Assembly (NCBI GenBank): GCA_951406725.2 | Contig: OX597832.1 | Location: forward strand, 48,732,001-48,796,000 | Direction of reading: 5' to 3' | Origin: Octopus vulgaris | Lineage: Eukaryota | DNA: 64,000 nt | Notes under the pieces: generated by a model | Told to the model about the DNA's origin: nothing | The model's database searches: none | Seen by the model: only the letters and a program-made list of their open reading frames with translations | Shown here: positions 1 through 64,000 of the stretch, piece by piece | How positions within the stretch are numbered: position 1 is the stretch's first letter | Layout of the letters: the number at the start of each line of letters is the position of its first letter | Made by a program: the position numbers and the translations under genes

Positions 1-1214
1 AAAGAATCTCCCTCAACACATGGCTATGATGCCTGCCCCCACTGCTCCTGCTCATGATCAGAGGTGCACATATTGTCAGTCACTAAGTAACTTGCTCTAG
101 TAGTTAGGGTCAAGCAAATGACAAGTAAATCTATGGTATTGAGCAGAATATTTGCAATACCGATATTTCTGCTTCAGCAACCCAGCATTCAATCTGTCTG
201 AAATGTAATGGAAAAATAGGTCTGTTTCAAAGCATTGATGTCCAGATTACAAAAGCAAAGTTTGAAGGGAACAGTAATCGTTTCCTTTGATTTCTAGATA
301 GAAGAAGATAAGAACACTTGTTGAATAAAGACAAAAAAAAATTATTACATAATATTATTTAACTATTTCTTTTTGATTTTCATATGTTTGTTCAAAGTAA
401 CCGAATAGTCGAAAAGAAACTTATGACTTCTACTCTTACGGAAACATTACTTAACTTAGGCGCTCACACAATCCAGGTAAAAAGCAATCAGTTACGATAC
501 GTTCGTATGTCGAAGAATAACTTTATATTACGTCTAACACAACGATATATTCATGTCTTGTCAAAGCCCTAGGCATTCAACCAATACTATAGACATCGCT
601 GTAGATAACGCGGTACGCACTACCAGATCTTTAGGAGTCAGTTTTTTTGTTTTATTTCGATTTTCATTATCATTTTCTGTGACCTTTTTATTGCTTCTAT
701 AAAGCCCTCTCTTCTCGAAGCAGACCGTACTGATTCTTTCGAGCAGACCTTTTCAGTTAACCTTGCTTCCTCTCATCTCTCTTCTTTTGTATAATTTTCA
801 CACACCTCACGCTGATCACAGCGTCCAGTCTTTCCTTTTTCCAGAACGTCTACTCTCTAGAATTCTGTTTCTATTCATGCCTTTTCTGCAGATCTTATCC
901 TATAAAAGGGTCAAGAGGCACATTAGTAGTATCAGTCTTGCTTGCTCAGGAGGACCTGTAAGGATTGTGGGGACCGAGAAATTAAATGAAAATCTTAAGT
1001 TAGTTTACACGGTTGCTTTATTTGCAAGAAATAGCTGCTGAACCATAATCGAATTATATAATATTTTCGTCTTAACATAATGAATGATCGAGGGGACACA
1101 CTTTTGCCTGTTTTAGTCATTGGGTCGCGGCCATGCTAGAACACTGCTTGAGTATGAAGGGGAATAATATGAAGGCAGAGGTTGAAGAAAAAAATTCAAC
1201 GAAAATGAGATCAG

Positions 1215-1622
1215 GATAGTAGGAAGAAGAAGAAGAGGAGGAGGATTAGAGGAGGAAGAAGAAGGGGATAACAAGAGGAAGGAAGACGGGAGGAAGTGGT
1301 GGTGATGGAAGAGAAGGTGGAAGATGGTGGAGGAGGAGTTGGAGGAAGAGGAAGAGGTAGAGGTGGAGGCGGAGGAGGTGAGCATGCGGTGGAGGAGGAG
1401 GGAGAGGGGGGAGGAGAAGGAAAAGGAAGAGGTAGTGGTGGTGGTGGCAGTGGTGGAAGGGGAGGTGGTGGTGGTGAGGTGGAGGAAGAGGAGGAGAAGG
1501 AAGGGAGAAGAAGAAGAAAGAGGAGGAGAAAGAGGGAGAAGAAGAAGAAGAAGAAGAAGAAGAAGAAGAAGAAGAAGAAGAATGAAGGAATGAATGAATG
1601 AATGAATGAATGAATGAATGAA
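1215..1622. repeat. Purine-rich low-complexity tract, (GGA/GAA/GGT)n then (GAA)n and (GAAT)n
   Basis: Directly visible; accounts for the poly-G/E/K/P/L ORFs at 1113-1744. Confidence 0.95.
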
Positions 1623-1842
1623 TTCTGAAAACTGACGTGTGAGATTATTTTCGATAAATACAACAAATATGGCGATATAAAGAAAGAAATAAAACACTGT
1701 TTAATCCAAGCAAACAAAAGAAAAACAATATAAATCGATAACATTCTAAGAAACTACAGCGGTGTTGTATACTGAATAATATATCATCTGTTGTATATAC
1801 TATGTACACAGACTGCACTGTCAACTAAGAAACATTGTTATC

Positions 1843-2793
1843 ACAGAAAGAGTATTCAAACGATGTTTTTCAGTGATAATGATGTCACTATTCTTTTAAT
1901 GTTTAATGAGTTTGAAGTTACAAAATACCTGACGAAATCTTGCAGATTATATAGCAGCATTGAGTTATTTTTTTGATGACTAAGGTACACGATTCTCAGT
2001 TATGGGAATTTCACTTAGCTATGAGTAGTTATCGTTTGTATTCGAATGGTAAGCAAGGAGGAGGAGAAGGAAGAGAGAAGAAGAAAGAAGAGGAGAAGGA
2101 GGAGGAGGAGAAGGAAGAGAGAAGAAGAAAGAGGAGAAGAAGAAAAAGAAGATGAAGAAGAAGAAGAAGAAGCTTGAAATTCTCAGTGCAAATATCTCAA
2201 CTATTATACTTATTAGAAATTTTGGCACAAGGCTAATAATTTCGGGGAAGACTTTCAGTATTCAATTAGTATTTACTTTATAGACTACGAAAGGGATGAA
2301 AGGCAAAGTCAACCTCGGTGAAATTTGAACACAAAACCTGAAGACAGACGAAATGCCGCTAACCATCTACAGAAATAGTATTAAAACGATGTTTTTCAGC
2401 GATAATGATGTCACTATTTTGTTAATGTTTAATGATTTTGAAGTTACAAAATACCTGACGAAGTATTGTAGATTATATAGCAGCATTGAGTTAATTTTTG
2501 ATGACTAAGGTACACGATTCTCAGTTATGAGAATTTCACTTAGCTATGAGTAGTTATTGTTTATATTCGAATGGTAAGCAAGTAGTTCTTTAGCTTGAAA
2601 TTCTCAGTGCAAATATCTCAACTATTATGCTCATTACAAATTTTGGCACAAGGCTAATAAGTTAGTTGATTCCTTCGACTTCCAGTATTCAATTAGTATT
2701 TACTTTATAGACTACGAAAGCGATGAAAGGCAAAGTCAACCTCGGCGGAATTTGAACTCAAAACGTGAAGATGGACGAAATGCCGCTAATCAT
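1843..2793 (+). repeat. Local tandem duplication (copy 1 about 1843-2368, copy 2 about 2369-2793)
   Basis: Both copies start acagaaa(g/t)agtatt..aaacgatgtttttcag and run to gaaatgccgcta. Copy 1 has a GA-rich tract (about 2057-2171) that copy 2 lacks. Confidence 0.9.
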
Positions 2794-2830
2794 CTCGCCC
2801 GGTTTGCTAAAGATCCTCCCTGTTCGCTGC
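2645..2830 (-). mobile_element. SINE family A copy (tRNA head, Nin/Deu-like central domain), decayed; partial twin at about 2225-2365
   Basis: gatgaaaggcaaagtcaacctcggcggaatttgaactca matches the family A copy at 19072-19302. Confidence 0.85.
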
Positions 2831-2840
2831 CTATCTCAAC

Positions 2841-3570
2841 TATTGGGTTGTTCCACATGAAATGTCGCATTTTTAATTGTTATTTCAGTCATTTGGCTGT
2901 TGGTATGTCTGCTGCTGTTTGACGCTAGATCGTCTTATGACTGAACAGGCCTATGGAAAAACGATTTTCCCGTTTATTTATGGGTATGCTAGAGATCTGT
3001 TTCCTTGAGTCCTGTCCGTTTTAAAGATAATAAAATTGAATTGAAGGATTGCAGTTGGTTACTCTCAGGAATCCCGCCCTTAGAGGGTCCTATATAGCTT
3101 GCATTTAGTCTTGACTCTTTTCCTTTATTAAACAATTTTGGTATACAAAATTCGTACCCACAGACCTCATGAAAATAATAACAACCAAACTATGTTGAGT
3201 GATTTTCTCGTATGAGTACAAACTGGGTCACTCTGCTGGTAATGGTTTTGTTGACATCAGAACTGTTCAGAGATGGTTCCAAAGCTCTTGTTCAGGATAT
3301 GATGTCCATGAAAATAAACCAAGGGGTAAGCCAAAATCAGTTATTCGGCAAGTTGGATTAAGTGCTTTCGTTGAACAAAATCAAAATCCGAGAACAAGGA
3401 TTCGAAAACTTTCATCAGAACTCCAAACATCTCGCACAACTGTTTCTGGACACCTGTAACAAATTGGAAATGTCAAGAAAATGGATAGGTTTGTTCCACA
3501 TCAAGTGAACAAGATTTAAAAAATGTTTAAACAAGCAGTCGCCTTGAAGTGTGCTCCTTATTGCTTTCTC
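2841..3570 (+). mobile_element. Decayed Tc1/mariner transposon, 5' part
   Basis: TA + ttgggttgttcc TIR-like start. ORF 3199-3459 reads IFSYEYKLGHSA..TVQRWFQ..G..ENKPRGKP..RTRIRKLSSEL..SRTTVSGHL (mariner N-terminal HTH), followed by IGNVKKMDRFVPH, which resembles the WVPHEL motif. Confidence 0.85.
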
Positions 3571-4301
3571 AACTGGGCCTTGTGCCTAGAGTAGAAAAGA
3601 ATAGAAAATAATCTTTGAGTTAGATTGATTTGTGGCTTTGGGGTTAATTTAACTCTTATTTCAGCCTAAACGGTGCTGGCTTGTACCCTCCGTCACTTTT
3701 GTGACTCTATTAATTTTGCCTTTAGGTTGTAATTGCTAATAAACTAGGGTCGATCTAATCGACTGCCAACCGCCCCCAAAATTTCGGGCCTTGTGCCTTG
3801 AGTAGAAAAGATTATATTGAGAATTTTTATGACATTAAACTGCACCCTGTGGTGAGGCTCCAGTTAAGGAGTTCTCGGGCTGTAGGCAGGATGGAGTCAC
3901 CCCAAATTTACCATAACTCCTTGAACCGTTTCCATCCGGAACGGCAGAAACTGACAGGGCCCCATTCGGTGCGTGAAGTAGATTTTTGAAAGCGTAGATT
4001 GAGCTCAATAGCTGTAGTGAATGTAATCAATCTGCGAGAAGGAACACTCCAGAATGAATAACCCCACTTCCAACATACCCTAAGCCAGCCCGGAAGAGTA
4101 TGGTTGATAAAACTAACTTGAGGTATGTCTAATAACAGAGTTATGCTATGGACACAACTATCACATGTTAGTGTCCATTCTTCCGCAGGCGGAGATAGTG
4201 TGAAATGATGGGAAATTTAGAATAAGAACTTGTCTAGCTTCCTATTAGCACCGTATAGAAACGAGTCAAGGACTACCTCAGTTGCCGCCAGACAGTATAG
4301 A

Positions 4302-4394
4302 GACAGTATCTCGAGTATAACAATATATACAACAGACAGTATCACGAGTATAACGATATATACAAGAGACAGTATCACGAGTATAACGATATAT
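4302..4394 (+). repeat. Minisatellite, about 3 x 33 bp
   Basis: gacagtatc(t/a)cgagtataac(a/g)atatata recurs three times. Confidence 0.85.
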
Positions 4395-4729
4395 AAAATA
4401 TGATTTGTAAAATGAAAATTCATAAGGCACACGCAGAACAGTGAAACTACAAATTACAACCTGTCTATGTATGTATGTGCATTGTATGTGACTAAATGTG
4501 CGTATATGTGCTTTTGAGTGTACATATATGCATACTTACACACACACACACGCACACACACACACATATGTGTATGTTAATATCTATGCGTATAAATTTT
4601 TTGATTATAAATCTGTAATACTTTATATGTAAGGAGGCATGTAATTTTGTGACTGGATGAATGTTTGCATATATGCATATGTACACACACACACGTGCGT
4701 GTATATATATATATATATACACATACACA

Positions 4730-4768
<39 letters not shown>

Positions 4769-4812
4769 GCGGTGCTCCAGCATGGCCGCAGTCAAATGAT
4801 TGAAACAAGTAA

Positions 4813-4878
<66 letters not shown>

Positions 4879-5186
4879 CATACATATATATACGAATGAA
4901 TACACGTACATCTGTGTGCGTCTACCACAGGCATGAGACGTTCAAATTAAAGATACTAAAGTGAACTTTTCGCAATATTTTATTTATATATATAAAAGTA
5001 GTTTTAGAGACAGAACCACCCTCAACTCAATCAACATTTGAAGATATTATACCCGACCGAGCCATCAAATATTAAATATTGTATTTACTACATCTATTCA
5101 GAATCCCATACTTTCCATTTCAAAGACAACACGTGTTTCATGACAGTATGCCAGTATTATGTGGAAGCTTGCAGTAACACTTATAA

Positions 5187-5660
<474 letters not shown>

Positions 5661-6050
5661 ATAAATAGATAGATAATTCCAGATAGAGAGAGAGTAAGAG
5701 ACAGCTAAAGGGATGGATCGATGCATGGATGCATGGATGCATGCATACTTACGAATTCTGCTTTACATTTCTGTTGTACAAATTCTGCCAGCTTACGTTG
5801 AAGTGACTGGAATATCATATATTCAGAATATTGCAAGAGATTTGATTCCATGTTTCCGTGGTCGAAGAGTTACGGGCAGGTGTTCGTGTTGATATATATA
5901 TTCTCTCATTGTGTGAATGGAATTTTAAATTGCGCCAATCGGTAAACAGGATCTACAAATGACAATATTAGCTTTTCGGTTTGCACATTGAATGCGCATT
6001 CGTCAATGTGAAGCTTCGCACCTATTCATGCACGCCACGTTTACATATTT

Positions 6051-6086
<36 letters not shown>

Positions 6087-6289
6087 GCACACGCACGTGT
6101 TTGTGCACATACAACATCACTAATGGCAAACATACATTTATGTGTGTGTATTTGTGCGTGTGAATATGAGAGAGAGAGAAGGAGAGAGAGAAAGAGAGAG
6201 AGAGAGAGGATGTGTGTATATAAATACCTATGTGTATGCATTTGAGCGTGTGGCCCTATGTATGTGTGAACTTTCTGAGGGTATATATA

Positions 6290-6325
<36 letters not shown>

Positions 6326-6493
6326 TAGTTATCGCCAAGGTAACATGGCAATCCAGGAAAATAGGACGAATGCTGCCGTTGATAAGCTCAAAGAGGACAT
6401 CGCCTCTAGCTAGCTATGTGACATACAAGCCTGTGTCCATTACAACCTTCTAACAGGGGAAGTCAGCAGCTTCCCCTTACTTGTTCAACAGAC

Positions 6494-6534
6494 CCACAGA
6501 CTAGTTTCGGGGTATTTGCCCCTTTTCAATGTGG
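6494..6534 (-). ncRNA. Minimal type I hammerhead ribozyme, U3-A8 core variant
   Basis: Minus strand: ccaca UUGAAAA gggg-caaata-cccc GAAA CUAG UC ugugg. Stem I ccaca/ugugg; palindromic stem III ACUAGU. Lies in a (TA)n-flanked cassette at about 6322-6685. Confidence 0.75.
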
Positions 6535-6756
6535 TGTAGCCGAACCTGGCAGGCGTCGCTGCTGACCGTCTGTTCGAAGGTTTATTTACCTATATTCAGT
6601 GGAATACATCCACTGGTTTTCAAAAATAGAAATACTAATATTTCTAAATCTCTCTAAAGGAGACTACGGCAGCAGTACTGGATATTATATATATATATAT
6701 CAGAAATTAAAAAAGGAAAATACGCACACTTACATAGTTTTAATATAATTTTTAAT

Positions 6757-6791
6757 ATATCGACCGGTTTCGCTATCGCTATTCATGATAT
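6757..6791 (-). ncRNA. Minimal type I hammerhead ribozyme, A3-U8 core variant
   Basis: Minus strand: auauc AUGAAUA gc-gaua-gc GAAA CCGG UC gauau. Palindromic stem III ACCGGU. Lies in a TA-flanked cassette at about 6700-6840. Confidence 0.65.
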
Positions 6792-6838
6792 TATGTTTTA
6801 CTTATTTGAATATGTATTTTATTTTCCTTTTTTAATTT

Positions 6839-6918
<80 letters not shown>

Positions 6919-7167
6919 TATATGTATGTATATATATATATATATATATCTTTCCCCAGTAAATCATAAATCCGAAAGAGAAGCACACTCTAATTTATAG
7001 AGTAGTAGAGTATTTAGAGAATGGTAGTTACGCTCTGTTCGGGTTTAATCAGACGTGTGTAAAACTAAGAGCTTTATTGATGCGAAAACCTGGGTATCCC
7101 TATGAACTAGCCATAATTAACATCCTCTAAGTATATGTCATTTCGGATTATTGGATCAGGGGTTTTA

Positions 7168-7365
7168 ATGCAATAATTGAACGAATGAAATTTTGTAGGA
7201 AGAAGCCTGTGATTAGTTTATATATATATACAACTGGCAGAGTCCACGAAGGATAAAGCATTTTATGCAATAATTGAACGAATGAAATTTTGTAGAAGAA
7301 GCCTCTGATTAGTTATATATATATATATATATATACAACTGGTAGAGTCCACGAAAGATAAAGCG
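7168..7365 (+). repeat. Two tandem copies of about 95 bp, each with an internal (TA)n
   Basis: taattgaacgaatgaaattttgtag..aagaagcct.tgattagtt-(TA)n-caactgg.agagtccacgaa.gataaagc occurs twice. Confidence 0.85.
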
Positions 7366-7806
7366 TTAAAATGAAGAACGCATGTCCGAACTATAAAAGA
7401 GTATGAAGGGAATATTTGGGGAAACTTAAAATGGAAAATCTCAAAGAAACTTCGGCTCGAAAGTCAAACAGAAGCAAAACGAATGAAAGAGAAAGCTAAA
7501 AGGGAAAATGACAAATATGAGAAAATTAAGAAGTCCAAAGACACAAAATGTAGCATGGAAATTAAAACATAGATGTCGCCCAAATATAGGCATATATGTT
7601 AGTGTACTGATATTCAAATAGCAACAAGTTTGCTATCATCGTGATAACAGCTTTCACGAGTTACTGAGGGCGAAACAATCGACGATACAGTTAAATTTAT
7701 TATTGTATTGACACCATAAAACAGCGCTTTTATATAAGTAGCGGACTATATCACAGTAATTTCCCTTTGTATAACGGTCTTTTTTCATAGCGTTTTTCAG
7801 ATGGCC

Positions 7807-7869
7807 GGATAACCTAAGAGATGGTGTTGAGGATTTCCATCTCGGCACCCGAAACTCAGAGTTTTATCT
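7807..7869 (+). ncRNA. Degenerate type I hammerhead (relative of 16903-16962)
   Basis: ggauaa CCUAAGA ..ggug...cacc c GAAA CUCAGAG UU uuaucu. The 3' half is identical to the 16.9 kb copy; G5 is mutated. Confidence 0.55.
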
Positions 7870-7924
7870 TGGCTACCGAAAAATTGTCACATATTATTTT
7901 ATATATATATATATATATACACGT

Positions 7925-7962
<38 letters not shown>

Positions 7963-8179
7963 GTTTTGTTCTCTTACTTTATTATCATCTTATAATCATC
8001 TCATAATAATGACTTTTATGACTCGTATTACTACCTCAGTGAATCTAAATGTATTTATTTGTCTTTACCTGTCATAAATAGCCTTTTTTTTTATTTGCAA
8101 TGTGCATTTTCGTTGATTTTTCACATTTTACCCTTACATTTCCATGTGTATTTTATATTTTCTTTTCGTAACATATTTC

Positions 8180-8217
<38 letters not shown>

Positions 8218-8769
8218 GTGTGTATGAATGCGTGTGCGAATGTCTATATCTGTGTTTGTCTCCCACCACCGCTTCACAATCAGCGTTGGCTTGTTTACGT
8301 CCCAGTAACCTAGCGGCTCTGCAAGAGGGTCTGCTAGAATAAAAGCCAGGCTGGTTTCAAAAAATAAGTACAGTGGTTGATTCGTTCGGTTAAAAATTCT
8401 TGAAGACGGTACACCAGCATGGTCGCAGTCTATTGCCCAAAACAAGAAAATTTTTTTTTAAATTATGCGTTTATAACAATATTATATAATGTTGCTTGCC
8501 ATAATCATAATTCTATATTGCATTGGGAAGTGCACACAGCCAAATTGTCTGGCAACGTATTGAAAAGAAAATGTAAAGAGAAACACGTCGTGTTGAGAAG
8601 TGTTAAAAAGACGTAAATAAACTATGAAATACTGCAAAAAATTAGCTGGTATGCTGAAGGAATAAAATATAATTATTGGATGAATATGGTGAATACATCT
8701 ACAAAGCAAGAAATAATAATATTCAATAGAAATCTTGTTCACATTTCAATGTAGTTCGACATATTAACA

Positions 8770-8906
8770 TAGTTTAAAAGTACGGTGTGTTAAGCATAAC
8801 AGCCTTAGGGCTATCAGACACTGTCGTCTGCTTGCAAACAAGCAGACGATAGAAGACAGTGTCGTATGGCCCTAGGGCTGTCATGATTACCATACCATAC
8901 ATTTAA
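8770..8906. repeat. Imperfect long inverted repeat (hairpin)
   Basis: cagccttagggctatcagacactgtcgtctgcttg-caaa-caagcagacgatagaagacagtgtcgtatggccctagggctg, with weaker pairing further out. Confidence 0.8.
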
Positions 8907-9056
8907 CGGTGAAATAATGAAATGTCTAATGATGCCGGAGTCAAATATCAGCTTGAATGTTGAACAAATGTTAAAAAAGAATAGCTATTAGAATAATATC
9001 AAGAAAAAGAAAGGGTGGGGTGAAGTGCCTCATTAAGAGGAGAGAACTGCTCAGGG

Positions 9057-9108
<52 letters not shown>

Positions 9109-9109
<1 letters not shown>

Positions 9110-9448
9110 GTGGAGGCGCAGCGGACTCGCGGTCGTAGGATCGCGGTTTCGATTCCCAGACCGGGCGTTGTGAGTGTTTATTGAGTCTCCGGCAGGGATG
9201 GTGGTGATCCATGCTGTACTCTTTCACCACAACTTTCTCTCACTCTTACTTCCTGTTTCTGTTGTACCTGTATTTCAAAGGGCCAGCCTTGTCACTCTCT
9301 GTGTCACGCTGAATATCCCCGAGAACTACGTTAAGGGTACACGTGTCTGTGGAGTGCTCAGCCACTTACACGTTAATTTCACGAGCAGGCTGTTCCGTTG
9401 ATCGGATCAACCGGAACCCTCGTCGTCGTAACCGACGGAGTGCTTCCA

Positions 9449-9449
<1 letters not shown>
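9109..9449 (+). mobile_element. SINE family C copy (tRNA-derived), with internal deletions
   Basis: Near-identical to 37713-38095 and 41169-41551; B box ggtttcgattccc. Confidence 0.9.
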
Positions 9450-9490
<41 letters not shown>

Positions 9491-9654
9491 CTATAATAAA
9501 GTTGCTTAAACCACATACCGAAAATATTAGAAATAGCAGCCAAATAGGTTACCATTACTATTTCTACAAAAATAAGTCTCCACAAACAACAGTATTTGTA
9601 ACCCGTATATGGTAAAAAGAAGGAAGACAACGAAATCACAGTCTACTTGGATCA

Positions 9655-9711
9655 ATTTTGGACGATCGTTTCTGGATTAGAATCGTAAGTTCACTTCCTT
9701 ATCAACATAAT
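9655..9711 (-). ncRNA. Type I hammerhead ribozyme, U3-A8 core variant
   Basis: Minus strand: auuaug UUGAUAA gga...ucc a GAAA CGAUCG UC caaaau. Palindromic stem III ACGAUCGU. Lies in a TA-flanked cassette at about 9490-9737. Confidence 0.7.
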
Positions 9712-9760
9712 ATTTCCCATAAATCTAGAAATGCTAGATATATATATATATATATGTTTA

Positions 9761-10110
9761 TTCTTTTACTTGTTTCAGTCATTTGATTGCGGCCATGCTG
9801 GAGCACTGCCTTTAGACGAGCAAATCGACCCCAGGACTTATTCTTTGTAAGTCTAGTGCTTATTCTTTAAGTCTCTTTTGCCGAACCGCTAATTTACGGG
9901 GACGTTAACACGCCAGCATCGTTTGTCAGGTGATGTTGCAGGGACAAACACAGACACACAAACATATACATACACACACACGTCGGCCCGAGGCTATAGT
10001 AGAAGACACTTGCCCAAGGTGCCAAGCAGTGGAACTGAACCAGGAAGCATGTGGTTGGTAAGCAAGCTACTTACCACATAGCCACTCCCTATATTACTTT
10101 ATTGTTATTG
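9761..10110 (-). mobile_element. SINE family B copy (tRNA head, CORE-like domain, internal CA/TA tract)
   Basis: Reverse complement of the 58394-58795 consensus; carries the ggcaccttgggcaagt CORE-like motif. Confidence 0.9.
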
Positions 10111-10429
10111 TTGTTGTAATTATTATTATTATTATTATTATTACAGAGAGAATATGAAATTTTTCCATATACTTCATTTTTTTCTTCTTATTTTGAGTGT
10201 AGGAATACCTTTGGAACAAGGACCGCAAATATCTTATCTAATATTCTAACAAATGATTTGTGTTACCTTGTGTTTGATGAAATGGTAAGCTGCCGCTCGA
10301 AGATGGTATTGACGCTTAAAATGATGAATGGAAAATGTGAAGACAATTGTGTTTGTAAGTCGTACGACGGCAATGGAAGAGGCTGGGCATATTTTCGCAA
10401 AATATTCTTTTCTACTCAAAGCCCAAGGG

Positions 10430-10612
10430 CCGGAACTTTTTGGGAGGGGACCAGTCGATTAGATCGACCCCTGTATGCAACTGGTAATTTATTTATTGAT
10501 ACCGAAAAGATGAAAGGTAAACTCAACGTCGGCGGAATTTGAACTCAGAACGTAGCGAAAGACGAAATACTGCTAAACATTTCGCCCGGCGTGCTAACGA
10601 TTCTGCCAGCTA
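10430..10612 (-). mobile_element. SINE family A copy
   Basis: ggcggaatttgaactcagaacgtagc...cgcccggcgtgctaacgattctgccagct. Confidence 0.88.
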
Positions 10613-10717
10613 GCAAAATATCGAAAATGAGCGGCAGTAATCCAAACTTAGATTTCATGTAACTTCAAGCTAAAGAAAGAAAACCATACAGACTCTCACA
10701 GTTACACACACACACAC

Positions 10718-10791
<74 letters not shown>

Positions 10792-11665
10792 ATACACATA
10801 CACACATATACAAAAGGCTTCTTTCAGTCGATGTCCATACAACTCCTCTCACAAGGGTTCGCTCGGCAGGAGGACCTTTCGGAAAAGACACATGCTGAAG
10901 GTTCAGTCCATGGTATGGACTGAACTCCATACCATGTGATTGGGAAACAAACCTGCAAACACATATACATATACGTGTGTATATATATATGAGCTTCTGT
11001 GTGCGTTCGTATCTCTGAGCCTGTGTGTATTTATGTATACGCATACGTGTGTAGGTGTGTGGTGTGTTTCGGCTCGGCCATTATATTATAATGTTTGGCA
11101 TTATCTTTTAGCCATGATTTATTTCACACAGGTCTTGTTCTCAGCTGCCAAGGCAAGACAGCAGGATATATTATAATGATAAACCTGGCTTACTATCACC
11201 AAATTACTGTCCAATATCACCATTGAATGTAATAAAGTGATTATCAAAGACTTTGCGACTATGCTTATGTGCGTGTGTGTATGCACACACATACACACAC
11301 ATAAATATATGTATATATTTAATATAAACATGCTTGTAATATATATATATATATAGGTATGTGTGCATTTCGCCAATTCTGTCGCCTACTTATATACATA
11401 CATATATAAATATACATATATATATACACATACATACATACATACATGCATACATACATACATATATATACACACACACACACACATAAATATATATATA
11501 CATACATATATATATATGGATATGCTTGTATATATATATATATATAGGTGTGTGTGTGTGTGTGTGTGTTTGTGTACCTACGTGCGTATGTGTGTGCGTA
11601 TGTGTGCGCGTGTGTATTTTCAGAAATTACAGTGAGTATTTGTATGTGCATACGTGTATATGTAG

Positions 11666-11699
<34 letters not shown>

Positions 11700-11778
11700 A
11701 TATACATATATTTAAACATATATATGTTTATATATATATGTATGTATATAAATACATATATATATATATACATACATG

Positions 11779-11856
<78 letters not shown>

Positions 11857-12422
11857 CACATATATATGCGCGGAAACGATAAATCAGTTGGCGATGGCTG
11901 TCGAAGATAATCAAGCGTACTGATTGGAGAGGACAACGTGTTATTAGTAAATCCATAAAGATATAATTGCTTTGTAGCTATAAAACTGCAATATAAGCAA
12001 CGGAAATGTTATAACTCTTGCTCAGCATATATGGTAGAGGAGCCATAACAGTTAAATATACAACTCTATAATTGAAACACCCTTCACACATGCCACTGTA
12101 TATATCTCTCACTGAATCAAATGGATGCTTTTTATGTTTGATATGAGAGTTATTCCAGTAAAAACTCGGTGTAATGCCGATGGTCAATGAGAAGCCCCAA
12201 GGGAACCTATGGAAATACTAGAGGCTGGTATGATGATGAAGGATACTATAGGAATTGAGCTATAGTTGCGTGGTTCTGATTTTAATTTGTTATTCATGGG
12301 TTCCAGACTTCGATTTCGCTGCAAGTATCGTCTGGTTATGTGTTTCGTGTTTTGTGGCTTAGCCAAGTATCGTCCTATGATCTGTGAGTCGATTTGGCAG
12401 ATGCAGACGGAAAGAAACCTGT

Positions 12423-12463
<41 letters not shown>

Positions 12464-12611
12464 GTGTGTGTGTGTGTGTGTGTGTGTGCTTGTGTGCGCG
12501 TGTCTTTCTGCCTGCGTTTGTCCCACCGCCACCGATTGACAATCGGTGTCGATGCGTTTACTTACCCGTTTCGAGAAAAAAGATATATATATATATATAT
12601 ATATGTATATG

Positions 12612-12712
<101 letters not shown>

Positions 12713-12722
12713 ATAGACAGAC

Positions 12723-12771
<49 letters not shown>

Positions 12772-12904
12772 CAGGTATATATGTGTGTGAATATGTGTTC
12801 GTGTATGTGTGTGTACGAGCGCGCAAAATAGAAAAAGACCGAAACGAAGAGAAGGACAAAAGGAGATAGTATAAGAACATACATGCATAGACGCATACAT
12901 GCAT

Positions 12905-12978
<74 letters not shown>

Positions 12979-13347
12979 TCCTGTATACTTCTGTAAGAAC
13001 GGCTGATTGGTCCATACATACAGTCGGATTTAGTCTTATACTGCATCCTGGAAGATCAAGGGAATTATGGAATATCCAGTAGACTATTTACTACTTTAAT
13101 GTTCATGCCATTACAGAGTCGTATAGCAATCTCCATTCCCACGCAAGCGCACTAGACCTCATCGTTTAACAATAATCTGAGAGACACCATGCAATGACCT
13201 CAAAGCTTTATATATAAAGATGAGTTTTTACGTTTTATCTTGACCATTGATTGCTTTCACGGTGACCTGTAGAGGCAAGAGAACTAAATAGATATTAATG
13301 TGTGTATATATAGACAGAGAGGGATATATATGTGGATATGTGTGTGT

Positions 13348-13401
<54 letters not shown>

Positions 13402-13721
13402 GTGTTTGTGTGTTTGGGCGGGTGCAAATAAAAGTATGCATTAACCAGGTTTGACCAAATTTTCAGCAATAAAACCAGAGAAGTGTAATAGACACGTGCG
13501 CCGTGTACATAGGTTTGCAGATATATAGACGTATGAATGAGACTGCATGTCAGTATATGTACATACATACATACACACATATTACATCATCTCCAGTACT
13601 TAAGTAGTGCTTTATATTATTGACATGTATGCGATCAGTATAGTTTGTTTTAACGGAACATAAACGGTATTACAACTTCTATCTAAGATTGTTTCCCTTG
13701 TCCCATATTATCGCCCCCAGT

Positions 13722-13762
<41 letters not shown>

Positions 13763-13763
<1 letters not shown>

Positions 13764-13928
13764 GTGGCTGTGTGATAAACGTGGCTGTGTGATAAAAAGC
13801 TTGCTTCCCGGCAGATTCCCGGTTCAGTCCCACTGTGTGGCACTTAGGACAGTTATCTTCTACAACGGCCTAAAACCTTGTGAGTAGTTTTGGTAGACGG
13901 AAACTGAAAGACGCCCGTTGCATGTGTG

Positions 13929-13969
<41 letters not shown>

Positions 13970-14195
13970 TGTCTATCTGTCTGTTTGTGTATGTGTGTGT
14001 TTGCGTCTGTGTTTGACCCACACCACCGGCGCTTGACAATTGGTTTTGGCGTATTTATGTGACTAGATGGATTCTGATGGAATAAATACCAGGCTCAAAA
14101 TAGTATAAGTGTTAGGGGGTGCATTCATTCGAATAAAATGTGCTCGATGCGGTGCCCAGAATGGCCACAGTCCAATACCTGAAACAAGTAAATGA
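13763..14195 (+). mobile_element. SINE family B copy, decayed
   Basis: ccggttcagtcccactgtgtggcac...ggtagacggaaactgaaag...ggccacagtc..tgaaacaagtaaa. Confidence 0.85.
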
Positions 14196-14324
14196 CAAAA
14201 TGCATGCATATAATCGTCCAACCCATGCCAGCATAGAATACGGACGTTAAACGATGATGATGATGATATTGATGTATATATGTTTGTGTGTATGTGTGTG
14301 TGCATATATTTATCTTTATCTTAC

Positions 14325-14712
14325 ACTCGTTTCAGTCATTTGACTGCGGCCATATTGGGGCACCACCATGGAAGATTTTTAGTCGAAGAAATCGATCCCA
14401 GTAACTTTAAAAGAAAAAAACTTATTCTATCGCTCTCTTTTGCCAAACCGCTAAGTTATGGGGCGCAAACACACTAACACCGGTTGTCAGGCGGTTAAGT
14501 GGTGGTGAACCAACACAGGCACAAAGACACACAGATAAATACATATATAAAACAGGGTTCTTTCAGTTTCCGTCTACCAAATCCACTCACAAGGCTTTGA
14601 TCGGTCCGAGGCTATAGCTGAAAACACCTGCCCAAGGTTCCACGCAGTGGGACTGTACTCGGAACCACGTGGCTCAGAAGCAAGCTTCTTACCACACAGC
14701 CACTCCTGCGCC
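14325..14712 (-). mobile_element. SINE family B copy
   Basis: Ends with accacacagccactcctgcgcc, the reverse complement of the family head. Confidence 0.88.
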
Positions 14713-14789
14713 CTATATAAGAGTATAAATATATATTTCAATATATATGCCAATACATATTGCTACATATAAGCATACATGTCTATATA

Positions 14790-15163
14790 TCTCTCTATAT
14801 ATAAACGGCAGTTTGTCTGTGCGTGTTTCTGTGTGTCTGTTTTTTTGTACCCTCACCCTGACCACGGCTTTCAACCGATTCTGATGAAACTTGACACACA
14901 CATAGCCCAATGTCATAATTCAAAACTAACGCAGCGAAAAGTTTGAAAAGTTCCCCCAGTTCTGAAAAAAATCGATAAATTCGACATGGGGGTCGAGAAT
15001 CAGAAACACAAACCACAGACTGTCTAGGGGACGCAACTCGACCTTTTTAACTCTCAAAAAAATTTACCATAATTTTTTTTTCCATTTTTTGGCTATAACT
15101 CTCTAAAAATGCTTTATAGTTATTTCCCTTACAAACCCGAGCAACGCCGGGCGATACTGCTAG
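14790..15163 (+). mobile_element. Non-autonomous Helitron, apparently complete (about 374 bp)
   Basis: 5' a|TCTCTCTATATATAAA; 3' hairpin cccg-agcaacgc-cggg followed by CTAG|t. Inserted between A and T with no TSD, which is the canonical Helitron signature. Confidence 0.8.
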
Positions 15164-15503
15164 TATATATATATATATATACATATACATATACAAACAT
15201 GTATACAGAGTCATCTTTGTGAATTTGTCTTTGTAATTGTAAGTTAGTCTATAAGAACGAGTGTGTCAAAGATTAAAAACCAAATGTGTCTGGTGTGTAG
15301 AAGAGCGTGAATAATAAATCTGCGCATAATTGCTGTCAAACTTAATCAACCGTTCCGATTTTGCAAGACGTCGGCATCATTATAAGATTTATACGTAAGT
15401 AATTACTATACTGCCATGTACCACCACAATACATATCATTTGTTCATCATGTGGATATTGGTGTTGGTGTATATGCTAAAATGTGTTACATACCAGAGCG
15501 TAG

Positions 15504-15534
<31 letters not shown>

Positions 15535-15607
15535 CACCTGTCTACAAGTTTACAAGAATACGTTATTACACACAAACATACACACATATGTGTTTATATG
15601 TATATGA

Positions 15608-15712
<105 letters not shown>

Positions 15713-15960
15713 GTATATATATATATGTATTTATTTATATGTACGTATATGTATATATATGTACGGATATGTATATATATATATATATATATATAGGTTC
15801 AAGTAATCAGGTAGTACTTTAAGTTACGGAACAATTTATCGTGATATTAGAATTTTCTTAAATATATTTTCGTCATAATTAGACAATCATATAGAAATTA
15901 ATATGCATACACACACACACATACACACACACATACACACACACATACACACACACACAC

Positions 15961-16018
<58 letters not shown>

Positions 16019-16030
16019 ATCTATATGTAC

Positions 16031-16111
<81 letters not shown>

Positions 16112-16768
16112 TATATAATTAAGGGTTTAGCAACAAGTTGCTTCACCACATACCGAAAATTTAGAAATAGCAGCCAAAAGACAGCTAATTCTTTTCACTA
16201 CAAATAACAATATATACCGAAACTACTTGGTAAAATTTATTAACTATTAGATTAATAATTCTTTACTCTATATCTACATATATATATTTACATATTTACA
16301 TATTAAAATGCGTAAACACGTACAAACCTGTTGTAGTTGCAGTAGTTGTACGACACTATGCTCTGTAACAGAGCGTCACTACATACACCGTTTGTTGGTG
16401 ATTCCCTATCCCTGGCAAATGACACCTTTTGCCCAACTCGGGCAACAACGTTCCAACCCATGGGTCCGTTTGGGTAGTCGTTACTGCGGTGCGCCTCATT
16501 TAGCCGCCTTTTTATCAGACCTAGAGGAAACTTGGTGGCTATTCTTTCGTATGCTGGCTCTCACATAACACAAGGGCACATGAAATTAAGTGTTTTTACT
16601 CAAGAACACATCCTGCCACCCAGTTCGATAATCGAACGCCCGAACTGGCGATTTTGAGTGCAACACTTCAACGACGAGGCCATGTGACTTCACAAGTACA
16701 TGAATATATATTTTAGTTCAATGCAAGCTACATGTTACAATAGTGAATAGTGATTAGCGCTTAGTGAG

Positions 16769-16819
<51 letters not shown>

Positions 16820-16827
<8 letters not shown>

Positions 16828-16995
16828 AATATATTACATTACTCAATAGTCAAGATAAAACTCTGAGTTTCAGATGCCGAAGTGGGAATCCACGACATCA
16901 CGAGATAACCGAAGAGATGTCGTGGATTCCCACTTCGGCATCTGAAACTCAGAGTTTTATCTTGACTATTGAGTAATGTAATATATTATTGTATA
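16820..16995. repeat. Perfect 80-bp inverted repeat with 16-nt spacer, inside a (TA)n-flanked cassette (16820-17066)
   Basis: 16820-16899 is the reverse complement of 16916-16995. Confidence 0.95.
16903..16962 (+). ncRNA. Type I hammerhead ribozyme, U4C core variant
   Basis: agauaa CCGAAGA gaugucg...cggcauc u GAAA CUC A GAG UU uuaucu. Stem I is 6 bp, stem II about 7 bp, cleavage triplet GUU. Confidence 0.7.
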
Positions 16996-17063
16996 GATAA
17001 ATTTCCTCTATTTACATACTATTGAGGTCTCTTTCTTTCTTTTGTTATCTTACCGTTTTACCA

Positions 17064-17117
<54 letters not shown>

Positions 17118-17156
17118 CAGGCTCTGCTATAATGAATCCATAAGCAAACATATAAA

Positions 17157-17249
17157 CATTGTTCCCTCTGAAGATATCATGCTCAGAAATATGAACTTAA
17201 TGTTTAATTAGTTCACTGTCTATAACTGAAACAGCTGTAAGGAATGATG
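17157..17249 (+). ncRNA. Type I hammerhead ribozyme, canonical core
   Basis: cauuguu(c)ccu CUGAAGA [long stem II with ugaac/guuca] GAAA CAGCUG UA aggaaugaug. Palindromic stem III ACAGCUGU. Lies in a TA-flanked cassette at about 17116-17400. Confidence 0.78.
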
Positions 17250-17399
17250 TTCAATTTGCAGTTGATTATAAACTCTTATCAACTTCACAATCTCAATTTT
17301 CTTCTTCCTTTATATGAATATAAACTGCAGGTTTTTATACACATATCTATTATTTTCGGGAAATCAATTCTCCCAAATGTATTAGGTATTGAACCTGCA

Positions 17400-17446
<47 letters not shown>

Positions 17447-17451
<5 letters not shown>

Positions 17452-18130
17452 CGAAAAATGGGAAGAGATCGCAGAAGGTGACAACAAAATATCCAGACAG
17501 TTGGATGATACGGAAAGGGACAAGAAAAACAAGGCCGGGTCATTCGGAGTTTTCTTTCGTCAGTCGAGTTCCAGATTATCTTTGCAGTTTCGGACGGTTA
17601 TACCCGAGACTGCTCCCATCTGGCCAGCGCCAAGGAAAATATAAGCTGAGAGCACTAGATTACCTGGAAGAAAGCAGCGAATGTATACGAAAACAAAGAC
17701 AGAAAAAACGGAGAAGTGGTACACAAATACAAATGCAAACAACAGAACAGTAAACAACAGGTGTCTTTCGACTAAGGACGAATTCAATTAAGGTGGTGTG
17801 CGTGGAAGTAAAGCCTCGCGGCAGAGATGAAAGGCATGGGAAGGAATATAGATGTTGCACGGATGGTAGTCGAACCAAGAAAGAAAGGTCAGGCTTGGCA
17901 GAACACCGGTCACGTGAAAGGGGAGGAGAGAGGTAGGGACTGAAGGATAGAGGAATTAGGGAGGGACGAGAAAAAGAAAAAAAGGGACAGAGCAAAGTGA
18001 AAGAAGAGAGAAGGTGAGAATGAAGGGAGGACCAGGAAGTGTGGGAGAGGGGGAGTGAAAGAACGAAGTAAGTGTGAAGGGGCTGAAAGAAAGATAGAAA
18101 GAAACAAAGAATGAAAGAGTCGTAAAAAAT
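17447..18130. mobile_element. Unclassified complex-sequence cassette between (TA)n tracts
   Basis: About 680 bp of non-microsatellite sequence bounded by (TA)n; internal hairpin gcagtttcgg..ccgagactgc; no recognisable protein. Confidence 0.4.
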
Positions 18131-18165
18131 GTATATACATATACATATATGTATATATATCTATA

Positions 18166-18264
<99 letters not shown>

Positions 18265-18410
18265 AGAGACCAAAGTGTACGTACGCCACTATATGCTTAT
18301 ATAAAGAACACAAAAGTGGGCAGGAACGCAACAGGCGACAACAAGAGACGAAGATGTGTGTGTAAACAACAAAGAGATGTACTAGTTTAACGCTCAGGAA
18401 GTGAGAAAGT

Positions 18411-18454
18411 CTTTTACGTTTCAAGGTTTCGAGCCTAAGCTCTTCGTCAGAAAG
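18411..18454 (-). ncRNA. Minimal type I hammerhead ribozyme, canonical core
   Basis: Minus strand: cuuu CUGACGA a gagc-uuag-gcuc GAAAC cuugaaac GUA aaag. An 8-nt insertion duplicates GAAAC. Cassette at about 18263-18520 next to (TA)n. Confidence 0.78.
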
Positions 18455-19071
18455 GAACACAGAAATAAACAGGGAGAGAAAATAAAAAAAAAAGGTTAAG
18501 TGGCTAGCGATCTATCACACGTATATGACGGCCTTCTTTCAGTCTCTGTCTACCAAATTTACACAAGGCTTTGGTCAGCACAAATGTAAACTAGAAGACA
18601 CTCGCGCAAGGTGCCTCGCAGTGGAACTGAACCCAATGGTAGGGAAGTGTGTTTATGCGGGCGTGTCTGTGTCTGTGCGTTTGCGTGTCTTAGTGTGTGT
18701 ATGTGTGTTTGCGTGTCTCTGAGTGTGTAATATCATGTATACTTGTAGGCAAATATATGCGTATTCACATTCACTGTCATATGTATTCGTGCATTACAAT
18801 TTGTGCGCGTGCCTGTGTGTGTACTGTTAGCATAAACACTAGATTAACAAAATTGTATGTATTGTAGCAGCATTATAATTACTTCCGTATAAATCTCATA
18901 TTGACACCGATGTCGTTCAAAGTAAGGACGCTTGATTATGTTTGACAGCAATTAATTACTAATTTATTGCTCACGCTCATATATGCATGTATGTATGTAT
19001 GTATGTATGTATGTATGTATGTATGTATGTATGTATGTATGCATGCAGGTATGCATGTATGTATGTAATTA

Positions 19072-19302
19072 AGGCGGCGAGCTGGCAGAAACGTTAGCAC
19101 GCCGGGCGAAATGCTTAGTGGTATTTCGTCTGCGTTACGTTGTGAGTTCAAATTCCGCCGAGGTCGACTTTGCCTTTCATCCTTTCGGGGTCGATAAATT
19201 AAGTACCAGTTACGCACTGGGGTCGATGTAATCGACTTAATACCTATGTCTGTCCTTGTTTGTCCCCTCTGTGTTTAGCCCCTTGTGGGTAATAAAGAAA
19301 TA
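19072..19302 (+). mobile_element. SINE family A, full-length copy
   Basis: A box tggcagaaacgttagc, B box gagttcaaattcc, central gcctttcatcctttcggggtcgataaattaagtaccag (Nin/Deu-domain-like), tail gtaataaagaaata. Confidence 0.93.
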
Positions 19303-19429
19303 TGTATGTATATATGCATGCATGCTTGTATTTATGTATGCATATATGTATGTATGTATTCATGCGTGTATCAATGTGTGTATATAGAAATATACAGTTG
19401 TAGGTTTTGGGCTATGGGTTGTAGAGCTG

Positions 19430-19620
19430 GCCCTTTAAGTTTCAGGCTAATCTGTTCAATGGAGTTTCCATATAACTTCGGACCATACAGACTCTCCCAC
19501 AAATTCTCATTTAACTCTAGCGTATTGTAAAAATCACTGACCTGAGAAGCTGCGTAGTGGGATCGAACTCGCGACTTGAGCTTTGCGAAGCGAAATTCCT
19601 AACCAATCTGAATGGCTAGG
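19430..19620 (-). mobile_element. Decayed tRNA-derived SINE of a further family
   Basis: Minus strand has ggttaggaatttcgc..cgcgagttcgatccc (A/B-box-like). Confidence 0.55.
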
Positions 19621-19949
19621 GCAGCGACTATACTCGCATGCACATCAACGATGATTACTAATGAATGTCTAAATATTTCCTTGTAGTATCATCATCTGGT
19701 TGACTGCACTTGTCAAAAAGAAAAGAAAGAGGGAGGGTTAATGGTTATACGTGCCAATCTTGCAAACATGGCTGACCCTACAAGACACATAGCGTTGAGT
19801 TTGTAATTTTAATCATCGTATACAAGAACATACGCACATGCATAGACACACGTGCGTATATATACGCACACACGCACACACAGACACACACAGACACTCA
19901 CACACACGTTTATATATGTATTAATATATAATATATAAGCATATATATT

Positions 19950-20004
<55 letters not shown>

Positions 20005-20108
20005 TACTTAGTGTGTTTATATGTATATATGTACAGTTGTATATATATACAGTCGTATATATATATCCATACAAATAAATATATATATACATATACACAC
20101 ACACATAT

Positions 20109-20166
<58 letters not shown>

Positions 20167-20205
20167 GTATATATATATATATATATATATGCATATATAT
20201 ACATA

Positions 20206-20273
<68 letters not shown>

Positions 20274-21015
20274 ACTGTGCGTGTGTGTATGTGCGTGTGT
20301 GTGTGCCTTTGTGTATGAATTTTGTAATATAAGTTTACGAATAGTGAAGTGGTTGTTGGAATATTTAATTTTGTGAGCCAAGTGCCTGTAATTAATTAAT
20401 TTTACACATGCTGCGAAGAAACGAATATCATTAATCTTGTCGATTAATTCTCCCGAAGAAAAGTTAGGAAAGACAACGAAATTAATTAAAAATAGAATGA
20501 AGTGTGAGAATTGGTCTTGGCAAATGCAATGACCACTCCTGACATGTCTCTGCATTATTTTACTTCATCAGCGCAACGTAAGTGCTCTTTCTTCATCCCA
20601 GATTATATATATATATATATTATATTTACATACCGAATTCTACCAGTAAATAATTGTGGTCTTTTTTTAAAAATCATTATAGAAATTATTTACCCTTATT
20701 ATTATTATTATTATTATATATATATAAGACGGAAGATGTGAGTGTGCGTGTGTGCTACCATTACGTTGATCCCACGTAAAATCAATTTTTTTCATCAGAT
20801 TTCTTTCACGCTTGGCAAATACATCACTTAGGTTCCACAGTTGGTTCTACACTCTTTAGACTTTCCACTTATGGAGTAATCTGGAGTAGTGGAGCTTCTA
20901 AGGTCAAAAGGCCAGAAAAATTTCGTACAGTGACTATCGTGGACAAGGGAGGTAACTCTACGAAGTAAGAGTCGAAAGATGTGTGTGTGTATGCGTGTGT
21001 GTGTGAGTGTGTGTA

Positions 21016-21050
<35 letters not shown>

Positions 21051-21612
21051 CTACTTTAAGTAGACACCGTTACAAATATTAGAATGTAAATATGGATTAA
21101 AGTTTCCTTGGATGGACAGGCGGAAGACTCTTTAAGAGGAAAGCAAATTCCGAGTCAGACCTTGCTGGAACCAATGTTACCATAAATATACTCTGTGATC
21201 GCTCCATCTCCTGGAAATTACACACAAATTACATCAAACTCTCCTACAAATAAAATGATGCATCCATCCAAAGTCCGAGGCCATGGGGCAGACACGAAAC
21301 GGCTTCCTCTTCCAGACTTCTCAGTCCTAAGCTAATCCGGTCTAGTATGGTACCTTTAAGTTTGGCAGTGTCGGGCGTATTTCAATATGTAGCTAATTCT
21401 ACTTTGTTTTCTCATGTTTCCAATATAACTGGCTGTTGGTTTCACCTCAAACGCTTTATCGACATTTGAAACCTGTTATATTTTGATTCCTTCTGAACGC
21501 AATCTTCTCTGGAAATTGAATGAGGCCAGATTTTAATATGTAAGACCACTGGTTTTAAATTGATATTAATCAAATTAATATTCAATTTTTTTACCCTTAT
21601 CATTTTAAATGT

Positions 21613-21674
<62 letters not shown>

Positions 21675-21737
21675 TAATAGATATGGATTTGTATGCGTAT
21701 ATACTACACCTTTTCATATTATCATTTTTAATTATTA

Positions 21738-21945
21738 AGGCGGTGAAGTGGCAGCATCGTAAGCATGCGGAAAAAATGCTTAGCGTACATTTCGTCTATC
21801 TTTACGTTATGAGTTCAAATTCCGCTGAGGTCGACTTTACCTTTCATCCTTTCGGGGTCAATAAAATAAGTATGAGATGAGTACTGGGGTCGTCATAATC
21901 GGTTTATTCCTAACCCTACACTTGCTGGTCCTGTGCCAAAATTTC
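21738..21945 (+). mobile_element. SINE family A copy, decayed
   Basis: gagttcaaattccgctgaggtcgacttt..ctttcatcctttcggggtc. Confidence 0.85.
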
Positions 21946-22221
21946 AAACTACTATGTATGAAATATTTCGGATGCACATAAACGGCGCAGTCTCTAAACC
22001 TTACTCTATCAGTCCTGTTTTGTCTAAAACTATTAATCTGAATGCCTGGCAACATACTTAATTAAACAGAACGCAAGAATATGACGATAAACGTGGCTTT
22101 GCGGCTAGGCTGTTACTCTCATGACCGTAAGATTACGGTTTCAAATCCTGGACAGGACGACACGCTGTGCTCTTGAGCAAAACACTTCATTCCACTTCAT
22201 TCGAAACCTTTCAGTATGCAG

Positions 22222-22222
22222 A

Positions 22223-22292
<70 letters not shown>

Positions 22293-22315
22293 GAGTAATA
22301 ATAGTAACAATGATG

Positions 22316-22364
<49 letters not shown>

Positions 22365-22384
22365 TGATGATGATGATGATGATA
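22222..22384. repeat. (AAT)n/(GAT)n microsatellite
   Basis: Directly visible. Confidence 0.95.
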
Positions 22385-23226
22385 AATGAGTAATCCTGAG
22401 ACTGAACGGCGTCCTGTCCTGGGATCAGGGGAAATATGTGCGCCATGGAAATCAGGAAAACGGCCCCATAACTCTAGATTACACGGGAGATAATTTTGCT
22501 TTACGACTACCAAGAAATGCATACACACACACACACACACACACATGCATACACATACACACATGCGCACGCACGCTCACAGACACACATTCGCACACGT
22601 GTGTGTGTGTATGTACATGCAATTCTCTGTATGGATAATTGCGCGCGCGCACGCATGCGTGTGCTCTTTTTAAAGGAAGGCAAGTTATATTTGGAGCCGT
22701 GGTACACTCACAAATAAACATTAGATGTTCACGGCTGGAGCGCCTTTCATGACAGATCTGCCCTATTAGGGTCAAACGGAAAACTTAAGTAAAAACAATA
22801 ACTACAACAAAAAAAAACAGAAAAAAGAAAAGAAAAAGAGAAAACATTAATGCCAGCTAGGAAGCCATCATCCACAATGTTAACGTAGAGATTAACAACA
22901 ATTAAGTTTTAAAATACTTAATTATAAGAAAAACGAACAAATATATCAAAATACTAAAAAATATATATATAAAAACATTTTCAAAATGAAAGAGTAAAAA
23001 AAACTAAGACAAGGGAAACAATAGCAGAATAAAAAGTATTAAATCAAACGTCAGTATGTTGGCTTCTTTTTATCAGCTCGCTTATTTGCTTGACGAAACA
23101 ATTTGTTGGTAATTATTTCTGGAGAAAGACCTCCATGTGTTTAGATGATGGGGGTAAACAATAAAAACAACACGAAATGAAACGAAACGACAGACAGAAT
23201 GATGAGGAGAAAATAGAGATAAAGAG

Positions 23227-23341
<115 letters not shown>

Positions 23342-23441
23342 TATAGATGTGTGTGTGTGTTTATGAATTTTTATCTGTCTGTATGCGTATATGATGTACG
23401 TACGTATATAGGCGTGTGAATGTATGTATGTTTTGTATTTG

Positions 23442-23480
<39 letters not shown>

Positions 23481-23568
23481 GTACATATATGTATCTATGT
23501 ATATATACATGTGCATACATATATATATATTTATATATATATATACATATATATATATACACACACAC

Positions 23569-23641
<73 letters not shown>

Positions 23642-23644
23642 TAC

Positions 23645-23690
<46 letters not shown>

Positions 23691-24141
23691 TTTTACGTAT
23701 AGACACAAACACACACACATTCACGCACACACATACACACAAACATATTCATATATATATACTATACATACTCATATAAATGCATACGTACAGCATATGT
23801 ACATAGAAACGTATGTATATAACGAAAATAGGAGAAAAACTTTGAAAGAACGAAAGCCAGCGAGACAGAAACTAAAAAAAAACAACAAAAACACTGTAGA
23901 AAATAGTAAAAGCAAACAATTATCGTGAAAGAAAGGAAATAAAGTAAGAATAACGAACGCAACAAAGAGAGAAACAAACCGAAGAGAGAAAAGACAGAAT
24001 GAGAGAACAACTGAATGGCAGAACGACGGTAGGAAAGAACAGAGAAAACGGCATGAGGTTTTAAATATTCGTGGAATTCTTTTACAACAGAAATAATTTA
24101 CCAAAGAAACCGAAGTCTGGCAGATTGATTACGATAGCGTC

Positions 24142-24272
<131 letters not shown>

Positions 24273-24627
24273 ACACACCACACGCTACACATACACACAT
24301 ACACACAATGTTTGAAACTGCATATATATATATTATATATTATAATTAATTAATAAGGGTGAGAGAATTAGATACTAATTTAATAGTATATCTATTCAAC
24401 ACCAAGTGGCCCAGTGCTTCGAGAAACCTGGATTATTATAATATTTTATTATATATTATAATATTTTATACAAAAATAAATATAAGAGAATGGTCACTAT
24501 GTGGCTCATTCTAGCACTAGAAAATCCAAAAGGTTTCAACCACAAAAATACATGTTTCCCGTGAAAGTCAGTACGATTGTTAGCTCACACGAACAGGGCA
24601 AATAAAAAATAACAAAAATACAGATTA

Positions 24628-24708
24628 TTTTGGGACAATTGTTTCGCTATTAATGAATTAAATGTAATTTTACTTACAAAAAACCCACTTGTAGCTCCTC
24701 GGCCAAAA
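24628..24708 (-). ncRNA. Type I hammerhead ribozyme, U4C variant (repeat copy 1)
   Basis: Minus strand: uuuugg CCGAGGA gcua...uagc GAAA CAAUUG UC ccaaaa. Palindromic stem III ACAAUUGU. Confidence 0.8.
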
Positions 24709-25162
24709 CTATCTGGATGAAATCCACTCAATCACACGCCAGATTTTACCATGACGATAAATACACGTGTGGTTCAATTGATTACATCCGACGTTATAAT
24801 TCAAATGCCCCTACTAACAGCGCGCCAAACTTTCATGGAAACAAATACCACATTTAGAAATAAATGTAGCATAATTATAATTAATTAATAAGGGTGAGAG
24901 AATTAGATACTAATTTAATAGTATATCTATTCAACACCAAGTGGCCCAGTGCTTCGAGAAACCTGGATTATTATAATATTTTATTATATATTATGATATT
25001 TTATACAAAAATAAATATAAGAGAATGGTCACTATGTGGCTCATTCTAGCACTAGAAAATCCAAAAGGTTTCAACCACAAAAATACATGTTTCCCGTGAA
25101 AGTCAGTACGATTGTTAGCTCACACGAACAGGGCAAATAAAAAATAACAAAAATACAGATTA

Positions 25163-25243
25163 TTTTGGGACAATTGTTTCGCTATTAATGAATTAAATGT
25201 AATTTTACTTACAAAAAACCCACTTGTAGCTCCTCGGCCAAAA
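25163..25243 (-). ncRNA. Type I hammerhead ribozyme, U4C variant (repeat copy 2)
   Basis: Same sequence as 24628-24708. Confidence 0.8.
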
Positions 25244-25375
25244 CTATCTGGATGAAATCCACTCAATCACACGCCAGATTTTTGTATTATATATTATATA
25301 TATTTATGAAAAAATTTCATTGTTTTATTGTACAAACACACACACACACACACACACACTCACATATATATATAT

Positions 25376-25480
25376 GTGGAAATCTGTGGATGCGTTTGTT
25401 TGTGGCGTTGTTATCTAACTCCTCCTACATCGTTTTATCGATTTTGATGAAACTTGACACGTGATTAGAGTTCATGTCTG
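25376..25480 (+). mobile_element. Helitron-like 5' fragment
   Basis: cgattttgatgaaacttgacac matches cgattctgatgaaacttgacac in the Helitron at 14790-15163. Confidence 0.5.
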
Positions 25481-25585
25481 GAAAACTAGTGACATAGTTA
25501 GATTGTTGAACAACTCGATAATAGAGCCCCAGGAAGGGATTCTTATATCTACTATATAAAACAAATATATTATTTTTAAACATCC

Positions 25586-26658
25586 AAGAGAAATAACCCA
25601 TTCGCCCCTAAAAGGGATCCTTATATATAACTAAGAGAAATAACCCATTCATGTTCGTAAATTATTTCGTATAAATCAAATTGATTATGCTTATTTCTTA
25701 GCTGTCATCACTTCCAGGCATTCTCTGGCCCGGAGCAGTAATCCTTTTTCATTTAAGTTTTCCAAAATTTAATTGTTTTCTATACTTACAGTTGAAAATG
25801 TCTCAATGACTGAAACCGGTACTGAAACGTGTTTTATAAAATCATTTCAGCATTTTCTACCTTGACTTTTTTCATGTTTTTGAAAGAAATGAGAAACATA
25901 TCTATAGGGTCATGGTTGGAACGCTTATCGTTATAAATCCATTCTATTCCGATTGACATGTTATATTCAAGATGTGTGTTTGTAGTTATCCGTTCGAAGG
26001 TTTGTTCCATTTACACAGAAAATGTCTTCTCCATTATAACGGCGTTTATTTAATAATGCCTTGCGTGTGGAAATGAGGAGATGGAATCTCAGAGAGCTAA
26101 TATGTCGGTTGTTAATCCAAGATAAAACTACTCTGATTACAATCAGATAAATAATTTTCGATCTTGCAGTCGCTCTGAGTTCTTTGTTTCTGTTTCTCAT
26201 GACTTTGGTATTCCTGTTCTTTTGATACGCAGAAATGATTTCAGTTGGAGGCCTGTTACGGTAAACTTGTTTCAGTTCTTCGCTCATCAGCCAAGAAATA
26301 CTTTCTCAAGAACTCTGTCAGTCTTTTCTCAGAGATGTTGAGGATCTAGCTTGTAGTGCTTTCTTGTTTTGGAATGATTGAGGAACGTTTACGGAGGCCT
26401 AACACTAACTGTATATCCTAAGGGAATATCGTAAGCAGATAGTAGATTTTTATGTTACAAATAATTTTGTTACATACTTTGAGGCTGTCTGTAACGAAGC
26501 AACGTTTCATGTTGGTGTTTTTGTCTTCTTGTGAGCTAATTGCTTTCTCTTAAGCATAATCAATTTGATTTATACGAAATAATTTACGAACATGAATGGG
26601 TTGTTTCCCTTGGCTATATATAAGGATCCCTTTTAGGGGCGAATGGGTTATTTCTCTT
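25586..26658. mobile_element. About 1.07-kb unit bounded by 108-bp inverted repeats
   Basis: 25586-25693 is the reverse complement of 26551-26658 with a few mismatches. The interior has a hammerhead and a decayed minus-strand ORF. Confidence 0.75.
25786..25827 (+). ncRNA. Minimal type I hammerhead ribozyme, U3-A8 core variant
   Basis: cag UUGAAAA u guc-ucaau-gac u GAAA CCGG UA cug. Palindromic stem III ACCGGU. Confidence 0.62.
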
Positions 26659-26711
26659 CCGCAGAAGAAAGCATTGATGTTTAGTCCTAGTGTAAACAAT
26701 AGTGTTAGTGA

Positions 26712-26759
<48 letters not shown>

Positions 26760-26909
26760 CTCCCTCCTTGAGATATGGCACTCCAATATCTTCTCAGTTA
26801 CTATACAATCACTTCCTGTATTCAATTTCAAGATGGCACTCTATGATAAATTCATGCTATCCCTGCTTCATTTTGTTGTCTGAAACTTTAGAGGAATGGT
26901 TAGAAGAAA

Positions 26910-27700
26910 GGTGTGTGTGCACCTGTATGTACGTATGCAAGTGTTGTGTATGTACGTATGTATATGTTGTGGGTGTGTTGTGTGCGTAGTGCGTGCTTTG
27001 TGTGTAGTGTGTGCATGGGTCTGTGTGTGTGCGAGTATATGTGTATGTGTGTGTATGTGCGTGTGTGTATGCGTGTGCGGGGATTTGTGCGTGGGTTGTG
27101 TCTGTGGAGTATATGTGCGTTCCTCTATGTGTGTGTGTGTCTGTGCGTTCGTGCCTGTGTGTGTGTATGTGTGTGTGAACGAGGGGTTGTGTGTGGAGGC
27201 ATATGTACGTTTTTTGTGTGTGTATGCACGTGCGCGCGCGTGTGTGTGTGGGTGTGTTCGTATGTGCGCATTTGTGTATGTATGTTTATGTGTGTGTGCA
27301 TTCCTGTACGTGTGTATGTTTGTGTGTGTGCACGCATGTATGTATTTGTTGTGTGTTTGCGTGTGCATGCGCGCATGTATGTGTGTTGTGTGCGCGCGCG
27401 TGTGTGTGGATTGTGTCAGAAGTATATGTGAGGTATATGTGCATTGATGTGTGTGCGCGTGCGTGTATGTGAGCATATGTGTGTAATGTATACGTGTGTG
27501 TGTGCGTGCGTGTGCATGTGTGTGTATGAGCGCGTGTGTACGTGAGTGTTTGTATGGAGTTGTCTAATGTGGAGGTATATGTGCATTACAGTGTACATAC
27601 GTGTGTGTGGGTACGTGTATGTGCATGTGTGTGTATGTGCGTGTGTGTGTGTGTGCGTGTGTGTATATGTGTGTCTGCATGTAAGTGTGTGTGTATATGC
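26910..27700. repeat. Degenerate (GT)n-rich tract
   Basis: Directly visible; source of the CV/HT pseudo-ORFs. Confidence 0.9.
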
Positions 27701-28213
27701 GCAAGCATAGACTTTATAACGAGTACGCATGCGCCACTTTTTGTTTTCCTATTGTACAATGTCGGAGTGACAGTTATTTCATTATTACACTCAGTTGATA
27801 TGAAAGAATGCACGTAATACTCAAGTGTTCTAATTGTTTCAGCTTATTTACTCGTAAAATATACTCCTTGGAGTAAATATGTCGACATATGAGCCAGCAG
27901 AACGAAGATGCTAAGTAGGTATTCTAGAGGAAGTATCCTCCAGTTTATCATTTATATTTCATGGTATTGTGTAACTACGGACATTGCTGACTTAACTCAA
28001 CTGGTGTTTGTTTTGACAAACAGAATTTTCTTAAGGTCAAAGTGGCATCTTTACACACACACATGCACGCACACACACATACACACACACATATATGTAT
28101 ATATAAATGTATTCATTATATATATTATTATATATATTATATATATTATATTATATTATATATATATTATATATATATATAATTTAATATTTTTAATATT
28201 TAATATTGTTGGA

Positions 28214-28299
28214 GTCCCATGCTGATGAAGAAAATGGTTGGGTAAAGTATAATTCTATATTATTTATACCGATCAAATTCCGAAACGCGTACATGGGAC
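28214..28299 (+). ncRNA. Type I hammerhead ribozyme, canonical core
   Basis: gucccaug CUGAUGA a gaa..ugguugg...ccgauca..uuc c GAAA CGCG UA caugggac. Perfect 8-bp stem I; palindromic stem III ACGCGU. Cassette at about 28200-28475 lies in TA-rich DNA. Confidence 0.88.
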
Positions 28300-28511
28300 C
28301 AGATATAGATTGATTTTCGTTATTTTTCCTCTCTGCCTGCGTGGATTGTTTTCAAGTATTTTGGTTTTTCAGGGTGTCCCTTTTTAAAGTAGAAGAAATA
28401 GCTAAGGTTTTTTGGCTGCTATTTCTAAACTTCGGTATGTGGTAAAGTAAATCTTTGCTGAACCCTAATTATAAAGTATTACTTATATTATATTATATAT
28501 ATTATAATTTG

Positions 28512-28762
28512 AAGGCGCATGACTCAGTGGTTAGAGCGTCGAGCTTACGATCGTGAGTTTGTGAGCTCGAATCCCGGACCGGGCTGCGTGTTGTGTTCTT
28601 GAGCAACACACTTTATTTCACTTTTCTCCAGTTCACTCAGCTGTAGAAATGAGTTGCGACGTCACAGGTGCTAAGCTGTATCGGCCTTTGCTTTTACCTT
28701 GGATAACATCAGTGGTGTAGAGAGGGGAGGCTGGTATGCGTGGGCAACTACTGGTCTTCCAT
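28512..28762 (+). mobile_element. SINE family D-related copy (tRNA head, CORE-like)
   Basis: gaaggcgcatgactcagtggttagagcg...gttgtgttcttgagcaa; reverse-oriented relative at 33395-33735. Confidence 0.85.
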
Positions 28763-29602
28763 ATAGAGTTCCAAAAATGAGTGTATTTGAGTATTTTCAT
28801 AATTGTTTGTTACAATCTGCAGTTATTTGAAAGCATGTAACTTTGAAAGAGGTTTCAATGATTTTTCTGCTTACTTACTGCATATTTTCATATTCTCTGT
28901 TGAATCCATTGCAAAATAACTACAAATATATGGCGGTAGATTTATTTACAACACAATAGACCAATAACTGTTGATTGTAACAACAAACCTTTCTTATAAG
29001 TACATTTTCCTATGAAATCGAAGAAAATGGCGGCAAAGTGGAGGTAGACGATTACGGTACAGAAAGGCTGTGATAGATTGAATTGGAGTCATTACATCGT
29101 TTGTATATGCCTATGGAATATAATAAAATTATATGTAGGACATTGGTAGTTTTTGAAGCTTGGGTTCAGAGAAGTAATATTGTATTACATTGGGTATGGT
29201 ACTCTTAAGTGTGTGAAAAGAGTTTTTATTTTATTGCATATTCAGTTCAACATCAAAGAGTTAAAACGGAGTAACTTTCGTTTTAGTTTTCTTTATCCTA
29301 ATGTTTTCCATTTCCATATTACAAATTTATGATTTTCACATGTGATGCTATTCGGAAGTTGATAAAATAATACTTTACCAAGTGCATATCACTCTAAACG
29401 GCAGAGTTCATATATTTATGCTTGCTTTTATTTGCATTAGCATTCGAAACGATTGATATTTACTCTGTGCATATAGCGGATTTGGTGTTCAGATTTCTGT
29501 GGAGTGTCACCAGATGGAATTCACGCATTTATTTCATGATAGCATATCTTAAACGCTTCCTTAGTGATTTCAGATAGCATATCTTAAACGCTTCCTTAGT
29601 GA

Positions 29603-30370
29603 TTACATCGACCTCAGCACGCAACTGGTACTTAATTTATCGACCCCGAAAAATGAAAGGCAAAGTCGACCTCGGCGAAATTTGAACTCAGAACATAGCG
29701 ACAGGCGAAATACTCGTAAGCATTTCGCTCGACGTGCTAATGTTTCTTATTTCTTTATTGTCCACAAGGAGCTAAACATAGAGGGGACAAACAAGGACTG
29801 ACAAAGGGATTAAGTCGATTACATCGACCCCAGTCCGCAACTGGTACTTAATTTATCGACTTCCAAAGGATGAAAGGCAAAGTCGACCTCAGCGGAATTT
29901 AAACTCAGAACGAAAAGACAGACGAAATACCGCTAAGCGTTTCACCTGGCGTACTAACGTTTCTTATTTCTTTATTGCTCACGGGGGCCTAAACATAGAG
30001 GGGACAAACAAGGACAGACAAAGGCATTAAGTCGATTACATCGACCCCAGTCCGCAACTGGTACTTAATTCATCGACCCCGAAAGGATGAAAGTCAAAGT
30101 CGACCTCGGCAGAATTTAAACTCAGAACATAAAGACAGACGAAATACCTATTTCTTTACTACCCATAAGGGGCTAAACACAGAGAGGACAAACAAACGGA
30201 TTAAGTCGATTATATCGACCCCAGTGCGTAACTGGTACTTATTTAATCGACCCCGGAAAGATGAAAGGCAAAGTCGACCTCGGCGGAATTTGAACTCACA
30301 ACATAGCAGCAGACGAAATAACGCTAAGCATTTCACCCGGCGTGCTAACGTTTCTGCCAGCTCTCCGGCT
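29603..30370 (-). mobile_element. Tandem array of four family A SINE units
   Basis: gatta(c/t)atcgacc.cag..cg.aactggtactta...aaagtcgacctc recurs at about 29603, 29817, 30035 and 30208. Only the rightmost unit has the complete tRNA head. Confidence 0.92.
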
Positions 30371-30724
30371 TCAACGTGTGTTTTTTTGCATTAACGCACA
30401 AGTGCTCTTTTAGCTATCGTGTGTGTGTGTGCGTGTGTGTGTGTGATAGTATCATTATTTTCCTGTGTCTGTGTGAGTGTAAGTTATATATCACCTGTCA
30501 GAACAGAATACATAAATATCTGAATTATTGATTAATTTCTTCCAAGACGTTTGCAGGGGGGGGGGGGGGATCGAGATGGGAGGAGGGGAGCATGTGGAGA
30601 TTGATCGTGTCTTTCATAGATGAAATCTGCTGACAGGTTAATGTAGGTGTGCTGACACTGATAATGGTCAATCCGAGGAGGGGGGGGGGTGCTGGAGTGA
30701 CCGGAATGGCTTTTAGTATAGGAG

Positions 30725-30827
30725 AATGGTAGTGGTGGTGGTGGTGGCGGCAGTGATGGCGGTGGTTGTGGTAATAGTAGTGGTGATTGTGTCACTGTTG
30801 ATGGTAACATTGTTTATTGTTGTTTCT

Positions 30828-30862
<35 letters not shown>

Positions 30863-31135
30863 TTGTGGTGGTGGTTGTCGACGGTGGTGGTAGGAGCAGC
30901 AATAATAACAGCAAAGCAGCGGCAGCAACAGCTGCGGTAATAGGGGTGACGGTGGAATAGCGTTGGTGGTCTAAATGAAAATCATGTTGCTATCTTTTTT
31001 CTTCTTCTTCTTCTTCTTCTTCTTCTTCTTCTTCTTCTTCTTCTTCTTCTTCTTCTTCTTCTTCTTCTTCTTCTTCTTCTTCTTCTTCTTCTTCTTCTTC
31101 TTCTTCTTCTTCTTCTTCTTCTTCTTCTTCCTCTT
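30725..31135. repeat. (GGT)n, (GTA)n and long (TTC)n microsatellites
   Basis: Directly visible. Confidence 0.95.
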
Positions 31136-32354
31136 CTGTTGCTGTTGCTGTTGAGCGGTCCGGTCCGAACTGTCCGAGCCTATAAGCTACTAAGAATACG
31201 TGTGTGGCAACTTGAAGATCCACCCACCACACGCGATAGACTGGCGGTTGCACGGGTGCGAAAGCTCCGTTGCTATCTTCATTCCGTAAACGGTGGCTTT
31301 TTAACGGGTGGAGAGCTGAACCATCCTGGAGTACAGAATATTCGCAATCTAGACTAGGGTCGGAAAGTTTCCCACACCATAATGGGTTACAGCATGGGTC
31401 CTGCTTTGTGGCAGATGTAGGAAGAAAGAGTAATAGTAAGTACCAGTAATACAATGTGTCTCTTAAATTGACACTAAAAACGTATGGTCTTGTATCAATT
31501 TTTATTATTGAATAATTTCAATTCATCTGTAAATCATTTAACTGATTCAACCAATTACAAAAAATTAGGGATTATCTCCCAAATCCTTATCTTCGATAAA
31601 CAGACGTGTGTAAGCTTGTATCAAACTTCATCGTGATACACAAATGCCGTATTAACTGAAAATCATGTTGTCACTAGATTAGATGTATCGAATTTTGTTT
31701 AGTCATAGTTTAACTCTGATTCAGAAGATTTATGTCCAAAGGTGTTGTAGCAGTGACGTCATAGTATTAGAGGAGTTGTAACTGTTATGTTATAGTGTAT
31801 CAAGAAGTGACGGATGTCTTCTAGCTGCCAACTCTCTGACTAACCAGCTGGTTCTCGTTTAATAAACCTTTCCTTCATTCAAGAATATAAGCCACTGTTC
31901 AGCCAACCAAGTTATTTATTAATCGTTTATGCAACCACATGTCCGTTGAACCAAACGAAAGTAAATTCAACAAACAAACTAACATTTATGCAATCAATCA
32001 ACTACACTAGCTACCTTCATGATCGTTCAGCCAATCATTTCTTCGTCCAATCAATCACACCATCGTTGAATCAATTAATGAAGCATAAAGCTCAGAGACT
32101 CAAATATTTGTTCACCCACTGAATTTTCACTTAACCAACCAAATCCTCGTTCAAGTAAACATATCTGTGTTCATACGAGCAATCTTTGTTCAAATACCTA
32201 AATGTAATCATCAACACTCTCTAGTTACAAGACACATATTTCTCTCTAAATATCTACACACCAGGATCAATGAGCCCTCACGAAGTTCTGCACAAAAGAC
32301 AAAATTGAACAGGATACGCTTAAATGTAGGCTATAACGAAAATATAAGCGACGA

Positions 32355-32845
32355 AATACCTATATCATAATTGCCCGCAGGGGGCTAAACATAGAGGGGA
32401 CAAACAAGTACAGACAAACGTATTAAGTCGATTACAACGACCCCAGTGCGTCACTGGTACTTAACTTATCGACCCTGAAAGGATAAAAGGCAAGGTCGAC
32501 CTCGGCGGAATTTGAACTCAGAACGTAGCGGTAGACGAAATACCGCTAAGCTTTTCGCCCGGGGTTCTAGCGATTCTGCCAGCCCGTTGCCTTAATGACT
32601 GTGTTAATATTAATCTGTGAGTCAAGGCAGTGAGGTGGCTGAATTGTTAGCTCAACGAGCAAGATGCTTAGCGGTATTTTGTCCATCTTTACATTCGAAT
32701 TTCAAATTCCACTGAAAACTACTTAATCTTTCAACCTATCGGGGACAATAAGATGCGTACCAGTTGAGCACAGAGGTCGATTTAATCGACTTACCCCGCC
32801 CCCCTACTAAAAACTACTGGCATTGAGCCAAAGTTTGAAACCAAT
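32355..32845. mobile_element. Head-to-head pair of family A SINEs (32355-32592 minus, 32626-32845 plus and older)
   Basis: Family A motifs occur in both orientations. Confidence 0.85.
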
Positions 32846-33394
32846 ATTCACCCATGAATCTATAAATTGAAACAACACCCTATTGCAGAAGTAACTGTCT
32901 CACTCAACGTCAAAGTCCTTAAAAATATGGGAGAGAAAAAATGGCAAATATTGTTTTGTGATGGTTGTTAACTAATGCAGTTTACGAAATACTCTTTGGA
33001 CTTTACACTCATTATGAGAAGAATGAAGAGAGACAGATCTAAAGCAATGTGGGTCTCCCGAACAATGAGTGTTGGAAAACAAAGAATATTCTGTTCATAA
33101 GCTACAGGTGAAAGTCTCATGATTTTCTATATATTTTCATTTTACGAACTCCCTGTCGAACATAAACTTTAAACAACAACACATAAAGGCACTCTCTCTC
33201 TTTCTCTCTCTCTCACACACACAAAGACACAGATACACGCACGCACACACTCACACGCACACCACACACAGACACACACATACACGCATATATATATATA
33301 TATATATACACACAAGCATATATATATATATACATATATATATACATACATATGTATATTTATATATATATACATATATATATACATACATATG

Positions 33395-33735
33395 TATATT
33401 TAAAGGCTGCCTTCGGTCATGACTGACCATGGGATTGCACCTAGAAAGTTACCCTCTAGGCGCAAGTCCGGGCAAGGTTGTTTATGGAAGACCAGCAGTT
33501 GGCCATGCATACTGGCCTCCCCTCTCCATGCCACCAATGTTATCCAAGGGAAAGGCAAAGGCCAGTACAGCTTGGCACCTGTGTCGTCGCAACTCATTTC
33601 TACAGGTGTGTGAACTGGAGCAACATGAAATAAAGTATCTTGCTCAAGAACACAACACGCAGCCCAGTCCGGAATTCGAACTCACAACCTGACGATCGCA
33701 AGCTCGACGCTCTGACCACTGAGCCATGCGCCTTC
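33395..33735 (-). mobile_element. SINE family D-related copy, near full length
   Basis: Reverse complement of the gaaggcgcatggctcagtggt..gagttcgaattcc head; matches 28512-28762. Confidence 0.88.
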
Positions 33736-33741
33736 ACTATA

Positions 33742-33789
<48 letters not shown>

Positions 33790-33839
33790 TTTGTTTTTCC
33801 AGTTTCAGCTCTTGAGCTGTGGCCATGCTGGGGCACCGC

Positions 33840-34003
33840 CATTGTGGTGAAAGAGTACAGCAGGGATCACCACCCCTGCCGGAGCCTCGTAGAGCTTTTA
33901 GGTGTTTTCGCTCAATAAACACACACAACGCCCGGTCTGAGAATCGAAATCGCGATCCTGCGACCGCGAGTCCGCTGCCCTAACCACTAGGCCATTGCGC
34001 CTC
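33840..34003 (-). mobile_element. SINE family C, 5' half
   Basis: gcgagtccgctgccctaaccactaggccattgcgcctc. Confidence 0.88.
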
Positions 34004-34058
<55 letters not shown>

Positions 34059-34097
34059 GCACACACACACACACAGATATATATATACATGTATATA

Positions 34098-34324
34098 TAC
34101 ATGGTCAAAGATAGGTGCAACAGTTATTTAGTACGAGGAGAATATTCATTTCATTTCTGTATTTCTTTTTCCTTTAACCTACGAGATTCAGAATTCGACA
34201 AAGGGGTCTGCGGGAGATGCCTAGCTCATTGAGAGCCCTTCTTTTTTAATTTCTGAGGACTTTGAGTGAATGGAAAGCCCACTCATATTAATCAACTGAA
34301 TACCTACTTTTGCCCATGCCTGTA
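34098..34324. mobile_element. Probable Tc1/mariner-type MITE
   Basis: Imperfect TIRs catggtcaaagataggt / acctacttttgcccatg in TA context. Confidence 0.5.
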
Positions 34325-34738
34325 TGCATTATACATACATATAATATACATAGGGTGGTGCTGTGTGGGTGTGTATGTTTTGTGAGTGTATCTGTTTGCA
34401 CGTACGTATATACGCATCACTGTCAGTATAGGTTTTTCTTTTGTATGTGTCTTATGGTTCAATAAACATCCAGTCTTTGCAAGTTTTTTTTCTGATTTTG
34501 CACACAGGGATGTGTTAGCTACATGTCATGTTCTGCTTATGTTTTAAATACAAAAAAAAAAAACAAAAACAAAAAAAACTACAACAAAAAAACAAACACA
34601 AAAAATATTTGCACAAGAAATAATTTTCCGCACGAAAACATTGTGTGTAGTGAAGCGTTTTACATACAAAAGATGAAAATGCAATATGCATATATACATG
34701 TATATATGTATATATGTATACATGTATATATGCATATA

Positions 34739-34780
<42 letters not shown>

Positions 34781-34792
34781 TATAATATTTAT

Positions 34793-34834
<42 letters not shown>

Positions 34835-34838
34835 TGAA

Positions 34839-34961
<123 letters not shown>

Positions 34962-35076
34962 ATATGCATTAAGCTATGAAATCTGGTACGAATGTACACA
35001 ATAGATATAACACCACATGCAAGCACAAACACGCACAACCACATTCAGATATTCATGCACGCACATGAATACAAAC

Positions 35077-35520
35077 GTGGCAGCGTGGTACAAAGCTTGC
35101 TTCCCAATCCGGCTTCAATCCCACTGGCCCCGGGTTCAATTCCACTGTGTGGCACCTTGGGCAAGAGTCTTTTATTATAACCTCGGGCCGACCAAAGCCT
35201 TGTGAATAGATTTGGTGGAAGGACTCTGAAAGAAGTCCATCGTGTATACACACATAAACACACACGTACGCACACACACATACATACATACACACACACA
35301 CACAAGCACACAAATGCATATGTGTATCAGTGTCTTCATGTCTGTGTGTGTCCCCCAACACTTCTTGACAACCGGTGCCAGTGTGTCTTGTAAATTAGTG
35401 GTTCGGCAAAAGAGAGCGATGGCTTAACAAAAATTAATCGCTGGGGTCGATTCATTCGACAAGAAATTCTTCAAGGCTGTGCCCCAGCATGGCCGTACTC
35501 TAATGAACAAAACAAGTAAG
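35077..35520 (+). mobile_element. SINE family B copy, decayed
   Basis: ggcaccttgggcaag..cctcgggccgaccaaagccttgtga...ccagcatggccg. Confidence 0.85.
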
Positions 35521-35644
35521 CACACGAAAACCGGTCTGGGACAAAAACACACACACGCGCACACGCACTCATACAAGGACACACACAGACACAGACACCC
35601 ACACACACACACGCCCACATACATGTATATATATACATGTATAT

Positions 35645-35661
35645 ATATAAATCTATATAAA

Positions 35662-35697
<36 letters not shown>

Positions 35698-35905
35698 AAT
35701 CTATATAAATATATATATATATATATATATAAATCTATATAAATCTATATATATAAATCTATATAAATCTATATAGATATATATATATATATAAATCTAT
35801 ATAAATCTATATATATATATATATATATATAAATCTATATAAATCTATATATATATATATATATATATATAAATCTATATAAATCTATATATATATATAT
35901 ATATA
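35645..35905. repeat. (TA)n array interrupted by AATCTATATA units
   Basis: Directly visible compound micro/minisatellite. Confidence 0.9.
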
Positions 35906-35944
35906 TTATATTATATTATATTATATTATATTATATTCTTTTAT

Positions 35945-36354
35945 TCTTTTACTTGTTTCAGTCATCTGACTGTGGCCATGCTGGAGCACTACCTTTAGTC
36001 GAGCTGATCGACTCCAGGACTTATTCTTTGTAAGCCTAGTACTTATTCTAACGTGTCTTTTGGCGAACCGCTAAGTTACGGGGACGTAAACGCGCCAGCA
36101 TCGTAAACACACAAGTGATGTTGGGGGGACAAAAACAGACACACAAAGATACACACACACACACACACAGACACACATATACATAAATATATATATACGA
36201 TGGGCTTCTTTCAGTTTCCGTCTGCCAAATCCACTGACAAGGCTTTGGTCGGCCCGAGGCTATAGTAGAGGTCACTTGCCCAAGGTGCCACGCAGTGGGA
36301 CTCAACTCGGAACCATGTGGTGGTTCGTGAGCAAGCTACTTACCACACAGCCAT

Positions 36355-36387
<33 letters not shown>

Positions 36388-36590
36388 CGGCGGGCTTCTT
36401 TCAGTTTCTGTCTACCAAATACACTCACAAGGCTTTGATCGGCCTGAGGCTATAGTAGAAGACACTTGCCCAAGACGCCACGCAGTGGGACTGGATCCGG
36501 AACTATTTGGTTCGTAAGCAAGCTACTTACTACACAGCCACTCTGTCTATACCACACAGCCACTCTGTCTATACCACACAGCCACTCCTA
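35945..36590 (-). mobile_element. SINE family B copy with a duplicated 5' half
   Basis: Head segment gggcttctttcagtttc..taccacacagcca occurs at 36200-36353 and again at 36390-36545. Confidence 0.88.
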
Positions 36591-36623
36591 CGTCTATGTG
36601 TACATTTCAATTACGTCAATTAC

Positions 36624-36659
<36 letters not shown>

Positions 36660-37712
36660 TTTTTGCGATTATTGTCCCACGGCTTGACAACCGTTGTCAT
36701 TTGAAAGACATGCTAAATACTGTACTGAGATGATTTTTTAACGCATAAACTGTTAAAAGTGGTGCTCCAACAGGAAAAGAAAATCCCTTTATAGATGTAT
36801 TGAGTTAAAAGCGAACGTAAGAGCGACATGATAAGTAATTCGCCGTCTGTGTGACTTTTCAATGTCACCTTCTGGTGTCATTTCCGAAACGAAATCGAAT
36901 TAGCCAGATGGCGCCACATAAGCAGAGTTAAATTCGAATTATGCCATAAAAAACAGCTATATAGTAAAATCTTTATCTAATAGATCACACTTAACGCATG
37001 CGCAAAGCCAAGAACTGCAAATTTTCCTTCCTTGAAAAATTCCTTTACACACACACACACACACACACACGCACGCACGCATGCACACACACACAAGTAT
37101 ATATTACATTATTTATTATATATGTGTTTTTATTTATGTATGTATGTATGCCCACACACAAATACACACACACATGCATGCACACACAAAAATACACACA
37201 CACGCAAGCATACACACAAAGGCTCAGTGATAGCTTTGATAACACAACACACACTGACACACACACACACTCACACACTCACACACACACACACACACAC
37301 ACACACTGACACACACACACACACACTCACCCCCCCCACACACAGATACACACACACAAACACAACCATTCCTAATTTTAGCTTTAATCTTGCTCTTATT
37401 AGGGCAGGTTGTTACGTCACTAATCGCTTCAGCACATACAATTACTGAAAAATTAAACTTACAATGTCACTTGGAATATAATGGCGAACTTCCACAAACA
37501 CACTATAGCTGAAAATATAATGCCGTTGTTTTCGATGAGCGATACTTTAGTCAATAACCCTGCTTGAATCCAAAAAGATTGAAATAATCTAAATTTTACC
37601 AAAAAGCTGCACAGAAGATTTGCTCCCGTTTACATAGCATTTACTTATACTATTTGAAGCGGTAATATTTATGTCCCCTTAAACGTGTTACAACAAACTA
37701 TACTGTGGTAGT

Positions 37713-38095
37713 TGTGGAGGCGCAATGGCCCAGCGGTTAGGGCAGCGGACTCGCGGTCGTAGGATCGCGGTTTCGATTCCCAGACCGGGCATTGTGAGTG
37801 TTTATTGAGCGAAAACACCTAAAGCTTCACAAGGCTCCTGCAGGGGGTGGTGGTGAACCCTGCTGTACTCTTTCACCACAACTTTCTCTCACTCTTTCTT
37901 CCTGTTTCTGTTGTACCTGTATTTCAAAGAGCCAGCTTTGTCACACTCTGTGTCACGCTGAATCTCCTCGAGAACTACGTTAAGGGTGCACGTGTCTGTG
38001 GAGTGCTCAGCCACTTACACGTTAATTCCACGAGCAAGCTGTTCCGTTGATCGTATCAGCTGGGACCCTCATCGTCGTAACCGACGGAGTGCTCC
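37713..38095 (+). mobile_element. SINE family C, full-length copy
   Basis: gtggaggcgcaatggcccagcggttagg...accgacggagtgct; a(t/a)actgtggtagtt on both flanks looks like a TSD. Confidence 0.93.
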
Positions 38096-38186
38096 TAAAC
38101 TGTGGTAGTTACCACGGGAGAAATTTTTATATTGGCTTTTGGTGCAAAATGCACTCTTATTAACATCGCAAGCGGGGAGATAAATC

Positions 38187-38418
38187 CCTATTTCTTTATT
38201 ACCTACAAGGGGCTAAACACAGAGGAGACAAACAAGGGCAGACTAACGGATTAAGTTGATTACATCGACCCCAGTGCATAACTGGTACTTAATTTATCGA
38301 CCCCAAAAGGATGAATGGCAAAGTGGACCTCGGCAGAATTTGAACTCAGAACGTAAAGACAGGCGAAATACCGTTGAGCATTTCGCCCGGTGTGCTAACG
38401 TGTCTGCCAGCTCGCCGC
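38187..38418 (-). mobile_element. SINE family A, full-length copy
   Basis: Reverse complement of 19072-19302. Confidence 0.92.
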
Positions 38419-38439
38419 ATAAAGCGGAGACATACTAAA

Positions 38440-38897
38440 CATATTAAGCTTTTCGTGGAAGAAGGTTTATGTTCCTATAACCTGTGTTAATTCTGTAACC
38501 CATTAAAATAGAAGATAAGAAAGTTCCTTTTCGGCAATTGATGCTTTGGGAACCAGACAAAAATTGCTGCAGCTCGGCTGGGATGTGTTACCCCACCCTC
38601 CATATTCACCAGATATTGCTCCTTCGGATTTCCACTTATTCAGGTCTCTGCAGAATAGTCTTAATGATAAAAATTTCAATTCTTTGGATGACGTAAAAAG
38701 ATACCTTGATGAATTCTTTGCCATGAAACCACCTCAATTCTAGGAAGAGGGTATTTTCAAGTTAAAGGAAAGATGGAGACGCATTGTGCAACAAAATGGT
38801 TCATATTTGGTTGATTAAAAATGTAATGGCGAGTATTCGTTGATTGACCATTTCCTTTCCTTTAAAAATTGGCACGAACTTTCCGGACAACCCAATA
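38440..38897 (+). mobile_element. Internally deleted mariner element
   Basis: TRQKLLQLGWDVLPHPPYSPDIAPSDFHLFRSLQN (the YSPDLAPSD mariner motif); 3' TIR cacgaactttccggacaacccaa + TA. Confidence 0.93.
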
Positions 38898-38904
38898 ATT
38901 TTTT

Positions 38905-39132
38905 TGTAAAGTGTTGGTACTTATCCTATCGGCATCATTTTGGGCAACCTCTAGGTTACGGGAACAGAAACAAACGGACTCCCATTATCAAGCGGTTGGT
39001 AGTAAGACCGATACAAACACAAAGATACGCACATACACGCACTCACACATAAGATCACACACACACACACTCACAAACATATATATACGTATACAAACAC
39101 ACACGCACACACACACACATACAAACACCCAC

Positions 39133-39168
<36 letters not shown>

Positions 39169-39256
39169 TACACGACACTTGCCCAAAGTGCCACGTAGTG
39201 GGACTGAACCCGGAACCATGTGGTTCGTTAGCAACCTACTTAGCACACAGCAACTC

Positions 39257-39258
<2 letters not shown>
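38905..39258 (-). mobile_element. SINE family B copy, decayed
   Basis: gacacttgcccaaagtgccacgtagtgggactgaacccggaaccatg. Confidence 0.8.
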
Positions 39259-39312
<54 letters not shown>

Positions 39313-40153
39313 ATACATACATACATACATACATACATACATACATACATACATACATACATACATACACACGCACACACATACACACGCATATATATAT
39401 ATACATACATATATATATGTACACGCTGCTTTCATAAATAAAAAAAAAATGGCAAACAGGAGAAATAGCTTATATTTTCTAATGTAAGCATGAAGCTTTA
39501 CACAATCAGATTTGAAGCTCAAACAAACCAACTCTGTTTTAGAAACGCAGCGTAACGTAATGAAATGTAACGTGATGTGATGTAATGTAATGTAATGTAA
39601 TGTATTGTATTGTAATGCTTATAGATAGGACCACACTCAGGAGAGAGCTGTCAGAAATCAATTGTAGCATGTATACCTGCTTGGCAGGTGCAGCACTGAC
39701 ATTTAAATGCATTAAAATAAGAATTGTTATAGTAACAGAACACGCTTCAAGCGTATACACAGAAGCATAAATACGCTCACATATATATATATATATATAT
39801 AAGCATACATAGACATATGCAATGCATATAAATATGAATGGGTGTGTGTATATAAATATATACATATATACGTATGTATATATATAAGCATAAATAGAAG
39901 ACATACATACATACATACATACAAACATATATATATATGTATATATATGTATATATGTATGTATGTATGTATATATATGTTTGTATACGTTTATGAAGAT
40001 AGATATAAACATAGATAACATACATATGTATAGGTATATATATATACACATATATATCTCTGTGTGTATACATATATATATATATGATTAAATTATCCCA
40101 TACAACTCTGTGACAGTAAACTTTTAAAGCTCGTTTCAAAACTCCTATAACCA

Positions 40154-40430
40154 TTCTTCTTCTTCTTCTTCTTCTTCTTCTTCTTCTTCTTCTTCTTCTT
40201 CTCCTCCTTCTCCTTCTTCTCCTTCTCCCTCTATTTCTTCTTCTTCTCCTTCTCCCTCTATTTCTTCTTCTTCTTCTTCTTCTTCTTCTTCTTCTTCTCC
40301 TCCTCCTTCTCCTTCTTCTCCTTCTCCCTCTATTTCTCCTTCTTCTTCTTCTTCTTCTTCTTCTTCTTCTTCTTCTTCGTCTTCTCCTTCACCTCCCCCT
40401 CCTCTTCTCTTTCTACTTCTCTTTCTTCTC
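40154..40430. repeat. (TTC/CTC)n low-complexity tract
   Basis: Directly visible. Confidence 0.95.
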
Positions 40431-41168
40431 TGTAACATCACAAACACCAATGTACCCCAACATGCACCATGTGACGCACACTCGCACACACACACGGACA
40501 CACGCACACACACACATACACACACACAGCCGGCACACAAACACGCAAATACAAACACTGGCAAACCAGTTCTCCATTAATTCATGGTAGAATTACTTTC
40601 CGTATAAAATATAATAAACCAACGGTAGCCGATGTATGACATGAAAATTGTTATATAGATCGAGGAGCCTAACGAAAAAAGAAAGAGTGTGTGTGTGAGA
40701 GAGGGAGAGAGAGACAGAGAGAGACAGAGAGAGAGACAGAGAGAGAGAGAGAGAAAAAGAGAGAGAGAGAAAAAGAGAGAGAGCAAGAGGGAAAGAGGTA
40801 AAATGGGACAGAATGATGTTCATATGGCTAAACAGTGCGTTGTAAACGTTTTATGACGTGCTGCAGTATGGCCGTGCCTTGGTGGATCAAGACAAGTTGC
40901 AGCAGTGCAAAGGTATAAGGATTTGATACATCTGCAGTATGCATATCAAGTGCACACATTATGTGCAGAATACTTTTTGTTTTTGTAATATCAGTCAACC
41001 GTAAATGATTCGAACCTGAAATACAACTCTCGGTGCATCGTGAAATCATGCAACCATTACAACACGCGATACGAAGTTTACGAAGGCCGCAATGGCTCAC
41101 TTAGATCTCGGCTTACACAAACAGTAGGCATTTTATTCAAACATACACACACGTACTCACATACAAAA

Positions 41169-41551
41169 GTGGAGGCGCAATGGCCCAGTGGTTAGGGCAG
41201 CGGACTCGCAGTCGTAAGAGCGCGGTTTCGATTCCCAGACCGGGCGTTGTGAGTGTTTATTGAGCGAAAACACCTAAAGCTCCACGAGACTCCGGCAGGG
41301 GATGGTGTTGATCCCTGCTGTACTCTTTCACCACAACTTTCTCTCACTCTTACTTCCTGTTTCTGTTGTACCTGTATTTCAAAGGGCCGGCCTTGTCACT
41401 CTCTGTGTCACGCTGAATATCCCCGAGAACTACGTTAAGGGTACACGTGTCTGTGGAGTGCTCAGCCACTTACACGTTAATTTCACGAGCAGGCTGTTCC
41501 GTTGATCGGATCGACCGGAACCCTCGTCGTTGTAACCGACGGAGTGCTTCC
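41169..41551 (+). mobile_element. SINE family C, full-length copy
   Basis: Matches 37713-38095; flanked by catacaaaa on both sides (TSD). Confidence 0.93.
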
Positions 41552-41667
41552 ATACAAAAACACACACATACACACACGTAAGTATAAATACATACACACA
41601 CACACATCCACACAACCATAAATGCATACATACCTACGTGAAAACAAACATACATAAGTGCATACAT

Positions 41668-41985
41668 GGAAAGGCGCGTGGCTTAGGGACATTCGGCTCA
41701 TGACCGTAAGGTCGTGAGCTCAATTCCCGGCGGCGCGTTGTGTCCTTGAGCAAGACACTTCATTTCACGTTGCTCCGGTCCACTCAGCTGGCAAAAATGA
41801 GTAGTACTTGTATTTCAAAGGGTCAGCCTTGTCACACTCTGTGTCACGTTGAATCTACCCGAGAACTACGTTAAGGGTACACGTGTTTGTGGAGTGCTCA
41901 GCCACTAGCACATTAATTTCACGAGCAAGCTGTTCCGTTGATCGGATCAGCTGGGACCCTCGTCGTCGCAACCAATGGAGTGCAA
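41668..41985 (+). mobile_element. Chimeric SINE: family D-like head joined to a family C tail
   Basis: ggcgcgtggcttag..cttcatttcacgttgctc.ggtccactcagctggcaaaaatgagta (D) joined to tgtatttcaaaggg..gagaactacgttaagggtacac (C). Confidence 0.85.
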
Positions 41986-42176
41986 AAAGAGAGATGTACA
42001 TACATACATGCATACGTGCATACATAAATGCTTGTAGACATACATGCATACGTACATACATACATGCATGATTACATACATGTATGCATGCATACATACA
42101 TAAATACATGCATGCACGCATACATACATGCATATGTACATACATACGTACATACATTAATGCATTCGTACGTACA

Positions 42177-42210
<34 letters not shown>

Positions 42211-42224
42211 CATACATGTATTAA

Positions 42225-42520
42225 CCAGGGAACAACTTTCATCCACCAGCTACCTTACTCTCTGGATTTGCAGGTAATTGTTTTTCTTTTATTCAAAATA
42301 TGAAATCTACACAGAATATTCACAAATGTTTTCAGCGATAGAAGAAATTGAAGGAAACTCGTTACTAGGTATGCGAACAACCTCAGAAAAGGCTTTTCGG
42401 GATGCGTTTCTTAACTGGAACAACATCGGAAGCGATGCTTTCCGCAATAGAAGGAACTAATTCGAAGGAAGCAATCTGGATCCAAATTTCGGTAAAGCAA
42501 TAAATTTATTTCCTAAATTA
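42225..42520 (+). mobile_element. Mariner transposase 3' relic
   Basis: FIHQLPYSLDL..VFLLFKI resembles HPPYSPDLAP.DF.LF; downstream SEKAFRDAFLNW. Confidence 0.6.
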
Positions 42521-43420
42521 TTCCATTTCTTGGGGATGCTTCCTCCTCCCCTTCTACTCACCCACGTTATCCACCTGTCCCTATCGTTATCATTATCGTC
42601 AGGATTATTAGCTCCAGGTCGATCGACAAACCTCCCACACTGTCCCTTCCCAAATAGTGTCGCTTTTGTAGCTGTAACAGGTAGTGCTAATCACGCAACC
42701 ATACTAAACAAAAAGAGCTTACAGTAAAAGCATATTAACATCAGAAACAACAACAGCAGTAACAGTGAGTACAAACAAAAAAAGCTACAATATAAATATT
42801 ATAATATTCAAGCAACCACCTCCGCTAAAATCATCCATCAATAGTAATAGCAACAACAATAAACACAAAAAACGGTAGCAGAGACTACTAATGTGTTGCA
42901 GGAAAAATTCTTTGTTACCGTTTCTGCATTAATTTAAATCTATCAAGCATTAAGTAACGTTTATTTCAAACACGTAAACATTGGAAAAATTTCAATAACT
43001 TCATTATTCTAGGTCTTAGTGTATAGATAGATTCCTAGACTGACGGCAAATAGGCAATTTAGTTGGAATATCGAATAGAATACCTGGAAATATTTGTGCA
43101 GTTTCTGGAGTCTTGGAGTGGAAGTTTTTAAGTGTAATTCCCATAGATGTTAATACGAGATGCCCTCTAAATAGGGAACTGTAGAGTATATTCTAGTACA
43201 ATACTCGACGACTATAAATCTCAAGAAAGGTTGAGGAATATTTTTTGTGTGTCGAGATGAAAGGGTTAACAAGCTCGCCTCGCAACCAAATAATTTCGAG
43301 TTCCATTGCACAGCACCTTGGGTAAGTGTCCCCTACTAAAGTTCCGAACCGACTGATGTATTATAAGTGAATCTGGTGGAGAGAACCTGTGTGGTGTCCC
43401 ATTATATTTATATGTGTGAA

Positions 43421-43650
43421 GGCGGCGAGCAGGCAGACGACACGTTAGCGCGCCAGGCGAAATGCTTAGCTGTATTTTGTCTGTCGTTACGTTATGAGTT
43501 CAAATTCCGCCGAGGTCGACTTTGCCTTTCATCCTTTCAGGGTCGATAAATAAAATACCAGTTTCGCACTGGGGTCGATGTAATCGACTTAATCCCTTTG
43601 TCTGTCCTTGTTTGTCCCCTCTATGTTTAGCCCCTTGTGGGCAATAAAAA
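43421..43650 (+). mobile_element. SINE family A, full-length copy
   Basis: Matches 19072-19302; A-rich tail. Confidence 0.92.
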
Positions 43651-44115
43651 AAAATGTTTATATGTGTGCATGTGAGTGTGTGTGTGTGAGTGTGTGTGTG
43701 TGTGTGTTTGTGGACGCGCGCATCGCGTATGTGTCTTTGCGTTTGTACTCGTGCCACGAGTCGACGGGCGTTGGTTGTTATCGAAAGAATAATTTCGAGA
43801 CGTTGTACATTAAATACTGGGGTAGAATTGGTTCGACAAACCCCTTCAGCTTGGTGTATCAGCTTGGCTGCAATTCGATGAATGAAAGTAGCAAAAAAAA
43901 AAATAATAATAATATAATAATAATAATAAATGATATATAAGTGTAAGTTCACAAAAAGAGATTTCTGTCTGACCTTGTTGATTGTGATCCTTTGAAGCAG
44001 CCACGAGGTTCTCAGAAGGAATTGGCTGAAATGCTTCGAAGTGGAAAGTTCAAATGATAACAAAACTAGAGACACAAAAGTCAAGAAAATTATTAACCAT
44101 ATCATACCAAACTTC

Positions 44116-44161
<46 letters not shown>

Positions 44162-44167
44162 CATAAG

Positions 44168-44560
44168 CGCAGGAGTGGCTGTGTGGTAGTAGCTCGCTAA
44201 CCAACCACATGGTTCTGGGTTCAGTCCCATTGCGTGGCATCTTGGGCAAGTGTCTTCCGCTATAGCCTCGGGCTGACCAAAGCCTTGTGAGTGGATTTAG
44301 TAGATGGAAACTGAAAGAAGCCTGTCGTATATATGTATGTGTGTATATGTTTGTGTGTTTGTGTTTGTCCCTCCAACATTGCTTGACAACCGATGCTGGT
44401 GTGTTTACGTCCTCGTCACTTAGTGGTTCAGCAAAAGAGACCGATAGAATAAGTACTGGGCTTACAAAGAATAAGTCCCGGGGTCGATTTGTTCGACTAA
44501 AGGCGGTGCTCCAGCATGGCCGCAGCCAAATGACTGAAAAGAGTAAAAAGAGTAAAAGAG
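44168..44560 (+). mobile_element. SINE family B, full-length copy
   Basis: gcgcaggagtggctgtgtgg..gggttcagtccc...tgactgaaa(agagtaaa)n tail. Confidence 0.93.
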
Positions 44561-45652
44561 TATATATATATACATACATACAGCGGTATACACATACATA
44601 TATCATATATATTCTTATATTTATTTATTTATTTATTTACGTATACTGAGCTGTTGAATTTCTGTTGTCAAACCAAGCATTTTGTTGTCATCCTGTTTTA
44701 ATTTTCATTTGACAGAATATAAAGTCCTCAGGTTTTCGTATATACCATTGATAATGATACCAGATGCAATTTTCTGATTGCTTTTGTTGGTCATATCAGG
44801 AATTTTATAGACTTTCACAGCTTTATCATTGCCAGCGTTTGTATATACTATATATATTCTTTTTTGTTCTTAATTCAGCAGTGGAGTCTTGTTGCTCGAG
44901 GGATAACACCACATATTTAGTCTCTAACATTGCCCCTAAATATTTTTCATTTCTGCTGTGACCGAAATAGCATGTTATGAGATTATGCTTCTGGTATCAA
45001 ATTCCTTGTACCACCTGCAATTTGGTATTAAATTCTTCCTTTAATTTTAACTTTGCTTTTGTAGATGTTTGAGTTATGAATTTAAGTGTATGGAAGCAGC
45101 TAGAGATAAACCTTGAATTTTGATCCTTAGATTAAAACGTTTTAACCATGCTTGTGTTAAAAACCTATTAATCAGCTTTGATTCTAAAGCATTCGAAGAT
45201 CATTAAAATAATATGTTTTTTTAATTAGATTACTATCCGCGTACCATTAAGATAATTTTCATACTAAATATGTGCACACTGTTAGAAAGCATGATGTGGA
45301 GATTATCTGGAATAAAATCTCTTTACTGAATTGTGTTCTTAACACAATACATACCAGAGGGAAATGAACTTCGTTTGTGCAGCAACTTAAGAGAACGACA
45401 GAATTGTTTTGCCTTTTTTGAGGTTTGTCAGTGCTAAGCATTCGATTTAGAGTTAATAAAATATTTCGGAAACTTGCTGAATTGCAAAAAAATGTTGGTG
45501 TATGCTGTTAAAACAACGTTAAATTAAAATCGCTGTTTGTGCATGATGCTAAATATATACACACCGTTAGAAGATAAGAAAGGCGAAATGAGCCTGTTGG
45601 TCTGTGTGTCCCTGCGGAAACGATATTGATATCACTCCGACATGTGTGTGTA

Positions 45653-45736
<84 letters not shown>

Positions 45737-45842
45737 GTGTCTACATTTGGTATGATATGCAGATGGCGATTTTAATTCAAAGTTGTTTCGCTTGCGTACA
45801 CTGAGTATTTTTTTCCTTTTAATAATTTTTTTTTATGTCAGA

Positions 45843-46040
45843 GTGGTGAATTGGCAGAATCGTTAAAGTACCAACAATTTTAAGCCAGGACGTTAAACGT
45901 CCTGGCTTAAAATTCCGCCGAAGTCAACCTTGCCTGTTATCCCTCCAGGGTCGATAAAATAAACTTTCAATTAAGTACTGGTTTCGATGATACCGACTAA
46001 TCCAGTCACACCCCACCAATAATACTGATCCTGTGCCCAA
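45843..46040 (+). mobile_element. Decayed family A SINE containing a perfect 39-bp palindrome (45876-45914)
   Basis: aattttaagccaggacgtt-a-aacgtcctggcttaaaatt. Confidence 0.8.
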
Positions 46041-46459
46041 ATTATGTTCAAAGTGGAGGTATCTCTTAGATACCCTAAATTATAATTTTAAATAATTATT
46101 ACCTTTGAAGGTTTTTATTCCCATGCTGGCCACTTGATAAGATCGATATTTGAATTAACGATCTTATCTTTATTTATATAAATATATATGTCTGTGTGTG
46201 TGCATGTGCGTGTGCGTGTGTGTGTAGAACCGTATGTATGTATAAATGTATGTTTGAGTGTGTGTATGCATCTATGTGCATGTATCGTGGTTCCCGTGTT
46301 CCTGGTTGCATATTTGACCCAACACCTCCGATTTCAAAAACCTGTGTTAAAGACGAAAACTCCCTGAAAACGATTATCCAGTGTAACCGCAGTACAAGAA
46401 CTAAATTCAGTAACTTGATAATAGAATATACACGCAAAAACACACACCACACAACAAAG

Positions 46460-46552
46460 GGAGGTCAGCCCTCCCTCGTCAACCTAGGTGACACGCACGG
46501 ACAACTGCAGTCCGTGCGTGTCACCTAGGTTGACGAGGGAGGGCTGACCTCC
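46460..46552. repeat. Perfect 43-bp GC-rich inverted repeat with a 7-nt loop
   Basis: 46460-46502 is the reverse complement of 46510-46552. Confidence 0.95.
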
Positions 46553-46562
46553 TTTGCAAATA

Positions 46563-46780
46563 CCTATTTCTTTACTACCCACAAGGGGCTAAACACAGAG
46601 TGGACAAACGGATTAAGTCGATTACATCGACCCCAGTGCGTAACTGGTACTTAATTTATCGACCCCGAAAGGATGAAAGGCAAAGTCGTCCTCGGTGGAA
46701 TTTGAACTCATAACGTAGCGGCAGACGAAATACCGCTAAGCATTTCGCCCGGCGTGCTAACGTTTCTACCAGCTCGCCGC
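46563..46780 (-). mobile_element. SINE family A copy nested inside the fold-back element at 46460-46945
   Basis: It interrupts ctttgcaaatac|gggcacagaaa, which is contiguous (apart from tgata) in the relative at about 53538-53565. Confidence 0.9.
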
Positions 46781-46943
46781 CCGGGCACAGAAAATGTGCC
46801 TAAAGCCAGCTGGAGACGATGATCGCCTGGGGCTACAAGCTACAGTAACACCCACCCTTAGTGGTTAGCCATATTGAGATGGCTAGTATACCTTACATTG
46901 TCGTGCAGTTACTGTTTACATCTCGTTCAGAGATTTATTATTG

Positions 46944-46993
<50 letters not shown>

Positions 46994-46994
46994 C

Positions 46995-47057
<63 letters not shown>

Positions 47058-47783
47058 TATACATGTATATACTTATGAATATATATATACATGTATATGT
47101 TTATGTATGTGGGTATAGATTTGTGTATCGCGTCTGTGTATGTACATACATAGGCAGCATATGCTTAAACGCATACAATGACGCTCAAAGTATACGAATT
47201 AAAGAGATTTAATTTTACCAAAATGTAGGAAGGAAATGCAAAAAGAAACGAAAGGCAAAAACTGAGAACAAGTGTTGTAAATGTAAATATATAACAATTG
47301 CAGAATAGCTACCATATGTGCATATAGAAGCGAATTACTCACAATACAGATGAATATCAAATGCCCATACGATGAAATCAATATTACTTTTCAACAGTCT
47401 GGGAACAGAAACTGGATAGTCTCGTAGCGTCGTAAAAAAATAGAACGTAATTGAAGTTTTTCTTCAATAAGGATATACATTTAAATGAATTCTTAACCTT
47501 TCTGAGTGTTTTTCTATAAATCTAAGCAAATTTTAAATTGCTTACGTGAATCCCCGATGAAACATCCTGAAAAGACGTGGCCCTAAACGACAAAAAAATT
47601 GGTTTCAAAGCTATTAGGAATCTCTTGCAAAATCAAGACCTCAGCAGTTGTCGAAACGGATTTAATTACATTCATTACATACCTTCTGAAATACGCTGAG
47701 TTGGCAAATTTTACTGCTATTAAATTCAGAATATATTTATGCTTGTAAAGCCGAGGAAACCGAAAATCTGTTCAAACTAGAAG

Positions 47784-47875
<92 letters not shown>

Positions 47876-47877
47876 TA

Positions 47878-48430
47878 TATTGGGTTGTCCGGAAAGTTCA
47901 TGCCGATTTTTAAAAGAGAGAAAAAGGTCAATAAAAACTTGCCATTACATTTTTAATCAACCAAATATGAACCATTTTGTTGCACAATGTATCTCCATCT
48001 TTCCTTTAACTTGAAAATACCTTCTTCCCAGAATTGAAGTGGTTTCATGGCAAAGAATTCATCAAGGTATCTTTTTACATCATCCAAGGAATTGAAAATT
48101 TTGACTATTAAGACTATTCTGCAGAGACCTGAATAAGTGGAAATCTGAAGAAGCAACATATGGTGAATATGGAGGGTGGGGTAACACATCCCAGCCGAAC
48201 TGCAGCAATTTTTGTCTGGTTCCCAAAGCATCAAGTGCCGAAAATGAACTTTCTCATCGTCCATTTTAATGGGTTACAGAATTAACACATGTTATAGGAA
48301 CATAAACCTTCTTCCACGAAAAGATAGCATAAACTGTGCTCTAAATGGTGGTGTAGTAAAATCCTATTTTATGGATTCAACCATGTTCTAAAATAAGTCG
48401 AAAAGTAAGCTACTATAAATCGGCACGAAC
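47878..48430 (-). mobile_element. Internally deleted mariner element, same subfamily as 38440-38897
   Basis: TA + ttgggttgtccggaaagttcatgccg TIR; partial other TIR aatcggcacgaac; ORF MDDEKVHFRHLMLWE is fused to the C-terminal transposase. Confidence 0.93.
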
Positions 48431-48829
48431 GACGTGACGATAGTCTTACTAATATATTCAAGTAATGCAGATTCATTAGAACGTCTCAACCCGCGCAGAC
48501 CTTACATAACATTAAAGAATCATAAAACTATTATTTCTCAGTTAAGCCAATATGTAAACTTATTAGTACAAGAAAACGTGAACTAGCGATAGTTAGACAA
48601 CACTATTTTGATTCTATCATCACAAATGTAAAACGGATAATAATCAACTTTATAAGCATGTATCGGTACCTCTGCCAGTTGGCTTGACAGTATTGAAGAA
48701 TCAACTGCAAATTAACCCGGCTTAACATTATATCATTCTATTCTTCGGTCTGTGAATAGCTTCTCATGGGGGTGCTAACATTTATAAAAGCATGCCCCAG
48801 AATATAACTGATACCGATATTAATGTTAC

Positions 48830-49035
48830 ATGTGGTTTTGATTCCTGGACCGGGCGATGCGTTGTGTTCTTCAGCTAAACACTTCATTTCACGTTGCTCC
48901 AGTCCACTCAGCTGGCAAAAATGAGTAACGTTGCGATGGACTAGCGTCCCGTTCAGCTGTAGAACACATACGCCATTGAAACCGGGAAACCGGGCCCATG
49001 AGCCTGGCTAGGCTTTAAAAGGGTGCATTTATTTA
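48830..49035 (+). mobile_element. SINE family D copy, 5'-truncated
   Basis: Matches 59757-60010. Confidence 0.9.
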
Positions 49036-49187
49036 TTTTATATATGTCTGTGGCAAATTCTATACGAGAATAATCGATGTGTAATCTACACATTGTTGCA
49101 ATAAGAATAATCCGGCAATGAATTAGTAAATTCATCAGTATTTATATTGATGAATTAGTAAATGAATGAGTAAATTCATCAATATTT

Positions 49188-49400
49188 ATGTTGTTGAAGA
49201 GTTCCTGGTTTTAAGGGTGTCACGAAAGGCCTAGTTAGAGTCCCAACCTTCCGAGTTCTGTTACTGAGCTACAAAAAACTGAAGGACCACTGCAGTTAAT
49301 ATGTGAATCCGAGAGGGGAATATGTTGAATAAAATCATAATTAATTCCCCTGTGTATTTTCTTTTACCCAAAGCCAGGAGTGTCTTCAGCACACCCTCGA
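49188..49400 (+). mobile_element. About 210-bp mariner-type MITE
   Basis: TIR-like tgttgaagagttcctgg / ccaggagtgtcttcagcacaccctcg; reverse-oriented relative at 59470-59683. Confidence 0.7.
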
Positions 49401-50589
49401 TTTCACTGAAAAACAAAAGATCTAAATACACCATCTTCAAATAAATTAAGATCTAATATTGGTATATATTTGTCATAAGAAACTTTCAAAAAAGTAATTA
49501 GAAGTTATTATGCAATGAGGGAAAAGAAACAATATTTGATGGTGATTAATATCATTTTCATTTCGTACTTCGATGACTACGCCGGAAACTGTACTTAATT
49601 GATGATGTCATGTAAATATTGATACATATCTGCGAAGTTGTCTTTGATACATATTCTTTACTCTTTACTCTTTTACTTGTTTCAGTCATTTGACTGCGGC
49701 TATACTGAAACAAATAAAAGAGTAAACGTTTTCTTTGCTATATATATCTTTTCTTTCTCGTTTACCTCGTCAACAGCTCATTAAATAAGTGAAATTTAAT
49801 TATGCATTTGTTGAGATAAGCTAAAATCGTTTTTAAAGGACTGATCATGGCTAATTCGTAACTGATTTAGAGATAAAAGCAAGCCTTTCGTATATAGTTC
49901 TCAAGCTGGTTGTGACTGCATAAGACATTCATAAGGAAAACTGAGATATCGCTTCACCGTATCAAATAAGAGGATACATGAGACTGACAGATAAAGGACA
50001 ATTTGCTTAAGCCATTATATAAAAATCCGTATCCAACTCGGTTTATACGTGTGTGTTTCTGATAAGGACTGTCACACAATATTCAGACAGTTTCGTATGT
50101 GAATAGGAATAGGAATAACCAAATAAAGTTGCCCTACCATTCCCACCGAAGTAAATACAATTGGAATGCTGACAATCTGTAGAAAGAATCAATTCAATTA
50201 ATCCAAAGATTTTTTTTCTATTTTGACAGAGGAATACCGAGGACAGGGATTCAAAGCAGTGGAATAATCAACAGCTGTCATTTCAATTAAAATATTAATT
50301 AGGTCAGTTGATGTTGAATAGAGTTTGAAGGTTTTAACTTTAAAAGAGTAAAACTTCTGCCCCATATACAGATGTTGTATAATTTATGTATTTGTGTGTT
50401 TCTGGTGATTCTTAGAGAAATGCAAAAGGTCATTTGTTCAACTTATTACTCATAACTTTTTTTCTTAATTTATTTTTATGTATATTAACATTTCTGAAAA
50501 TATATGTGACTGATTATTTTTTTCTGAAATATGTTTCAATGACACCTTTTTTCTTTCAAAATTATCCTTCATCACATTTTAAGTATTTC

Positions 50590-50890
50590 AAAGTGTACAA
50601 GGCTGGGTTTTTTTTTTTCAGAACATGCATAGAAAGTATTCTTCTGTATGGGTTTAAAACCTGGACTATGCAAAAAAAAAAAGCTCTATGATCATCTTGA
50701 AGGTTTGTACAACAAGCTTTTTGTGAGGCCTCAAAACATCTCATGAAGTGAGCAGAAGACCAAACGGGAGATTTATGGCCGCATTTCAACAGTTTCTATT
50801 ATTTTTACTCAACGCAGGTTAGGCTTCGCTGGCAATTGTTATCCCGTTGAACCCCAACTCATTTCGGATCTTGGAAACATCCACATCGTA
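50590..50890 (+). pseudogene. Relic of a non-LTR retrotransposon (RTE-like) reverse transcriptase C-terminus
   Basis: FFRTCIESILLYGFKTWTM resembles the VESVLLYGSETWT motif; downstream QRRLGFAGNCY resembles RRLRFAGHC; stops and frameshifts present. Confidence 0.7.
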
Positions 50891-51614
50891 TCAAAAACAA
50901 TTCTTCATGATTGCTTTAATGGCACGTACAGCAAAACTTCTTATTAGGTCTTCAAATATCTCATGGTGAAAGTATATGACCATAGAGGCGTTATATATAT
51001 GGACACACTCTACCGATCTTTACTATTGTTACTGTCCATTTTTACTATGTTGAACAACAGGCAATATCAGATGTTACATTTTGGAGATTTCTACGTCGTA
51101 ATAGAAGAAACTTAGCAAATACACTGTTGATGTTATTAACAGAGGCGTTTAGCATTAAAGTTGGGACCTACCAAATTTAATGGCGACGGAGATTCTGTTT
51201 TGGTTTGGGGAAACACATCCTTCTGACAGTCGATTCAAGGACAATGTATATAAACAATAAACACCAACTATCTCTAGATCAAATGAATACTAAGATAAGT
51301 ACACGGGAGCTGTCGAATTCTACATTGCAGATTTTATTTTAACTTAGAAGTTATTCGAATTTTCGTTGTCAGTCGAGTATATAATTAAGTTAGTGTCCAC
51401 ATATTTATTGCAAGGAACATGAAAAAGCTAACTTGAAATAAATATGCTGTAGAAAATCAATATTAGTCACATACTAATATTATTTTCCTGTTTTCGGCAA
51501 ATACAGGAGAAAATTCCGGATATTTTTGGTCTTATTATGACCAGTTTAGCTACTGTGATATTTCCTAAGTTCTTTGATCTCAAAGTCTATGTGTCTCACT
51601 TTCCTATGTATGTA

Positions 51615-51687
<73 letters not shown>

Positions 51688-51785
51688 CATACATATAAAT
51701 CTGTGTATGCTATACACACATATCTATATATATATATACATATGCATATATATATGTACATACATATAAATCTGTGTATGCTATG

Positions 51786-51854
<69 letters not shown>

Positions 51855-51956
51855 TAGACACATACATATTTTTGTCCTTAGACATACGTACGTGTATATA
51901 TATGTAGATGTATATATTCATATAGATGTATTTACATATGTGTGTGTGTGTGTGTG

Positions 51957-52009
<53 letters not shown>

Positions 52010-52051
52010 TATATGCATATCGAGGGAGATGTGCTCCATAGATAGACAGAC

Positions 52052-52153
<102 letters not shown>

Positions 52154-52432
52154 CTCAGAGCGTGGGAGAGATAAATACGAACATAGAGATCAAAGAAAAG
52201 TGATTATAGTTAAACTAAATATCCGGAGTTGTCGCCCATGTTTGCCGAACCCAGGAAAATAATGTTAGTAATTGACAAATATTGATTTTTCCCTACCGCA
52301 TTCTTATTTCTAGTTAGCTTTGTAATATTTCATGTATTAGATATGTTAGCTCTTAATTGTATACTGTACTAAAAGTCCAAAATTCAGGCAATTGCTGGTA
52401 CATTCAATTACACGAACATTCACCCACTCATT

Positions 52433-52471
<39 letters not shown>

Positions 52472-52635
52472 GTGTGTATAAATACACACATTACAACAGC
52501 TTCGACACCATTAGTACAAGACTAGTTAAGCTGTGAGTATATATATATATATTTATATGTATGTATATGTACACTTATATATACATACATATACATATAT
52601 GTATGTGTGTATATATATATATGTATATATATATG

Positions 52636-52696
<61 letters not shown>

Positions 52697-53003
52697 CGTG
52701 ATCACATGACCGACCAGGCCATCAGATGTTGCTACATATCGCTGGTCATAATGCGCTTTGCACTGTTTTACCCTTCAAATGACGTCATCCCGCCTGCTAA
52801 GCGAGCGAGCCAACAGAGGAAAGTGAGAAAAAGTTGTGGCGAAAGAGTACAGCAGGGATCATCACCACCCCACCTGCCGGAGCCCCGTGGAGCTTTTAGG
52901 TGTTTTCGCTCAATAAACACTCACAACGCCCGGTGTGGGAATCAAAACCACCACCCTACGACCGCGTGTCCGCTACCCTAACCACTGGGCCATTGCGCCT
53001 CCA
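52697..53003 (-). mobile_element. SINE with a family C head and a different 3' tail
   Basis: cctaaccactgggccattgcgcctccac head; the tail diverges from family C after ccacaactt. Confidence 0.8.
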
Positions 53004-53064
53004 CACACACACACACACACACCACTCATATACATATATGAAAGCCAAAGGAACTGGAACCTCA

Positions 53065-53138
53065 TTAACTGACAGCTGTTTCTGCTTAGAGATGAAGGTC
53101 AGTGAGTGTGCATCATATCATATCTTCCTCGGGGCTTC
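53065..53138 (-). ncRNA. Decayed hammerhead-like motif (U4C)
   Basis: Minus strand: aagcc CCGAGGA ... GAAA CAGCUG UC aguu. Core and palindromic stem III are intact, but stems I and II pair poorly. Confidence 0.4.
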
Positions 53139-53383
53139 AAGAATGACGAGCAAATTTGAGAAGATATTTACATATAAATAGGAAAGGTGTTTTCGGTAGA
53201 TGAAAATACGCTCTCAAATAAGCTTGCTCTTCACCTCCGAGGCTGTAAATAAGTTCATTGCATTGCATAATTTCCAGTTCGTTTGTGATTTATTTCAGAT
53301 CAGATTACACGATTACACTCTGTATTCGACTTTCGCATTGTACTGAATTTTAACCGAGTTATTAATATCGTTATGTAGCAGTG

Positions 53384-53421
<38 letters not shown>

Positions 53422-53423
<2 letters not shown>

Positions 53424-53667
53424 CAATGGTAAATCTCAGAGCGAGTTATAAACAGTAGCAGCAACACATCGTGACGTATATTTGCCATTTGAATATGGCT
53501 AACCCCTAAGGGTGGATGCTACTGTAGTTTGTAGCCCCTTTGCAAATACTGATAGGGCACAGAAAGTGTGTCTATAGCCAGCTGGAGGAGGTGTCCTCCT
53601 GGGGCTACAAACTACAGTAGCATCCACCCTTAAGGGTTAGCCATATTCAAATGGCAAATATACGTCA

Positions 53668-53671
<4 letters not shown>
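53422..53671. mobile_element. Fold-back element in (TA)n: 71-bp inverted arms (53468-53538 / 53601-53671) around a 62-bp spacer
   Basis: Arms are complementary with one mismatch; homologous to 46552-46945. Confidence 0.85.
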
Positions 53672-53702
<31 letters not shown>

Positions 53703-53774
53703 AAGAAGCAACATCTGGTGAATATGTGTGAATATGTTTGTGTGTGTGTGTTTGTGTGTGCGTGCGCGTCTTTA

Positions 53775-53980
53775 TGTCTGTGTCTGACCCCCTCTACCGC
53801 TTGAAAACCGGTGTTGGTGTGTTTACGTCCCTGTAACTTTGCAGTTCGGTAAAAGAGACCGATTGAATGAGTACCAAGCTTTAAAAGAAGAAAAATGTCC
53901 TATGGTCGATTTGTTCGACCCTTCGAGGCGCTACTCCAGCATGGCCACAGTCAAATAATTGAAACATCATAAAAGATAAA
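53775..53980 (+). mobile_element. SINE family B, 3' half
   Basis: ggtgtgtttacgtccctgtaac...ccagcatggccacagtcaaat. Confidence 0.8.
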
Positions 53981-54289
53981 TGATAAAAGAATCAAGTATG
54001 TTTAAATTCTCGCCAAACATTCTCTTAAATATATTTCATTCCTTTCATAATGTAATCTTTTCAAAGTTCGTTTATCGATTGATTCTTATCATCAATCGCT
54101 GAAGTCAACTAATTTAGACTTCTTCTAAGATAATTCGCTTTAAACACGGAAATAGCTTCCTGAGACAAAAGCCTCAGTAGCGAAGTTATGATGGCTGCAA
54201 TGAAAAGGACTTCAAGATCTACGTAAGCGGTCCTGTGAATTTACTAATTACTGTTTACGTGGTAACTTTAAGGAGCTGGTCAGAAATAC

Positions 54290-54889
54290 TCTTTTACTCT
54301 TTTTAAATGTTTCAGTCATTTGACTGTGGCCGTGCTGGAGCACCGCCTTTAGTCGAGCAAATCGACCCTAGGATTTATTTTTTGCAAGCCTAGTACTTAT
54401 TCTATCGGTCTGTTTTGCCGAACCGCTAAGTTACATCTGTAGAATTGTTCTATACATCCGCGCGAAGAAACACACCGATTGAATATTTTTCATTAGCTTC
54501 TTGTTCCGACTGATTAAATAATATTAAATAAAGCTGTTTAACCCTTAGTCTGTGCAAAGCAATTTGGTAAGGTTCTCCAAAACGTCCCTGATTGTTTTAA
54601 GACATTTAGTTAGCCTTTGTTTCTGACGTCCCGAGTAACGTAAGATTTTTCCTTTTATAAATCCAAAGTTACTCTATTACTCTTTTACTCTTTTACTTGT
54701 TTCAGTCATTTGACTGCGGCCATGCTGGAGCACCGCCTTTAATCGAGCAACTCGACCCCTGGACTTATTCTTTTGTAAGCCCAGTACTTATTCTATCGGT
54801 CTCTTTTACCGAACCGCTAAGTAACGGGGACGTAAACACACCAGCATCGGTTGTCAAGCAATGTTGGGGGGACAAACACAGACACACAA

Positions 54890-54895
<6 letters not shown>
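54290..54895 (-). mobile_element. Two family B SINE 3' fragments (54290-54435 and 54680-54895)
   Basis: gtttcagtcatttgactg.ggcc.tgctggagcaccgcctt occurs in both. Confidence 0.88.
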
Positions 54896-54959
<64 letters not shown>

Positions 54960-55053
54960 TCCGTCTACATGTTTTGTACACCATCTGTCTTCGTCTTTTG
55001 TTTTTTCGTAAACTCTCCCTATATATATATATATGTACAACCCCACATTTATT

Positions 55054-55173
<120 letters not shown>

Positions 55174-55838
55174 TGTGTGTGATAAACAGAGGGAAGGGAA
55201 GAAATGAAGACGTTTAGTATTTTGTCACGGGAGCCAATATTTGCGTGAGAAAAAGCCATTTGTAAATACAGCACCGTTTTATATCTCCTTATATTGTTTC
55301 CCTCGAAACGATGAAGGGTTAAATCACGATAAATGAGATGTAAACGGTAAAACGTCGAAAGTGACAACGAAACACTGTAAAATATTTCATTGCAGTCAGC
55401 CTACACGCCATTTTCTCTCAATGCAGATCGTTTTCTCGTACATATTACTTCAAAAAATAATAACTAACCAATAATACGATAAAATAAAATAAAATAAAAT
55501 AAAATAAAATAAAACAAAAGCATATAAAATTCTATTGAAACAGAGCCTTTTGTATGGCAAAAAAATAAAGAGAAGAGAAGAGGAAAAATTATGGGGACAA
55601 TCCTACTTAAAATGAAAGACACATTACAATACAGTAACGTTTGCACGTACAAAAAAATAATCTGGAATTTTTCTTTCTCTTCAAAAGATGATATTCTGAA
55701 ATTTTCGATGTAACAATGGAAAACTACAAAAGAATGTTTTGTTAACTGTTGAGATTAGCCGATTGTATAGATGTATGATGTGAATTGAAGATATTACACT
55801 ATGCAAGCTACAAATTAAATCTTAAAGATACAGGACTA

Positions 55839-55923
<85 letters not shown>

Positions 55924-56532
55924 ATTTTAAGGAGGTTTTCCTCTTTTTTTCTGATTTTTTTCATTGTGCTACTTCAACAGGCATATTGTATTCATTGTTC
56001 TCGCTCCTTCTTCATATTTTTCTTTGTCTCATCTCTCTCCCCGCTTCTCTCTCTTGGTCTTTCACTCGTGATCTCTCCTTCACCCTCTCTACTCTGTCTT
56101 TTTTTTCTCTCTCTCTCTCTCCGTTTCGGAACATACACACACACACACACGCACACACGCACTTATATATATGTGTGTGTATGTATGTATATATATATAT
56201 ATATGCACACACACACACATACATGATGTTTATATATATATACATGTATATATATATATATGTATATATATAAACATAGATATACGTACGTGTGTGTCTA
56301 TGTGTGTGCGTGTGTATAAATATATGAATCCTCACACACACACACACTATATATATATATGTATATATACACGCAGACAGAGAGAGAGAGGGAGAGGAGT
56401 GAGAGTGGGAGAGAGGGAGAGAGAGAAAGAAAGAGAGAAAGAGTGGAGGGCATTAAAAGAAAGTGACCCACTCACGCAGATGGAAAACCAGACAGCGAGA
56501 TGCATGGATATAACCAGAGGGAGAGCGAGAGC

Positions 56533-56568
<36 letters not shown>

Positions 56569-57247
56569 AGGAGAGATAACAAAGAATACTTTTATATGCA
56601 GAGCCGCACATATCACGTTCACGCGCGCACACGCGCACACACACATGTCCATATGCACGTACTAAGTGCATACGTATGCTAGTACATCTATGGACACATT
56701 GACGAACCTAATCGACGGAAGACAAACAGAGATATTATTCTAGCCACATTTGCTCACACATGCATCTCTACATGTATATCTCGCCCAACTGTCCGCCACC
56801 CCACCTCCGTCAACTTCCTTATCTTCAACTTCCACCACCACCACCACCACCAGCACCACAACCACAACCATCACCACCACCACCACCACTGTCATCATTA
56901 TCATCATCATCATCAATACCGTTGCCATTGATATTTTTCTTCGATGATCTTCTATTGGATGATTATCGTTATGATAATTGTCCAACATGGTTTAACATTT
57001 ATCAAGATAATTTGCAATTTTTTTACCCACAATAAAAATATATAAAAAGAAACGAAAATAACTCGTGATTTTTTGCGAAATATTCTACATGTACAACGCT
57101 CACACGCAGACATGGATATAACAGTTTTGTAAGCAAACATACACTTACGTGTAGATACATAAAAGAACACATATATACATTAATGAATATATTTATATAC
57201 ATATATATATATATTTATATATATATGTGTGTGAGTGCGTATGAATG

Positions 57248-57304
<57 letters not shown>

Positions 57305-57514
57305 ATATATATATATGTATATATATATATGTATGTATATATATATATACATATATATACGTATGTATATTATATATATATGCAAATATATATATATATA
57401 CATATATATTTGTGTGTATATATATATGGAGAGTAAGAGAGAAAGATAGATAGATATTTGTATGTATATGTATACGTTGTATTGTGTGTGTGTATGCATC
57501 AGTATAACATAATA

Positions 57515-57555
<41 letters not shown>

Positions 57556-58393
57556 TATCTAAACGTGTTTACATGAGCAGATGCATTATAGATGTTACAA
57601 ATACTGAGAAGTGAATGTACAATGCGATATAACCCGTTATGGATAAAACATCGTTAACTTCAATTTGTATATTTAAAAACTATTTAATCGCCGGATGATG
57701 AAGCTTACCAGAATCTCACAGAAAATCAGGACACATATGAAGAGAAATACGTGATGCGCATACGCCGTGTTTGTTATTCCGTTTCTATATGATCTACATT
57801 GTCTAAAAGGTCTTTAACCTGATAGCTAAATCAATATCCCGTTCTTTAAAATTCCAGATGCAACGAGATGATGTTGTGACCTTCTCTTCTTCTTGCCTGA
57901 AGGAAGCGTAATTACCCTGTAACGTATATTCATCATATTATTGTTTAGTTTTGTAGACGTGACTTTTGCATCATATGTTATTGACTTAGTTTTAAATGAC
58001 ATATTAAATGAGCACGGCTATGTGTATCTGAATGTGTATATGATCTCAATCAATTTAGTTGGGTTGTGCGTTTTAAGATAATTCATTTTGGAATTACAGC
58101 TGTAAATCATTGTAAGCCTGTTTCTAGTAAATATCATTCTCCAGCGGTGGTTGCTTGGGGAATACTGATTTATTAATGTTATGAAGATTTTAGTAATATT
58201 GGATTTAACGTTGAAGAGCAAGTGGGTTTGTGAATTAAATGGTGTTGCGGTCGTTCTTAGTATTGGGTGATATCAGGACAGCGTTATATTTGATCTATAC
58301 GAAAAAAACAACTTAACCCTTTGTCTCTCATGTATATCACATATGGAACACATGATATCCATTCATCATGTTACCCAATTTTTTCAACCAATA

Positions 58394-58795
58394 GGCGCAG
58401 GAGTGGATGTGTGGTAAGTAGCTTGCTAACCAACCACATGGTTCCGGGTTCAGTCCCACTGCGTGGCACCTTGGGCATGTGTCTTCTGCTATAGCCCCGG
58501 GCCGACCAAAGCCTTGTGAGTGGATTTGGTAGACGGAAACTGAAAGAAGCCCGTCATATATATTGTATATATATATGTGTGTGCGTGTATGTTTGTGTGT
58601 CTGTGTGTCCCCCTAGCATTGCTTGAAAACCGATGCTGGTGTGTTTATGTCCCCGTTACTTAGCGGTTCGGCAAAAGAGACCGATAGAATAAGTACTGGG
58701 CTTACAAAAGAATAAGTCCCGGGGTCGAGTTGCTCGATTAAAGGCGGTGCTCCATCATGGCCGCAGTCAAATGACTGAAACAAGTAAAAGAGAGT
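58394..58795 (+). mobile_element. SINE family B, full-length copy
   Basis: tRNA-like head with ccgggttcagtccc, CORE-like ggcaccttgggca, internal TA/GT tract, tail tgaaacaagtaaaagag. Confidence 0.94.
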
Positions 58796-58842
58796 AATAT
58801 ATATATATATATATATATATACACGCACACACTCGTGCACAA

Positions 58843-58892
<50 letters not shown>

Positions 58893-59079
58893 GCACACAC
58901 ATATATATAAATTCGTAGATGTTTACATGGATTACTGTGTCACGTTTGTAACCGTCAATATCATACGCCCCATTGATTAAAGGCGGTGCTCCATCATGGC
59001 CGCAGTCAAATGACTGAAACAAGTAAAAGAGAGTAATATATATATATATATATATATACACGCACACACTCGTGCACAA

Positions 59080-59121
<42 letters not shown>

Positions 59122-59201
59122 GCACACACATATATATAAATTCGTAGATGTTTACATGGATTACTGTGTCACGTTTGTTACCGTCAACATGATACGTCCC
59201 A
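58737..59201 (+). repeat. Tandem duplication of about 238 bp (SINE B tail plus flanking DNA)
   Basis: gattaaaggcggtgctccatcatgg...aattcgtagatgtttacatggattactgtgtcacgtttgt occurs at 58737 and 58975. Confidence 0.92.
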
Positions 59202-59469
59202 TGAATTGGAAGCATTTGCCTTCCTTGTTAATGGTGCACTTAACTGAAAAATAACACCTGACTGCTCGATAAGTGTTTGCTTGTAGAAATTCGAGAATGG
59301 GCGTTTCGCGGATCGAATTCCAGTGGTTCCTTGTTCACTTGAGTTCAACCATATCAAGAGAGTGCTATTGAGACAAGTCTCAAATGGAAAGTGAGAACTC
59401 AATGACAGCTATTCAATCACTTAGTGACAGTTTGACCGTTGCTAGGGAGTGTCTTATATTTGGTTTTAT

Positions 59470-59683
59470 GAGATTGGGGGCTGAAAATTTGCCGGCTCTG
59501 AGTAAAAGCAAATACAGAAGGATCAGTTAATTACGACTTTATTCAACATATTCCCCTCTCAGATTCACACACTAATTTCAGCAGTCCTTTAGTTTTTCTA
59601 AGAAAGGAACACGGAAGGTTGGGCATCCAACCAGGCTTTTCTCGACACCCTTAAAACCAGGAACTTTTCAGAACCCTCTCGTA
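59470..59683 (-). mobile_element. About 210-bp mariner-type MITE
   Basis: ttttattcaacatattcccctctc.gattcaca is the reverse complement of about 49302-49334; ends ccaggaacttttcagaaccctctcgTA. Confidence 0.7.
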
Positions 59684-59756
59684 CGATAACCAGCCTGTGG
59701 CTTGCTGGTGTTTCATGTTAGGCTTGGCTGATTTGTTGGTAGCTAGGTTGTACTTG

Positions 59757-60272
59757 GTGGAGGCACGTGGCTTAGTGGTTAGGGTGTCAGCATCATGATC
59801 ATAAGTTTGTGGTTCGATTCCTGGACCGGGCGACGCGTTGTGCTATTGAGCAAAACACTTCATTTCACGTTGCTCCAGTCCACTCAGCTGGCAAAAATAA
59901 GTAACGCTGCGATGGACTGGCGTTCCGTCCAGCTGGGGGACACATACGCCATAGAAACCGGGAAACCGGGCCCATGAGCCTGGCTAGGCTTTAAAAGGGC
60001 GCATTTATTTTAGTGGAGGCGCGTGGTTTAGTGGTTAGGGTGTCAGCATCATGATCGTAAGATTGCGGTTTCGATTCCTGGATCGGGCGACGCGTTGTGT
60101 TCTTGAGCAAAACACTTCATTTCATGTTGCTCCAGTACACTCAGCTGGCAAAAATAAGTAACGCTGCAATGGACCGGCGTCCCGTCCAGCTGGAGAACAC
60201 ATACGCCATTGAAACTGGGAAACTGGGTCCATGAGCCTGGCTAGGCTTTAAAAGGGCGCATTTATTTTATTT
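59757..60272 (+). mobile_element. Head-to-tail dimer of family D SINEs
   Basis: Two units of about 255 bp, gtggaggc.cgtgg.ttagtggttagg...ctttaaaagggcgcatttatt; the flanks share taggt(t/g)gtacttg (TSD-like). Confidence 0.93.
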
Positions 60273-60439
60273 TAGGTGGTACTTGATAATGGTATGGTGG
60301 CAACCAGGCAATGGTAGTTTAGTGTTGGCTAGGTAATAGGATGACACTGATTTAGTAATGCAGGGAGAGTGCAGAGAAAGTGATTTTTGGCTTGGAGACG
60401 AGTAGGCACTAACTTGGATGGTGTCTTAATAACCTTTTC

Positions 60440-60600
60440 CGCTGTGGGCACAAGACCCGAAATTTTGTGTGGAAACGCTAAATCGATTATATTGACCCCA
60501 GTGTTTAAACATATACTTATTTTATCGACCCCGAAAGAATGAATGTCAAAGTCGACATCGGCGGAATTTGAACTCAGAACGTGAAGGACGAAATGCTGAA
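60440..60600 (-). mobile_element. SINE family A copy, decayed
   Basis: tttatcgaccccgaaagaatgaa..aaagtcgacatcggcggaatttgaactcagaacg. Confidence 0.85.
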
Positions 60601-61194
60601 AATTTGATGATGATTCATCAGTGGCTAGCTGATGCGATAAACATTTGGAACTTGGATTCCTTGAGGATGTTCAAATTCAGTAAATTGACTAGATACTATA
60701 CAGAATTCAATTTTATGATTTCTCTTCCTTATGAACGCAAACACTACCAAACTAACGGTGTCTTTCATCTGTGATTAATAAAATAAACACAGAAAATTTA
60801 CTAGCTTAGATTTAGTCAGAGATAATCATACCATAAAATTTGTAACTCCGCTTCAGGTTTAGACATCATTATAACAATCTTCACAACAGCAATTAAACTA
60901 TAAACTATATTTCAAGATCCGCTGATATATGAGTGTAGACATGTTGAATTCAACAATCTCCTTCGTTTGTGTTGCTGTTAAAATAAATGTTAATGTTCAG
61001 TTTTAACATAGACACAAAGCTCCACGTTTTGAGGAAGAGGTATAGTCGATATAATCGAAACTATTACTTATCGATTCAAAGTATATTGTGTTGAGATTTG
61101 ATTTAGAAGCCAGAAGTGAAGAACTAAATACCAAGCGTTATTGTGTCAATTGCTCATTCAAGTCAACCACGGCTCGGAACCCTGGATAATTATT

Positions 61195-61476
61195 TCTGAG
61201 TTCAAATTCCCCCGCGGTCGACTTTGCCTTTCATCCTTTCGGGGTCGATTAAATAAGTACCACTTACGCACTGGAGTCGGTGTAATCGACTTAATCCGTG
61301 TGTCTGTCCTTGTTTGTCCACTCTATGTTTAGCCCCTTGTGGGTAATAAAGAAATAGGTATTTCGTCTGCCGTTACAAAGTCGACCTCGGCGGAATTTGA
61401 ACTCAGAACGTAGCGACAGACGAAATACCGCAAAGCATTTCGCCCGGCGTGCTAACGTTTCTACCAGCTCGCCGCC
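61195..61476. mobile_element. Family A SINE with an inverted 5' part (plus body 61195-61375, minus head 61376-61476)
   Basis: Family A motifs abut in opposite orientations. Confidence 0.85.
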
Positions 61477-61881
61477 TTTTTTTCATAATAGTTTCTAAGT
61501 TTAGTGCAATGCTAAATACGTACAGTCAATTGAATGAAGCGCCAGTAGATAGCAATTACATACATCAGCGATTCTGAAAAGATTAAAGGCAATTTCGAGC
61601 ACAATGAGGTTTAAACAAAGAAGGGTGTAAGGCAAGAGACCCAGATACCTTAGAAAATATCCATCTAAGTCCAGCACCCTCATACTTGTTACAACCTTCT
61701 ATACTTGTAGTGCTGAATTCCCCCTAAATATCCCAGTACTTTAACCGAATTCCCCATAAAATGACGGCCAACGTCACATTGCAGTGCTTCTGCGTACACT
61801 AACATCTACCCTCTCACATCCACTCATTACCTCACATAAATCACCATATTCTCTGTCTCTTTCCTTATCTCTTTCTTTCTT

Positions 61882-61912
<31 letters not shown>

Positions 61913-63299
61913 CTCTCTCCCGCTCTCTGCCTCGCTTTCTACACATTCTCGTGGTGCAAAGCCAATTTAAAAGACATCAAACACGTGCCAGAAACCAGAA
62001 AGTAGGTAGTGGTATCTAGCACCGATGTTACAATGAGCTTTCAAGTGCATCTAACAACATGACATTACACTTTGTCAAAAGATAAGCAGCCTTAATGCGA
62101 AGAGAAGTTAAGTGTTACGGGTGGGTAAAACGAGATAGGTGGGAGGCACTGCATTAAAAACTCAAAGGGATGAGAGGAATGTTACGGTTTTGGAGATTGG
62201 AGCTCGGAGTAAATAAATAAGCTTAGTTTTCTTTTTACACTATTCAGTTAGAGAAGGCAGGCTCCTTATTATTATTTTTTTGTATCGTATTGTTTATTTT
62301 TATTCTTTTTTGTGTAAGTTTTCTTTCATTTTTTATTATCTTGTAGATGATAAAATATCAGATGAGAAACCTAACTGTTGTTTGTGATAAAACATAAAAC
62401 AGAGACCAATAAAAAAAAGCCCCGAATACTTTTATGGATTCATATATCTTCATTCTCCTCTCTCCTTTTCTTACTTTGTCTCTCACTTAATCTTCTCCAC
62501 TTGCTCTTTTTTGCTATCATCTTCCTGTCACTCTCGACGCGCCCACATATATGAAGTCCATTTAAAAATATTCGTGCAATTTATTAAACACACATTCTGA
62601 TTTTAACAAACATTTTCATATATGGTATAACATAACATGCATATGCAAGATATCATTAATTTAGGAGTTCACATATATCATTAAAGTAACATGAAAAACT
62701 TCAACCAATTGAGATTATCCAAGGAATCAGTAGCAAAAATATAAATTTTCTGTGTGACTAGACAAGACCTAAAATTCAACAAAAGAGAAAGGAAAACAAA
62801 AGGAAAACCAGCTGGTTGAATTTTTTACCGCAAATGATAAAGGCAACGCAAATTAAAGTAAATTTGGTGTTTAAAGCTAATTGTTGAAAGCAACATAAGA
62901 GGTTTCAGAATTATTAAATCTCTTCAGTGAATTAATTTCCTTGGTTGTTAAACTAACAGTGACCACTATGGACAGACGGAAATCTAAAACGTGGATTATG
63001 AATAACAGCAATACGGATTACGGAAAATAACTCAAGGCTGTATTACTATAAATAAGGCTAGACTTTAAATACCAGATTCACTCCATTCTACACTGACCAA
63101 GTTGTCTATGGTTTCTAAAAATTTCCATCAACTGATCCTATTCGAGTTATCCTACTTGGTCATTGCCTTTTGATTTTCAACACCGCCAGAGGGAGTCTTT
63201 GTGTCTTGGTAACTGATTGGATATTCACATGTGATTGAAATTTTTAATTTCCTATATTATATGTGTAACTCCCTCCCATATTTGTATTTCATATGAAGG

Positions 63300-63406
<107 letters not shown>

Positions 63407-63537
63407 TCATATACATATCTCAGTTATATAATTCTAAATTCAAATGAAAAGGTCTTGTTTGTTACTTAGAAGTTGGTCCCGTTGATATTGCTAGGAAACT
63501 CGAAAAAGAAAACCGACATAGCATACAGGTAAGAATA

Positions 63538-63569
<32 letters not shown>

Positions 63570-63911
63570 TATGTGTGTGTGTGTGTGTGTGTGTGTAAAC
63601 AGCATGGATCTTAGGCATGTCACATCGGCATCGGGTGACTATCCATTCTTTCAAGTAATCAATGCCGCTGCCAAGAACTTGTCATCAATACAATTATCTT
63701 CGTTGGATTAATGCAACGAAACACCCATTTGCAGTAGATCGTTGTCAGAGATCGAGAGAGGAAATTAAACTGATAATTAACCCGAGGATTATTTCTACAT
63801 AGGCCATGTCACACACAAGCAAACTAATTGTCATTAGACACAAACTATGATGCATTAAATCCAAACTGAGAGTCGTAAATCAAAAGATTTGGCATTGCAA
63901 TAAATTAGAAG

Positions 63912-64000
63912 CCGGCAGAATCGTTAGGACGCTGAACAACATGCTTTGCGGTATTTCGTCTGCCGCTACGTTCTGAGTTCAAATTCCGCCGAGGTCGACT
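63912..64000 (+). mobile_element. SINE family A, 5' part (cut by the window edge)
   Basis: ggcagaatcgttag..gttctgagttcaaattccgccgaggtcgact. Confidence 0.88.

Follow-up and report, generated by a model that had tools for sequence, protein, structure and literature searches.

A recent hammerhead retrozyme insertion in Octopus vulgaris, probably moved in trans by a Penelope-like element of the Hydra clade

Results

A partial tandem of a 535-bp hammerhead unit

The element studied here lies within a 64-kb stretch of Octopus vulgaris DNA, the whole of which is called the window. Its features, in window coordinates, are as follows.

24327..24340, no strand: left copy of a 14-bp target-site duplication (TSD), A/T only
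24339..25287, minus strand: the entire insertion, made up of a 535-bp monomer in 1.76 tandem units and a 5-nt remnant
24339..24747, minus strand: downstream 409-bp copy, ending at the family 3'-end site B (monomer ~293, window ~24341)
24748..24873, minus strand: 'spacer', the 126-bp part of the tandem unit that occurs once in the window copy
24874..25282, minus strand: upstream 409-bp copy; its 5' truncation point, 25282, is monomer position 422
24628..24708, minus strand: type I hammerhead 2; U4C at 24701, C17 at 24634
25163..25243, minus strand: type I hammerhead 1; stem I pairs 25243-25238 with 25168-25163, the core spans 25237-25231 and has U4C at 25236, and C17 is at 25169
24634..25168, minus strand: predicted 535-nt monomer, flanked by the two predicted cleavage sites
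25278..25287, plus strand: likely vestigial inverted second arm, which matches monomer positions 156-165 (site A), as read from the sequence
25288..25301, no strand: right copy of the 14-bp TSD

The first-pass annotation described two near-identical 409-bp direct repeats with a period of 535 bp around a 126-bp spacer, and this description is borne out: 24339-24747 and 24874-25282 are identical at 408 of 409 positions, the single mismatch being at 24460/24995. Its reading of the locus as a repeat-spacer-repeat element was wrong. As the family repeats in tandem with a 535-bp unit, the 'spacer' is simply the stretch of that unit present only once, and the window copy is a partial tandem of 1.76 units. 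The insertion also reaches 5 nt beyond the second repeat, to 25287, and has the 14-bp TSD on both sides; the proposal that it is recent is supported for the window copy. The monomer is non-coding, with longest ATG open reading frames of 23 aa in sense and 46 aa in antisense, and when folded as a circle it has a predicted energy of -137.0 kcal/mol (z -5.5 against 30 shuffles). No match to a Penelope-like element (PLE) protein was found in the window, and its open reading frame list gave no recognisable host gene around the insertion.

The hammerhead ribozymes

Each repeat was expected to carry a hammerhead on the minus strand, and both copies contain the motif UUUUGG CCGAGGA GCUA...UAGC GAAAC AAUU GUC CCAAAA. 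The cleavage coordinates put forward with it hold as predictions, with C17 at 25169 and 24634 and a predicted product running from 25168 to 24634 (535 nt). Hammerhead 1 has a stem II with a long loop and a palindromic stem III. The suggestion that this palindrome would let the two copies pair as a double hammerhead is feasible by folding prediction, at -177.0 kcal/mol versus -168.5 kcal/mol for two single ribozymes and -177.2 kcal/mol for the free minimum; the prediction agrees with the short, palindromic helix III of which the available text of PMC4209133 speaks. Searching the 64-kb window with Rfam at gathering score gave no matches.

The core of both window ribozymes is a U4C variant rather than the family-canonical CUGANGA. 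Exact core matches number 269 with U4 and G7 versus 11 with U4C, the latter at nine loci, and a further 2,488 matches, a count that takes in the terminal repeats of Hydra-clade PLEs, have a nucleotide other than G at N7. This position is variable (G, A and C among the matches listed), and the remaining core is constant. An alignment of 15 rows recovered stems I and II and contained compensatory pairs in stem I across subfamilies (one pair, for example, is C-G in 10 rows and U-A in 4); this conservation of core and stem I implies that cleavage is selected. The nine U4C loci have one broad haplotype in common, with signs of homoplasy or recombination, and U4C recurs in four of ten diverged alignment rows. 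According to the available text of Perreault et al. (PMC3088659), U4C considerably lowers activity in vitro yet allows viroid infectivity. Taken as predicted, weak hammerheads favoured by dimerisation would cut some sites. Contigs from three runs that are perhaps RNA, to which we give no evidential weight, span portions of the unit; they have the canonical U4 where the window copy has C.

The window also contains other hammerheads and a tandem repeat. A further type I hammerhead at 28216-28297 (plus strand) has a 6-bp stem I, a canonical core, a long loop II and a palindromic stem III, and its sequence is unrelated to the 535-bp family. Hammerhead-like motifs also occur at 17160-17245 (plus), at 18411-18454 (minus; resembling the minimal PLE type, with a short internal duplication) and at 53071-53132 (minus; a CCGAGGA core with a poor stem I). 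A 217-bp unit that is repeated 2.5 times in tandem at 29601-30148 resembles what we take to be a cephalopod SINE. Elsewhere in the genome, two near-identical type I hammerheads of another sequence family lie 594 bp apart (L207, minus strand, 6341 and 5747) and are possibly another retrozyme.

A young and abundant family

The genome searched comprises 2.8 Gb in 227 contigs. A search with the monomer gave at least 162 matches (39 of 1,214 candidates scored), and exact 22-mers from two positions of the unit matched 1,888 and 1,904 times, with no matches for the reversed controls; the family numbers about 1,900 units of the 535-bp repeat. Copies are 90-100% identical and form tandem arrays, the longest of about 13 units. 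The unit and the ends of the young family recur in a sister subfamily of about 70-80% identity.

By the sequence-level definition the locus is a metazoan non-LTR retrozyme, an element of a known kind. Its unit is a tandem repeat some hundreds of bp long with one type I hammerhead each, non-coding and of low GC content (32%), and the copies are dispersed, with TSDs of more than 4 bp, 5' ends spread over the unit and no fixed LTR. No examined copy of the unit runs on into a shared open reading frame. It does not appear to be the terminal repeat of a coding PLE, the few PLE matches near other copies being separate neighbouring elements; so is the PLE reading frame beside one U4C copy (L191), which lies across a TA tract. 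Neither the family nor its pairing with Hydra-clade PLEs appears in the literature searched; supplements and repeat databases may already hold the family.

The layout of copies varies within the family. Among the matches listed for C1-C6, most G7 copies stand alone on their strand (48 of 64 loci), A7 and C7 copies are often in long arrays, and copies of the diverged subfamily mostly amount to less than one unit. An 11-unit array on C28 at 10.73 Mb (L079) is a mosaic of two haplotypes in which a block of four units is repeated twice, by DNA duplication or from a multimeric template. Four loci on C1 (7.5, 205.7, 205.85 and 206.4 Mb; L310-L313) have a head-to-head junction in common, which suggests either segmental duplication or that an entire inverted insertion was copied again.

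Two fixed 3' ends, one on each arm

We surveyed the ends of 116 distinct loci, a non-random set picked by search hits from which one near-duplicate was dropped, using arms of at least 40 bp. The 3' ends of 188 arms fell at site A in 99 cases, at site B in 80 and elsewhere in nine (179/188 at A or B). Site A lies near monomer position 165, blurred by TA runs, and site B near 293, a spacing of about 128 nt; the 5' ends of the same loci are scattered over the unit. Among 66 head-to-head junctions, 57 combine A with B, one is A+A, one is B+B and seven involve another end. Flanks are mostly TA repeats, and TSDs of 10-16 bp are seen where the flanks are complex rather than simple repeats. Two fixed 3' ends about 128 nt apart, with usually one of each per head-to-head insertion, are new relative to the literature searched. 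The pattern agrees with what the available text of PMC8557442 describes for PLEs, namely tandem and inverted structures that have a tail on one side, and twin priming by a protein dimer may be its source. In vitro, the Poseidon element PAc cuts both strands and starts at two internal sites, with a predicted dimer and dispensable hammerhead cleavage, as given in the available text of PMC11167929.

The window copy has its 3' end at site B, and about 10 nt at its 5' joint match inverted site A. From the sequence, these are likely a vestigial second arm, which overlaps the main arm by 5 nt (25278..25287); the site-B arm would then measure 942 nt, against about 10 nt for the site-A arm.

We also examined 5' ends lying exactly at the predicted cleavage site, where seven of ten non-C matches are true truncations and in three the partner arm ends at positions 1-4. 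A control at position 52 gave 18 truncations of 23, favoured by TA microhomology and including two symmetric pairs, and a control at position 37 gave six clear and one unclear of 24, four of which have one junction in common. As control positions also yield truncations, a pile-up at the cleavage site is suggestive at most of cutting in vivo, and we rejected it as proof. A third control, position 515, was unusable: of the 30 of 145 matches examined, most came from the diverged sister subfamily. At three loci (L212, L215 and L220) both arms stop at the predicted cleavage site or within 4 nt of it. They look as if two cDNAs had run off a self-cleaved 5' end; a control position has symmetric junctions too.

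Probable circular and linear templates

Divergence within loci is 0.43% for tandem pairs (474 pairs, 73 loci) and 0.32% for inverted pairs (263 pairs, 50 loci); between loci it averages 3.08%. The nearest other locus is only a median 0.65% away (66 loci), so homogeneity alone cannot tell one circle from a young parent array. At 15 of 92 loci, 19 sample-private variants are fixed in every overlapping unit, for which unsampled parents may be the source. One array on C15 carries a rare variant in all six listed units of both arms, a variant found elsewhere in just three single units. Array-fixed variants differ in type from those confined to one unit, most of which are C>T and G>A. We counted 1,888 intact cleavage junctions and seven arms that begin exactly at this point, much as at the control positions.

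Other arrays record a different history. A variant is present in the 3'-most units of both arms and absent upstream at no fewer than two loci, on C3 at 37.72 Mb and on C15 at 51.14 Mb, and possibly at two more; a monomer circle cannot yield such arrays. Together with the four-unit mosaic on C28, these outer-unit variants point to multimeric templates or to expansion at the DNA level. Judged from these copies, some insertions of the family, those with homogeneous arrays and seamless junctions, were likely copied from a circular template; several others appear to derive from heterogeneous multimers, and we conclude that both template routes probably operate. The 1.76-unit window copy suits a linear multimer and a circle equally, and its route cannot be told. 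No sibling loci have unit-specific variants in common, all such pairs being at least 1.3% apart, and consequently no parent-child pair was found. An excess of A>G over T>C among array-fixed rare variants that might have pointed to A-to-I editing of an RNA intermediate (12 versus 4, p=0.01, 86 loci) was gone at 116 loci (10 versus 12), and editing was therefore rejected.

A candidate partner among Hydra-clade elements

Hydra-type PLEs, reached through the hammerhead pattern, are present in the genome, and their open frames measure 976-1,091 aa. The inspected protein has RWK, DKT and CxCx5C, the features that the available text of Craig et al. (2021, PMC8557442) gives as diagnostic of the Hydra clade; Pfam gave no match to the Hydra-type proteins. 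Their terminal repeats have the hammerhead layout of the 535-bp unit, with two 3' ends separated by about 116 nt. Among five copies with both ends visible, four have one end type per arm and the fifth is complex. When the hammerhead region was aligned to two Hydra families, the young unit scored z 4.3 and 3.5 and the old unit 3.3 and 8.8; a third Hydra family gave z 0.9 and 0.6, an unrelated hammerhead control 1.8 and 0.6, and a Neptune-like family 0.1-0.6. To a moderate degree, then, the retrozyme has terminal sequence and an insertion signature in common with an intact Hydra element of the same genome, as a passenger would.

A single chimera joins the two kinds of element. At L259, a Hydra arm (93-97% identical to L294) stands head to head with a retrozyme arm at a joint that has no TA tract. 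It is one of 180 distinct loci screened, it joins two long B-type ends contrary to the A+B rule, and the Hydra family involved has no likeness to the unit; for these reasons the partnership is likely and not proven. On sequence grounds, the 535-bp retrozyme is likely mobilised in trans by a Hydra-clade PLE.

A search for GIY-YIG proteins also recovered a young family of PLEs encoding 781 aa with RT and GIY-YIG, with many intact copies (for example L142, 2239-4581). The terminal repeat of that copy, near 5450-5500, has a hammerhead with a U3/A8 core variant. From its motifs we presume this family to be Neptune-like.

Discussion

We interpret the window locus as a recent, 5'-truncated, 1.76-unit insertion of a non-coding hammerhead retrozyme, likely mobilised by a Hydra-clade PLE in trans, and assign this reading a probability of roughly 0.7. 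The retrozyme or PLE-type identity proposed in the first-pass annotation is supported. Under this interpretation, arrays would be transcribed, and the hammerheads would cut some sites to give monomers, ligatable into circles, beside uncut multimers. A dimeric RT/GIY-YIG protein would nick a TA-rich target on both strands, at points some 10-16 bp apart, and each 3' end would prime within the RNA, one at site A about 165 nt past the cut and the other at site B about 293 nt past it. Both cDNAs would traverse the cleavage junction, halt at variable points and join head to head. Rolling round a monomer circle may have produced the homogeneous arrays in some events, and multimers may have been copied in others.

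A bolder proposal, which we hold tentatively and at slightly less than even odds, is that the Hydra dimer starts cDNA synthesis at two fixed sites of one passenger RNA, separated by about 128 nt, and can roll repeatedly round a ligated, ribozyme-made circle of 535 nt, writing multi-kilobase head-to-head arrays in one step; the chimera would then be a fossil of a complex loaded with both RNAs.

The strongest competitor, which we nevertheless consider rather unlikely, keeps the retrozyme and the PLE machinery and dispenses with the circle: templates would always be linear, mostly uncut multimers, and homogeneity would come from tandem expansion or conversion of DNA. The unit-specific variants common to the outermost units of both arms, the period-4 mosaic on C28 and further partial variants all suit it, as does the spread of the U4C lineage to nine loci despite a weakened core. 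Its appeal is increased by PAc, whose insertion in vitro is independent of hammerhead cleavage (PMC11167929, available text), and by the Xenopus retrozymes, of which eight of nine dimers were uncleaved in vitro in the available text of 10.64898/2026.07.22.740005. Linear copying, however, can only shorten arrays and retains heterogeneity, yet many haplotypes each make homogeneous arrays; variants common to inverted arms and the selection for cleavage noted above also speak against it.

A partner from another PLE clade, such as the 781-aa Neptune-like family, or an origin of the unit as the terminal repeat of an unfound autonomous element, is improbable. The 781-aa family is young, carries RT and GIY-YIG and likewise ends in TA repeats, and our PLE searches cover the best 150 of 6,136 and 148 of 11,372 candidates. 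Its terminal region, however, has no similarity to the unit, no shared reading frame adjoins the examined copies, and the sole chimera found pairs with Hydra. That a single-copy hammerhead-like sequence underwent local segmental duplication, or was doubled by the assembly, is a reading to which the 99.8% identity of the two window copies might lend colour, but it is very improbable given about 1,900 units of equal period genome-wide, the TSD, the family-typical 3' end and the one substitution separating the copies; the TSD and the family-wide period likewise make an assembly artefact at the window locus unlikely.

Retrozymes and their link to PLEs are already in print, and the locus by itself is ordinary. 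The value lies in the family, which is young, abundant and short, with intact candidate motors in the same genome and its insertion mechanism recorded in its copies; these show unusually clearly how insertions of such elements likely arise, a matter of specialist interest. Two questions become testable, namely which enzyme moves animal retrozymes and by what route PLEs come to form tandem and inverted copies with a single tail. For an in vitro assay of circular versus linear templates, a 535-nt RNA with two mapped priming sites and a protein of 980 aa suffice. If true, the twin-priming circle reading names the motor of an animal retrozyme, and twin priming accounts for the one-sided tail and inverted repeats of PLEs.

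Comparison with known systems

The closest relatives are the metazoan non-LTR retrozymes of Cervera and de la Pena (2020, PMC7229834) and of Li, Clavereau and Pollet (2026, 10.64898/2026.07.22.740005), which in the available text of both papers are likewise non-coding, low-GC tandems with a type I hammerhead per unit, occur as dimers to multimers, have TSDs of more than 4 bp and are linked to PLE terminal repeats. At 535 nt the octopus unit exceeds the 170-400 nt first reported and lies within the 51-972 bp of the 2026 preprint, as far as its available text goes. It differs in its long loop II (41 nt), and its circles and cleavage are predicted from sequence; two fixed priming sites, head-to-head arms and a Hydra partner do not figure in the available text of either paper.

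Plant LTR retrozymes similarly bracket a non-coding unit between two hammerheads and are predicted to circularise. In the available descriptions their ribozymes are of type III, and true LTRs, PBS/PPT and 4-bp TSDs are present; the locus is not of this type because of its type I topology, variable 5' ends and longer, 14-bp TSD.

Hydra-clade PLEs, in the available text of Craig et al. (2021, PMC8557442), resemble the family in the canonical hammerhead of their terminal repeat, their TA-repeat targets, their tandem and inverted structures and the extension at a single end, whereas the retrozyme unit has no open reading frame. The end-to-end extension is about 128 nt in the retrozyme and about 116 nt in the local Hydra family, versus 30-40 bp in that text.

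The Anolis carolinensis element Poseidon PAc (Frangieh et al., 2024, PMC11167929, available text) shares with our reading an AT-rich target, the cutting of both strands, reverse transcription from two internal sites 3' of the hammerhead and a predicted dimer. PAc differs in being autonomous, in belonging to another clade and in having its two sites adjacent, while the octopus family follows a near-strict rule of one site per arm, read from genomic copies.
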